Shown here: one piece after another, positions 1-64,000 of the stretch
Position numbering within the stretch: position 1 is the stretch's first letter
How the letters are laid out: every line of letters begins with the position of its first letter
Assembly (NCBI RefSeq): GCF_018350175.1
Contig: NC_058369.1
Coordinates: forward strand, 152,582,001 to 152,646,000
Source: Felis catus
Lineage: Eukaryota
DNA: 64,000 bases
Direction of reading: 5' to 3'
Position numbers and translations under genes: made by a program
The notes under the pieces: model-generated
Databases searched by the model: none
The model's input: only the letters and a program-made list of their open reading frames with translations
What the model was told of the DNA's origin: nothing

Positions 1-1055
1 AATAATGGCAACTGTCACCACAGTTATCGAGATGTTAAAATTGATCACAAGCCAAGGTGCTTATTAGCATAATATCAGACACATGTTATCTTTCTGGCTA
101 AATGAAAAAACACACTTGAGTTCTTGCTGAGAGAAAGGTAAAACCTCCATTAAAGGTACCAAAACAGTACAGGGCCTGGCCTCCTGATCAGTCTTAGGAT
201 AAAGGATGAATGTCCCATGAAGAGTTTTGCCTACTTCAAGTCTCAGATCCCTTTGGGGCAGATTTTCATAGAATCTAGGGTCATGACCTGAATTTTAGCA
301 TAACATAACTTCAGAGCTGATAGAAATCCAGGGGAACAACTGCATTTCTTTTTTTAATATTTGAAAAAGCAGAATGCAAAGAGGTTAACACTTGGTCAAC
401 GTCATACCACAAAAAGAGAGCTCCCCCTGACACCCAAAAGAGTAGAATGTTACCATGGGGGTGCTACAAAATAAGGAGGAAGACGCTCCAGTTAGAGACC
501 TGTGTCTGTTCCTGCTGCCCCTTTTCTTTAAGGCACTAGGCCACTCTGGCCATGTGAGTGGGAATAAAACCTCAGGTGGAGAGGGGCAACTCTTGGGGGA
601 AAGTTGCAGAGTGCAAGGAAGAAAGCCACCACCACCGGTGCTGCAGCCTGGGCTCAAGTCTGACAAGTGACAGGAGGGGAAGCTCAAGCAACACTTCCCT
701 ACCTTTCTTTGGAATTCTCAAATTGGTTTATCTGTTTTATGCAACCAACGGAGAGGGTATCATAAAAAGAAAGGAAAACATGACATTTTGACATTATTGA
801 AGGTCAAGGAAATGGGTACTGGAAAGTTAAATCACTCAGAAGATAACCCAGAAAATGTGAGTGGGAGCAAGAGAGAAGGACGATGTTAGCAGTTTCCTCT
901 GCTCAGTGGTTCAGAGAGCAAACAGCTTTGCATTCCAGAAAGCCTCAAGCTAACTCTGTTGCTTCCCTTTCTGACTCTGAGATTCGGTAAATGGCATTTT
1001 TTCCTGTTCTGTGCATGTAGCAATTCTCTTGTACCCTTTTTAAAATACGAACTTT

Positions 1056-1297
1056 GGGATGCCTGGGTGGCTCAGTAGGTTAAGCATCTGACTCTTGATT
1101 TTACTCAGGTTATCATCTCACGGTAATGAGACTGAACACCCACTGGGTGTGGAAGTTGCTTACGATTCTCTCCCTTTCTCTCTGCCCCTCTCCTGCTCAG
1201 GTACACCTACACTTTGTCTCTCTCCCCCTCTCTCTCTCTCTCTCTCTCTCTCACAAAACAAATTAATTAATTAATTAAAATAAATAAAATGAAATAA
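1056..1297 (+). mobile_element. CanSINE (tRNA-derived), older subfamily
   Basis: GGGATGCCTGGGTGGCTCAG head, (CT)n, A-rich tail. Confidence 0.9.
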
Positions 1298-1320
1298 ACT
1301 TTTAAGTTTTCTCCCTTTAG

Positions 1321-1550
1321 TTTTTTAAAAAAACTATTAAATGTTTATTTATCCTTGAGAGACAGAGAGAGAGAGAAACAGAGCATTAGCATGGGAGGAG
1401 CAGAGAGAGAGGGAGACACAGAATCCCAAGCAGGCTCCAGGTTCTGAGCTGTCAGTGCAGAGCCCGACTAGGGGCTCAAACTCATGAACCATGAAATCGT
1501 GACCTGAGCCGAAGCTGGATGCTTAACGGACTGAACCACCCCGGCGCCCC
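1321..1550 (-). mobile_element. CanSINE, felid type
   Basis: Reverse head ends ...GGCGCCCC at 1550; imperfect TSD ttttctccctttag. Confidence 0.92.
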
Positions 1551-2869
1551 AATTTTTCCTCCCTTTTAGAAGTAATGCATGTTCATCAAAATCAATCCAA
1601 AAATACAGGAAGCCAATAAAATATTATCTATAATCCCGTCACTCAGAGATAATCACCCCAGGATACAGAACAACAAAAGCATCAACAACAAATATATTCA
1701 TAATTTCTTGAGTGCTTAGGCCCTTTTGGAATCCTCACAATTGGTTTGGGGTCCAGAAACCACGACCTAAAGATTACATTCTATGCAATCAGAATCGGGA
1801 CAGATTTCTGCCCCAGACATGAAGCATCATTCGGGAGGCTGCAATGGTCCAGGACTACTTTTCATCCTGAGCTTCTCAAGAAGATCTGTGTGTCAGCCAC
1901 CATCAACTGAATTCATTCTTAGGCAAAGTATGTATGATGGATCTTCTTGGCACCTTAGAGGTACCCTCACAATTTACAGAGGCGTACATGTAAATTTCTA
2001 CTTTGGCAATGTTTTTGCTACTCCCTGATAGAGTCTAGTATGTAGCAGAGTGAAGTTTATACAAAGAACCAAGGAAAAGAGAAAGGGTCTAAATAAAAAC
2101 AGGTCACATCTTATTTTCTAATTAAAGGTCCAATATTAAACAAACAAAATAAACAAACACATTATATAGTGCATTAGACAAATTCATAAAAGTGTTAAAA
2201 AAATTTTTGATGTGACCAGCTGGAAGAATAGAATTGCAGCATTTTTAGAAAAGCACTTCAAAAAATCATCTAGTTTGCTTTGCTGGCCAGCATGCAAATG
2301 TTAAACCACTTATGACCAGTTTGTGTTCTCATCAGTCATGAAGATTGAAGATTCTTGGCTCTATCCTATAATAAAATTCTTAAACTCAACCCAAAAGAGA
2401 ACCATAAAAAAAAGGCATATCAAGAATATTTCTCTTTCTCTTAGTAAAACTCCCTCTCTCCTTGGAACAAAAATCAATTTACTTTCATCCTTTACCATGA
2501 AGACTTCATTTACTGAAACCAATCTTAGAATGCTGAATCATATTCAGCTTGTAGTCAAACATGACAATTCATGCTTTTTCCATGGGTCTGTGTCCAACTC
2601 TGCCTTCCCAAAGGTAACCAGCAAAGCCACACAACTTAGCAGTGGGAAGTATCTTGTTTATGTTTAAATTGTAACTGTTGTGCAAGATGGCATATGACAC
2701 TTAACATATGTTGATTGTAGTTCAAAATACAGTGATTTCTCTGCAGATTTGTTTTGCTGAGTTTAGCTATGGTACTAAACTGCAGTGGGAGAAAAAGGGA
2801 TACAGTATCACAGCTCTCTGCAGTAGAGAACATCTGGTTCTGGGTGAAGTGAATATGCACACACGATTC

Positions 2870-3945
2870 TTTCTCCAACCCCCGCCCCCTCCCACTCCAA
2901 TGAATACAGCTATAAAATCTGGCCAGAATTCATAAAGCAGCTATTTGAGGATCTGAAAAGTAAATGATAGCAGCAGACTAAAACCTGAACTTAAAATACT
3001 ATCAAATGGTGGTAAGCTCTTCCTTCTTTTTCCCTGCAATCAACCCTGGTGTGGACTCCCAGGCAGCAGAAAGCTTGACATGAACACCAAATTGAGGTAG
3101 AGCAAGCCCCAGGAGAGCCCTTGAGTTCTGGCTTAAGGCAAAGGGACTCTGAATACACAGAGAAACTCAGGGACATTTACCCTTCACCATTTTCCTACAC
3201 ACCAGCATTCACACTGGCAGTGGCATCGACAAAAGCCTTCAGGTGCTTAAAATTGTAATGGAAGAGAGCTGTCCTCTCTGATAAAAGGAGCAATGATCCC
3301 AAGAGCATGGGATAAACCAATAGCTTGTATTCCCTCCCTTTCTGCCATAGCATTGCTTGGTCCTGCACGTTAACACAGTTGCAGGAGGTATGCAATAGAG
3401 CAAGGTAGCTAAAACTTTAGCTTTCTGGCTGAAAGACCCAAATGAGGAGCTCTAGAGAAGAGGAAAGTACCAGGATGACAAAGGAGAAGGAGGGCTCAGG
3501 AAAACAGCTCCATAAAGATGTTCATGAACTCTCAGGTTCATCTCTAGGCTGCCAATGGGTGAATCTGGCCGTCAGCATCTATACCAAAGACTTTAGGAAT
3601 TAAACTACACAACAGATCCTATAACCAAGGTCCCATAGTGGCAACTTGGTGGTACATACACCCCAGACAGATATAAACAGCACTGCAACGGCTTCGAAAA
3701 CAGAATTAACATTGTAGCCACAACTCTCAGAAGGTGGGTCAGACTTTGTAGCCTGAACTCAACTGGGTCAATTGATTACTTAAATAATTAAGCTTCTTCT
3801 TTAAAGAATTGGGGGGGGGGCGGGGAGAAGAGAGCAAAATGGACCCAAAGTAAACAGAAAAAGAAAATAATATAGGGACATAAATCAATGAAAATGCAAA
3901 TAGAAAAACAAGGGTGAAAAATCAACAAAAACAAAAGCTGATTTT
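2870..3945 (+). mobile_element. Ancient L1 (L1M-type) 5' region plus an ORF2 fragment
   Basis: Degenerate motifs resembling eutherian L1 5' ends, and an ORF2-like A-rich stretch at 3825-3945 that continues at about 5555. Subfamily uncertain. Confidence 0.55.
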
Positions 3946-3950
3946 TAAAA

Positions 3951-4141
3951 AATGTTTTATCTTTGAGAGAAAGAGAGAGCACATGCACGAGTCGGGGAGG
4001 GACAGAAAGGGGGATGTAGGGTTGGAAGCTAGCTCTGCGCTGACAGCAGTAAGCCTGGTATGGGGCTCAAACTCACAAGATATGAGATCATGACCTGCAC
4101 CAAAGTCGGATGCTCAACCGACTGAGCCACCCAGGTGCCCC
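3951..4141 (-). mobile_element. CanSINE inserted into the ancient L1
   Basis: Reverse head GAGCCACCCAGGTGCCCC ends at 4141. Confidence 0.9.
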
Positions 4142-5553
4142 AAAAGCTGTAATCATCAGGACAGCATGGTATTGGCACAAAAACAGACACATAGACCAAT
4201 GGAATAGAATAGGGACTCCAGAAGTGGACCCACAAAAGTATGGCCAACTAATCTTTCACAAAGTAGGAAAGAGTATCCAATGGAAAAAAGACGGTCTGTT
4301 TAACTAATGGTGCTGGGAGAACTGGACAGCAACATGCAGAAGAATGAAACTAGACCACTTTCTTACACCATTCACAAAAATAAACTCAAAATGGATAAAG
4401 GACCTGAATGTGAGACAGGAAATCATCAAAACCCTAGAGGAGAAAGCAAGGAAAAACCTCTCTGACCTCAGCCGCAGCAATTTCTTACTGGACACACCTC
4501 CAGAGGCAAGGGAATTAAAAGCAAAATGAACTATTGGAANNNNNNNNNNNNNNNNNNNNNNNNNNNNNNNNNNNNNNNNNNNNNNNNNNNNNNNNNNNNN
4601 NNNNNNNNNNNNNNNNNNNNNNNNNNNNNNNNNNNNNNNNNNNNNNNNNNNNNNNNNNNNNNNNNNNNNNNNNNNNNNAAACTCCACACCCGAAAAACAA
4701 ATAACCCAGTGAAGAAACGGGCAGAAAACATGAATAGACACTTCTAAAGAAGATATCCTGATAGCCAACAGGCACATGAAAAGATGCTCAACGTCACTCC
4801 TCATCAGGGAAATACAAATCAAAACCACACTCAGATATCACCTCACGCCGGTCTAAGTAGCTAAAATGAACAAATCAGGAGGCTATAGATGCTGGAGAGG
4901 ATGTGGAGAAATGGGAACCCTCTTGCACTGTTGGTGGGAATGCAAACTGGTGCAGCCATGCTGGAAAAGAGTGTGGAGGTTCCTCAAAAAATTAAAAATA
5001 GATCTACCTATGACCCAGCAATAGCACTGCTAGGAATTTACTGAAGGGATACAGGAGTGCTGATGCACAGGGGCACTTGTACCCCAATGTTATAGCAGCA
5101 CTTTCAACAATAGCCAGATTATGGAAAGAGCCTAAATGTCCATCAACTGATGAATGGATAAAGAAACTGCCATTTATATACAAAATGGAATACTACTTGG
5201 CAATGAGAAAGAATAAAATATGGCCTTTTGTAGCAACATGGATGGAACTGGAGAGTGTTATGCTAAGTGAAATAAGTCATACAGAGAAAAACAGATACCA
5301 TATGTTTTCACTCTTATGTGGATCCTGAGAAATTTAACAGAAGACCATGGGGGAGGGGAAGGGAAAAAAAAGTTAGAGAGGGAGGGAGCCAAACTATAAG
5401 AGACTCTTAAAAACTGAGAATAAACTGAGGGTTGTTGGGGAGGTGGGAGGGAGGGGAAAGTGGGTGATGGGCATTGAGGAGGGCACCTATTGGGATGAGC
5501 ACTGGGTGTTGTATGGAAACCAATTTGACAATAAATTTCATATTTTTTAAAAA
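4142..5553 (+). mobile_element. Young, 5'-truncated felid L1 (ORF2 C-terminus and 3'UTR), disrupted, containing an N-gap
   Basis: Peptides [39 protein letters not shown] and LWKEPKCPSTDEWIKK...YHMFSLLCGS*; G-rich 3'UTR and AATAAA. Confidence 0.95.
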
Positions 5554-7955
5554 ATGGATCCTTTACTAAGAATGTCAAGGGGAAAAGATACAAATTACTA
5601 ATTCCACGAATAAAAGGGAAATATCAATGCAGATCCCAAAGACATTAAAAGCATAAATACTACCAATAATTCTATATATCTTAACACCTGGAATGAAATG
5701 GATAACTCCTGAAAAACTTCAATAAACTAAAAAAAAAAAACAAACAAAACAAATAAAAAATCCACTAAAACTCACCTACGATGAAATAGATAACCCAAGT
5801 ACTCTTATAAGTCCTAGAGTAATTGAACTTACCGTTAAAAAGGGTAAAAAGAAATCATGAGGACTAGATGGTTTCTTGGAAAATTCTAACATACATGTAG
5901 AGGATAAATAATTCCAATTCTCTCTAATCTTTCCCAGATGTCTTAATAAATATACTTTAACAAATAAATCTACAACAAAGAATCATACTTTATGGTGAAA
6001 AAAAGGAATGATTTCCCCTCATATAAGAAGCAAAGCAAGGATATCGACTCTAACTATTCATATTCAGTATCATACTAGCAATAATAGCTAGTGCTATTTA
6101 TTTATTATTATATTTTTATTTATTATATTATTATATTTATTGTAAATAAATAAATAAATGGCATATGGATTGGGACAAAACCACTCCTATTCACAGATGA
6201 CAAGAATGACTATGCAGAAAAACCCAAGGGTGCAATCTAATTCCTTGTAATAAAAAGTGATTTTAGTAAGGCCACAGGATACAAGGACAATACATGAAAA
6301 TCCAATGTAGTTTCACATACTAGCAATCGTCATTGAAAACTAACACATATCTAACACAGGCACATATGCAACAAAATATATACAAGATCTGTATGTTGAA
6401 AACTATAAAACAATGATGCACAAAATAAATAAATGGAGAGACATACAGTATTCATGGATTGGAAGTCTCATCCTGGTAAAGATGTCTATATCCCCAAATT
6501 GATCTATAGATTCAACACAAGAGGTAAGTTTATTCTAAAATTTATATGGAAAGGTAAAGAAACTTGAATAGCCAAGACAACTTTTAAAATAAAAAATAAA
6601 GTGAAAAAATAGCACAACTTGATTTTAAGATTTAACATAAAGATACAATAATCAAAAGAACATGGCATTGACAAAGGCACAAATATATAAATCAATGGAA
6701 CAGAACAGAGTACAGAAATCGATATCTATCCATCCATATATATCCATACCCCCCATATATACATCCAGTTGATTTTTGATAAAGATGTAAAGGAAATTCA
6801 ATGAAAAAAAAATAGTCTTTTCAACAGATGATGCTGGACCCACTGAATGTTTATATGTAAAAACAAAATAAAACACTAACCTAAACCTCACATCTTATAC
6901 AAAAATTAACTCAAATCATAGAACTGAATGCAAAACATAAAACTACAAAACTTCTAGAAGAAAGCAAAGGAGAAAATGTTTATGACCTAGGATTGAACCA
7001 AGAGTTCTTGAACATAATACCAAAAATACACACATATGAAGAAAACTTTGAGAATTTGGACTCTGTAAAGAAAATGAAAAGACAAGACATGTGCCAAGAG
7101 AAAACATTTGCAAAGTACATCTGTAACAAAGGACTTGGATCCAGAATATGTGGCAAAATCCCAAAAGTCAAAGGAAAAAAACAACTGGGCCCAATTTAAA
7201 AACAGGCAAAGGACTTGAGCAGATGTGTCATCAAAGAGTATAAGATAGATGGCAAATAATGAAAAGACACTCGTGACTAAATGATTAAAATTTTAAAGTG
7301 CTGGCCATACCAAATGCTGGCAGGGATGGAGACAAACTGGAACTCTCTCTCTCATACACTGCTGGTAGAAATGCAAGATCTGTACTCTAGAAAATAATTT
7401 GCCAGTTTCTCATGAAGTTAAACATACACTTACCATATGACCCAGGAATTCCCTTCCTAGGTGTTTAACCTAGAGAAATGAAAATTTATGTTTACACAAA
7501 ACTTGCTCATCAATGATTAGAGCAGCTTTATTCACAATTGCCTAAAACTGAAAATGACCCAGATGTCCTTCAACAAGTCGATGGGTAAATAAATGGAAAC
7601 ATCCATACAACAGAATACTGCTCAGCAATAAAAAGGAACACATGATTCATATACGCAAAAATGTTGATAAATCTCAAAGATGTTATGTCGAAATAAGCCA
7701 ATTGCAAAGGGTTACATACTGTATGATCCCATTTATGTGGTATCTCAAAAATACAAAACTATAGTGATTAGTGGTTGCCAGAGGTTGAGATGGGAGATGC
7801 GAGGATTAGACAGATTTCTTGGGTGGTGGAATGGTTCTGTATCCTGATTAGGGTGTTGGCTATATGAATCTGTATCTGTCTTAAAACTCCCAACTGTATA
7901 CCAAAAAAGTCTATTTCAGTGTACATTGATTTTAAACACTAAAAAATAAAAACAA
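5554..7955 (+). mobile_element. Ancient L1 (L1MB/MC/MD-like) ORF2 remnants and 3'UTR
   Basis: Degenerate ORF2 landmarks (ctattcacagatgac, aaattaactcaaa, catatgacccag, tactcagcaataaaaagg) and an A-rich end. Confidence 0.85.
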
Positions 7956-8516
7956 ATGTAATCAATACTCAGGTATTCACATGGAAATACAACCAGAATC
8001 TGTACTTGAATACTTGTCACGTGGCATTGTAATTGTACTGTAAGCAACAAACTAGGTCTATCCCTGGCATGTCCATTTCTCTAGGACAGAAACCCTAGCT
8101 TTATAATCTCTGTATCTCCAGTATAAAGAGAACTCCTGGTATTGAAAGAAAGCACTCAATATTTTTTGAAAGATGAAAGGTTGACTAAATCAGGCATAAA
8201 TGGTTTACATTATTTCATTTTGGTGGAGAAGAACAAGTATAAAATGGAATTTAATAAGAAGTCACTAAAGGATTAAAGCTTTAGAAAGACATTTTACAAT
8301 TACACACCTTTGTGTTATTTTTGGCATTAACTGAACAGAAGCTAGTAGTTGGAACATTTAGCATGAATATTCATGATTTCAGTGTGCATATGTGCCCTTC
8401 AGTGAGAACTTTACTATGAAGTCAACTACAAAGAATTTTTTCAATTGAGGTATTGCCCTAATAATTCATTAAGCTACATGCACAATATGTGCAGTGAAGT
8501 ATTCTATTTGCTTTGG

Positions 8517-8724
8517 TTTTTAAAAAATGTTTAATGTTTGTTTTTGAAAGAGAGAGATAGAGCACAAGCAGGGGAGGGGCAGAGAGAGAGGGAGACACAG
8601 AATTGGAAGCAGGCTCCAGGCTCAGAGCTGTCAGTATAGAGCCCAACATGGGCCCAAACCCATAGACCATGAGATCATGACCTGAGCCGAAGTCGGACGC
8701 CCAACTGAGTCACCCAGGTGCCCC
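8517..8724 (-). mobile_element. CanSINE
   Basis: Reverse-complement CanSINE body and head. Confidence 0.92.
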
Positions 8725-9042
8725 AGTATGTCTTAATTCTTAATAATCCATGCATTACACTGTCACCACCATGANNNNNNNNNNNNNNNNNNNNNNNNNN
8801 NNNNNNNNNNNNNNNNNNNNNNNNNNNNNNNNNNNNNNNNNNNNNNNNNNNNNNNNNNNNNNNNNNNNNNNNNNNNNNNNNNNNNNNNNNNNNNNNNNNN
8901 NNNNNNNAGAGAGAAAGAAAGATCATGCAAGTTGCTTTAGGAAACCAACATTTCCTACAGGAACAGTAGAAAGAGAGGCTTCTCCCCAGAAGGGATCATC
9001 TACAGAAGAGTTTTTCTCTGCAATAAATGGCTGACCAAGAGT

Positions 9043-9043
<1 letters not shown>

Positions 9044-9076
<33 letters not shown>
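9044..9076 (+). repeat. Poly(A)33
   Basis: Uninterrupted A run. Confidence 0.9.
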
Positions 9077-9078
<2 letters not shown>

Positions 9079-10364
9079 CAAGCTGAGAGTTCAAGATACT
9101 GGGATCCTGACTTTCATGAGGACCAAAGCAACATTAATGTGATTATTAAACACTGCTGAAGATACATAAGAATGGGTCAAAACTGTTAACCACTGCCATA
9201 ATATATAAAGGCACAATACTTATTGTTGTTCTTGGTTTTTTCTCCCAAGCTCCTTGACAGTGTTTTTTTACATGTCCTTTAAAATGTTCTATTTTAATAA
9301 ATTTTTATTACAGAAATATTTCAGAGACACATAAATCTAACATCTATAATACATAATATTTGATATATCATATATAGATATAAAATATTTTAGAGCCATG
9401 TTCAAGTTTTAAAGTGGCCACACATAGGCACTCTGCCTGATATACCCAATCAAAACAGGACAGTTTACCTTACTGTAGTAGTGTATGCACCTACAATAAG
9501 AAAAAAAGAGCCCCATTTAAATTATATAACTAAAACTTAAAACACGACCCAAACTTAAACTGTAATAGAAATGTGACTAATTCTACACGCACCTCTATTG
9601 TCGACATTCTTGATTCTTTGAACACTATCAACAGAGTCACTGAAAATAACCACTGAACCCCATTCCTTAGACTCCAATTTACTGAAGAAGCCTTTTGTAG
9701 GAATATAGGCTATACCCCAGAATAAGCTCCAAATTGAAAATTAGAAGTTATTTTCCTCTTTCTCTGACCACTCAATTTTATCTTGCATGAAGGCAATGTT
9801 CTACTGTGCCCACCATTAGATTCCAAGCACAAAACAGTGGACAGAGAGCAAGTATAAAGTAATGCTTTTGAAAAAAATGTATTGTAATAAGTGAATAAAT
9901 AAATGTGTATCTATAAGATTAGGACTGAAGGTAAAATTACATGATTGAACTTTAGGAATCACTTTGGCATATCCCTAGACGTTAGATATTGTACAGTTCA
10001 ACATAGACATAAATTCTTTCATTCATTCTGCCAACTGACAACTCTGTTTGGTTTCAGAATACTTTGTGTTAAGATCTGTGATCAGGGCTGGGGACACGAA
10101 AATTCAAAAAGGATATGGTCAATGATCTCAAGTAGCCTAAGCCTAGTGTGAGACATATGCACACACATATAGAGCCAACATAATTAGTACCAGCCTGTTA
10201 CACCTTGAGAGCGGTAATGAGTATATCAACAGTGAGGTCCAATGAGAAGGTAACTAATTCAACAAGAAGCCACAGAGAATTCTTTGAAGAACCAATGATT
10301 CGACTAGGGCTTAAGAAATACATAGGATCCTCATAGAGGAAAGGCGGCAAATTATAAATTGTCG

Positions 10365-10590
10365 GAGGTTTGATCTTTGAAGCCAGACCATCTGAGTTTG
10401 CAACCCAGTCTACCACTTGTTAGCTGTGTGACCTTAAGCAAGTTACTTAACCTCTTTGTGCATCAGCTTCCTCACTACAATACCACAGGTGGCAGAGGGC
10501 TGTGGGGGGGGGGGGGGGGGTAATTAGTTAAGTAGTTAATGTAAAGCGCCTGTAACAGTACCTGAACCTTAACAGAAGCTATGTATGTGT
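10365..10590 (+). mobile_element. MIR containing a G17 run (10504-10520)
   Basis: MIR core gctgtgtgaccttaagcaagttacttaacctct. Confidence 0.8.
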
Positions 10591-11109
10591 ACGATAAATG
10601 AAAAGAAAGGGCAACAACATAAAAAAGAAGTCCCGAAGTGCTAAAAACAATTTTTGTCCCCAGAAAAAAATAAAAGCATAGAATACGTTAAGTATGAATT
10701 ACTAACTATGGATAAAGTGTGTTTCGCTAACTCAGTGACAGTTTGGGGCCGTTGATCTTTTACTTCAACCATGGATCCTCAACCCAAATAAGGCCCAGAT
10801 GCCTGCATGAACTCAAAACTCCACACAAAATTTTAGGGGTCCATTCACAAATTAAGGTCGGCAGGCACACCTTCAACATCATCTTCAACATCATCCCTGA
10901 GCTATAGATAACAGAATGATCTGCTGCTCTCACAGACTTTCCATCAAAAATCATGCTTAGGATGGAACTTTCTACAACCTCATGCAATTTTGGCCCTAAC
11001 TTTTCTCATCAAAAATTTAAACCTGAACCCTTAGAGGACTGAGACAAATAGAACACAAAGAACTAGACAGCTCCGTCTCAAATCACAAAGGGGTAATGAA
11101 GACAATTAG

Positions 11110-11710
11110 GGTTGGCGGGTCCTTGTCTGAGTAGCAGACCTGTGAGGGAAAAGGAGGCAGGTCGTCTAACCCTGAGGAGGTGATGAGGGTGCTCGACAAG
11201 GTGTAGAAACAGACCGGCTTTGTACTCACGTGGTGAAGGAGCCAGGGGGAGCAGATACTCTCCGCAGGTCGGCAGCTGGCACCTGATGGATACTAGAGGC
11301 AGCAGGGAATGAGCAGCGAAGACAGTCAGCACAACAGCGTGGACAGACAGGGAACAAGCCAGGAGAGAGAAAGAGAGACACACAAAATTTAAACAAAAAT
11401 TAAATGAGCGCGTCACCAAACAGTGAGTGAAAAGAAAAGGGAAATCCAGCCAGCCACGGACATAATCCAAAAAGCCGGTGATAGCAACGAAGCCAACAGG
11501 ACACAGGGCAAGGGCTGGCTCTACGGCAAGCCACAGACTGGAGCGAAGGGCAGGGCGCGGGCAGATGCAACCGAAGCGTGGACACTGGGCGGGGCTGCGG
11601 GCAGGAGGCATCGTGGTCCTCTCTCGCTCTAGGTCATTCGAGATATCCAACGAGAGGATGCGCGCATGTGCACAAGTACACACACACACACTCACACACA
11701 CACTCACTAG
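11110..11710. promoter_or_regulatory. Small intronic CpG-rich patch with a GC-box, an NRF1-like site and (CA)n
   Basis: About 28 CpGs counted by hand in 11110-11665, in an otherwise CpG-poor intron and not within a recognisable repeat. GGGCGGGG at 11587-11594; CGCGCATGTGCA at 11661-11672. Confidence 0.55.
11230..11292 (-). CDS. DGKI: Putative alternatively spliced DGKI cassette exon, 63 nt, (D)IHQVPAADLRRVSAPPGSFT(T)
   Basis: Acceptor gcctctag|T, donor AC|gtgagt. Phase 2 to 2 and open in frame after the exon ending GA at 16810. Resembles a 21-aa insert I recall from some mammalian DGKI isoforms (not verified). Confidence 0.8.
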
Positions 11711-12919
11711 AGAGGGGGGTAGGCTGGCATAGTAAACTCATCTTTGAGGAGAGTCAAGGTAAATTTAATCCTTTACCATAGTCCTCATGATTCCAAAGTC
11801 TGTAGGAAACCTGTGTCAAAGTACAACCATCTTGCAAAGAGTGGCTTGACAGAAACTTTAACGACTCTGAAGGTAACACCAAGAAAGCCTAAATTCATCA
11901 CGGTGATGCCAAAATTTCACTCTACTCTTGGTAGAAGAGTGAAACCACAGACGTCCCCCTTTTCTCTCTTCTTTTATAAAAGAGAGAACCTTTGGTTGCT
12001 GTTGGAAAAGATGAAATGTAAATTTGAAGAAACTAAATAAAAAATGTGTTGTCACCTTTACATAGTCATTCTCTCTACTCTCTTAGACGATTTGAAGAGC
12101 TTCAAAGGACCTGCAGCAGACATAGCTCCCTGATCCCTGTTTTCTGCTGGGTACACAAATTCTCATATGAAGTCCCATGAATCAACTCCTTGTTTTCCTC
12201 AAAGGACTATCGGTTACAACCAACAATACTTTTGAGCAGCCAGGATGATGGAATCCAATCAACTGCACTGCCCAATTCAAAGTTCACCAACTAGAAATCT
12301 TGCCCCTGAATAACATGATTGCTTTTCACAGTGTAGTCTTAATTACCATTGAGCTCAGGATTATAGCCAACTTAACATCTCCTTACACACCTGAGAAATT
12401 TTAAATTTCTAATCTCTTTCACAGGTGCCTTTCAAACAGCATAATCAAATTTATCTGGCCACCATGTTACTAGTACGTGAATATGAACCTAGATAAATCT
12501 CCTCTATTACTTTTTTTGGGAAAGATACGTATTGCAGTTCTCACTTTATAAAATGAGATATGTTTCTGTACCAGTGGAGGGGGGGGGGGTTGACTGAACA
12601 CATTGGAGCTAGCCCTTCAGTTTCTATGTAGTAATAGCAACTTGGATTATAGATCAAGAAATATTTTTGGGGGGGAATAATTTTCTTTTTTTGCCTAAGT
12701 GAAGATCTAATGGCATCATGAGGGCCTACTTTAACCATTTCTCATGGGAATCTGCCCCTCATCCATGCAAACCAGATCTTAAAATTCGTATGTATCATCC
12801 ATTTATTAACATCAAATGTTATCAAGACATTATCTCTATTAGTTTTAGATTCATGGGTTTTAGATCTATGTTATTTTAGAAACAATCCTGGACAAATGTT
12901 AATAGATACAGTATTAACA

Positions 12920-13780
12920 GAACTGATCCATGTGCCAGCCATTATTTAACACATAAACATGTCTCAGACATACTGGTAGGCCCTGAGGACTCAAAGAGGA
13001 AAACTCTAAGCAGGGTAAAGAGATAAGTCAACCAAGGACTACACTGTTATTGGCAAATGGTGTGATAAATGTAACGTAGAACAGGAGTATCTAATGGCTA
13101 GAAGTAGATAGAAAAGGATTCTTAGGGAAAGTTATACTTCAGTGGAGTCTTGAACTTGAGCAAGAGTCAACAGACAAAAAGGCAGAAAGGAAGGTACTGC
13201 AAGAAAGGCATCAGAACTGCAAAAGTATGATGATGCACGAGGCAGGCCACTGCTCCAGAAGAGCAATGATCTCTGGAGCACAGGAAGAGAACGATGAAGA
13301 CAATGATCACAAGGGCGTGCAAAGTTAAGGAATAGAAGCTTAACATTTCTAGAAAGATCCTTCCAATCAGTCTTTTGGAAAAAGTAGTGTGTGAAGGGCA
13401 GGGACACTGGAGACAAGGAATTATGAGCATAGTTTAGTGATGCTGTGAAGAGGTAGCTTATACAGCCTTTGAACAAAAGCCATATTATACTAGCAGAGGA
13501 GGTAGGTGGTTAAAGACATGGGAAATAAATAGAAGGTAGACCTCTAAGGCCACATGGGGTGTGTAACAGTGCAGGTGATTGTGACGACTCCAGGGGCTCA
13601 TTGGCTGATGAGCAGAGAAAGAAAATTACAAGCGCGTTTTTAGCCTGCAGTCTGAGGTTGCTAGCGGATATCCAGGTAAAGATGTCGGCTAAGATATCTG
13701 GGTGCGAGTGTTAGCTTCTACAGGAATGCCTGGATAGAAGACATGGATGTGAGATCTATTCACGTATAAGTCATAGATGA
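12920..13780. mobile_element. Degenerate L2 fragment
   Basis: Purine-rich L2-like phrases (tgaacttgagc, ggatatccaggt, ggatagaagacatggat). Boundaries approximate. Confidence 0.5.
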
Positions 13781-13781
13781 T

Positions 13782-14007
13782 GGGGCGCCTGGGTGGCGCA
13801 GTCGGTTAAGCGTCCGACTTCAGCCAGGTCACGATCTCGCGGTCCGTGAGTTTGAACCCCGCGTCAGGCTCTGGGCTGATGGCTCAGAGCCTGGAGCCTG
13901 TCTCCGATTCTATGTCTCCCTCTCTCTCTGCCCCCCTCCCCCGTTCATGCTCTGTCTCTCTCTGTCCCAAAAATAAATAAATGTTGAAAAAAAAAATTAA
14001 AAAAAAA
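13782..14007 (+). mobile_element. Young SINEC_Fc-like CanSINE
   Basis: CpGs intact; perfect 15-bp TSD ATAAGTCATAGATGA at 13766-13780 and 14008-14022. Confidence 0.96.
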
Positions 14008-14912
14008 ATAAGTCATAGATGAAATCTGGGGTACAGATGTGATCTCCCACAGAAAGGCAAACCGGTGAGGAACACCATCGCTCAAGTGGAAAAGGGAGCC
14101 AGTTGTTTAGGGAACCACAATGCCTCCTTCTCAAATATTTAGTTAACTCTCTAGCCCATCACACACGGAGGTTTCTAAACAAATTCTCTACATATTTTTA
14201 ACCAGTTTTCTTTCTTCTGAAAACCAGTTTTCTTTCTTCTGAAAGAAGACGGGCGAATGGAACAGAAGAAACAGATAANNNNNNNNNNNNNNNNNNNNNN
14301 NNNNNNNNNNNNNNNNNNNNNNNNNNNNNNNNNNNNNNNNNNNNNNNNNNNNNNNNNNNNNNNNNNNNNNNNNNNNNNNNNNNNNNNNNNNNNNNNNNNN
14401 NNNNNNNNNNNNNNNNNNNNNNNNNNNNNNGAGGAAATAAATATCTCTCTGCCTTGGCTGCAAAAGTGAACTTGGCACAACCATGGCTGAAACACAAAAA
14501 AACCTGGAGGACTCAGAAGGCTGGAGAAAACTTGTAGAAAGGTCTTATTGTCCAGACAACCCTCACACTGGAAACTCTACTTGGAAATCCAGCAGGAAAG
14601 GTCAGATTTGAAAACAAGGGTTTCTAGTAAAACAGGCACAAGAAATCTAATTGCAGAGGGTAAGCAATAGCAGTAAGGGAGAGCACTCGAGGCCTTAGTG
14701 AACAAGTGTGACATGATAACTAGGTGTTTTCCTTTGAAAATGTGCTATCTGGATCGATTTTCTAAAAAATATAGTGTTCTGATAGTTATTCATCCTAAGT
14801 AGTAACAAATACCTTTGTTAAGTTTTACAAGTATCCTTTTTGGAACTGAAAAGCAGGCGATTGCCATTTCACATAGATATTTCCAGAGGCCTGAGGCTGC
14901 TTACATGGACAC

Positions 14913-14932
14913 ACCACTGCCCCCTGGTGGGA
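14913..14932 (-). promoter_or_regulatory. Consensus CTCF binding motif
   Basis: The minus strand reads TCCCACCAGGGGGCAGTG; core CCACCAGGGGGCAG at 14917-14930. Confidence 0.6.
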
Positions 14933-16809
14933 AGTCATTATTTTTGAGTTGAGGTTGTTTCTTGAACACCCTCACAGCTAAATCGATGCCGTCACATCAT
15001 CTGCCATATAAACTCTAAGTACAAAAAAAACAACTATTCATATTTGTTTTTGTATGTGAAGAAGGCCCAAATGAATTCTTAACAATACAGTGGCTGAGCA
15101 AATACAAATTCTTTCTCAGCTCAAGGGCAAGAACTGTTTGAAACTAGCACCTGGAGACAATTTCACATCTGATAAGGTTATTAAATATAGCATGGCCAGG
15201 CATGAGAATGGGAGGCCTTTGCCTGTAGATATTAAGCACTTTTAGTTTTATTATAGTTCTTAACTATATACAAGTGACCCAAAACAACCTGAGCTGCCAT
15301 ACTATCTCCGAAATGGCTTTTCATTTAGTTTTCCAAAGCTTTCTCCCAGACCAATGGTTCATGGATGGACTCTAACGTTTCCAGAGAGAGTACGGTCAAC
15401 CACATATCATTGCTGACACCATACCTTTTTAACCTACATACTTGCCGGTTGTATTTTCAACCTAATTGAAGGTTAAGGCAGGGAGAAAACAAAGCCATCA
15501 GGAATGAGCGAGGGGTTTCACCAGCTGCAAAATGTAAATGAAATAAGGAATCCAACTGAACAAGTTGTCTGGATAATGATCTGAGCAAAGTGCTGAGTGA
15601 CTCTGATGTTCAGAGTGACTCTGGGAAGGGAGGAAGCAGAGGAGAGAGGAGCTCTCATTCCAGCCTCAGACTTCAAAGCAGATGCCAAAAATGCAAACAC
15701 TTTAAGAGACCTGTCTAACGCTATTCCTCAACATATGCCATCCGAGGAAGAGAGGTGAAGTCAGGTTTTGGCAGTGAGCTACGGCACCTGTGTTATTGGC
15801 TTATTCTAGGCATTTCTGAAGACTACCATCGTGATTCCATAAATACGTGGCAAAGCATACCCTTGCTTCACAGGCACTGCAAGAAGCCAGCCATTCAATA
15901 CAAATAGGTAACCATGCATCACAGGCCACAAACAGGAGTCGCACCTTGGAGGGTCCCTCACTATGACAGAGTGATGACCCAAGGCTGAGTCTGAAAACAG
16001 CCTTACCTTGAGTTAGATTAGGCATATGGGCATTAAATATAGAAGATACTCAAAAAGGGGCCCCAAGTCCCCATCCTTCTCCACCCCAGACAGACATCTC
16101 CACCAAAAACTTAAAGGGTGCTATAAAATGAATATACTCAAAATATCTAGTTATTACCACCTTATTTCAAATCAGCTCATCAGCACACCTAAGGAAAGAA
16201 GGGTCCAAGAGGGATACATTTTATTTAGGTGTTGAATAGTGAATTAGGTTATATTTAGACAATAGGATGCCACTCAGAACAGCGAAATTGAGTTGAAGCA
16301 CCAGAGGACTCAGGACCCCAAAATGGGGGCATCAGGAAAGTGATAACTCACTAACAGGCAGAAGGGAAGACAACGTGGAGAGAGGTGAGCTCCAAAAATC
16401 CAGCTCTGCCAACCTCCCCACTATCGGGGAACCCAACACTCTCCAAGTGACCTGGGTAAAGAGAAGGCCAACACCATGCCTTCTTAAAGCAAAATGGAAC
16501 ATGTTTAGGTTGATGCATTTTATGACCCTAGAATCACTCTTTAATGATTTTCTGCTGTTCCCAAGAAATATACAGCAAAGTGATCAATGAAGAAGAGTGA
16601 TCTATCTAGTATTCAATACAGCAATTGGTTCTACAAGAAGAGTGTGGTCACTGTGCAATAAACATGAAGAAAAATATGTGAGAGAGACCAGGGAACTGCT
16701 GTTTCTTGGACTTTGTTCCCTTCTCAACACAGTAAGACCCCTAGACCATGCACACGCCTGGCGTTCTATGGTCTTTGTGTTCACAAAGGTAGGCAAGGGG
16801 CAAACTCAC

Positions 16810-17009
16810 TCATTGAGTAAAGGCATGGATGTTCTCCTCTTGCTCTTCTGCACCATGTTGGCTTGATTCCTCAAGGAGATCCGAATCATAGCTGGGGCCA
16901 ACCTACAGGGCTCCCCATCCACTTGCATGGGGATGGGTTTGTAAGTGAGCAGCACGACCTCCCGACACTGGTGTAGCCTTTCCCCATGGCCCCCAACTTG
17001 CAGGGCAGC
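16810..17009 (-). CDS. DGKI: DGKI coding exon, 200 nt, [66 protein letters not shown](D)
   Basis: Acceptor atttacag|GCT, donor GA|gtgagt; PMQVDGEP motif; overlaps ORF 16806-17021; phase 0 to 2. Confidence 0.97.
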
Positions 17010-17999
17010 CTGTAAATTCAAGAGTCAAAAGGAAGCTAGAAGTCAGTTCTTAAGAGTCAGGAAAGCTAGAAACCCCAAGTCCTCTATACATAACCAAAAG
17101 GCCTTTGATAAACATGTTGAAAATTGCTAGCCAGGAGCAGAATGGGAAACCTTGGATAAATCACCTTAACAAAAATAAACTAAAATTTCTAAACTTTTGA
17201 TGAGCTTGACCACAAATTTTCATCAATAGCCAAAATTCGGTATTAATCATGTTACTTTAAGACAAAAGTTGTTCTTTGTGTTATCTAGTCAGTCCCACTG
17301 AATAACCAATATAAGGAGAAAAAAGAAAATAAAACAGATAAAGCACAGTTTAAGACAGCTTTTATACTATGTTTAAATATAAGTATATTATAATATATAT
17401 TATATAAATATAAGTACATAATACAGTTTCATAACATATATATGTATGTATAACAAGTATACACAAACGTGCTATAAGATGTAACTATGTATTATATATT
17501 AAATATATTCATACTTAAATATGCAGCCCACCCTTGGTTAATTTGCAAACGTGGGCAGGCTTTTTCTTTTTACCTAAAACCTCCTTAAGCTACCTCCAGT
17601 CTGTATAAGATCTACAGAAGGCAAAATAATATTAACTACTTGATTAAAAGCATTGTGAAAAGTATAACAGCTTTGAGGATCAAAATCAAACACAGAGTTC
17701 AGTTCACCATTGTGGCCACAGAATGGAAAGTCAATCCAACATTAAAAGCCTGTTGTTGAGAAGAACAACAAATCAATAGAGCTTTCCCTCATTAATTAAA
17801 ATGTATGTGCATATTATATATTTTATGTCATTATATTATATTATTTTTATGCTATATATTTTNNNNNNNNNNNNNNNNNNNNNNNNNNNNNNNNNNNNNN
17901 NNNNNNNNNNNNNNNNNNNNNNNNNNNNNNNNNNNNNNNNNNNNNNNNNNNNNNNNNNNNNNNNNNNNNNNNNNNNNNNNNNNNNNNNNNNNNNTGAAT

Positions 18000-18480
18000 G
18001 AAAATAATACATGTTTGGTTGTAAAAGAATCCACAAAGTATACAATCTGAATACACATTGTGTATCTCCATCCAGATCAAGCTTTAGATAATTTACAAGT
18101 TCATATGTGCTCTTTCTCAGTCTTTTTATACCCTTCCCACCAACTAGTTAGTAACCAATACCCTGACTTCTATTACCATAGATTCAATTTGTTTGAAATT
18201 GAACTTCATACGAACCATACTAGATGACTCTTCTGTCTCTGGCATCTTTTTCTCATCATTATTTTTGAGTAATATATAGCAGAATGTATTTATTTACTCT
18301 TTTGCTGATAAACATTTGGTTGTTTCCAGTTTGTAGCTATTGTTGACGTAAACTTTCCTGTATGAATCTCTTAGTACATACATACTCTCTTGGCTACATA
18401 CAATGAGAAGAATTGCTATGCCACTAAGTTTAGATGTACAGTTAACTTTGGCAGATACTGCTAAATAATTTTTCACTAAG
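18000..18480 (-). mobile_element. Old L1ME-like 3' fragment
   Basis: Degenerate reverse L1 3' motifs (catttggttgtttccagttt, gaagaattgct). Confidence 0.6.
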
Positions 18481-19538
18481 GTTATATTATGCCTTTTGAG
18501 TCATCCATTTGTTTATAATAAATAGAAAAAAGGATTTTAATACTAACTTGCTCAAAATCTAAAAGATTAAAACATACAATCAACTTGTTTCCATGTGTCT
18601 CTTTTCTGTGAATGAGGGATAAACTTTGAACTGAGACTTGTGATGTCAACTTCCCCTTATTTGGTTGCCAGACATTCATATTTATCTGATGCTTTGAATT
18701 TCTTTTTTTCCATTTGCATTAATTCGAACAATAGAAACCTGATTGTCTATAAATGCGAAGAGAAAAGCACAAAGGGACAAAAAGTAAAAACTGAGAAGAA
18801 CTTCTTATTGATCACCTTTAATGTTAAAAGCATTCCATTGTGTACTTTGCACACAATTTTGTCAAACTGGTTGAGAAAACTAGAAAAGCAGAGCAGAATG
18901 CAGTGAGAATTTAGTATAATTCGTTTTGGCCTGTCACCCACTCCTTTGTTATTCCGTTGAAAGTTTCTCTTGGCTGTACTCAAATGCTCCACTTAAGTCA
19001 ATGGATCAGAGTCACTATCTCATCTCTGGAACTTTTCCAATATATTCCCCTTGACTTCAAGTACTTGCAGTTGAGAATGTATCTCTTCATCCACTGTTCT
19101 GGAAACACCATTTTCTTCTTCTCTCTACCTTCCCCCCTCCCCCACCTTGACTAGACCTAATGACAAACAAAAATGCAGGACCTTCCAGGTGAGAACTTAG
19201 TCCTCTGAGTTTCACAGAATTGAAAACCGTTTTAAATACTTCCCAACCCCTTGGTATGCAGAAGGCATACACAGTACTGTAGAGCACTTTTAAGTCATCT
19301 TCTCAGCCTCAAAAATAGAACAGCAGCAATACCACAAACATGCAAATAGCTGTCAACGGCAGTCCCGCTGATATTTCAGAATCAATCCAAGATCACTGCA
19401 CAGGCACAAGGAGAATTACAGTAAAGAGCTTTTTGGGATAAAGACAGTTCTATTCCTGTTAGCACAGCCACATTATTTTTGGAACAAGTTAGAATAAAGG
19501 TAATGTTTTAAATACTTATTAGAAATAGTTATATTTCA

Positions 19539-19752
19539 GGGTGCCTGGGCGGCTCAGTCGGTTAAGTGTCTGTCTGACTCTTAGTTTCGGCTCAGGTCAC
19601 GATCTCACCATTTTGAGCTCCACATCAGGCTCTGTGCTGGCAGTGTGGAGCCTGCTTGGGATTCTCTCTCTCCCTCTCTCTCTGCCCCTCCCCCACTCAT
19701 GCTGTCTCTGTCTCTCTCAAAATAAATAAATAAACTTAAAAATTAAAGAAAA
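19539..19752 (+). mobile_element. CanSINE
   Basis: Head, (CT)n and AATAAA tail. Confidence 0.9.
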
Positions 19753-20199
19753 TGAAACAGTGGGCTTTTTTTTTCATCACTCAGAATGGTCTAGGCTTAA
19801 CCACAAATACCCCCATAATTTGCTGGAGATAATTATTTACTAGTAATAATATGGTGGTTTATTAACGACAGACATTCAATTATTTGTTTAATCCAGCATG
19901 TATTACTCCTGTGAAAACGTCCAATACTGCCTTTCTGATAGAATAGGACTTGACAGGAAAACAAAGAAAGCCCCTGAACTAAGTGCACCCACTTATCTCC
20001 ATTTATCGCCCTGTGGCCCAGACCATAACTTTCCTTCATGCCACAGGTGTATGGCTTGAGACTTTTGGTCCCTCCACACTATCTCCATAATACTTGCCTC
20101 CATCTTCCCCCAAAAGCCTCACCTTCTTTCTTACTACTCAAGCCCTTATTCTACTTGCTGTCTGATGAAAATCATGGACAATTCTGGGTTGACAGGGGC

Positions 20200-21870
20200 A
20201 GAGAAGAAAACATAAAATACTTAGGAACAACTTTAGTAAAGCATATGCAAGAACCTGAAAACTTCACTGAAACTAGGAAACTGTAAAACTTTGCTAAGAG
20301 AAACTAAACAACAGCTAAATAAATGGAGAAAGATAGGTCTGTAGACTGGGAACGCTCAATACTGTTGTTAATATGTCAATTCTCCCTAATTTATAGATTC
20401 AAAGCAGTCCCAATTAAAATCACAACAGATGTTGGCAAGGATGCGGAGAAAGAGGATCTCTTTTGCATTGTTGGTGGGAATGCAAGCTGGTGCAGCCACT
20501 CTGGAAAACAGTATGGAAGTTCCTCAAAAAACTAAAAATAGAACTACCCTACAACCCAGCAATTGCACTACTAGGCATTTATCCACGGGAGACAGGCGTG
20601 CTGTTTCGAAGGGACGCATGCACCCCATGTTTATAGCAGCACTATCAACAATAGCCAAAGTACGGAAAGAGCCCAAACATCCATCGATGGATGGATGGAT
20701 AAAGATGTGGTGTATATATACAATGGAGTATTATTCGGCAATCAAAAAAAAAAAAATGAAATCTTGCCATTTGCAACTATGTGGATGGAACTGGAGGGTA
20801 TTATGCTAAGTGAAATTAGTCCATCAGAGAAAGACAAAAATCCTATGACTTCACTCACATGAGGACTTTAAGAGACAAAACAGATGAACATAAGGGAAGG
20901 GAAACAAAAATAATACAAAAACAGGGAGGGGGACAAAACAGAAGAGACTCATAAATATGGAGAACAAACTGAGGGTTACTGGGAGGGTTGTGGGAGGGGG
21001 GGTGGGGTAAATGGGTAAGAGGCACTAAGGAATCTACTCCTGAAATCATTGTTGCATTATATGCTAACTAATTTAAATGTAAATTTTTAAAAATTAAAAT
21101 TAAAATAAATCAATAAATACGTATCCAAAAATTAAAAAAAAATAAAATCCTATCAGTTTTTTTTTTTTGCAAACACAGTCAAACTAATTCTAAAATTTAT
21201 TTACAAATACAAAAGACAGAATAACCAAAACATTCTTAGAAGTGCAAAGTGAAATGTTTCATATTACAAGTACGAAGGCTTACTCTAAACCCATAATAAT
21301 CAAAACAGTGTGGTACTACCATAAGTGTAAAGAAATAAGTCAATGGGACAGGATAGAGTCCAGGAATAGAACCACATACAACCGAGGGGTGAAGGCAACC
21401 AAGGTAATTCTATAGACAAGTCTAATCAACAAAGAACGCTGGGGAAAAAAAGGATTTCTAAAAACTAAATCTTGAATCACTTACACAATCCACATAAATT
21501 AATTTGAGTTGAAATACATACTTACACATAAAAGGTAAAACTATAAATCTTCAAAAAGAAAACACAGGAGACTATCTTATCTTGGAATAAGCAAGGTTTC
21601 TTAAAAAGGGCACAAAAAGCCCTAATGTGATATACGCCTGCCTTATAAAACTGGAATTCAGAAGAACTTCTTCATCAAAACAAACTTAAGGAAATAAAAA
21701 TAGATGGAAAATCTTTTGCTCTAAATATATCTGTCAAGCAACCTGTATTCAGAATATATAAATAACACCTGCAATTCAACAAGAAAAGACAAAGAGCCCA
21801 CTAAAATATGCAAAAAACCACACTTTGAAAAACCATGCAAGGTAACAATAAAGTTGAACAACAATGTGTC
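20200..21870 (+). mobile_element. Old L1 ORF2 fragment interrupted by a younger carnivore L1 3' end (about 20421-21142)
   Basis: Younger piece encodes FIAALSTIAKVRKEPKHPSMDGWIKMWCIYTMEYYSAIKK and carries a 3'UTR and A tail; the old L1 resumes at about 21145. Confidence 0.88.
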
Positions 21871-23689
21871 CTTACTCTCATTTTTTTTGCTGTTTAGGAG
21901 GACTTAATGGACTATACAAAACATACATGATTTCTTTGTTTCTCTCTAGGGATGTAATTTTATTCTCATTTCTTCTTCTGTTTCCTCAAGTGCAATATTC
22001 TAATAGCTTTTCGTTTCTGTTAACACATTTCCAGCACCTGTGGGATATTACTTCTTACCAGGTACTCTCCCACATTGCTATTGGGCAAGTAAACAATACA
22101 ACATTTCTAGAAAGCAGTTTTATAACCATTATTAGAGGTTTTAAAATATTTATGTCATTGACTCAATAATTTCTTTTGCAGGGATATGTCATAAGACAAT
22201 ATTCTGAAATATGAACACAGGTCTATGAGTAATTATGTTAATTACAAGATTATTTATACCACCAAACATCCAGAAACTTAAACATTTCATAAAGGGATCT
22301 TTCCATAAAGGAATAATTATTATATAAATTGAGGTATTTATGTATGAAAGAGTAGTCAGCCATTTGTATTATGGGTTTTACTTATAAATAACATGATTTC
22401 CTATATATTTAAAAACAGAAATAAGGCAACTGGAAGAAAATGCATCAAAATGTAAATAGTTACAGATCATGTAATTATGACTAATATTTTTACTTTCAGT
22501 TCTTATGTATATTATCAAAATAAGCAAACATTTGCCATTTCTTCATAAAAAGTAAAGATTATACTATCTAAGTATGCGTAAAACTTCAGCCCTGGAAATT
22601 TCTCCGTGTAATTTTTCTCGTCGAGTAACTTTTTGCGTTTCTAATTCATAAATATAAAAGACATCACATATTCCAATTTCAATTAACAAAAAGAAAGCTG
22701 GCTATACTTTATTTAAAGCTGAGAAGACTGAAATCTTTGGATTTCACACTGCATAGCAAATTAGGCCACCAGCTCCTCAATCTGAATAATGAATGCTTTG
22801 AACTATCTTAAAGAGTTTTAGATTACTTAGAAACAGACTCAAGATGAAAAGACCTTCAAAACCACAAAGGCAAAAAAAAATTGTGGTGGAAATAAATACA
22901 ACTTACAATGCCTGGTTATGGTCTGTGGAGAACCCAAAAGGTGATCAGGTTACCAAGCACCCAATGAAGAATCATCATAATTCGTAAGAATGCATTTCAA
23001 CCAGGAGAGTGAATTGAAGACTTAAGCCATGAAATTTGCAATTGGAAGATAAAGAGTCTAAAAGAAACGACATCTATTCCCATCTAGTAATTCTATTTGA
23101 ATCTCTCATCTATTCAAGTGCCACTCTGAATATTTTAAAATACACAAAAATACACACATATACCCAAATAACCACACTCTTCTGTTTATGCGATCATCTT
23201 ACACACATGTAATTTTCAAATAATTTATGTTCTTAGAAACATAATCAGTATAATAGTTTCAAGAAATGTGAAACTAGAGTCCTGAAAATTAGATTCTCTC
23301 TTCTTGAACAATGGTGTACTGTTATATGAGCAGTCAGGTGAGATGTGTTTGAAAATAGACACATATGCCCATATTCTTTAGAGAGCATAGGGTGTTCAAA
23401 ACTGTACAGTATAAACTACATTTAACTCTGTTTTTTTTCAAGTAGAACTTTTTTTTAATCTTGGGAGCAATCTAAAGTCACTAGAATCTGAGCTCCAAAC
23501 ACACATTTGATGCTAGCCTAGTATCCATTTTTACATGACGCGTATCGTATAAAGAGAAAGAATGGACATAATTTTAGCATTCCATTTGCTCTTCACCAAC
23601 TCTCATCAACTATTATTTTTCTCTTTTTCCTACCAATGATGGTATGGAAGAGAAAGAAATCTGATAGACTCCTCTCTAACAACCTGGAG

Positions 23690-24725
23690 GGATCCTCTGA
23701 GCTCTAAACATGTATTTCAAATTGCCTCTATCTCCTTAAATGTCTTACAGGGGTTTCAAACTTATATAAAACACAAGTGAGCACTTGGTAATATACAGAA
23801 CTGTTAAATCACTATACTGTAAACCTGAAACTAATTTAACACTGTACGTTAAGTAGAATGGAATTCAAATATAATTTCAAAATATAGTAAAAAAAAAACC
23901 ACAATTCATTTTTTGGTAATATTATCTTTCTTCTATTTTCCCTACATCTCTAATGTAGTCACTGTTTACCTAATGGCCTATGCTACCCAGCCGGGATTCA
24001 TGCATACTCCTTTTTCACCCTTCACAGTAAGTCAAGGTGTCTGAATAACTCTTGAAGTTGCCAATCCCCCTCCGCCCCCATCTTCATTACCACTTTCTTA
24101 CAGCAGGCTTCTAGGCTTCCTCATTTCTTCACCTGGACTTAGGTACCAACATCCTGCTTTGTCTATCTGCCTCCAGCAGTAGAGATTCTGGTCCCCTTCC
24201 ACACAGACATCCAGGTATTCTTTCTAAACCGCAAATCTGATTCTGTCTCATTCCATCTCTCTCAACCTCCCCCATTTAACAGGTCCAAAAACGAAACAAA
24301 ACCCTTCTGTCCTATCTTTCGCCACATCAATGTCTTTCTTCACCATATGTGTCGTCACTGAGCCACCAGGGAGCTCTAGAATACCAAGATGAGCTCTTAG
24401 GCTCATCTTGCATGGAACGGACGCTTCCAATCTCATCCACAGATGCTCTTGCCTCCTCTGTGCAATTTTTGCTGATTTCCCCATTTTATAAACACTCTTC
24501 TGCTTTCAATTCTTCTTCTTCTCTTTACACGTGCCTTTCTCCTAGAATTTATTATGCCAGATGGCAATTGCTTCTGTTTTTCATGTTCCCCCCACAACAG
24601 TGAACTGTGGGTACCCTGAGGACAGGGTTTGTCTCTTGGCCCATTTCAGAATCATTTCACATAGCAGAGTGAATTCAATAAGCATTTGTGGGTTCAATAA
24701 ATTTTCAATAAATACTTATGACTGA
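23690..24725 (+). mobile_element. L2 remnant containing a short carnivore L1 3' end (about 23775-23900)
   Basis: L2-like pyrimidine-rich body ending in tcaataaatacttatgactga; L1 terminus cctgaaactaatttaacactgtac. Confidence 0.6.
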
Positions 24726-24984
24726 CATTAAGTGCATGAAAGCAGGGAGATATTTTTAATAACAAATATTACTAGAATTTATAAAATTCCTATTAATTAG
24801 AGGCATCAGTGTTGCCTGTATTTCCCATATGCTGCGTGGCCATTCAGGATCCAGCATCACAAGTTACCTAGTGTTACTTCCACTGTACCTGATTTGCCAA
24901 GTATTTGTAAGCTCACCCAGATTCCAGGGAATGGTGCATAGACCCAAACTCGTAATGGGGTAAGTGTCCAAAAACTCAGAATCC

Positions 24985-25860
24985 ATTTAAAACCAGCCAC
25001 CATCAGAAGATGCTAGTCAGTTACTTATTTTGAAAGTGTATAAATAAAGAAAAAGAATCAGTTATCCTGCTTTTCCTACACAAACTATATAACGAAATAA
25101 CCAAGTATTAGGTGAAATTACTCTTTAGAGAAATATTCCAGTTAATGAATGAAGAAGGGTAGAATTAGAATATCACTACTCTGCCAACCTCCAATGATTG
25201 CTAGATCCAGACAATGACCCTCAAGGACTATTAACCAAAATAGAGGGAAAAGCAGATATTACCTATCATCTTTTGGAAGAAGAAAACACTAGCCACAAAG
25301 TCGATTTGTTGGGCGGGGGGGATGAAAGTGGTACATCTACATCCAACTGTCAACTTAAAGGAAACAGCAAGACAGAAGAACATGTTAATTGAGACCTAAG
25401 AGATGTTATTAGCACAATTCAGACTCAAGGAAACTTCACAAGACAAAAGACTATTTTTTTCAATAAATAAGTGAAGAAGACAAAGAGATGGACAGAAACC
25501 CATAGATACTTAAGAGTCCTATCAATCAATCACAACAACTAAATTTAACTTGGATCCTGGCTCAAACTAACAGAGCATAAGAAAACAAAGGATATTTGCC
25601 AGGCAACTGGAGATTTAAGCACTCAGTAAACGGTGATAGTCAGATGCTACTGTCTTATTTTTTTCAGATGTAAGGTGTGCAGTCATGCTCATAAAACAAA
25701 GTCTTATCTTTTAAAAGCACCTTCAGAAGTATTTGCAAATAACTGATATGACATCTGAGATATGCCTCACATTAGTACAAAGCAGGTGGGGACAGATAGA
25801 AGACTGCCTGTCAGTTGAACATTATAGAAGCTGGGTGATGGGTTCAATATATGATTTTGA
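24985..25860 (+). mobile_element. Old L1MC/ME-like 3' UTR fragment
   Basis: Degenerate similarity recognised by eye; boundaries approximate. Confidence 0.45.
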
Positions 25861-25969
25861 GGACTAGGATCCCTCATACCTGCAAGTGTATATGAATTTA
25901 GCCTTCTACAGAATTCCAAATCCCACTCTTCTTCTCCCGGCAAAATTCATCCACTCTGCCACATTTGCT

Positions 25970-26465
25970 CATGCCAACCCCGGGTATCAGGCTGTCTGCC
26001 GTGTGGCAGACACACACTGGAGTGACGGATATCCGCCACTTGCCACTCCTGGCTGGCACCCCACCCTTTCCTGCCCTTTTTGCCTTGTGAGCCTGACCCA
26101 CTTATACCGTATCAGTGGCTGCCTTGTCCTCTAGCTTCTGGTTAGACTTCTCCAGAGGAAGGCACCAGCAGAAGATCTAGAGGGCCAAGAAGAGTAAGGT
26201 CACTGCATCTAGGGCTCCAGCTCTCTGCCTGCCAGGTTGGCACTGGCTGACTGCTTCTGCCTAGCAAACACTATCAGGTGGTCCTTCCCAAATAGTTGCC
26301 CTTCGGGTACAGCTGACTGCCTCCTTACCTTTGCACCTTCAGGTCAGGAATCCACACCATCCAATGCTCCTTCTCACAAATCAAGTTCACTGTTTGTAGA
26401 GTCCCTCCATAAACACTCCTCTAATTACCCAGTCTCAGCCGGCTATCTCTCTCCTGTCCAGGCAC
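25970..26465. mobile_element. Old ERVL-class solo LTR (LTR33/LTR16-like)
   Basis: GC-richer block with ggaaggcaccagcagaagat and a terminal tctctctcctgtccagg; family call tentative. Confidence 0.4.
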
Positions 26466-28056
26466 GATACAATTGTAAACAAAAATAACCGAAATAAGAC
26501 TATAAGAATGATCTGGCATAGATATGGACTGAGAAGCTATAGAAGATGGACAGTTAAAGAACATTTTAGAGAGAAATGGCATATGCAACGGCCGGTGGTA
26601 CAAAAGCAACAAGAGGTGTTCAAAGCTAAGCTTGACTGGAGAGGCTAATTGAGCTACAAAGCAAAGAGGGCAGTGGGAAAGGCTGGAGAATTAGAGAGAA
26701 ACTCCATCTTGCAGGCCTACATTTAGACTTTGATTCTGAGAGTGATGGGGAAATATCCAATATTCTTCCTGCCCTCCTAAGCCTATGTGAAGAATCGTCT
26801 TCTCTTACACATTCCCTGACAGCCTTCTGCCGCCACATAGTCATGACTAGGAAGCTCTGGCACATTGGTAAACATTCAATAAATGTTCACTGAATCCACA
26901 AATAAATGAATGAGTGAAACACACGTGGCCAGGTTTAAGGTTTTTTTGGTCACCTCCAAGAATTCTACCTTGCATACATGCTCCTTGAATTGATTCCCAT
27001 GTTTACTCTTGCCTGAATCTCTTTGCCTGTAATTAGCATAAAGACCTTTGGAGAGAAAGAGCTGTGTATGAGCTAAAACCCTGAAAATTAGATCCATCCA
27101 GACCAATCTTCCACACTTAACAATCATTTCATCCCAGAGATGGCAGATTTAATGAGCAATATCACCATCTCAGGTGATGGGCATTCTTGCCACAACCACT
27201 AGAGGCTATTCTGTTAGATCTCAGCAACCCGAAGTGATTGAGGAAAAGTCAGTAGGAATCCACAAGATGAGATACAAAGAGAGCTGTTTTGGCTTGTTTA
27301 GAACAAGAGATACAACCTTCTTACCGGCAGGCATCAGGCATAACACAAACCAAGTGCTAACCATGGGCCGCAAGAAGCTTTAATTTTTTTAATTCACTTT
27401 ATAAACTGATAGTGCAGCCTGATTTACACCACGTAAGGTGATACGTGTAATTTTTAACTGGTTTCCTCCTCATTCAATAATAGGGTAAAATACACAGCGA
27501 AAACCTGCTGGAAACTGCCCTTACACCACAATTCACAATTTGATGTGTGTAAACAAAATTAAAATGCAAAGGTAATGTCAATACTGTAGCAAATGAATAT
27601 TCATTAATGTCACAATAATGATGTCTTTCTTTATTCAGGTATTTTGTGATGATAAAGATAAATGGAAATAACTGCCTTCCTTTCTACCTTAACACTCTAG
27701 TCCTTAGGGAAACAAAAAGGTATCCAATGGCAAGGTTTCTGCATGAATGCTGGAATATGTCTGTGGCATAATGCTTTTTCATTTCCATAAGCTGTGTATT
27801 TCATTCTGGTAGAAAATTCACCAGGATAATTAGCAAATAATATTTATTATTGAAGTCCTTACAATTGTGCACAATTTCCTTAGTGACATAAAGAATTGTT
27901 CTTTTGTTCTTGTTTTCCCCAAGCAATTCTGTATTGCATAAAGTTTATAAATTGGTAAAGCAGGAGAGAAAATTGAAGACTGAAAACCAAAAATCTATGA
28001 CTGAATAAACTCTGTGACTGAAATGTATTTCATTTCAATAACATCGTATTGCTCAC

Positions 28057-28168
28057 CAAAGAGGCCATAGTGAATCCAATTACTTCAATATAACCATCAT
28101 CATGACGCTGAGGTTCAAAATCATGGTGATCTCCTGGGTTCCCCCAGGGCATTGTGCCAGCACAATAT
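28057..28168 (-). CDS. DGKI: DGKI coding exon, 112 nt, (R)[37 protein letters not shown]
   Basis: Acceptor tcttgcag|A, donor TTG|gtgagc; DDG-IEV motif; phase 2 to 0. Confidence 0.97.
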
Positions 28169-28772
28169 CTGCAAGAGGAGATTAAAAAAAGAATTACACT
28201 TATTCCATTCCCCTCATGACTGATATTAGGTATTACCTCACAGTGAGATCCAATGTGTATCTCACCTAAGAATAGTTTTCTGTTCTTGGTGCATACCTTC
28301 CAGTAGAAAAGAAAATGGATTTATCATTTCCAAATATCAATCTGTGAAAATGGACCACAGGTGTGGTGTCCTGTGTGTCCAACTTTCCCCTCACCCATTA
28401 TTTATTAACATTTCTCACTCAGTGATCCATTATGTCTCTTCTATGATATGCCATGAGTTCCAGAATTGGGTCTTGGAGGGAGACACTGCATGCCAGTAGA
28501 AAAGGGAAGGGAAACCATGGTGGGTAAGCATTGGTTATTATGTGTAGAACTAAGATAATAAATAACCACTGGGAAGGTAAGCAGAGAAAGGTAACTGAAG
28601 AAGAGTGAGAAAGATATGCGGAAAAAGTAAAAGATTAAGAAAAAGAAGGAGAAAAAAGGGAATTAGAAAAGTAGAGGAAGAGGAATGGAGAGAAAGCAAG
28701 AAGAAAAAAAAGAGAAAAAATTAAAGAAAGCTAATAAACAATGTTTCCTGAGAATCTTGGTCTTTTACTTAA

Positions 28773-28962
28773 TTTTTTAATTTATTTTAGAGGAAAAGAG
28801 CGTGAGCTGGGGGGAGGATCAGAGGGAGAGAGAGAGACTTTCAAGCAGGCTCTGTGTTCAGCATGGACCCCAACATAGGGCTTGATCCCACAACTCTTGG
28901 ATAATGACCTGAGCTGAAATCAACAGTCGGATGTTCAATCAACTGAGCCACTCAGGTACCCC
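28773..28962 (-). mobile_element. CanSINE, older
   Basis: TSD GGTCTTTTACTTAA on both sides. Confidence 0.9.
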
Positions 28963-29804
28963 ATCTAGGTCTTTTACTTAAATAACAAAGATGAAAATCC
29001 TTCTGGAAAAGGATTGTAGGTAACTATACTGAGCATTGCCAAAAATAATCAGGAGATTATAGTATATTTTCCTAGCTGTGGATTTACATACAACTCTCAT
29101 TTCAGTTAAATTCAGTCTAAATACAACTTATCTGCAGATTTTGTGTCTTGAGTTGTGTGGTTTGTGAATAACAAAGGGCCATAGATCCATCCCTTCCAAA
29201 ATCTTGGCTTGGGAACCTAGACTCTAATTTTGTACCTCTGAGATAATGTGCTTATTTTGAGTCTAGTTAATCTTAAATATCCCTTTCTCCTGAGATGTAT
29301 AATAGCACCAAAGAGAGTTGACATCCTGGCTAGAAAATGCTACTCTAATTGATCCTATTTTTTTCAAGGCAATCATCTAGCAACAATTTTGAATGTGTTC
29401 CATACTAAAATCAGGCTGGATGGTTTCCTAACAGCTTTTGGGAAACTGAGAACAGGGATTTATTCAAGCCTATTATTCTTGGGAGAGAGAGGGAATCAGT
29501 AATTGAGAATTACATTAAAATGTTCCAGTAAATAGGGGTGCCTGGGTTTCTTAATGACGGATGTGTATCCCATGCATGCCACATCACATTAAAAACAAAC
29601 AAACAAACAAACAAAAACCACCCACCACAGAGAACACTAAACAAACCAACTAGAACAAAATTATCAGACCTAGAAACCCCTAATAAGCCACTAAGGTGAC
29701 TTACTTTCATTGTTTGTACCTGGAAATTTTCTATAATGAAACCAATAACCTCAAGTCAAACAGAGCTCACATAAAACCAAAGAAAAAGTATGAACAGAGC
29801 TTAC

Positions 29805-29878
29805 CTGGGTATATTTAAAAATACTATACACTGGAACTTCAGTTCCTGAATCTTTGGAGTGAGATCTGTTCCATCACA
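29805..29878 (-). CDS. DGKI: DGKI coding exon, 74 nt, CDGTDLTPKIQELKFQCIVFLNIP(R)
   Basis: Acceptor tgttgcag|TGT, donor AG|gtaagc; phase 0 to 2. Confidence 0.96.
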
Positions 29879-30410
29879 CTGCAACAATCAGAGCAGAAAA
29901 GGGGGTTTGAAGTGGTCACGATTCTAAAAACTTTATCAAAAGATAACTAGGTTGACACCATGGGATATATCATGTGGTGTTCCCCTTGCCCCCACTGCTG
30001 CTTAAGTGAATGTTCAGTACCATGACTGAAATGTACTCTGATTTTAACTTTAGCAGACCCAGGGTTCAGAGCATGGTTTTGTTTTAATGTAAAAACAAAG
30101 CTGCCATTTGATCAAAACAATTTTTTTCCTGGTCTTACAAACAAAAGAACTGCCATCATTCTCAACCTTGGATTATTGGGTATTTTGAATTGGAGTATCA
30201 ACATTAAAATATTTATGAACCCTTAAGGAAATAAAAAAGGAAGCCTCAACTTCAGGCAGTAGTGATGTCCACCATAGTTATCTGACCCAAACAATGGGGA
30301 TGAATCTAATCATTTATTCTATTTGCTGTCTGAGCTCAATTTTTATTTTGAAAATGTTACACACTAACTTTTTGAAAACTCCTTAAGAGGAATATATACT
30401 GCAAGCTTTT

Positions 30411-30595
30411 ATTTTTTTTTTTTAATTTTTTTTTCAACGTTTATTTATTTTTGGGAGAGAGAGAGACAGAGCATGAACGGGGGAGGGGCAGAGAGAGAGG
30501 GAGACACAGAATCGGAAACAGGCTCCAGGCTCTGAGCCATCAGCCCAGAGCCTGACGCGGGGCTCGAACTCACGGACCGCGAGATCGTGACCTGG
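30411..30595 (-). mobile_element. Young, 5'-truncated SINEC_Fc-like CanSINE
   Basis: Perfect 16-bp TSD TATACTGCAAGCTTTT at 30395-30410 and 30596-30611; head missing. Confidence 0.95.
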
Positions 30596-31387
30596 TATAC
30601 TGCAAGCTTTTAAAAACTATTATAAATTAGTGGTATCTCCATTAGGGATTTGCTCTTATACATTTAATGTCTTACAGACTTGACTGGTCTCCTGACATAA
30701 CTTGCTTTCCTGGATCTGGACGCAACCCTGGGTGTCTCAAGGGCCTCAGGCTGGCCTGGCCTCAATACCTCTGTGCAGAGTTTCCCTCACCAGTTAGCAC
30801 TTGCCTTGAGTATCCTCTGACTAATCAAAGAAAAGGCTTTCATGCCCCTTCCCATTTCCCACAGGTGACAAAAGCCAAAAGAAGAAAACTCTAGTCACGA
30901 CTACGGACTTCTCAATGTCAAAGGTGTACTTTTGTACTTGCTCTCTCCACACCCTCATCACAGAATTCCCCATCATCTTCTCCCTTGGAGGGCAGAGTAA
31001 TGTATTCCCAAGCTCCCTGCAAATTGTTACAGATTTCTTTAAGAAGAGTTTTCAATCTAAGAACGATGATTCTACTAGCATTATTGTCTCGTTCTTTTCC
31101 CGGCTGATCTTAACACAGCCCAATTTTCATGAGCATGCTCCAAAAATTGATTCCAGGAAACATTTAGCCCTAAATAAACTACATTTTAAAATGTTACTTA
31201 GGAAGAAATCAAATTCTAGGTATTGATTGAAGGTGTTTTTACAATACTCTCAGGTAGTTAGAAAATCTGAAGTCTCCTAATTTAAGGACTTGAAATGAGT
31301 TGACAGATGACTCTACCAAGGAAGATATTTTACATTATCAAAATTGAGTGCTGTAAGTAACTAAAATTTTAAAACCTAGGATGTGAT

Positions 31388-31561
31388 GGGGCACCTGGGT
31401 GGCTCAGTGGGTTCAGCATCTGACTTTAGCTCAGGTTATGCTCTCTCAGTCCGTGAGTTTGAGGCCTACATCAGGCTCCATGCTGACAGCTCAGAGCCTG
31501 GAGCCTGCTTCGGATTCTGTGTCTCCCTCTCTCTCTACCCCTCCCCCACTGGCACTCTGTC

Positions 31562-31594
<33 letters not shown>

Positions 31595-31626
31595 AAGACA
31601 AATATACATTTGAAAATTTAAAAAAA
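31388..31626 (+). mobile_element. CanSINE
   Basis: Head, (CT)n and A tail. Confidence 0.92.
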
Positions 31627-32007
31627 TAGGACATGATACATTAATTTCATACAAAGCAGTATTATTTGCCTTACAGAAAGAAACTATAAAATTATTGTAT
31701 TTAGAACAGAAATCTTTTCTAATTTTCTACTTTTTCTTCCTGGAAAACATATCAGCGACTCTGGGAATTCATCAAATTACATAAAGATGGGTACCTTACA
31801 ATGTATCATGCTTTATCAAGTTTTCTTACATATTACTACCTTTAAATTTTGTGTCTTTTTAGAACAGCAGCTTTCAACTTTCTCCTACTTCAAACACACA
31901 AAGGAAAATATCCGCATATAAAATAGTTCCCGTACAAAAGTTCACGTATTGATAAATCATAAGGAGAACAGAGAATGCTGTATGTAGGATTTTGTTATTG
32001 TCTATGC

Positions 32008-32227
32008 TTTTTTTTTTATTTTTTTTAACGTTTATTTATTTTTGAGACAGAGAGAGACAGAGCATGAATGGGGGAGGGTCAAAGAGAGGGAGACACAGAA
32101 TCTGAAACAGGCTCCAGGCTCCAAGCTGTCAGCACAGAGCCCAACGCGGGGCTTGAACTCACGGACCGTGAGATCATGACCTGAGCCTAAGTCGGCCGCT
32201 TAACCGACTGAGCCACCCAGGCACCCC
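32008..32227 (-). mobile_element. CanSINE
   Basis: Near-perfect TSD containing ctatgctttt. Confidence 0.93.
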
Positions 32228-33224
32228 TGTCCTATGCTTTTTTTGATATAGTATTCATACAAACACTTTACATTTGTGGGAGAGATTAACAATGACTTCA
32301 TCCTGTGGCAAAAATGAAATGGTCTGTTGGTATCTACACATCGGATCACTAGCTAATCTTCTATCCTTTTCATCTCTCACTCAAGAAAACATAGAGTGAT
32401 GTCCTTATAGAAATATCCTGGGTCCCTGTGTAATACATCACACTGGTCAGTAATTGTTGTTTCAAAGACCTGTTTTAAACAAGGAAAGCAAACTCTTCTG
32501 AAAGATTACATGATTCCTCCAAGGTCATATACCTCATAAAGGTGGACCTAGGACTGAATCCCAAACATTTAGATCTTGTTTCTAATATTTTTTCTCCTCC
32601 ATACAAAAAAGATAGGGTTACACAAACAAATCCACCTGGAATTTTTCCTGTACTGGCTGATATCAAATCTTCCCTAGTTATTTGGCCGCCATTTTCACTT
32701 CTCTGTAAGCTTCCTTTAATTCCTGCTATATAAGCCACCTGGGAGTGAGACATTCATCAACAAGGGGGCTGTTAGACGTGAGAAACAAACTGTCTAGTGG
32801 TTAGGGAGTATATAGAGTTTAATTTCCCTGCAGCTGACTTCAACAGTCAACGTCATTCAATATGGACACTGCCCCTGGGCATGTGCCACCGCTGTTGCTC
32901 TCGGTGTGAAAAATACTGGAAAAACAGGGCAAGTTTATTTTTGGCTGGGTTGCCAGGAGCTGAAGAAACAGGGGAAGTTTGATGGGAGGTTGCTTAAATT
33001 TTAAGCTATTTAAATTTTATAGCCATAATTTTATCAATAAAAGAGCTTCATAGCTCAGTGGACCATTGTCTTTCTTGCCTCTAGCTTTAAGAAGGCAGAA
33101 CCTCCATTTTCAAGAGTCTTTATGACTAAGAGACGCTTGTTTTCACTGCTATTGCAAGAGAACTGAATTACCTGAATGTGATGCCAAGGGTCGTGGACAG
33201 CAGTGGTAATAGCCTCTGTCTCTT

Positions 33225-33635
33225 CTTTCAACTGACTTGTCCAATTTGTTGGCATATACTTTTTCATAATATTCTCTTAAAATCCTTTGTATTTCTGTGG
33301 TGTTGGTTGTTATTCCTCCTCCTTCATATCTGATTTTGTTTATTTGAGTTCTCTTTTTGTCTTGAGTCTCACTAAAAGTGTCTCGATTTTGTTTACCTTT
33401 TCAAATAACCAGCTCCTCATTTTATTGATCTTTTTTCTATTGCCTTTTTAGTCTCTTATTTCATTTATTTCTGCTCCAATCTTTGTTATTTCCTTCATTC
33501 TATTGGCTCTGGGCTTTGGTGTTCTTCTTCTAGCTCCTTTAGATGTCAAGTTAGGTTGCCTGAAATTTTTCTTGTTTTTTGAGATAGGTCTGTATTGGTA
33601 TAAACTTCCCTCTTAGAACTGTTTTTGCTGCATGG
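33225..33635 (-). mobile_element. L1 ORF2 fragment
   Basis: Reverse L1 phrases (ttttcaaataaccagctc, aaacttccctcttagaactg). Confidence 0.85.
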
Positions 33636-34529
33636 TGATTACAAATTTTAATTTATATCCCTCTCCTGATCCTCTCCATATTCATATATATTTTTCTCTA
33701 TTCTAATGTATTTCTGTTATTTTGTCCCCTCTCATCACATATCCTATTCTTTATCTATGCTATGATAAATTCATGCATTGCTATATCCCACTTCTTTCTC
33801 ATTTCTTTTTCTTTAGACAATTCTATACAACAAAGTCACCTGTGCTCCTTTTTTAACTTGGTTACTATAAGGAAACATTTTATGTCTTTCTTAATAACTA
33901 ATAATATGATATTTTAAAATCTAGCTCCTAGAGAAAAGGTAACTTTCCTTCTCTCATGCCTCCAAGGAGTGTGTGTCTAAAACCTGAGATAGAAACAGCA
34001 CCAAAAACAAACTAACCAACCATTTAGTGGTGAAGAACCTTGGCCAGGCTACAGGCTACAGAGGGAATCATTACAAAATAATTAAATACGTTTTTCTAAA
34101 ATGGAGACTCCTCAAATAGCCCTGGAATAAAGATATTTGTTTGGTGAGCATCTATTTCTACATCAAGACTCAGCTCGACATCACTACTTTGATGAAGTTT
34201 CCCTGAACCCACCATGGTCGGTTTCCATTTCCTTCTTTGTACCACCACCATAATGCATACATTGTCAACAACATTAATTAAATAGTATTATGCAATGACT
34301 TACATGCCCATTTCTGCAACTGAACTGTTGAGTGTCTTCAGGAGTGAAACTAGCTGTCCATCCATTCACGAGACTAAGACATTTCCCAACACAGAGCTAA
34401 ATTCTCAGAAATGTTGGTTGAATGAACTATATGAAATCATCTCTGAAATTAATGTGGCCCATTGATTAATCTAAGTATATAACCTGGTATTTGGGGTACA
34501 TTTTTTGCCGCATATTTATATTCAAATGA

Positions 34530-34802
34530 AATGAAGGAAAAAATATGATAAAAAGAGGGGAAGGCAAACCATAAGAGACTCTTACATACAGAGAACAAAC
34601 TGAGGGTTGATTGGGGGGGGGGGGAGAAGAGAGAGGGAAAAACAGATGAAGGGCATTGATGAGGGCACTTGTTGGGATGAGCACTGGGTGTTATATGTAA
34701 GTGATGAATCACTGGGTTCTACTCCTGAAACCAATACTACACTGTATGTTAACTAACTTGAATTTAAATAAATACATGATAAAAAACAACAACAAAAAAA
34801 AC
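34530..34802 (+). mobile_element. Carnivore L1 3'UTR terminus
   Basis: Same 3'UTR motifs as 5360-5520; A-rich tail; probable TSD CAAATGAAA. Confidence 0.88.
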
Positions 34803-34835
34803 CAAATGAAACGAGTCAATACATTCAGTACTTAC

Positions 34836-34898
34836 AACAACTTTAACATGTTTGGAAAGATCTCTAGAGCTTCTCTGTAGGAAATCAGAAAAAGCTGC
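34836..34898 (-). CDS. DGKI: DGKI coding exon, 63 nt, AAFSDFLQRSSRDLSKHVKVV
   Basis: Acceptor ggttgtag|GCA, donor GTT|gtaagt; phase 0 to 0. Confidence 0.95.
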
Positions 34899-35830
34899 CT
34901 ACAACCACAAGGAGAAAAAGGGGGAAAAATAAACTTAATCACATGGTTATGCCAAATCCTTGCTTATGTATTATAGATAGTTCCTATTGCTTCTGAATTA
35001 TTCAAAAATATAAAACGAGGTTTTTTTTTCTGAATCCAAAACAAAATGCAGTGGCTGTCAAGATGAAAACTTTCTTTGTTTTCAAACTACGACCTATAAT
35101 ACAATTTAAGAACACAGTAGAAAAGTAAAAGAGTAGATAATTCCAAGGGTCAATTTGAAGATGTATTTTGACAATCTTTCTTGACCTCTTACTTGACTAT
35201 AGGGTGCTGAAATCATCTTTAACTTGCCATTAAGAATGTCTGGCTTCACCCTCTCCCCTTTCATTTCAATTCTCTCTATGCGGTGGTGTAAATTAACTAC
35301 ATTTTCTTTAAAATCAGTGTTTTGGAGGACTTTCCGCCTCCCCTCTGGCTAGCCATTCATCCCCAGGGATGTTCCTGAGAAGAAGGAAACAAGACCCAAT
35401 TTACTCATATATAAGCTTCCATGAGGAGCTACACCTTCCGTCAATTTCTCATCCAAACATCGATGCATACGTACTGCTGTGCACACCACATTCCGACCCA
35501 GGCTTTTCCACACATCTTTCAGGCTGCCTAACTCCCCCATTCTCTAAATTGGCTTTGATGTTTTTCACATCACTCCTTGAATGTCATCTCCTCAGTCAAC
35601 ATGAAGCTTTAAGGCTTTAAAGTTCAAAGATGATGAACACCAGCTCTCTTTCTACCAACTTAATAAGTATATTTACTTTTAAGCCAAGACATTAAACCTT
35701 AAGCATAACATAGACATCCTTGTAAACATCCGAGACGTGTAATTATTTTTAATAGAGTTAGTATCCTTATTACCAATAGTGAATTAGTATTAAATAACAT
35801 GTAATAATTTTAAGTGTAATGTATACTTAC

Positions 35831-35886
35831 CCCTGCATAGAACATTTTATTTCGAAAACGACTGTTGAATTTCTCTGGATTTGCTT
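35831..35886 (-). CDS. DGKI: DGKI coding exon, 56 nt, (E)[18 protein letters not shown]
   Basis: Acceptor ttttacag|AA, donor GGG|gtaagt; phase 1 to 0. Confidence 0.96.
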
Positions 35887-36044
35887 CTGTAAAAGGAGAC
35901 AGGTAGTTTTGTTACAGAGACCTCATTAAAGGTAATGGCCTCCATTAGCACTCTTCCTCCCCCTCCCTCCCCACCCCACATATCCATCAGACTCAAAAGC
36001 CTTATCATCTTTTCCTCAGTTTTACGCCAGTTGGTAAAGTTGTC

Positions 36045-36228
36045 CAGTGCTACAAAAGTATAGCCCCCAAATGGCAGCATCAGCATCAATTGGAAGCTTG
36101 TTAGAAATGCAAGTTATTAGACTCTGCCCCAGACCTACTGAATTATAATGCTTAGGGGACGGTGTCTAGGAATCATGATTTAACAAGTTCTCTAGTTGAT
36201 TTGCATGTACATTAAAAGTTCAGACACT
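36045..36228. mobile_element. MER5A-like hAT-Charlie MITE
   Basis: gcagcatcagcatc...gcttgttagaaatgca...ccccagacctactgaat. Confidence 0.8.
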
Positions 36229-36230
36229 CT

Positions 36231-36428
36231 GGGGTGCCTGGGTGGCTCAGTCTGCTATGCGCCCCACTCGATTTCAGTTCAGGTCATAACCTCACAGTTG
36301 GTGGGGTCAAGCCCCACGTCAGGCTCTGTGCTGACAGTGCTGAGCCTGCTTGGGCTTCTCTCTCTCCTTTTCTCTCTGCTCCTCCCATGCTGGTACGCTC
36401 ACTCGCTCTCGCTCTCTATCTCAAAATG
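36231..36428 (+). mobile_element. CanSINE
   Basis: Head and body recognisable. Confidence 0.9.
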
Positions 36429-37286
36429 AATATTTATTTATTCAGAATAGAGGGTTGGCAGGGACATAGGACAGGGGTGATAGGATAAAGGGAGGGTGTT
36501 GAGGGGTGATTATTTGCTTTGACTTCTACAGGGCATGTCTTCTATCAACTATTCATGCAGCTTCCAAATGTAATTAAATATGCAAAATTTGGATAAAAAT
36601 TGTAATAGATAATTTGCTTTCACATTTTTCTAAAACTCCAAACTACCATCTGTGTTCTTGTTGGCAACAGGCTTTGAAAAATTATCTGATTTACTGGAGA
36701 TATATAAATATACATATATGCAGGTGAACTGCTAACTGGACTCAGGACATAGAAGGCTGAAAAGTGGTTTAATTTTGATTTTGATCCTGTTTATCATATA
36801 AGTTGAAGACTACAAAAAGGCTAAACAAGATTCTGCATCAGAGAACGCTGACATGAATTCAAGGGATTATAAAATCCCTAAGTGAAGTATTATTTCCTTA
36901 CATTCTTTCTAGTAGAATTCTGAGACATTCCAAAGGGACCTACTGCCAATGTTTTTCATTCTGCTATTTTATCCCATATGCTCATTAATGTCTTCTTAGG
37001 GCAAGGTCTCTCTTCAAATTGTTTCTCATCAGGCAGCTGGATGACTAGCTTAAAACGGTTCCAGTCCTGGACCTATGTTTGAACAGCAAATCTCAACAAG
37101 TGTCTAGATGAAGAAAATAGCAAAGAGCTCACTCACTAAGATTGGGCAGAATACGAGCTACACGATTTCAGGAAATAATCCAAGACAAGGGATTACTAGG
37201 TTATTCTCATGATTATTAGACTATATTATTAGCACATGACAGGGAAACGGGGTGAAAGCTTGCAAACTTTAAAAAGGTAGTATTTT

Positions 37287-37496
37287 GGGGCGCCTGGGTG
37301 GCGCAGTCGGTTAAGCGTCCGACTTCAGCCAGGTCACGATCTCGCAGTCCGGGAGTTCGAGCCCCGCGTCGGGCTCTGGGCTGATGGCTCAGAGCCTGGA
37401 GCCTGTTTCCGATTCTGTGTCTCCCTCTCTCTCTGCCCCTCCCCCGTTCATGCTCTGTCTCTCTCTGTCCCAAAAATAAACGTTGAAAAAAAAAAA
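37287..37496 (+). mobile_element. Young SINEC_Fc-like CanSINE
   Basis: Perfect 19-bp TSD TTTAAAAAGGTAGTATTTT at 37268-37286 and 37497-37515. Confidence 0.96.
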
Positions 37497-39113
37497 TTTA
37501 AAAAGGTAGTATTTTGTACATCGGCTCTTAAGAGTTTTGGTATATTTAGGTTTCTGTATCTCACATCTTTCCTTAAATATTCACTCTGTTCTATTGAATT
37601 AAGTACTCTAAACCCTGGAAACAAAATAAAACAAGTTAAAGGCTAACTTGCAGGTTATCCTAAGCGAAAAAAAGATCAAAGTGGTACTAAAATGCTCTAT
37701 CTCCCTGGTCCCCATTTGTGGACCCAGAATTCACCATTTTTTACAGTCTGGGCCTTTAGGATAAATTTGGCCGCTGAGTAACACTGGTTTTTTGTTTGTT
37801 TGTTTGTTTGCTTGCTTGCTTTTACCTTTCTTAACCCAGATTTGGCTGGGTGTCCTTTTCAATTCCGTTAACTCTTTCTTGCTTTTACGGAATCAGAGGC
37901 AAAATTAGAATTTTTGTTGCTATGCAATTTATCATGGGTACATAGTCCCTAATTTGAAAAAGAATGAAAGAAATAAAGTCAGATCTGGCTATCAAGCAAG
38001 TTATAATAAAGAACTGAAAACAGCACACACATTTCTGGCAGAGTTTTTTGAGGGCACCAACATCCACAGCTATTAAGTAAATTATATATCAACTATTAAC
38101 ATTTACTTTTTAAAAACATTAATTTATGGTTTGGAAAGATTCACATTCTTAAGAGGTTTCCTATGAGCCTAAGTTTTTTTTTTTCTCTTTAAAAAAAAAA
38201 CAGTTTCATCTCAAGAGAAAGAGAATGCTCTGTAAGACCCAAACAGACTAGAAGAAAATGAAAAAATAAACGGAGTGTTTGGTGATTCCATTGACACAGC
38301 TGATGAAAAGAGTCACTTCAGATGTAATTTACCTAGATTAAATTCAATTAATATGCAACACTAAACAAGATCAAGACACTAGCATTTAAAGAGGTGTCAG
38401 AGGGATAACAGTAGGGAAGTCACACATGTGCTTTAGCCTAGAGAACAGAAAAGGTGGAGGTAAATTCTGTTATCTCTCCTCATAGTATAATGGTATCACA
38501 CTGTGAGCTCCCTGATTGAACCTGCCCTGACAGTTAAACCCTGTTTCCATTTTAATATCTCCCCTATTCCAAATAGCCTCAGAAACAACAGCTGCCTGGA
38601 GCTGAGACGGATGTCAGCTAGCTTTAGAACTTTGCTACTCCTTGCAGAAGCCAGGCCATACGAAAGCAAGGGGTAGCTTGCAAAAAATAGTACTTAATCA
38701 TTCCTTAGTGGCTCTTAAAGGGTTGAGTGGCTGAATATGTCTATGTGTATGTGTAAGAAATGACAGGTCATTGAGGAGGACCAAGGAACATGAACCCCAG
38801 CTGTATCAAGAAAAGGGGACATACAGAATTGGGACGGGGCCAGGAAGAAAGTTTAAGCATTCTTGATCCTTAAGGGAGTTGTATCTGCTAATTGGTATGA
38901 GGTCAACCATGAAAGGCCATTCTCAAGAAATGCCAATAATCCTCAAAGTATACCAAGACTCCAAGAGTGGAAGTATCCGTGGCTTATTGCTGAAGTTCTT
39001 TGCCCATCTTCCTCTTCCACAAGAATGGGGTGTAACCAAGGGAGATCTAAATACTCACTATGTATGTCTAGGCCATTAACCTATTTATAACCTGTCTGGA
39101 CACCAACATTAAT

Positions 39114-39915
39114 TGTATTAGTTTTCTATTCCTGAAAACTTGGCAGCTTAAATTATCATTTATTTTCTTATTCTCTGGGCCAAAATCTGGACGGGGCTCT
39201 CCTGAGCCCTCTACTTTGGGTCTTACAAAACCAAAATCAAGGCGTCAGTCTGCAGGACTCTTCTCTGGAGGCTCTAACAAGGATTCACTTCACACCTTAT
39301 TCAGTAGTTGGCTAAATCTATTTCCTTATGGTTGAAGGAATGAAGTTCTTCTTCCATGCTGTTGTTGGCTAGGGTTCATTCCCAACTTCTAGAGCCCTCC
39401 TGCAGACCTTGGCTTGGGATCCCCTCCACCATCAAAGCCAGCAGTGGCACATCAAGTCCTCACACTTCAGATCTATCCAACTCTGCCACATCCCTCTAAC
39501 TTCCTGTTCAACTTTCCACCTACCCTTTTAAGGGCTCATGGTATTATGTTGGGCCCACTCTGATAATCCAGAATTATCTTCCCATCTTAAGGTTAGCTAA
39601 TTATTAACCTCAGTAACATTAAAAAAGTCTTTTTGCCATGTAAAATAACCTAACCAACAAGCATGACACCAAATGGCAAAGGTCATAGAGCCAAAATTCT
39701 ACTTACCATCGCCCACCATCTGGCCCCCATGATTCACATCCTTCCCATATGAAAAACATTCATTCCCTCCAAGGTCCCCAAAGGTCTCATCCCTATTAGG
39801 GAATTAACTCAAAATCTAAAAATCTCACCTAAATCTTATTAGCTCAAACTTCTCAAATCTCAACATCTAAATCACCTAAATGATTTGGCTTTAGATATAA
39901 GCCAGTTGTAATGAT
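39114..39915. mobile_element. MaLR (MLT1-like) LTR remnant
   Basis: Starts tgtattagttttctatt; contains ttttaagggctcatg...gggcccact...ataatccag. Confidence 0.7.
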
Positions 39916-40827
39916 AATAAGGCTCTGGGTATAATCAATTCCATTGATTTAATATATTAATCCTATCTTTATGTACAACACAGTAATATCTGTGCCACCA
40001 GAACAGGATCCTAAACCCTACTTTTGTCTGTAATTGGTCTGGCATATTAAGGAAGATATTCATAAATATGAGTTCAACTCTATGTTTATGAAAACCAATA
40101 AGCAATTTGAACTCCACAGAACTCACAGTTTCCATATTCTCTGTATTAGATATGTACCTAATCTTAAGACTTCAGCTAAGTATACATAAATGATTCCAAA
40201 ATCTATGCCCACAATAACAACACCACCTTCAATTCAAATCGTATGCATCCAAAAAGATCTTTTCTTCCAATGTCATCTCCCATTAAGGACAAATATTTTA
40301 CCGACATTATTCATTTTTTAACATCATTGAAAAAAATCTTTCATTATGTATTAATTGGACATCCTAACCCATCTTTACCACAAGCTCATTTGTCCCTATG
40401 CTGTCTGAAATGCCCTCACCAACTTTAGCTCTTTTCTACATATATCACATTCTTCCTTTACCTCTCAGCTCCCTCCTACCCTTTCTGGAAATTTTACCCC
40501 AATATCTTTTTTTCTGGCAAACTCCTATATTATTTGCTGCCTATACAACTAATCTTGTCCTTACTATATCCTCCTTTCTACTGTTGCCTTTTATATTATA
40601 TATGGGGCCTATCTCCCAATTGCACTTTCCATTATTGTAACACTTATTGAGATAGCCATAGACTTGGCACAGGGAATGTAAGAAGATACGGTCTTTTGCC
40701 CTCATGAGTTTAGAGTGGAGGAGATGGGCTTGAAAATCAAAGTAAAACAGCACATTTTATATGCCATACACAGATCAGATGAAGTCAGAGTCCCACGTAA
40801 AGGGAACGATCAAGAAAGTGTTCCAGA

Positions 40828-41038
40828 GGGGCGCCTGGGTGGCGCAGTCAGTTAAGCGTCTGACTTCAGCCAGGTCACGATCTCGCGGTCCGTGAGTTCG
40901 AGCCCCGCGTCGGGCTCTGGGCTGATGGCTCAGAGCCTGGAGCCTGTTTCCGATTCTGTGTCTCCCTCTCTCTCTGCCCCTCCCCTGTTCATGCTCTGTC
41001 TCTCTCTGTCCCAAAAATAAATAAACGAAAAAAAAAAA
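40828..41038 (+). mobile_element. Young SINEC_Fc-like CanSINE
   Basis: Perfect TSD AAAGTGTTCCAGA. Confidence 0.96.
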
Positions 41039-42180
41039 AAAGTGTTCCAGAGGCAGGTACACTTGATTCTTGAATGAAGAGTGAGTGCCATACAGAGATT
41101 CAAAATGGAAAATAATTTTACAGAGAACCTTGGACAGTGAGAGTTTCTCCAGAGCAAATCGTGCTTGAGTCTCAGTACCTACACATGAGACTCGTAGTAT
41201 GTCCTTTGCAGTGATGATGAAATTTAGCAATCCACTAAAATATCTTTTTAAGGAAATCTGTTCATTTATGAAACATTCATAATCCTTGGAAACATGCTGA
41301 TCTGCATGTTTCTGTATATTCAGTGAAAATAGTAAATCTTAAGTCAAATTTAAATACTGCCTCCTCTAGAGTCATAACTGTATTTTCTTGACATTGAAGC
41401 ATAAGGTTCAACTCTGCTGAATAGGTAATTTCAGTGAGACAGTAAAATTTAAGCATCACATCTCAGGTTAAAAGTTTGAGATGCTGAATATCCTTCATGT
41501 CCAAAAAAAAAAAAATGACAATCTAATTCATCTACCTGGCAAAGTGAGACCTAACTATGCCACCTGATAACCATAATCATTGTTAACATGGCTATACATT
41601 AATAGATGGGAATATTTTCAATGTACTTCCTCAAGCACTGTCATAATGCAGTAATTATTAAACTTCTGGGCAAGATTCCAACTGACAATTAAATGACCAA
41701 GTCTATTACATCTCCAAATCTTGTTCCAAATGACTGCACTTGCTGATATGCAAGCAACAGTTCAACCGTGCATGGTGTAGCCACTTTAATAAGAAGCCAT
41801 CTCTATCTTCCAATAAAATGAACTAAACCTACCTTCTGATCAAATATAGAAACCCAAATTACTCAAATGTTTGCATTCTTTATGTACAAAGTCAGTCAAA
41901 ATGTTAAGACTATCTTTATTCCCTGCTTTACTACCAGCAATTCTAAAAGCACTTACACAGTAATGTCACTAAGAAACTGTCTCAAATGTCTTTAATTATC
42001 CCCTCTGTTTGATGGGCTATTTCACATTTATGCCAAAAACTGTTTCAGCAATTACAATTTTAAAGACTCTGCCTTAGTGAGATCTGTATTTATGACCCAT
42101 TTCATATAGATAGATTAGTATGATTCCCAAATACATACACACACATCTGGAGAAAAAGAAGTAAAATAATCCTTTCACTG

Positions 42181-42183
<3 letters not shown>

Positions 42184-42225
<42 letters not shown>
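42184..42225. repeat. (GT)n microsatellite, about 21 units
   Basis: Read directly from the sequence. Confidence 0.95.
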
Positions 42226-42226
<1 letters not shown>

Positions 42227-45073
42227 CACTAATACCTAATAGGTTGTTCTATCCCAGCTCATTCTTTATAATGGCTCTCATGAGGCTTTGAGTCACCCTC
42301 CAACTATTTCATGGCAAATGATACAAGTTTTGTCATGACCCCTCAAACTGTGAGTGTCTGCATTTGACAACAGTATGAAATCTCAACTCTTAAGTGTTCT
42401 TGGCTTGAGAACAGCCAAGAGAATAACCAATGAAATAAGAAAGTCTGTACCTATTGAAAATGTGGCCAGACTATCTTTTCCTTCTGCAAGTGAACTTAGA
42501 TCTCTTGACTACCCAGGTAAAAAATATGGGGAAAATCCAAACAAACAGAAAACNNNNNNNNNNNNNNNNNNNNNNNNNNNNNNNNNNNNNNNNNNNNNNN
42601 NNNNNNNNNNNNNNNNNNNNNNNNNNNNNNNNNNNNNNNNNNNNNNNNNNNNNNNNNNNNNNNNNNNNNNNNNNNNNNNNNNNNNNNNNNNNNNNNNNNN
42701 NNNNNNNNNNNNNNNNNNNNNNNNNNNNNNNNNNNNNNNNNNNNNNNNNNNNNNNNNNNNNNNNNNNNNNNNNNNNNNNNNNNNNNNNNNNNNNNNNNNN
42801 NNNNNNNNNNATCATGAATTAATGACTTTGAATTAATGCAAAATGAATAGATAAACAGATATTAAGAAGTCCACACCTCTGGTCTAGGTCTATCAACCAG
42901 TAAATCTGGTTCCTGCATTTTGTGAATACTTATTTCCCTATCATCTTCACAAATATTGCAGCCCTTTGTCTCAGTCAACATCAGTTCTCCCCATCAGCCC
43001 TTCAGGGGTTGGTTTTCAAGGGCTTGATCTTCCATGCAGAGCAGATGGCTGCGGTTCCATTTCATGCTGCATGAAAGCACTATGCTAAGCCTCAACAATT
43101 AACTATTTGAAGACCAATGCTTGGCATCTTGTAACCAATTGTTTTGTAATCACACACATACTAAATGATGTACATATACATATACCACAGTTTGCATACT
43201 CCTCTCTCGAATGAAATAGTCCCATAACTTCAAGAAAAAAAAAAGAATCACTTTCCTTTAAGAATTCTAAGCCTGGTGTTTCCACCTTGACGTTTCTTTC
43301 TGCTTTTTTCACTCTGAGACGCAGAAGTTTCATCATAGTACAAGGAAGTGTATCATTAGGAGATTGTCAGATTAATTAGACAAAATATTTGGCTCCCTAA
43401 AATGAGCTCATTGTTTGCCACTTACTCATTTAGGCCTCTTTTCGTGCCAGGATGTCTATTTTGGAAGATTCATGCATTGGTGATAATTATAAGTATTATT
43501 AAGAAACTTAAGGATTTTATTAGGAAGCCCAGATCCAGAGTCTCCTGAAGAATATGAGGGGAAAAAAATGGGTTAAGAAATGAGGAAAGTAATTTCCATT
43601 TACTTCCCCAAATTAAGTCTCCTTAAATACAGAGAGACCAACAGACTATAAATGTGGTCCCTAACGTAGGACTCTGCATATCTGAATAGTTGTCTATGGC
43701 AGGGTGGTGGGAGGGTGGTGGTGTTCCTGATCTGGGTATTTGATATTTGTGGTTCTGTAATCAACCAACTTTTCAGAGAGAAAAGTCAAACTTTGGCTCT
43801 CTCTGATCAGTATTGCTTTTATTTCACATAGCATTTGACCTTCCAAGCCTCATGAAAGCAGGAAGGCAAAGCCTACCAAAATTCCTGAATTCAATTTGAG
43901 ACTTACAAGTTTGGACTTCACTTAGATTTTGCATTGTAACACCCTTAATCCCACAACTTCACTCTTGACCTTTAGTGCCTAAGAGTGTTATCATAATTTT
44001 CTCTGTGTTAATACTAGAATCCGAACATTTGAATTCTAGCCTTAAGGTCTCTGTATTTCAAATTCTAGGAGTTAAAACCACTTCTGCTCTTGAAGAATCT
44101 GGAGAAAAAGAAGTAAAATAATCCTCTCGTTTATGCCTTTTATCTCACAATACATTTATACTAACCTGTAGCGGGGCACTATTTTGGTTATATATTAACA
44201 TATTCACAAGGGACTAGGTACAGACATAGATCCAGGCAAAGACACAGATGTACATATTATATTACTAAGAAGAGATTTTAAGAGAGAGATGAAGAGACAC
44301 TGAGTGAGCATGAGCACAGAAGATTGGAGATTCAAAACATAAGCTCAAATCCTAAACTTTCCCAGCTCTGAATGGCATGAGAAATCTTTTTACGAAGTGT
44401 TTAACTCCTTGACATTATTTCATCTTATCTCATTCAAAAGTGGTTTTGTTCCCTAATTGTGACCCCATCTCTTTTAGCCCTTGAAACTACTACTGGGTCT
44501 CATTCACTCCTCTTTCTCGTCCGATGGGTATTCCCCGCACCTCTGCAACCAATCAAATCACCATCATACCATTTCTTTCAACCCAAACCACCTATCAGTT
44601 TCCCCTATTGTTCTAAAATGCCTTTTGTCTCTCTTACGCACACAGAGAGGACTTGAATGTTTTTGCTACCAGATTTCAATGGCCCTGGTTTATATGAACT
44701 GTTGGACTTTAACAACTGGTATTTCCGGAAGCTGTGAAGATCCTAATGACTCTAGTGAAAGAATCTTCATCACTTCCTAGTAGTTCACTAACTTCAAAGT
44801 TTCTAGTCAAACTTTAAAATTAGTAGTCCGAGACCTCGAACGTACACCTAGTGCTGTCCTTTACCATCTTTGAGACTCTAAATAAGTGGGTCTCAGGGAC
44901 CTATTTGAAAGAAGCTCCTATCTCGCTAGCTCCCAAGGTTGCCATGAAAGTTAAAATGAAGCAACACTGAAGCCCACTGTCAACACTTAGGTGATATGCA
45001 AACAGAAGGGAACATGCAAAACACCTGCTGGAAACTTCCTCCCTGGGAGATGGAAATGGGACGTTGTCCTCAC

Positions 45074-45152
45074 CTCTGGATTCATGGAACTCCAGTGTGA
45101 CGTGGGCATCAAATCCAAGGCTGAAGTAATTATTGAAAACATTCAGAGGAAG
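45074..45152 (-). CDS. DGKI: DGKI coding exon, 79 nt, [26 protein letters not shown](E); start of DAGKa domain
   Basis: Acceptor cattgcag|CTT, donor G|gtgagg; [10 protein letters not shown] motif; phase 0 to 1. Confidence 0.97.
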
Positions 45153-45475
45153 CTGCAATGATGAACAAAGTAGAGGTGAAGTGGTGTGTAACCAGACAGA
45201 GTCAAGGAAAGCCTGATGCCAGGCACCTGTCTCTGGAGCAATCCCTGGGAGAGAGAGAAGCCGTAACCCAAGGGACAAGGTTTTGTGTAGAAAGAGCACA
45301 GATTTTTGAACTCATTAGCGAAAGCTCAAATCAAATAACACTCCCAAGGATGTTAAATAGGATAGGAAACAAGTGACACAAATACAAATTATTAAATGAG
45401 AACTGGTCTTGCAGATATTAGTAAGAGAGCCAAATTCAGCTCAGGGAAACACATGTACAATAGTTACAAAGAATC

Positions 45476-45705
45476 GGGGCGCCTGGGTGACTCAGTTGAT
45501 TAAGCATCCGGCTTCAGCTCAGGTCATGATCTCACAGTTTGTGAGTTCGAGCCCCGCATCAGGCTCTGTGCTGACAGCTCGGAGCCTGGAGACTGCTTCA
45601 GATTCTGTGTGTGTGTCTCTCTCTGCCCTTCCCTTGCTCATGCTCTGTCTCTCTCTCTCTCTCTCTCTCAAAAATAAATAAACAGTAAAAAAAAATTTTT
45701 TTTTA
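45476..45705 (+). mobile_element. CanSINE
   Basis: Imperfect TSD agttacaa(a/t)gaat. Confidence 0.92.
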
Positions 45706-45730
45706 AGTTACAATGAATGATTCACTAAGT

Positions 45731-45960
45731 GGGGTGCCTGGGTGGCTCAGTTGGTTAGGCGTCCAACTTGGGCTCAGGTCATGATCTCATGGTCTGTGAG
45801 TTCAAGCCCTGCACTGAGCTCTGTGCTGACAGCTCAGAGCCTGGAGCCTGTTTCGCATTCTGTGTCTCCCTCTCTCTCTCTGCTCCTCCCCTGCTCACTC
45901 TCTATCTCAAAAATAAATAAACATTAAAAAAATATTTAACACTAAAAAAAATTTTTTTAA
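45731..45960 (+). mobile_element. CanSINE
   Basis: Imperfect TSD containing attcactaa. Confidence 0.92.
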
Positions 45961-47764
45961 AGAATTAATTCACTAAACAAACTTAGAGAGTCGATTCAAT
46001 TGCAAGGATCATGTGCAAGCTACTTATTCAGAGGATATACTTTTTTGAGAATTTATGTTCACCATATTAATATTGCAACTTAAAATGAATAACATTTAAT
46101 ATGCTTATCCTTTGGTTTTTTAAAATCTATTTTTGACATAGGTCATAAGCAATTATGCAGTGGTAAACATTCAGCTATCCTTGATCTATAGGGAAAGAAA
46201 TATACATGTGTATACATATTTGTCAGTATCATCCAGATTTCTATTCAGTCTATCAGACCTTGGATCTTTAATATGATCACGAAACATGCAGATACACATG
46301 CAGGGACATACACAAGCCTTCCTAGAGTCCTCTGGGTCCCTGGCTGTTAGCAATGCCAGCTCCGTAAAGGATAGGACAATACAAACTAAAATCCTTCATC
46401 AAAAGTGCAAAATTCATGTGCTTTTAAGGCTTCAATGTTAGAACAATCAGAAAAGCATGTGAAAAGTGCTAGAAAGGAAATTGTAGTTCTTCCACTTTTC
46501 CTTCGGCAGCTCAGAGTGGAAAGTAAATGTTAAATTAAATAGAGAGGCAATTTTATCTCAGCTTGGATAATGTTTCCAGATAATTATCAGGTTTAGACTC
46601 CAGACAGAAATATACTTGTCTTCTGTTAGAAATAAGTGTTTAACCCTCAAGATCCCAAAAGTAAGTTTACTGCACTGTTTTATGCGACCCTTGATCAGCA
46701 AGATTTTGTTTGACTAGAATGTGGACCTTGTCCCATTAAGAGATAAATGAAATGAGAGGGAGAGGAACAGAAAGAGATATTAATACAGAAAAAAAAAAAA
46801 AAAAACCAAACAGATTGCCTTGGCCTCCAATGGAAGAAAAGAATGAAGGCTCCCCACCCCCAACCCCGATGGGAGGTCCCGAGTCAGAGCTCGTAACAAT
46901 TCAGAGGTCAAATCAGCCCCCTTAGAAATGGCTACAACTGACTGGAGAACAGGGGAGAAAATAAACACAGAGCAGTGCCAAAATCATGTCTTACTCTCCG
47001 GGCTTCATATTTGAGAATGTCCAGTTCCTGCACTTAATCAAAATACCAAGCCTCTGTAATGAGAGCAAGGGTTGGTGATCTTGCCAAAAGCACAGATAGG
47101 TTCATCTCTACCATTTGTTTTCTTGGCTACAATTCTAACCCATGTCTTAGCATTCACTGATAACTGGGGAGAACATTTGGTTACCATCCCCTAAATAATA
47201 CCCCAGTTTAGTCTTTTATTAAATTCTTGTTCCTATTTTTCAGGAAAAATTGCCTCAATTTTCTACACATCTCAAAAATCCAATTTTTCAAAGCCGTTTA
47301 ATTATCTGGATTAATGTTCCTTGGCTGCACCAAGGAGTCTTTCCATTTCTTAAGCTGTCAGGAAGAGATGCAAATAGAGATTTCTCTTGAGGGCCTAAGC
47401 ATTCTAAGATTGGTGGAGAAAGGACCTTAAATTTCCATACAATTATTTTCACTTTGGCTAGTTTCTACCCAATTTCTATAGGTCGGACACATTAGAAAGT
47501 ATCATATCCCAAGATGATACCTGCAGTTTAAGCAACATTGTGACATTATGAATAAAAATCAACTAAGCAGTCATGGTATCTACTAGAAACCTTATAATTT
47601 CTGGATCATGGTTTAGGGGAAAAAACATGAAGAGAAGATAAAACGTATTTTCACTTATATTAGCCAACTAAGAAACTTGAGTGTTTATCACAATTGGTTA
47701 GGATCATGGTGTCGATAAATAAATAGATTTTGGTTGGGTTCAAAAGGATAGCTGGTTCAATTTA

Positions 47765-47993
47765 TTTTATTTTTTTTTAAATTTTTTTTTCAACGTTTAT
47801 TTATTTTTGGGACAGAGAGAGATAGAGCATGAATGGGGGAGGGGCAGAGAGAGAGGGAGACACAGAATCGGAAACAGGCTCCAGGCTCTGAGCCATCAGC
47901 CCAGAGCCTGACGCGGGGCTCGAACTCCCGCACCATGAGATCGTGACCTGGCTGAAGTCGGACGCTTAACCGACTGTGCCACCCAGGCGCCCC
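47765..47993 (-). mobile_element. Young SINEC_Fc-like CanSINE
   Basis: TSD GGTTCAATTTATTT. Confidence 0.95.
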
Positions 47994-48235
47994 AGGTTCA
48001 ATTTATTTTAAAGCAGCAATGCCCNNNNNNNNNNNNNNNNNNNNNNNNNNNNNNNNNNNNNNNNNNNNNNNNNNNNNNNNNNNNNNNNNNNNNNNNNNNN
48101 NNNNNNNNNNNNNNNNNNNNNNNNNNNNNNNNNNNNNNNNNNNNNNNNNNNNNNNNNNNNNNNNNNNNNNNNNNNNNNNNNNCAATCAATGGCATAATCC
48201 AATAAAGCAGAGATGTCATTTAAAGTACAGATTCC

Positions 48236-48583
48236 GAGAGCCACCTGGGTGGCTCAGTCGGTTAAGCGTCTGACTTCAGCTCAGCTGACTTCAGCATCAT
48301 CTTCCAACCCAGGAGTTTGAGCCCCCATGTCGGGCTCTGTGCTGACACTCAGAGCCTGGACCCTACTTTGGATTCTGTGCCCCTTCCCCACTCATGCTCT
48401 CTATCTCTCAAAAATAAGTAAACGTTAAAAAAAATGTAGGGGCACCTGGGTGGCTGAGTCAGTTAAGCTTCCGACCTGGGCTCAGGTCATGATCTCACGG
48501 TTCATGAGTGTGAGCCCCACTGTCAGCACAGAGCCTGGAGCCTGCTATGGATTCTGTGTCTCCCTCTCTCCTGACCCTCCCTT

Positions 48584-48615
<32 letters not shown>

Positions 48616-48660
48616 AAAAATAAACATTAAAAAATTTAATAAGAAAAATTTTTTTAAAAA
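48236..48660 (+). mobile_element. Two head-to-tail CanSINEs (48236-48434 and 48439-48660)
   Basis: Both lie between one TSD pair, TTTAAAGTACAGATTC; a MER5-like fragment follows. Confidence 0.88.
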
Positions 48661-49432
48661 TTTAAAGTACAGATTCTGATCCTTCAACCTGCATTTACTT
48701 CAGCAGAATCGATGGAGACTGGGCCCCATAATCTGCATGTTTCACGGACACATGTGGAGTTTCTTATGCATGAAAAGCTTTATAAACACTCTCATAGAAG
48801 AAAAGTGGAAAGTAATATGCAAGGAGAGGTTACTTGGCAACCTGTCAAATTTATATGACATTGAGGTGGGAACTTCGAACCAAATTTACCACCAAAACTC
48901 TGCACTAACATGTGTACAATTGTGTCTCTTCATTTGTCTTGGGTGGAAATGAAAGCTTCATCACTGAAGGAAAAATATGAAATCAAAACATTTATTTAGG
49001 CATCTTCACGTCCCAACCAAGTGATGAAACTGGCTCAGTTAATACTTTCTAAACGTAAGAGATATTCAGTATCAGACAAGACATCTCAGGAGGTTATCTT
49101 TCTATCAAAAAACCGTATGCCTAATGCTTCAGAATATCCATATTTTTTCACCATCCCATAGGTTCTGAGATGCAGTGCTTGAGAGATCAGAAAATGAATA
49201 TATGTATTTCTGGTGTGGAAGACAAGGAGTAGGAGATCTCAGTCTTTAGAAGTTAATGAGGCAGAATCATTGAGTAGTGTTAGACTCCTAGCCCCAGTGG
49301 CCATAAACTCAAACATTATCCTGTTATCTCATAGGAAGGAATCAGCATATGATTCTCCAGCCAGGAGTGTATTTCCTGTCACTCAGGCACATGCTCCAGG
49401 GTTCCTCTCTGCTGAGGAAAGAGCTCTCTCAC

Positions 49433-49570
49433 CTTACACACACCATCTTCAAGTTCTTCTGGAGGCAAGTCTGGGTTTCTTTCCACGTGGAGGTTCCAGC
49501 GATCCAGCTGTACAATTGTCCCGTCTTCGACTTGGCAAAGGATCTTCGAAACAGGTTCATCAGTGTAGCC
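49433..49570 (-). CDS. DGKI: DGKI coding exon, 138 nt, [46 protein letters not shown]
   Basis: Acceptor ttccttag|GGC, donor AAG|gtgaga; LDRW motif; phase 0 to 0. Confidence 0.96.
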
Positions 49571-50967
49571 CTAAGGAATCAAAGAATATACCCACTGCCA
49601 TCTGGAGTAGCGAACAGTACAGCCAAAGGTATTTCATGCAAGCAAGAGCCCTTCTGCTGTAGCTCTGTTTATTTTGCGATTAGCAAGGCTGGGAAAGTAA
49701 ACTGTTTTCCTTGAAGTACTTAGAATCTAAGACAAAGTCACAGGTAACGTGCATAGAGATACTGCTCTAACTGGTTTGAGCTGAGTAATTTTTGCCAGCA
49801 CCAAGAACCAGTAGTCACCGGTAGGCATTTGAGGGCCATGCTGGATGGCTGCTTCCATCAGAGTGACAAGAGGACTCCCCAGGTCTCCTACTAGAGGAAT
49901 TTGAGAGACACATAGGACAAGTATGTGTGGAAAAGGAGGAAAGGAATCCAGGTGGCATATGAGACACAACTTTTTCAATTAACATTCCACTTCACCTCCC
50001 TAACTTTGCAATGGGACACCGTTCTTTCCATGGCTGAAGGCAAGTCTGTCTGAGGCACAGCCCTATTATGCAACCACTTACTACTTGAGCATGTATTTAC
50101 TGGCAGCATGATTATTAAGGACAGTCAAGTCTCTGATTTGGATCGAGGAGTCAACAGTGATAAATATATTTACATGAAGCAACTAATTTATTATCATTTA
50201 TACTATGCTCACTGTAGGAGGTCAATTCACCCAATGCCAAATTCATATCTGCTAATATCTGAAGAGAATTATCACCTAATGGAGGTTAATTCACCCAAAG
50301 GTCAAATTCATATCTGCTAATATCTGAAGAGCATTTTCATGGAGCCCAGTCCAATCTCTCATATGAGCAGATAAAAAGCTGGTAGGGCTGCATATGTTAG
50401 CATATTGTGCCTCCTTACTATCTTAACGCTGTAAAAATGTTAATAAAAAAGCTGGTGAGTGACAGGTGAACTTCTTCCACTAAGCTTAACTAAAGTTGGC
50501 TGTATGGTGGGAAGGACAGTTGGCTATCTGTTTCACAAAGCCATGATGACACCAAGCAGAAAAACAAAATGCTCAATAAAACCCGTAACTCTCTTAAACA
50601 AAGGACTGTAATCTGAACCAGATTTGCTCTTCTGGCCAAGACTGAGGGTCAGGATCAATTCGGGTCCGTGTGCTTGTTTTACATAAAGACTTGAGGCCAA
50701 CCCACCCACCACCTTTCAGTGGATACCTCAAGAAGCCCCAGGCCTGTGTACTAACCCCCATTTTTTATACCATACTTTCTTCTCTAGATGATTCTAAATT
50801 TGAACTGAAGAAGGTCCCAGATAAAACCATGAAGCAGGGGCACCCTAATTCTCCATTCTAACTTATTCTTTGGACAACAGTAGCATATTCCCCTTCCGTT
50901 AGAACATCTGTGGATTCAGGGACCCCCCTGCTTGATGGCATGGGTGGTCCCTGAGAACAGTTCTTAC

Positions 50968-51081
50968 CCCTCCCCAGTTGAGAGTTCGAGCCAGGTCGTT
51001 CCCAGTTCCCAGTGGAAGGACCCCGACGGGAGGCTGAGGGCTCAGTTGCAGTTCATCCAGAATAGAAAGGATCCAGCCCAC
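50968..51081 (-). CDS. DGKI: DGKI coding exon, 114 nt, [38 protein letters not shown]
   Basis: Acceptor tctgtag|GTG, donor GGG|gtaaga; LPLGTGND motif; overlaps ORF 50899-51081. Confidence 0.97.
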
Positions 51082-51384
51082 CTACAGACATTTCGGGGGC
51101 CAGAAGAGATATGAGAAAGACAGGTAAGTTACAAAGACAACCTGAGAGAAGGAAGCTTTAAAAAGCAAATGATATAGTTTGATTTTTCTTTAAAATATGT
51201 ACGATTTAATCTGGTAGTCAAGAAACAGACCACTTATCTCAAACCGTTTCAAAATGGTGAGTCCCTAAAGGGAGAAGGACCATTTTGTTTATGCTGTCAT
51301 ATAAGCAAAACTGGACCCACTCATCTGTATGTTTAACTTGAGATCTACCTTCAAATTTAGAACAGTTTAAAATCTGGGGAGGTT

Positions 51385-51610
51385 TACAATATAGGCATTG
51401 GAGACAATACAAGACTTACAATCAGACTGAATTTCAATTTTGGTCACACTCGCTACATAATCTTGATTAAATTATTTAACCTCACCGAGATTTATTTACC
51501 TGATTTTCAAAATGGAGATAATGCCTACCTCACAAGACTGTTTACAGATTAAACTAAAATGCATATAAAGCCCTTAATATGGTCTATGTAAGCACTAATT
51601 AAATGGTTAC
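51385..51610 (+). mobile_element. MIR
   Basis: ttatttaacctc...aaaatggagataatgcctacctcac core. Confidence 0.65.
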
Positions 51611-54186
51611 CCTCCATAACACCATCTTAGAAATTAGTAGCATTTTCCTAACGATCCCCATATTCTCTGTAATGAAACATTATGAAAACATAATTATGCA
51701 TGGTCCTAGTACTTATTATAAGTTCGGGCAGAAAATAGATACTTATATACTAGAATCATATTCCCATTTAATCTTTTTCTAAGATAAATAATACTTTAGG
51801 TTTGGTCTTGCAACTGTTTAGAATAATTACCCAAAACCTGGAAATGGCAAAAAGAAACTTGCATATCCTCACAAAGTCCTACTAAGGTGGCATTTTACAG
51901 GCCTAAGAACTTTATAACTGTAGGCTAACTGGAATATTTCTGTCCTGTGGATACACAAAGGTCGAGAATAGAAGATTATGTTAAAGGTTATGGTTTTATT
52001 CCCCCATACGGCCATAAACTGATTTTATCTCACATTTAGAAAAATTGTTTTGGAATAAACTACATAATCCTTTCCCTCTACTTCTCCAATAAGTGAACTC
52101 TATCATCTTGCTGGATGCGAGGAGCTAAATAAATTTGAGCTAAGCTCTTCGTCAAAGAGCTAAATAAATTTGACATGCATTCATTCTACATTTGTATGAG
52201 TCCTATTTTATTTTTTTAATAGTACGTTAACAGTATATGTAGTGCACACTACATATAAAACACAAAACTGAAATAAGATGAATGAGCTGGAACAAGCTAA
52301 GCAACTGAAATAAGATGAATGAGCTGGAACAAGGTAAGTTAGACTGGATGCCTGCTCCCAAGGAGCTTACAAGGAACAAGGAGAGAGACAATCACTGCTT
52401 TCCATGTGCTGATTTCTGAGCAAAGTTCTCTTATTATTAAACTTCAAAATGACTCTGTAAGGTAGGTAGAAGTCTCATCTCCATGTAATAGATAAGGAGG
52501 CCAAAACTTGGTAATATCATACCCTTACTATGGTAATATCATACCATTTATGTAGTACAGATCGCATTCAAAATTAGGTATGCTAAACCCCAAGGCTGAC
52601 CTCTTAGCCACTCTGGGACGGAGAGCCTTTCAGTAAAGACCCAAACCCCGTTCCGGATAGGGCCTGACCATGCTGAAGACAGAGGCATATACTTTTGGAA
52701 TCTCTGGAATGCTGGAGAAACTTTAGAAATTGCTGAAACCAATTCAGTTAATTTGCAGATTTATTAACTGAGGTGCAAAGAGGTCAAGCAATTTGCTCAA
52801 GACTAGATAATTAGGAGTGTCAATGTCATGATCGTATCAGGTCTCTTGACTCCATCTAAAATCCTTTCGCTACCACAGTATTCCTTCCAGGATGTAAAAC
52901 GTGACCGTCCATCAAGAAGCTTGAAATTGTGTTTACCTTCTAGAAAGGCATACCCCCGTGTTCACCCAATATGATGAACTAAAAATCCAGATCTAAAGAA
53001 GTGTCCAAAAATCCCTCCACTCCCTGGGCAATTCCCTCCCAGACAACTTCTTAGATTCTGACCTAACACTTTCTTTGTTGTCTTACAGACAGTACAAACA
53101 AAGCTTGCTATTGAAGTGTGAGGGGAAAAAGAGTCAGAAGCTAAAATAGATCTGATGACTATGCTAGATACCGTTCTTGCTTAGCTACCTGTGCACAAAC
53201 TACACACAGTAGAAGCAGATCCCTCTAGTAAACTACAAGACATGAAAACTCAGAAATCCCAACAATCAGGGTCACTGATTGCAGATGCAAATAGCCCTGA
53301 GAACTAGAGACTCAGAAATGCAATGGAACTCTAGAAATTCGAACTCAACATCCCATACAAAGAAGGCAATCTCTTTACAACTTTTCTAAGAGATGATCAC
53401 TCTGTCTCCCCCTTATGAACTGTACTCACAAATCTGTCTACTTTCTTTCAGGTAGATTTAAATTGGAAATTCGTTTCTTATGCATAGTTGAAACAGGTCT
53501 CTCTTTTCTTGGTAAGGATAATGTCATGTGTTCACATTTCCAATACCCAATGCACTCCAGACACAACGATAGGAAAAATAAATCCTCAGGGACCAGAAGC
53601 AAAGCAAACACAAAATGGCAAGCAGATGAAGCCTGGAGTTTGGCTTCTGTCTGGTAACAGGGAGTAGAAGTTCACCCCTCCTGACAGGGGGCCATGTATA
53701 AATAAGGGTCCCTCTTGGCCAGCGGGAGAGAGGCTGGAAAAGAATGTGAGAACCCCTGCCTGAGGCCACAGCCCAAAGACAGGGGAGACCCCTTGCGGCT
53801 GGAGGGAGAAAGCCTCCAGCAGTGGGCTCACCTTCCCCCTGGCTTGCTGATGTACCTCAAACATCCAACACCTCCTCAGGATGGGTGCCTTAGTCATCTA
53901 AGGAAAACCCACTCGAGTCTCAGAGTGCTGGAGACCATGCAAAGGACTAGGAAGGGATAGTGATAGGATGCAGAGAAAGAAAAGGGAAAGACCAAACACA
54001 ACAAAATAACTTCCTCTGAAGAGGACCCTGCAAAGAAAAATTCTAAATCGCAGGAAGAACACTAATACCAAGATGGACGGGAAGAGGAAGGATCAGTCCA
54101 CAGTGTGTGAAATACAAATACTTTTCAAATAAGTGAAATGAGTGTCCTGTAATTTCCATGAATTGATGGGGTATCTTCTTAAAGAA

Positions 54187-54334
54187 TTTTTTTAATGTTT
54201 ATTTATTTTGAGAGAGAGAGAGAGAGAGAGAAACCCCAAGCAAGCCCAGCACTGGCAGCCCAGAGCCTGACACAGGACTTGATCTCATGAACCATGAGTT
54301 GGACACTGAACTGACTGAGCTACCCAGGTGCCCC
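54187..54334 (-). mobile_element. CanSINE with internal deletions
   Basis: TSD TGATGGGGTATCTTCT. Confidence 0.9.
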
Positions 54335-54605
54335 TGATGGGGTATCTTCTAATCTTTAATCGGTATAACAGCCTTCATCCAAATCTTCTTAAGCTGTTGC
54401 TGTTTTCTCAAAAAAAGTTGCCAAGAATCCACGCCATACTGTGATACAGTTCCTCAGAATGGCAGGAGCCCTCAGGTCCCCTGGATTTCTCACCATCTCC
54501 TTTTCTCTCACACTTGCCCTAACAGAAGAGGAAAATGTATAACTGATTTGAATTAAAGGATTTCGCCCTTTCTTATTCAATGATTTAAGAACTGCATAAA
54601 TGTAA

Positions 54606-54764
54606 GAGTGCCTCGGTGGCTCAGTTGATTAAGCGTCCAACTTTGGCTCAGGTCATGATCTCACAGTTCATGAGTTCGAGCCCCACATCAGGCTTGCTGC
54701 TGTCAGCACAGAGGCTGTTTCAGATCCTCTGCCCTGTCTCTCTCTGCCCTTCCCTGGCTCGCGT

Positions 54765-54809
<45 letters not shown>

Positions 54810-54822
54810 ATTAAATAAACAT
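54606..54822 (+). mobile_element. CanSINE with a long (CT)n
   Basis: Head, body and about 20 CT units. Confidence 0.92.
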
Positions 54823-55575
54823 GATTTAAAAAGCGGGATGGGCAGCTACTTATCTCCCTTGATCAAGAATTGCATAAATACATTCTACTTTCTTTTTCCA
54901 ATAGCCAAATATTTTCTTCTGAATACAACCAGGTAGGTTTAGTAACCCATTATTACCTAACCTTAGGGTCATCAAATGTCACCTGCCTTTCATAACCAAG
55001 ATGTGTCATGAAGTTCTCTTAAGTGCCACCAGTAGGCTAGTAGTTCTTTTAGCAGAGGAGGGTCTGGATCTTTTCTCATAGTCCTCAATAGCGTTTCTCA
55101 TCCAAGAGCTACATTACTCAATAGCAGCTTCCCCAAAAGGCAACAGAACATAGGGTGTAGGGAGACAGAGTTCAGTGAACCCCGCTCCATCATACGTGGG
55201 CTGGGTGAGTTTAAGCAAGTGACCCTGTCACTCCAAGTTCTCTCATCTGTCTCTCAAGCCTGTTAGGGGTATGTTATCAGTTAAACACCATGTAGACATT
55301 TCTTAGCTTGGCAAATAGGAGATGCTTAATTAACATTAGCTGCTGTGATCAGGCTTTATTTTTCTTCCTCTTCACTTCCTCCATGAAGGTCCAGTTTCCT
55401 AGAAGCAAAATGCCCTCTTCCTTTTTCTCCACTTAACGCTGAACCTCAAGTTCACAAATCAATCCCACCTTTGACTGCCATCAGTCACAAAGTCTTTCAC
55501 ACACTATCAAACACAGAAAAGCCAAGCTGTACTGAAGCAGAGAGGTGCTACAAAAGAGGAAGGGATGGGAGAGAG

Positions 55576-55607
<32 letters not shown>

Positions 55608-56416
55608 TAAACAAATACAATAGCAGGAGACAGAAAAGACCTTGAGTAATAATCTGTATCTGTCCTTATAAAAGCAGAACTATACAAAGGATCTTCAGGC
55701 CCAAAGCTGTTCTTGGGGCCTCTCGCTTACCAGCAACCTGTTCCTTCTGGAAGTCCAGGCTTCAGGTTCTTAGCAGGGATTATGTTTGCTAGGCTATCAC
55801 ATTTCCCCCAAATCATCTCCACCAGCTCATCCAGCACTCCTTCAGTTATATTTAATTAATTGCAAAACAGCACTTGGCACATTTTCCACCACAGCTGAAG
55901 AAAACTATCCAGATTGGGTGAAATCATTTCTGAGTTCGCAAGGTTCTTTCCTGCCTTTGTGTTAGGAGGAGCAGGGCTGAGGGATCTGAAACAGCACGGT
56001 CCTGGGCTCTGTCCCTGAGCAGCCCCACAGTACTGTCCCCACAGCTGGCCAATGCCACCCCTGTCCACGCTATGCTTTAGCTGTCACTGCATGTGTCCCC
56101 AGTGCACTGCGAGCAATATTTTCACTCTGCAAGGTACTAACATCAGAGGCGGCTGAGGGGTGGCAAGAACAGCGAATTGACATTTCTTTCGAACAGACCC
56201 AATACACGTAGTTCCTTATATGCTGGCAAAAAGCGAAGGATGTGCATGTTGAGAAATCAAAAGAAGTAGAACATTTCTGAACTGAAAGATCATCAAGATG
56301 GCATTTAACGACTGGATGTCCCTTTCTAGTATGTACATTAGGACTCTTCTGATGTTTCCATTTATATTTGTACTTAAGAGTTTTTAGGTCATCATGTGTT
56401 AAAAAGAACTGTTTAA

Positions 56417-56662
56417 GGGGCACCTGGGTGTCACAGTTGGTTGACCGTCTGACTTTGATCTCAGCTCAGGTCATGATCTCATAGTTCATGGGTTTGAGCC
56501 CCTTCTCGGGCTCTGCTCTGATGGTACAGAGTCTGCTTGGGATTCTGACTCTCCTTCTCTGTGTCCCTCTCCCACTTGTGTGCACACACATGCTCTCTCG
56601 CTCTCTTTTTCTCTCAAATAAATGAATTAACATACATTTTTTAAATAAAAATATATGAAAAT
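56417..56662 (+). mobile_element. CanSINE
   Basis: TSD ACTGTTTAA. Confidence 0.9.
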
Positions 56663-57399
56663 CACTGTTTAAAATCAGCCCTAAAGAAATCAAGACAGAA
56701 GGTGAGAGAAATGGGTGGGGGAGGGATATAGCTAGGCTAGCACTTCGGGAGAAAAGGGGTTTGGGATGATGTGCTTGGCACTATCACTTAAAGGGAAACA
56801 GTACTTTCTTCCCTGCTGTGGCTGCACAAAGTCCAGCAAGGAGGTGCCTTCTGTTTAGGGTGTATCCTCATCTAGGGAAGCCAACTGATCAAGAAATAAG
56901 CACGAAGGAGCTGGCTACAGAGGTTAGCCTCCGGAAAGAGGGCAACGTGGTTAAAGGTGGACCTGCTGTTCCAGCCCCGTTATCGAGGTCAGGGGCCAGA
57001 TAGGTAGGGACCACGCTGCACCGTAAGGAGCCATAAGGAGGGGAGGGCACGGGCGCCTCTAGGCTCTTGGTCCACATGCCCTTCACTATTCGAGCAAAAC
57101 GACAGCTATGGGGAGCTGGACAGGTAGAGATGTGCCCAAGGAAGGGAAGAAATACAAATTTACTGCATAACCCAAGAGGAGCTGGTTTACAAACATGAGG
57201 TCTGAGATCATTCTTGAGCTAGGGGAGTTCTCCTAGGGCCTTGAGAAGATGTGACAACCGTGTGACAGCCTTAGGATCATGCTAACCAGTTACAAAGAGA
57301 TCACACCTGTACCGTCCCCTGCAGCATCCACTGGCCACATGCGGCGACTGGGCACAAGAATGTGCCTAATACAAACCAGAGGGGCTCTGAGTCAAAACA

Positions 57400-57610
57400 G
57401 ATGCTGGATTTTGGAGACAGCACAAATAGAATATAAAATAATCTCGTGAGTGGTTCTTCTACGACTGCATGTTGAAGTGATAATATTTTGGAGATACTAG
57501 CTTAAATAAAATGTAGTATAAAATTAATTTCACCTGCTTCTGACTTTAAGTACCTTCTAGAAAACTTAAAAATGTGGCTTCTATTGTAGTTCTCTTGAAC
57601 AGCCATGGTC
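57400..57610. mobile_element. MER3-like hAT-Charlie fragment
   Basis: catgttgaagtgataatattttgga...aaattaatttcacctg. Confidence 0.65.
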
Positions 57611-57843
57611 TATACTATTGTAATGCTACAGCTATGAAGACACTTAGGGATGCAAATGTATCCCCTTGCAGATTTAGAAGGTCTCAAAGGAGGGTAAGGA
57701 ACCTGCTGAAAGTGACGGAAATATAGGCACCCAACGGGGTCTTCTGCCTTCAAGTGGAATGCAGGAAGATGGGCTATTGAAAAGTGCAAGGAGGTAGAGC
57801 AACACAAAACGAGTACTGAAGCCTAAGAACTTGTTTCCAAACT

Positions 57844-58060
57844 GGGGCGCCTGGGTGGCTCAGCTGGTTGAGTGTCCGACTTTGGCTCAGGTCATGATCT
57901 CGGGGTTCATGAGTTCGAGCCCTGCATTGGGCTCTGTGCTGACAGCTCAGATCCTGGAGCCTGCTTCAGATTCTGTGTCTCCCTCTCTGCCCCTCCCCTG
58001 TTCGTGCTCTGTCTCTCAAAACTAAATAAACGTTAAAAAAAAATTTTTTAATAAAAAAAG
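57844..58060 (+). mobile_element. CanSINE
   Basis: TSD GTTTCCAAA. Confidence 0.92.
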
Positions 58061-59874
58061 GAAATGGTTTCCAAATCAATGCAAGACATCTATACGTTAA
58101 ATAATATTTCGTGCACAAACTGATGCAGTTAAGGGTTAATACATCCCCTTCCTAATCAGTCAAAAGAAATTCCCTTCCTGATTCTCCCTGGAACCTTGTC
58201 ACTGCACTGACAGAATTCTGACGGCTTATGGTGATAGATATGCTCACTGAGTAAAGGCTGAGTGCCTTAAGTCAAATGTATACCTGACACTCTCAGGAAC
58301 CATTCTTCACTTGCCTAAAGCCAGCAATCTTTCTTCATAAATCCATGAGGAGGCCTTGTCTTTATATATAAACTCTGCCCCCACTCAAAATTTAAAGTTT
58401 CATATTCTAAACTAATAAAATTAAAAGTATCAATCACTGACCTAGAAAAAATATTTCAAATTCCATGCATCTTTCACAAAACATCCATTTTGGCCAAGTA
58501 AAGCAAACTAAAACTTGGGTCTTGCGTAAGGTACAAGATACACAAAGTTTTGATCCTGAGTGATTAAAGTACAGAGGTTACTACTGAGAAAATAATTAAC
58601 ACAAAAGCATGCACCAGTTCTAAGGTAAATCGGCTACTTTCCCTTTGGGCATTAAAGTAATTTACCAGCTCTAAGGTAACTCTACTATTTTCCTTGGGGC
58701 GTGCCTGTTGCAAGGGACCGAGGGTAAACATCTAGTGCATTTGTGAGTGATGTGGAAGGATGCGAAAAACGAAGTCAGGAACATAGATGTGGTCCCTAGG
58801 AGGAAAACCTACCTGGAAAATAAAAGTAGTATCTAGCCTTGTGAAGTACCTATTAATTATGGCGTATTTAAAGAAAGGACGCTAGGAAAGACAGGCTAAG
58901 TAGGAGAACCAGACAGTCTTCATGTCAAAAGGTGTTATTAATGGCACAAGGGCGTATTCACAGATATTCAACACTGTAATCGGGCCTGGTCTTCAGGATC
59001 CATTAGCAATCTCCCAAGTCTCATTTGCTCATCATTCTGGTTTTGTCCCAGATAAGCTTCTTGAAAACCACTAGTTACACCCTAGTCTCCAAAATCAATG
59101 ATAATTCTGCAGTCTCTCCTCCAGGATATAACCACTGCCTCCTTCTTTGAAACTCCTTTGTGTTGTTTTTTTTTTTATTTGGTTTTTTTCTTGACAGAAT
59201 AAACTACGGGTGGTCTTTTCTATGGCTATTTTTTCCATTTTCCTTTTGAACTTTGGCCCGGACTCCCTAACTGCAGTTCTTTCACAAATGTCTGGACTTG
59301 GCTCTCTTGTCCTTGTCCTTTAGGCTTGAAAACCCCAGGTTTCCAAATACTTCTCTAGTTGCAGGGAATGCCTCAAACCATACAACCTAGAATGTCCTTC
59401 CTACACAAACCCGCTGAGTAGAGCAAAAGGACAAGAAAGGAGAAGCAAGAGCAAGCTGCCACGAGGCTCGGTGATGATGGGAGAAGTTTGGAAGGCGTGG
59501 TGCTCAATCAATGGTGAAGCTCAAGATGTAGAGATGGAATAGGAAGGGGATGTGGATTTGAGGTCATGGACACGTAGGTTAAGAAAGGATAAGAACTATG
59601 AATTCAGGATAGCAACTGGTCTGCTGCTGTCACTGAGATTTAGAGAGGGAGAAAAGATGGGCGCAAATACTGAAGTCCTATAGGAAGACAAGGAGATTCT
59701 AAAACAAGGAAGAGCACTATAGTAAAGGGTCACAATAAGTTTATACTTTAATTAAGATAACTATCTGGGGACAGCTGAGCTAGGAATGTGTGTGCATGTA
59801 CGTTAAACATAATATATATTTATCGTACCTATAAAAGACACACTGAGCTAAGAAGAACACGATGCGTGTGTAAG

Positions 59875-60052
59875 TGATATGTAATAAATTAAATAAATGT
59901 ATATATGTATATAAATACACACTATATATGTATCTAATGTATATTATATCAGACACATCAATTAATGTGTATTATCATATATATGATGTGATATATATAT
60001 ATATGCATATATATATGTATATATATATGCATATATGTATACACATATATGT
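59875..60052. repeat. (TA/TG)n low-complexity tract
   Basis: Read directly; a similar AT-rich tract lies at 17370-17520. Confidence 0.85.
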
Positions 60053-61217
60053 TATCTCCTCAGAGGATTTGTTTGGATATAATTCTACTAAAAAAGGTTG
60101 GGAAATTTTCACAGTAGCCCATCCCTAAGTATATCTCCCTAGAACACAAAAAATGCTTGAAATTTAATTGGTATTGTGGCAGAAAAAAATTCCCTGGTCA
60201 AATAATTTTGGACAACGCTGGGTTAAACAAAGTGAAATAGGTTTGGCTTCTCAGCTATAAGACCTTACATTGAATTTTATAAGCTAATAATGTGTATTGT
60301 GAATCTTAACAAACAGTAAACACTGTTTTCCCAACTGCAAAATGTTTTCTTCTCCATGGAGTAACTTAAGGGACTGGTGGAAACACTGTTCTATTTTTTT
60401 CCCCAGTTGCATTTACTGGTGCATAATACGTATCCAATGCTACATTAAGTGCTCACTTGCTACCAGAAAGAGAAGATTTTGTTGCTACCTTTGAGAATAA
60501 AACATTCTAATTAGGGAGATTAGAGAAAAATCAAAGAGAGTTCATAATAAAATCCTAGATCCTGGGAGAGCAGACTCCAAATACAGAAGAAAAAGACACT
60601 GGACAGCAGCATCTAAATGTCATGGTTCTCAATTCTTTGCCTTTGCTAAATATACCAACGTAAGTAGAGGGCAAATGGAGAGACAGATGAGGCAAAGAGA
60701 GGAAAATGTGACAATATTAAACTTCAGCCCAATTCCATCTTTTCTTCAAAAATGAATACAAAGGATACCAATCAATGATCTTTAAGGCAAACCAATGTCA
60801 GCATTTTAAGTTCTATTTCCACTTGTAAAAGAATGAAGACAATAATTTTGTCCATATACTTCTCCTTAATTGCGACCAATTAAGAACAAATTAAATAAGG
60901 GTTTTTTTTTAAAGAATTTAGTCATCTATAACCTTCATTCTAATAATACGACCACATCCTTACCTTGTGGAATAGGAAACGATATAGTCAAACTGAGGGA
61001 GTAAAACATAATTTAGTAAGACCAAGTATGAATCCATGAGAACAATAATCAAGTCTGCTATAACCCTTTATGGGCTATGCTTCACATGACAGAGACCTAT
61101 GTTTTAGGGGACTGGAAAGAGGTGAGGTGGGAATAAATAAGGAGAACTGTCATAGGGAAAACAAAAGAAAGATGGAAGAAATAAAGGAGACAACTGGATT
61201 CTATTTCAAGGACCTAC

Positions 61218-61278
61218 CGTTCCATCCCCGCCACAGGCCAGAATTCGTAGATTTGGTACCTTCCTATATAACTCAAGC
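61218..61278 (-). CDS. DGKI: DGKI coding exon, 61 nt, (A)[20 protein letters not shown]; ATP-binding GGDG motif
   Basis: Acceptor ctctacag|G, donor ACG|gtaggt; phase 2 to 0. Confidence 0.97.
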
Positions 61279-62514
61279 CTGTAGAGGAGATAGAAGACAA
61301 ATTAAACATGAGCACATCACTGGCCATCACAGAGAGAAAACCCAGGGCACAAGAGGGCTCTGGGATATCCACTGGAGAAAATGTATAATCAATGTAATGT
61401 CGTCAAAACTAGTTACCAAGTCATCACGAGGGAAGAGACCCCAACAACTGCATCAGAGGTTGGCAGCAAAAGTCAATTTTTAAATGGCTGACATTGGAAT
61501 GGGATTTCAGGATGTCCCAGGGTTTCGTTTCCCACAATTGCTATTAATGCATCAACTCACGTCGTTTCCCTAGTTAGTTTCGACTTCCTTTTCTTTTCCC
61601 ATCATACCCTTCCCTCCTTTCTCAAAGGAAATCATCATGAATCAATAGTCAATGCTGATTGTATGTCTCCTCCTCATACTTTATAAGCTTTTCCTGGATT
61701 GTTTTTTTTTTTTTTTTTTGAAACAAACAAAAAGTAGAAACCTTCTTGAAACCTACTTTCTACGCTTAATCCCAATAAACCTTTTCAGAGAGACAGGGTG
61801 CTGGGAGGATACCTACTAGTAACACGACCACACCTACAATCCCAGCTCTCTCTCTTCAGAGAGAGAACCAAATTTATACTCCTCGGGCCAAAGAGGGAAG
61901 ACTTACTGACTTCTCTTTATTTAAAATTTGTCTGCTTAAAGTTAGATCATTTTTCATGTTGGCTCTTGAGAAAATACAATTAGACCCCCGCCCCATCCCC
62001 CGGCTAAAACATTTGCTTAAGCAAAGCGATTAAACGCCTCTGTTCTAGAAGACATCACCTTGTAAATCTTTGTTTTGTTTTGTTTTGTTTTTTCTGAAAA
62101 TATCTCCTATCTGGTCACATTCTTCATGATGATCTATGAAGTCTCTACCTAAAGTGTAACCAAAGTGGTAAGATTTTATGATTTTGCCCTTCTGACAGGG
62201 CAGACGCCAAGGTAACAGATATGCCTGAGTCCATCCAAATACAGAAAAAAATACAGAAGTTTTATAGCGAACTCTAGTGGCAAAGAAGTTCACAGATTAA
62301 AAGAATGACAGGAGAAATTAATTTTTATATGTAATATTCTCCTGAATGCTTCAAATATACAACTTTTCCATTTTACACACGAATATTATTTCTCTAGAAA
62401 TTATCTGAGTTGATGTTTCTTTGCCTCTGATATTGCTACTTATTCAAAAATAATTAGTATCCCTTAAGTTCTAATGTTTCCCAGATGACATCCAAACTAT
62501 CTTAATACATGGGG

Positions 62515-62738
62515 TTTTTTTTCATTTTTTTTAATGTTTATTTGAGAGAGAGAGCACGAGCGCGTGCGCGCGCGCGCAAGTGAGGGAGGGGCAGAAAGGG
62601 AGACACAGAATCTGAAGCAGGTTCCAGGCTCTGAGCTGTCAGCACAGAGCCCATCATGGGCCTTGAACTCATGAACCGCGAGATCATGACCTGAGCTGAA
62701 GTCGGGACGCTTAACTGACTAAGCCACCCAGGAACCCC
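62515..62738 (-). mobile_element. CanSINE with a (CG)n tract
   Basis: TSD AATACATGGG. Confidence 0.92.
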
Positions 62739-63439
62739 AATACATGGGTTTTGAAAAGGGAATCAGACAGTAGCAGAAACAGCCCTGCTCTTTCCCATCA
62801 TGTACCCCATCACCATCACCAAAGGGAAGATACAGGATACCTGTTACCTATGGCTAAACTTTATTTTCAATGTTTCTAACAAAAATAGAATGAAATTTCT
62901 GAGAAGTTTGGAAAAGGGATTGAGCGGGAATTACAATGTCTTCCCACTCTGGTGTGGAATCAATAGGCATAATCAAGTAATCTGTCTCAAATAGACACTG
63001 ATGCACATGCACAACCTGTAATTTACATACACGAACATACTCATAAACAAATATGGCCACCCTCCAAAGATATACTTACATTCTTACTAACGTACATCGC
63101 TAAAGTTGTAGGTGCATACATAGAAAAAGGACAAATCTTTTCTCAATGCGGATCTGTAAATAATCTCCAGGTGCATGTACATAAGCAGCAAACACACTAG
63201 AAGTACGCCCTGAGTTGACAACAAAGTAGCTGGTTTTGAAGGGAATTAGCACAATGAAGAGTAGGGGGAGAAACGTCAGATGAAGTTTTAAGGGAGGGGA
63301 ATACAGGTGAGAAAATAAATGAGGGATGGTCAGAAAATATTTCACAAGGCAATCTAATAATGAAGCTTGACTCCACAGCAGAAGTCCTTCTCACTTGCCC
63401 AAAGCAGTATGGATCATGGGGGATTATTTCCAGACTTAC

Positions 63440-63522
63440 GCATCTTTTGGCCCTTCCTGAGATAGATCAAAGACCTGTCGTGGATTCAGGTACCACATGA
63501 ACATCTGCAGGACTTTGGTTCC
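63440..63522 (-). CDS. DGKI: DGKI coding exon, 83 nt, [27 protein letters not shown](A); DAGKc domain
   Basis: Acceptor tcttacag|GGA, donor GC|gtaagt; phase 0 to 2. Confidence 0.96.
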
Positions 63523-63629
63523 CTGTAAGAAAAAAAAGAAAAAAAAAGACAATAGGCAGAAACTTCCAAATATGAGCTGATCATTTAAAAAATAAAGATT
63601 TAAAAATAAGTAAATAAATAAATAAAAAT

Positions 63630-63869
63630 GGGGGCACCTAGGTGGCTCAGTTGGTTAAGAGTCCGACTTTGGCTCAAGTCATGATCTCACAGTTTGTGAG
63701 TTCGATCTCCTCATTGGGCTCTGTGCTAACAGCTCAGGGCCTGGAGCCTGCATTGGATTGTGTGTCTCCCTCTCTTTCTGCCCTCCTCCACTCATGCTCT
63801 GTCTCTCTCCTCCCAAAAATAAATAAACATTAAAATGAATATTTTTAGTAAATTAAAAAAATAAAAATA
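63630..63869 (+). mobile_element. CanSINE
   Basis: Head, body and A tail. Confidence 0.92.
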
Positions 63870-63937
63870 AGTCCTCTTATCTAAAATACCACCTAATCAT
63901 AAACAGTATAAAGTAGTAGTTAAAATCAGGGGCTTTA

Positions 63938-64000
63938 GGGGCGCCTGGGTGGCTCAGTCGGTTGCGTGCCGACTTTGACTCAGGTCATGGTCTCACAGCT
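63938..64000 (+). mobile_element. CanSINE head, cut by the window edge
   Basis: GGGGCGCCTGGGTGGCTCAGTCGGTT. Confidence 0.88.

What the first reader, a model, noticed from the sequence alone, without database searches (positions are those of the whole stretch)
11230..11292. Hidden 63-nt in-frame cassette exon adding an RRVS kinase site next to the DGKI catalytic domain
Seen: a clean tag|...|gtgagt exon, phase 2-2, that extends ...[12 protein letters not shown] with IHQVPAADLRRVSAPPGSFT. RRxS is the PKA-type basophilic consensus, so inclusion places a second such site about 20 residues after RRTS. Inference: splicing switches a phospho-regulatory or 14-3-3-like module (RRVSAP) on this kinase. 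I recall a similar insert in rodent and human isoforms, so the exon may already be known; I know of no function for it.
Basis: partly seen in the sequence, partly recalled or inferred. Interest (0 to 1): 0.7.

Follow-up and report, generated by a model that had tools for sequence, protein, structure and literature searches.

The report
Fetal DGKI exon adds phosphosite motif
This small optional exon of the brain lipid-signalling enzyme DGK-iota is already in gene catalogues from sharks to mammals, is used in embryonic mouse cortex and dropped after birth under MBNL splicing factors, and adds a fixed motif that likely serves as a second phosphorylation and 14-3-3 docking site.

Summary
Real exon, not hidden. 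Window 11292-11230 (minus strand) is a 63-nt, phase 2-2 cassette exon of DGKI between 200-nt and 101-nt exons; both products are open. Database models with and without it exist within single species of shark, skate, sturgeon, gar, frog, lizard, duck and mammals. D-x-R-R-x-S-A-P-P is invariant in 43 of 43 distinct inserts, 19 residues after RRTS(M/V)P in 177 of 177 proteins, in a low-confidence linker of the model. Published supplementary tables hold the mouse counterpart: inclusion 0.71 at E14.5, 0.02-0.05 from P15 on; MBNL loss shifts it by 0.14-0.73. YGCY clusters lie just upstream here. Both serines fit the 14-3-3 mode I pattern at a spacing one dimer can span, so inclusion likely makes a two-site 14-3-3 clamp in the immature enzyme (about 40%). 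Phosphorylation and binding are untested, and no felid junction reads were obtained. The peptide appears in 0 papers searched. Known exon of a known kind; function open.

The parts
11230..11292 (-). 63-nt phase 2-2 cassette exon of DGKI (adds 21 residues)
   Evidence: matches insert-bearing DGKI models
11244..11264 (-). codons of RRVSAPP (Ser codon 11253-11255), the invariant core; fits RRxS and RxxSxP
   Evidence: R, R, S, A, P, P and the D at -5 invariant in 43 of 43 distinct inserts
11224..11229 (-). 5' splice site GTGAGT
11293..11514 (-). TAG acceptor, pyrimidine tract and long AG-free zone (previous AG 224 nt upstream; 5-62 nt at the ten constitutive acceptors examined)
11297..11339 (-). 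proximal YGCY cluster (paired motifs at -47, -26, -12), likely MBNL silencer
   Evidence: motif definition from PMC12148930
11542..11563 (-). distal YGCY cluster (-271 to -250)
16810..17009 (-). upstream constitutive DGKI exon (200 nt): end of the catalytic accessory region and start of the linker
16821..16838 (-). codons of the constitutive RRTSMP motif (Ser codon 16827-16829), first site of the pair

Best explanation
This is a conserved in-frame cassette exon of DGKI whose mouse counterpart is included in embryonic and newborn cortex and dropped between P4 and P15 under MBNL control, and its RRxSAPP motif likely gives the immature enzyme a second phosphoserine that would pair with RRTSMP, 19 residues upstream, to dock both grooves of one 14-3-3 dimer. 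Shown: exon, frame, both isoforms across jawed vertebrates, invariant motif and spacing (about 0.97); the developmental switch and MBNL dependence in mouse tables (about 0.9 that these rows are this exon and apply here). Inferred: MBNL binds the upstream YGCY clusters directly (0.7); the serine is phosphorylated by a basophilic kinase such as PKA (0.75); a 14-3-3 dimer binds the pair (0.4). Speculative: the clamp would restrain the linker between the catalytic and C-terminal domains and change membrane access or activity, so that DAG removal in immature neurons answers to cAMP-type signals.
For: Conservation: 88 hits from cartilaginous fish to mammals. Of 21 insert columns, 7 are invariant (D8, R10, R11, S13, A14, P15, P16) in 43 of 43 distinct inserts, while columns such as 2, 5, 6, 9 and 21 vary; spacing is 19 in 177 of 177. 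Both forms in one species: Chiloscyllium punctatum (5 with, 2 without), Rhinoraja, Acipenser ruthenus, Erpetoichthys, Polypterus, Lepisosteus, Xenopus tropicalis, Rana, Lacerta, Podarcis; Anas acuta, Leopardus geoffroyi, Gorilla, Papio, Kogia, Ailuropoda. Mouse counterpart: exon sizes 200/63/101 as here, upstream intron 5,120 against 5,517. PSI 0.71, 0.68, 0.51, 0.62, 0.25, 0.044, 0.026, 0.021, 0.052 from E14.5 to 21 months, repeated in a second series (0.72, 0.82, 0.56, then 0.02-0.04); core member of module M1-, Mbnl -1, Rbfox/Nova/Ptbp 0 (PMC5989265 Datasets S5, S9). dPSI 0.556 in adult Mbnl cDKO cortex, 0.64 (absolute) in embryonic cDKO neurons, 0.139 in Mbnl2 KO hippocampus, 0.726 in Mbnl1/2 knock-down CAD cells (PMC12148930 source data). 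Upstream 300 nt hold 16 YGCY against a window mean of 2.8, more than any of 203 bins, and 0-5 at ten constitutive acceptors. AlphaFold2 (mean pLDDT 81.5): residues 408-440, holding both serines (410, 429), under 50 with no secondary structure between two confident domains; Pfam puts them between DAGK_acc and PF23578. PMC2860806 (passages): mode I RXX(pS/pT)XP dominates, paired sites bind tens of fold tighter, minimum span about 15-19 residues counted inclusively (20 here), and splice-dependent sites are known in KLC1 and TPD52L1.
Against: No phosphorylation or binding data were found for either serine. RxxSxP is short and common: 4.8% of shuffles of the insert hold it. The span of 20 is only just above the quoted minimum. 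Invariant D(-5), A(+1) and P(+3) go beyond what PKA or 14-3-3 need, and PMC2860806 names Leu and Arg as commonest at -5. The YGCY excess vanishes against dinucleotide shuffles (16 observed, 15.1 expected, p 0.43; p 0.027 against mononucleotide shuffles). The mouse table marks the exon as not under strong selection. In human DM1 cortex it appears only inside one mutually-exclusive-exon row (dPSI 0.14, FDR 0.043) and in no splicing row of the supplements held for PMC9272850 or PMC8903011. Hits were picked by likeness to this region, which favours an intact motif. The isoforms are computed gene models. The mouse rows were matched by exon and intron sizes, not by sequence.
Confidence: 0.42

Rival explanations
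1. Same exon and same MBNL timing, but the added serine works as a plain phospho-switch without 14-3-3: phosphorylation neutralises a basic patch or shifts the linker and so changes membrane binding or activity, as PKC does on the MARCKS-like segment of DGK-zeta.
For: RRxS invariant and in a low-confidence linker; phospho-control of localisation and activity is reported for several DGKs (PMC4005014 passages); no DGKI-14-3-3 report turned up.
Against: Does not explain the invariant +2 proline at both sites, nor the fixed 19-residue spacing.
Confidence: 0.3
2. The D-x-R-R-x-S-A-P-P stretch is a docking motif for another partner, or folds back on the enzyme itself, whether or not it is phosphorylated.
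For: D(-5), A(+1) and P(+3) are invariant although neither a basophilic kinase nor 14-3-3 mode I requires them; the aromatic at column 19 is F in 42 of 43.
Against: No such contact appears in the model, where the segment is unstructured; no partner is identified.
Confidence: 0.2
3. The exon is only a spacer, or a passenger of MBNL regulation with no protein-level role.
For: Low adult inclusion in cortex; not flagged as under strong selection in the mouse table.
Against: Seven invariant residues in a linker, with both forms kept from cartilaginous fish to mammals.
Confidence: 0.08

Closest known systems
Mouse Dgki cassette exon chr6:36994858-36994921 (mm10), ID CA-320127-302935-308055-308118-327729; human chr7:137545899-137545962 (hg38)
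   Same: 63 nt, flanked by 200-nt and 101-nt exons in mouse (200-nt upstream exon in human), similar upstream intron, same place in the gene
   Different: Listed only as rows of splicing tables in what I read; Dgki has 0 mentions in the main text of PMC12148930; no peptide or function is given
RefSeq/UniRef DGKI isoform models with the insert (e.g. XP_053074016.1, XP_045351753.1, XP_072408572.1)
   Same: The two felid models are identical over the 121-aa inclusion product; the same insert in shark to mammal models
   Different: Computed models with no annotation of the motif
MBNL-repressed late-switch (module M1-) fetal exons
   Same: High embryonic inclusion, switch between P4 and P15, upstream YGCY clusters, return on MBNL loss
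   Different: Evidence in human DM1 brain is weak for this exon
Splice-dependent 14-3-3 sites (TPD52L1 exon 6, KLC1 exon 17; PMC2860806) and splice-dependent phosphosites (Kdm1a/LSD1 exon 8a; PMC5989265)
   Same: An optional exon supplies a short phospho-motif
   Different: Here the exon would add the second site of a pair beside a constitutive one; binding and phosphorylation are not shown
Rat DGK-iota splice variants (Ito et al. 2004, PMID 15024004)
   Same: Same gene
   Different: Not held (title seen in a reference list); recalled as C-terminally truncated forms, not this exon

Membership tests
Conserved in-frame cassette exon | Canonical AG/GT sites, matching phases, length a multiple of 3, open frame in both products | tested here: met
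Conserved in-frame cassette exon | Included and skipped forms in the same species | tested here: met
   models; PSI values for mouse
Conserved in-frame cassette exon | Junction reads in this species | not tested
   runs were listed but no reads were laid
MBNL-repressed fetal exon | Embryonic inclusion, adult skipping | tested here: met
   mouse cortex series, (published table; counterpart matched by sizes)
MBNL-repressed fetal exon | Inclusion rises on MBNL loss | tested here: met
   the sign is inferred, since an adult PSI of 0.02-0.05 cannot fall by 0.556
MBNL-repressed fetal exon | YGCY clusters upstream of the exon | tested here: inconclusive
   16 in 300 nt, more than any of 203 window bins, but p 0.43 against dinucleotide shuffles
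MBNL-repressed fetal exon | Direct binding (CLIP, minigene) | not testable with these tools
   only the Bayesian-network call 'direct target' in Dataset S9
Neural microexon (3-27 nt, SRRM4 type) | Length at most 27-30 nt and rising neural inclusion | tested here: not met
   63 nt; inclusion falls with maturation (length definition from abstracts)
PKA-type phosphosite | R-R-x-S consensus (recalled) in an accessible region | tested here: met
PKA-type phosphosite | Phosphorylation shown, kinase assigned | not testable with these tools
   no record found
Tandem 14-3-3 mode I client | Two RXX(S/T)XP motifs, no proline at +1 | tested here: met
Tandem 14-3-3 mode I client | Spacing at or above about 15-19 residues, in a disordered region | tested here: met
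   20 inclusive; pLDDT under 50; close to the lower limit
Tandem 14-3-3 mode I client | Phospho-dependent binding to 14-3-3 | not testable with these tools
   needs phosphorylated peptides or cell pull-downs

The most novel reading that the evidence does not exclude
A splicing switch kept since the first jawed vertebrates turns DGK-iota from a one-site into a two-site 14-3-3 client only in immature neurons: a phospho-gated clamp on DAG removal that MBNL proteins take off between P4 and P15 and that returns when MBNL is lost, as in myotonic dystrophy.
Probability: 0.3. Interest if true: 0.68.

Novelty: already known. Interest (0 to 1): 0.4.

Why it matters
The exon is catalogued, but nobody in the papers searched has given it a function. 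It has an unusually clean profile for a test: a 21-residue insert with seven invariant residues from sharks to mammals, a fall from about 70% to about 3% inclusion within two postnatal weeks in mouse cortex, and large shifts on MBNL loss. If the motif is a second 14-3-3 site, it would explain how a synaptic DAG kinase is regulated differently in immature and adult neurons, and give a signalling read-out for MBNL-loss brain phenotypes. Phosphoproteome searches against canonical sequences that lack the exon would miss the site.

Tried and rejected
RNA reads: 24 runs were listed, but no reads were laid, so there is no direct felid junction evidence. A search of shorter proteins for transcript-derived fragments spanning the junction (44 hits) gave 3 with the insert, all NCBI models; none of the Logan/ENA-derived hits covered more than 59% of the query. 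Complex prediction of a 14-3-3 sigma dimer from the own genome with the unphosphorylated 43-residue linker gave no verdict (0.39; one control 0.57) and is not used either way. The first AlphaFold model (36 close sequences, mean pLDDT 49.8) was too poor and was replaced. PDB search: the best 60 of 250 matches are all to the ankyrin repeats, none covers the linker. Microexon/SRRM4 reading rejected on length and direction. Rbfox: one TGCATG 244 nt downstream, not above background (11.8% of bins), and Rbfox is 0 in Dataset S9. Origin by duplication of the upstream exon end: only weak similarity (protein p 0.025-0.041; DNA p 0.013 with the shared donor included), left open. No insert was seen in the non-DGKI proteins among the 34 of 150 representatives examined, nor in two DGKZ hits; this is not proof of absence. 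Papers not held: Ito 2004, Charizanis 2012, Goodwin 2015, Yang 2011; the exon may be named there. Three of 15 supplements of PMC5989265 were outside the first search (one was then searched) and 8 of 20 of PMC12148930 were not searched. The search of earlier findings: nothing by sequence, one unrelated DGK note by words.

Full report
Observation. On the minus strand the window carries the catalytic-domain exons of a diacylglycerol kinase iota gene; held DGKI proteins map to ten exons between 63525 and 16810. The finding's segment is exact: a TAG acceptor, 63 nt from 11292 to 11230, and a GTGAGT donor. The 200-nt upstream exon ends in phase 2. The next exon is outside the window, 27,403 nt further on, 101 nt long. 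Inclusion and skipping both give open frames; the inclusion product is identical over 121 residues to cheetah and Geoffroy's cat RefSeq models. A simple filter for frame-preserving exon-like segments over the 16.8 kb of intron in the window returned only this one.

Conservation. Of the 120 listed hits of the first search, 14 carry the insert, 100 lack it and 6 are uninformative. A search with the platypus insert region gave 88 proteins from sharks, skates, bichirs, sturgeons, gar, teleosts, frogs, a newt, turtles, squamates, birds and mammals. Cluster look-ups, which do not select on the motif, show both forms within single species in cartilaginous fish, ray-finned fish, frogs, lizards, birds and mammals. 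Among 177 held proteins with a standard 21-residue insert (43 distinct inserts; four non-standard models, P0010, P0026, P0080 and P0199, fall outside the pattern but keep RRVSAPP), D8, R10, R11, S13, A14, P15 and P16 never change, and the serine is always 19 residues after that of RRTS(M/V)P. The first motif is older: two bird DGKZ hits read RRNSMP and some unnamed distant representatives RRGSMP, with no insert (34 of 150 representatives examined). These are computed gene models, and part of the set was chosen by likeness to this region.

Regulation. The 300 nt upstream hold 16 YGCY motifs, against a mean of 2.8 and more than any of 203 bins of the window, and 0-5 at ten constitutive acceptors; the AG-free zone is 224 nt against 5-62. 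The excess is not significant once dinucleotide content is fixed (p 0.43). This pointed to MBNL, and published tables bear it out. In PMC5989265 (section 6, passages, Datasets S5 and S9) a 63-nt Dgki cassette is 'known AS', a core member of late-switch module M1-, Mbnl -1 and 0 for Rbfox, Nova and Ptbp; PSI falls from 0.71 (E14.5) and 0.62 (P4) to 0.25 (P7) and 0.02-0.05 (P15 onward), and a second series agrees. In PMC12148930 (outline, passages, source data) the same exon, flanked by 200-nt and 101-nt exons, shifts by 0.556 in adult Mbnl cDKO cortex (FDR 9e-11), 0.64 in embryonic cDKO neurons, 0.139 in Mbnl2 KO hippocampus and 0.726 in knock-down CAD cells. I read these as increases because the adult baseline is near zero. 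The match to the window rests on exon sizes (200/63/101), the upstream intron (5,120 against 5,517) and the position in the gene (308 kb against 290 kb from the start), not on the mouse letters; the downstream intron differs more (19,611 against 27,403). In human DM1 cortex the 63-nt exon shows up only inside one MXE row (0.14, FDR 0.043), and DGKI has no splicing row in the supplements held for PMC9272850 (one file cut) or PMC8903011.

Protein context. Pfam places the insert between the accessory catalytic domain (to 643 in P0232) and PF23578 (from 697). An AlphaFold2 model from 66 sequences (mean pLDDT 81.5) has residues 408-440, with both serines, below 50 and without secondary structure, between confident domains; only 11 of the 66 rows were chosen as insert-bearing. 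Both serines fit RRxS (PKA-type, recalled) and RXXSXP. PMC2860806 (passages) gives RXX(pS/pT)XP as the dominant 14-3-3 motif, says paired sites bind tens of fold tighter and need about 15-19 residues counted inclusively (20 here), and names two splice-dependent sites in other proteins.

Mechanism. Shown: an optional in-frame exon, kept with both forms across jawed vertebrates, with an invariant motif at fixed spacing; in mouse, early inclusion and MBNL-dependent shut-off. Inferred: direct MBNL silencing through the upstream YGCY clusters (0.7); phosphorylation by a basophilic kinase (0.75); a two-site 14-3-3 clamp (about 0.4). Speculative: an effect on membrane access or activity of the immature enzyme. 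Rivals are a phospho-switch without 14-3-3 (0.3), a docking motif for another partner, suggested by the invariant D(-5), A(+1) and P(+3) (0.2), and a spacer (0.08). RxxSxP alone is weak evidence: 4.8% of shuffles of the insert hold it.

What is known. The exon is in RefSeq/UniRef models and in splicing tables, so it is already known. The peptide strings occur in 0 papers of the library; searches for DGKI with splicing (38 papers, 30 listed), splice variants, PKA, 14-3-3, microexon terms and MBNL showed no study of this exon in the listings. Reviews PMC4005014, PMC7555651 and PMC7554708 and paper PMC4042849 were read as passages only and say nothing on it there. Four primary papers were not held and may mention it.

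Verdict. Observation confirmed; interpretation partly supported. A known MBNL-type fetal exon whose product is unstudied in what I could search and easy to test. Interest 0.4; the two-site 14-3-3 reading with a developmental role has probability about 0.3 and would deserve about 0.68.

Noticed in passing
PMC5989265 Dataset S5 row 92 (not mapped to the window): A second, then-novel Dgki cassette (CA-sr-chr6r-3201) switches the other way in mouse cortex: PSI 0 at E14.5 to 0.28 in the adult, module M1+.
   Followed up: no
L006 about 9963-9998 (G000:C2 near 152541990): A second optional exon of about 45 nt, present in some DGKI models and absent in others; intron sizes fit the mouse cassette CA-320127-365656-368295-368340-382553, which has no module or regulator call.
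   Followed up: partly
window 16810-16872 against 11230-11292: The end of the upstream exon and the cassette share RRxSxP, phase 2 and the same GTGAGT donor; the similarity is weak (p 0.01-0.04), so an origin by internal duplication is possible but not shown.
   Followed up: partly
window 11293-11315, minus strand: UGC triplets at -9, -12 and -23 inside the pyrimidine tract resemble the SRRM4 element (recalled), but they overlap the YGCY motifs and inclusion falls with neuronal maturation.
   Followed up: no
proteins P0356, P0369, P0398, P0389, P0397: The first motif reads RRNSMP in tinamou DGKZ and RRGSMP in unnamed distant relatives, but RRTAAP in one DGKZ-like representative, so the site may have been lost in part of the DGKZ line.
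   Followed up: no
proteins P0080 (platypus X1) and P0199 (Discoglossus): Models with extra residues after or before the insert; possibly further exons or modelling artefacts.
   Followed up: no
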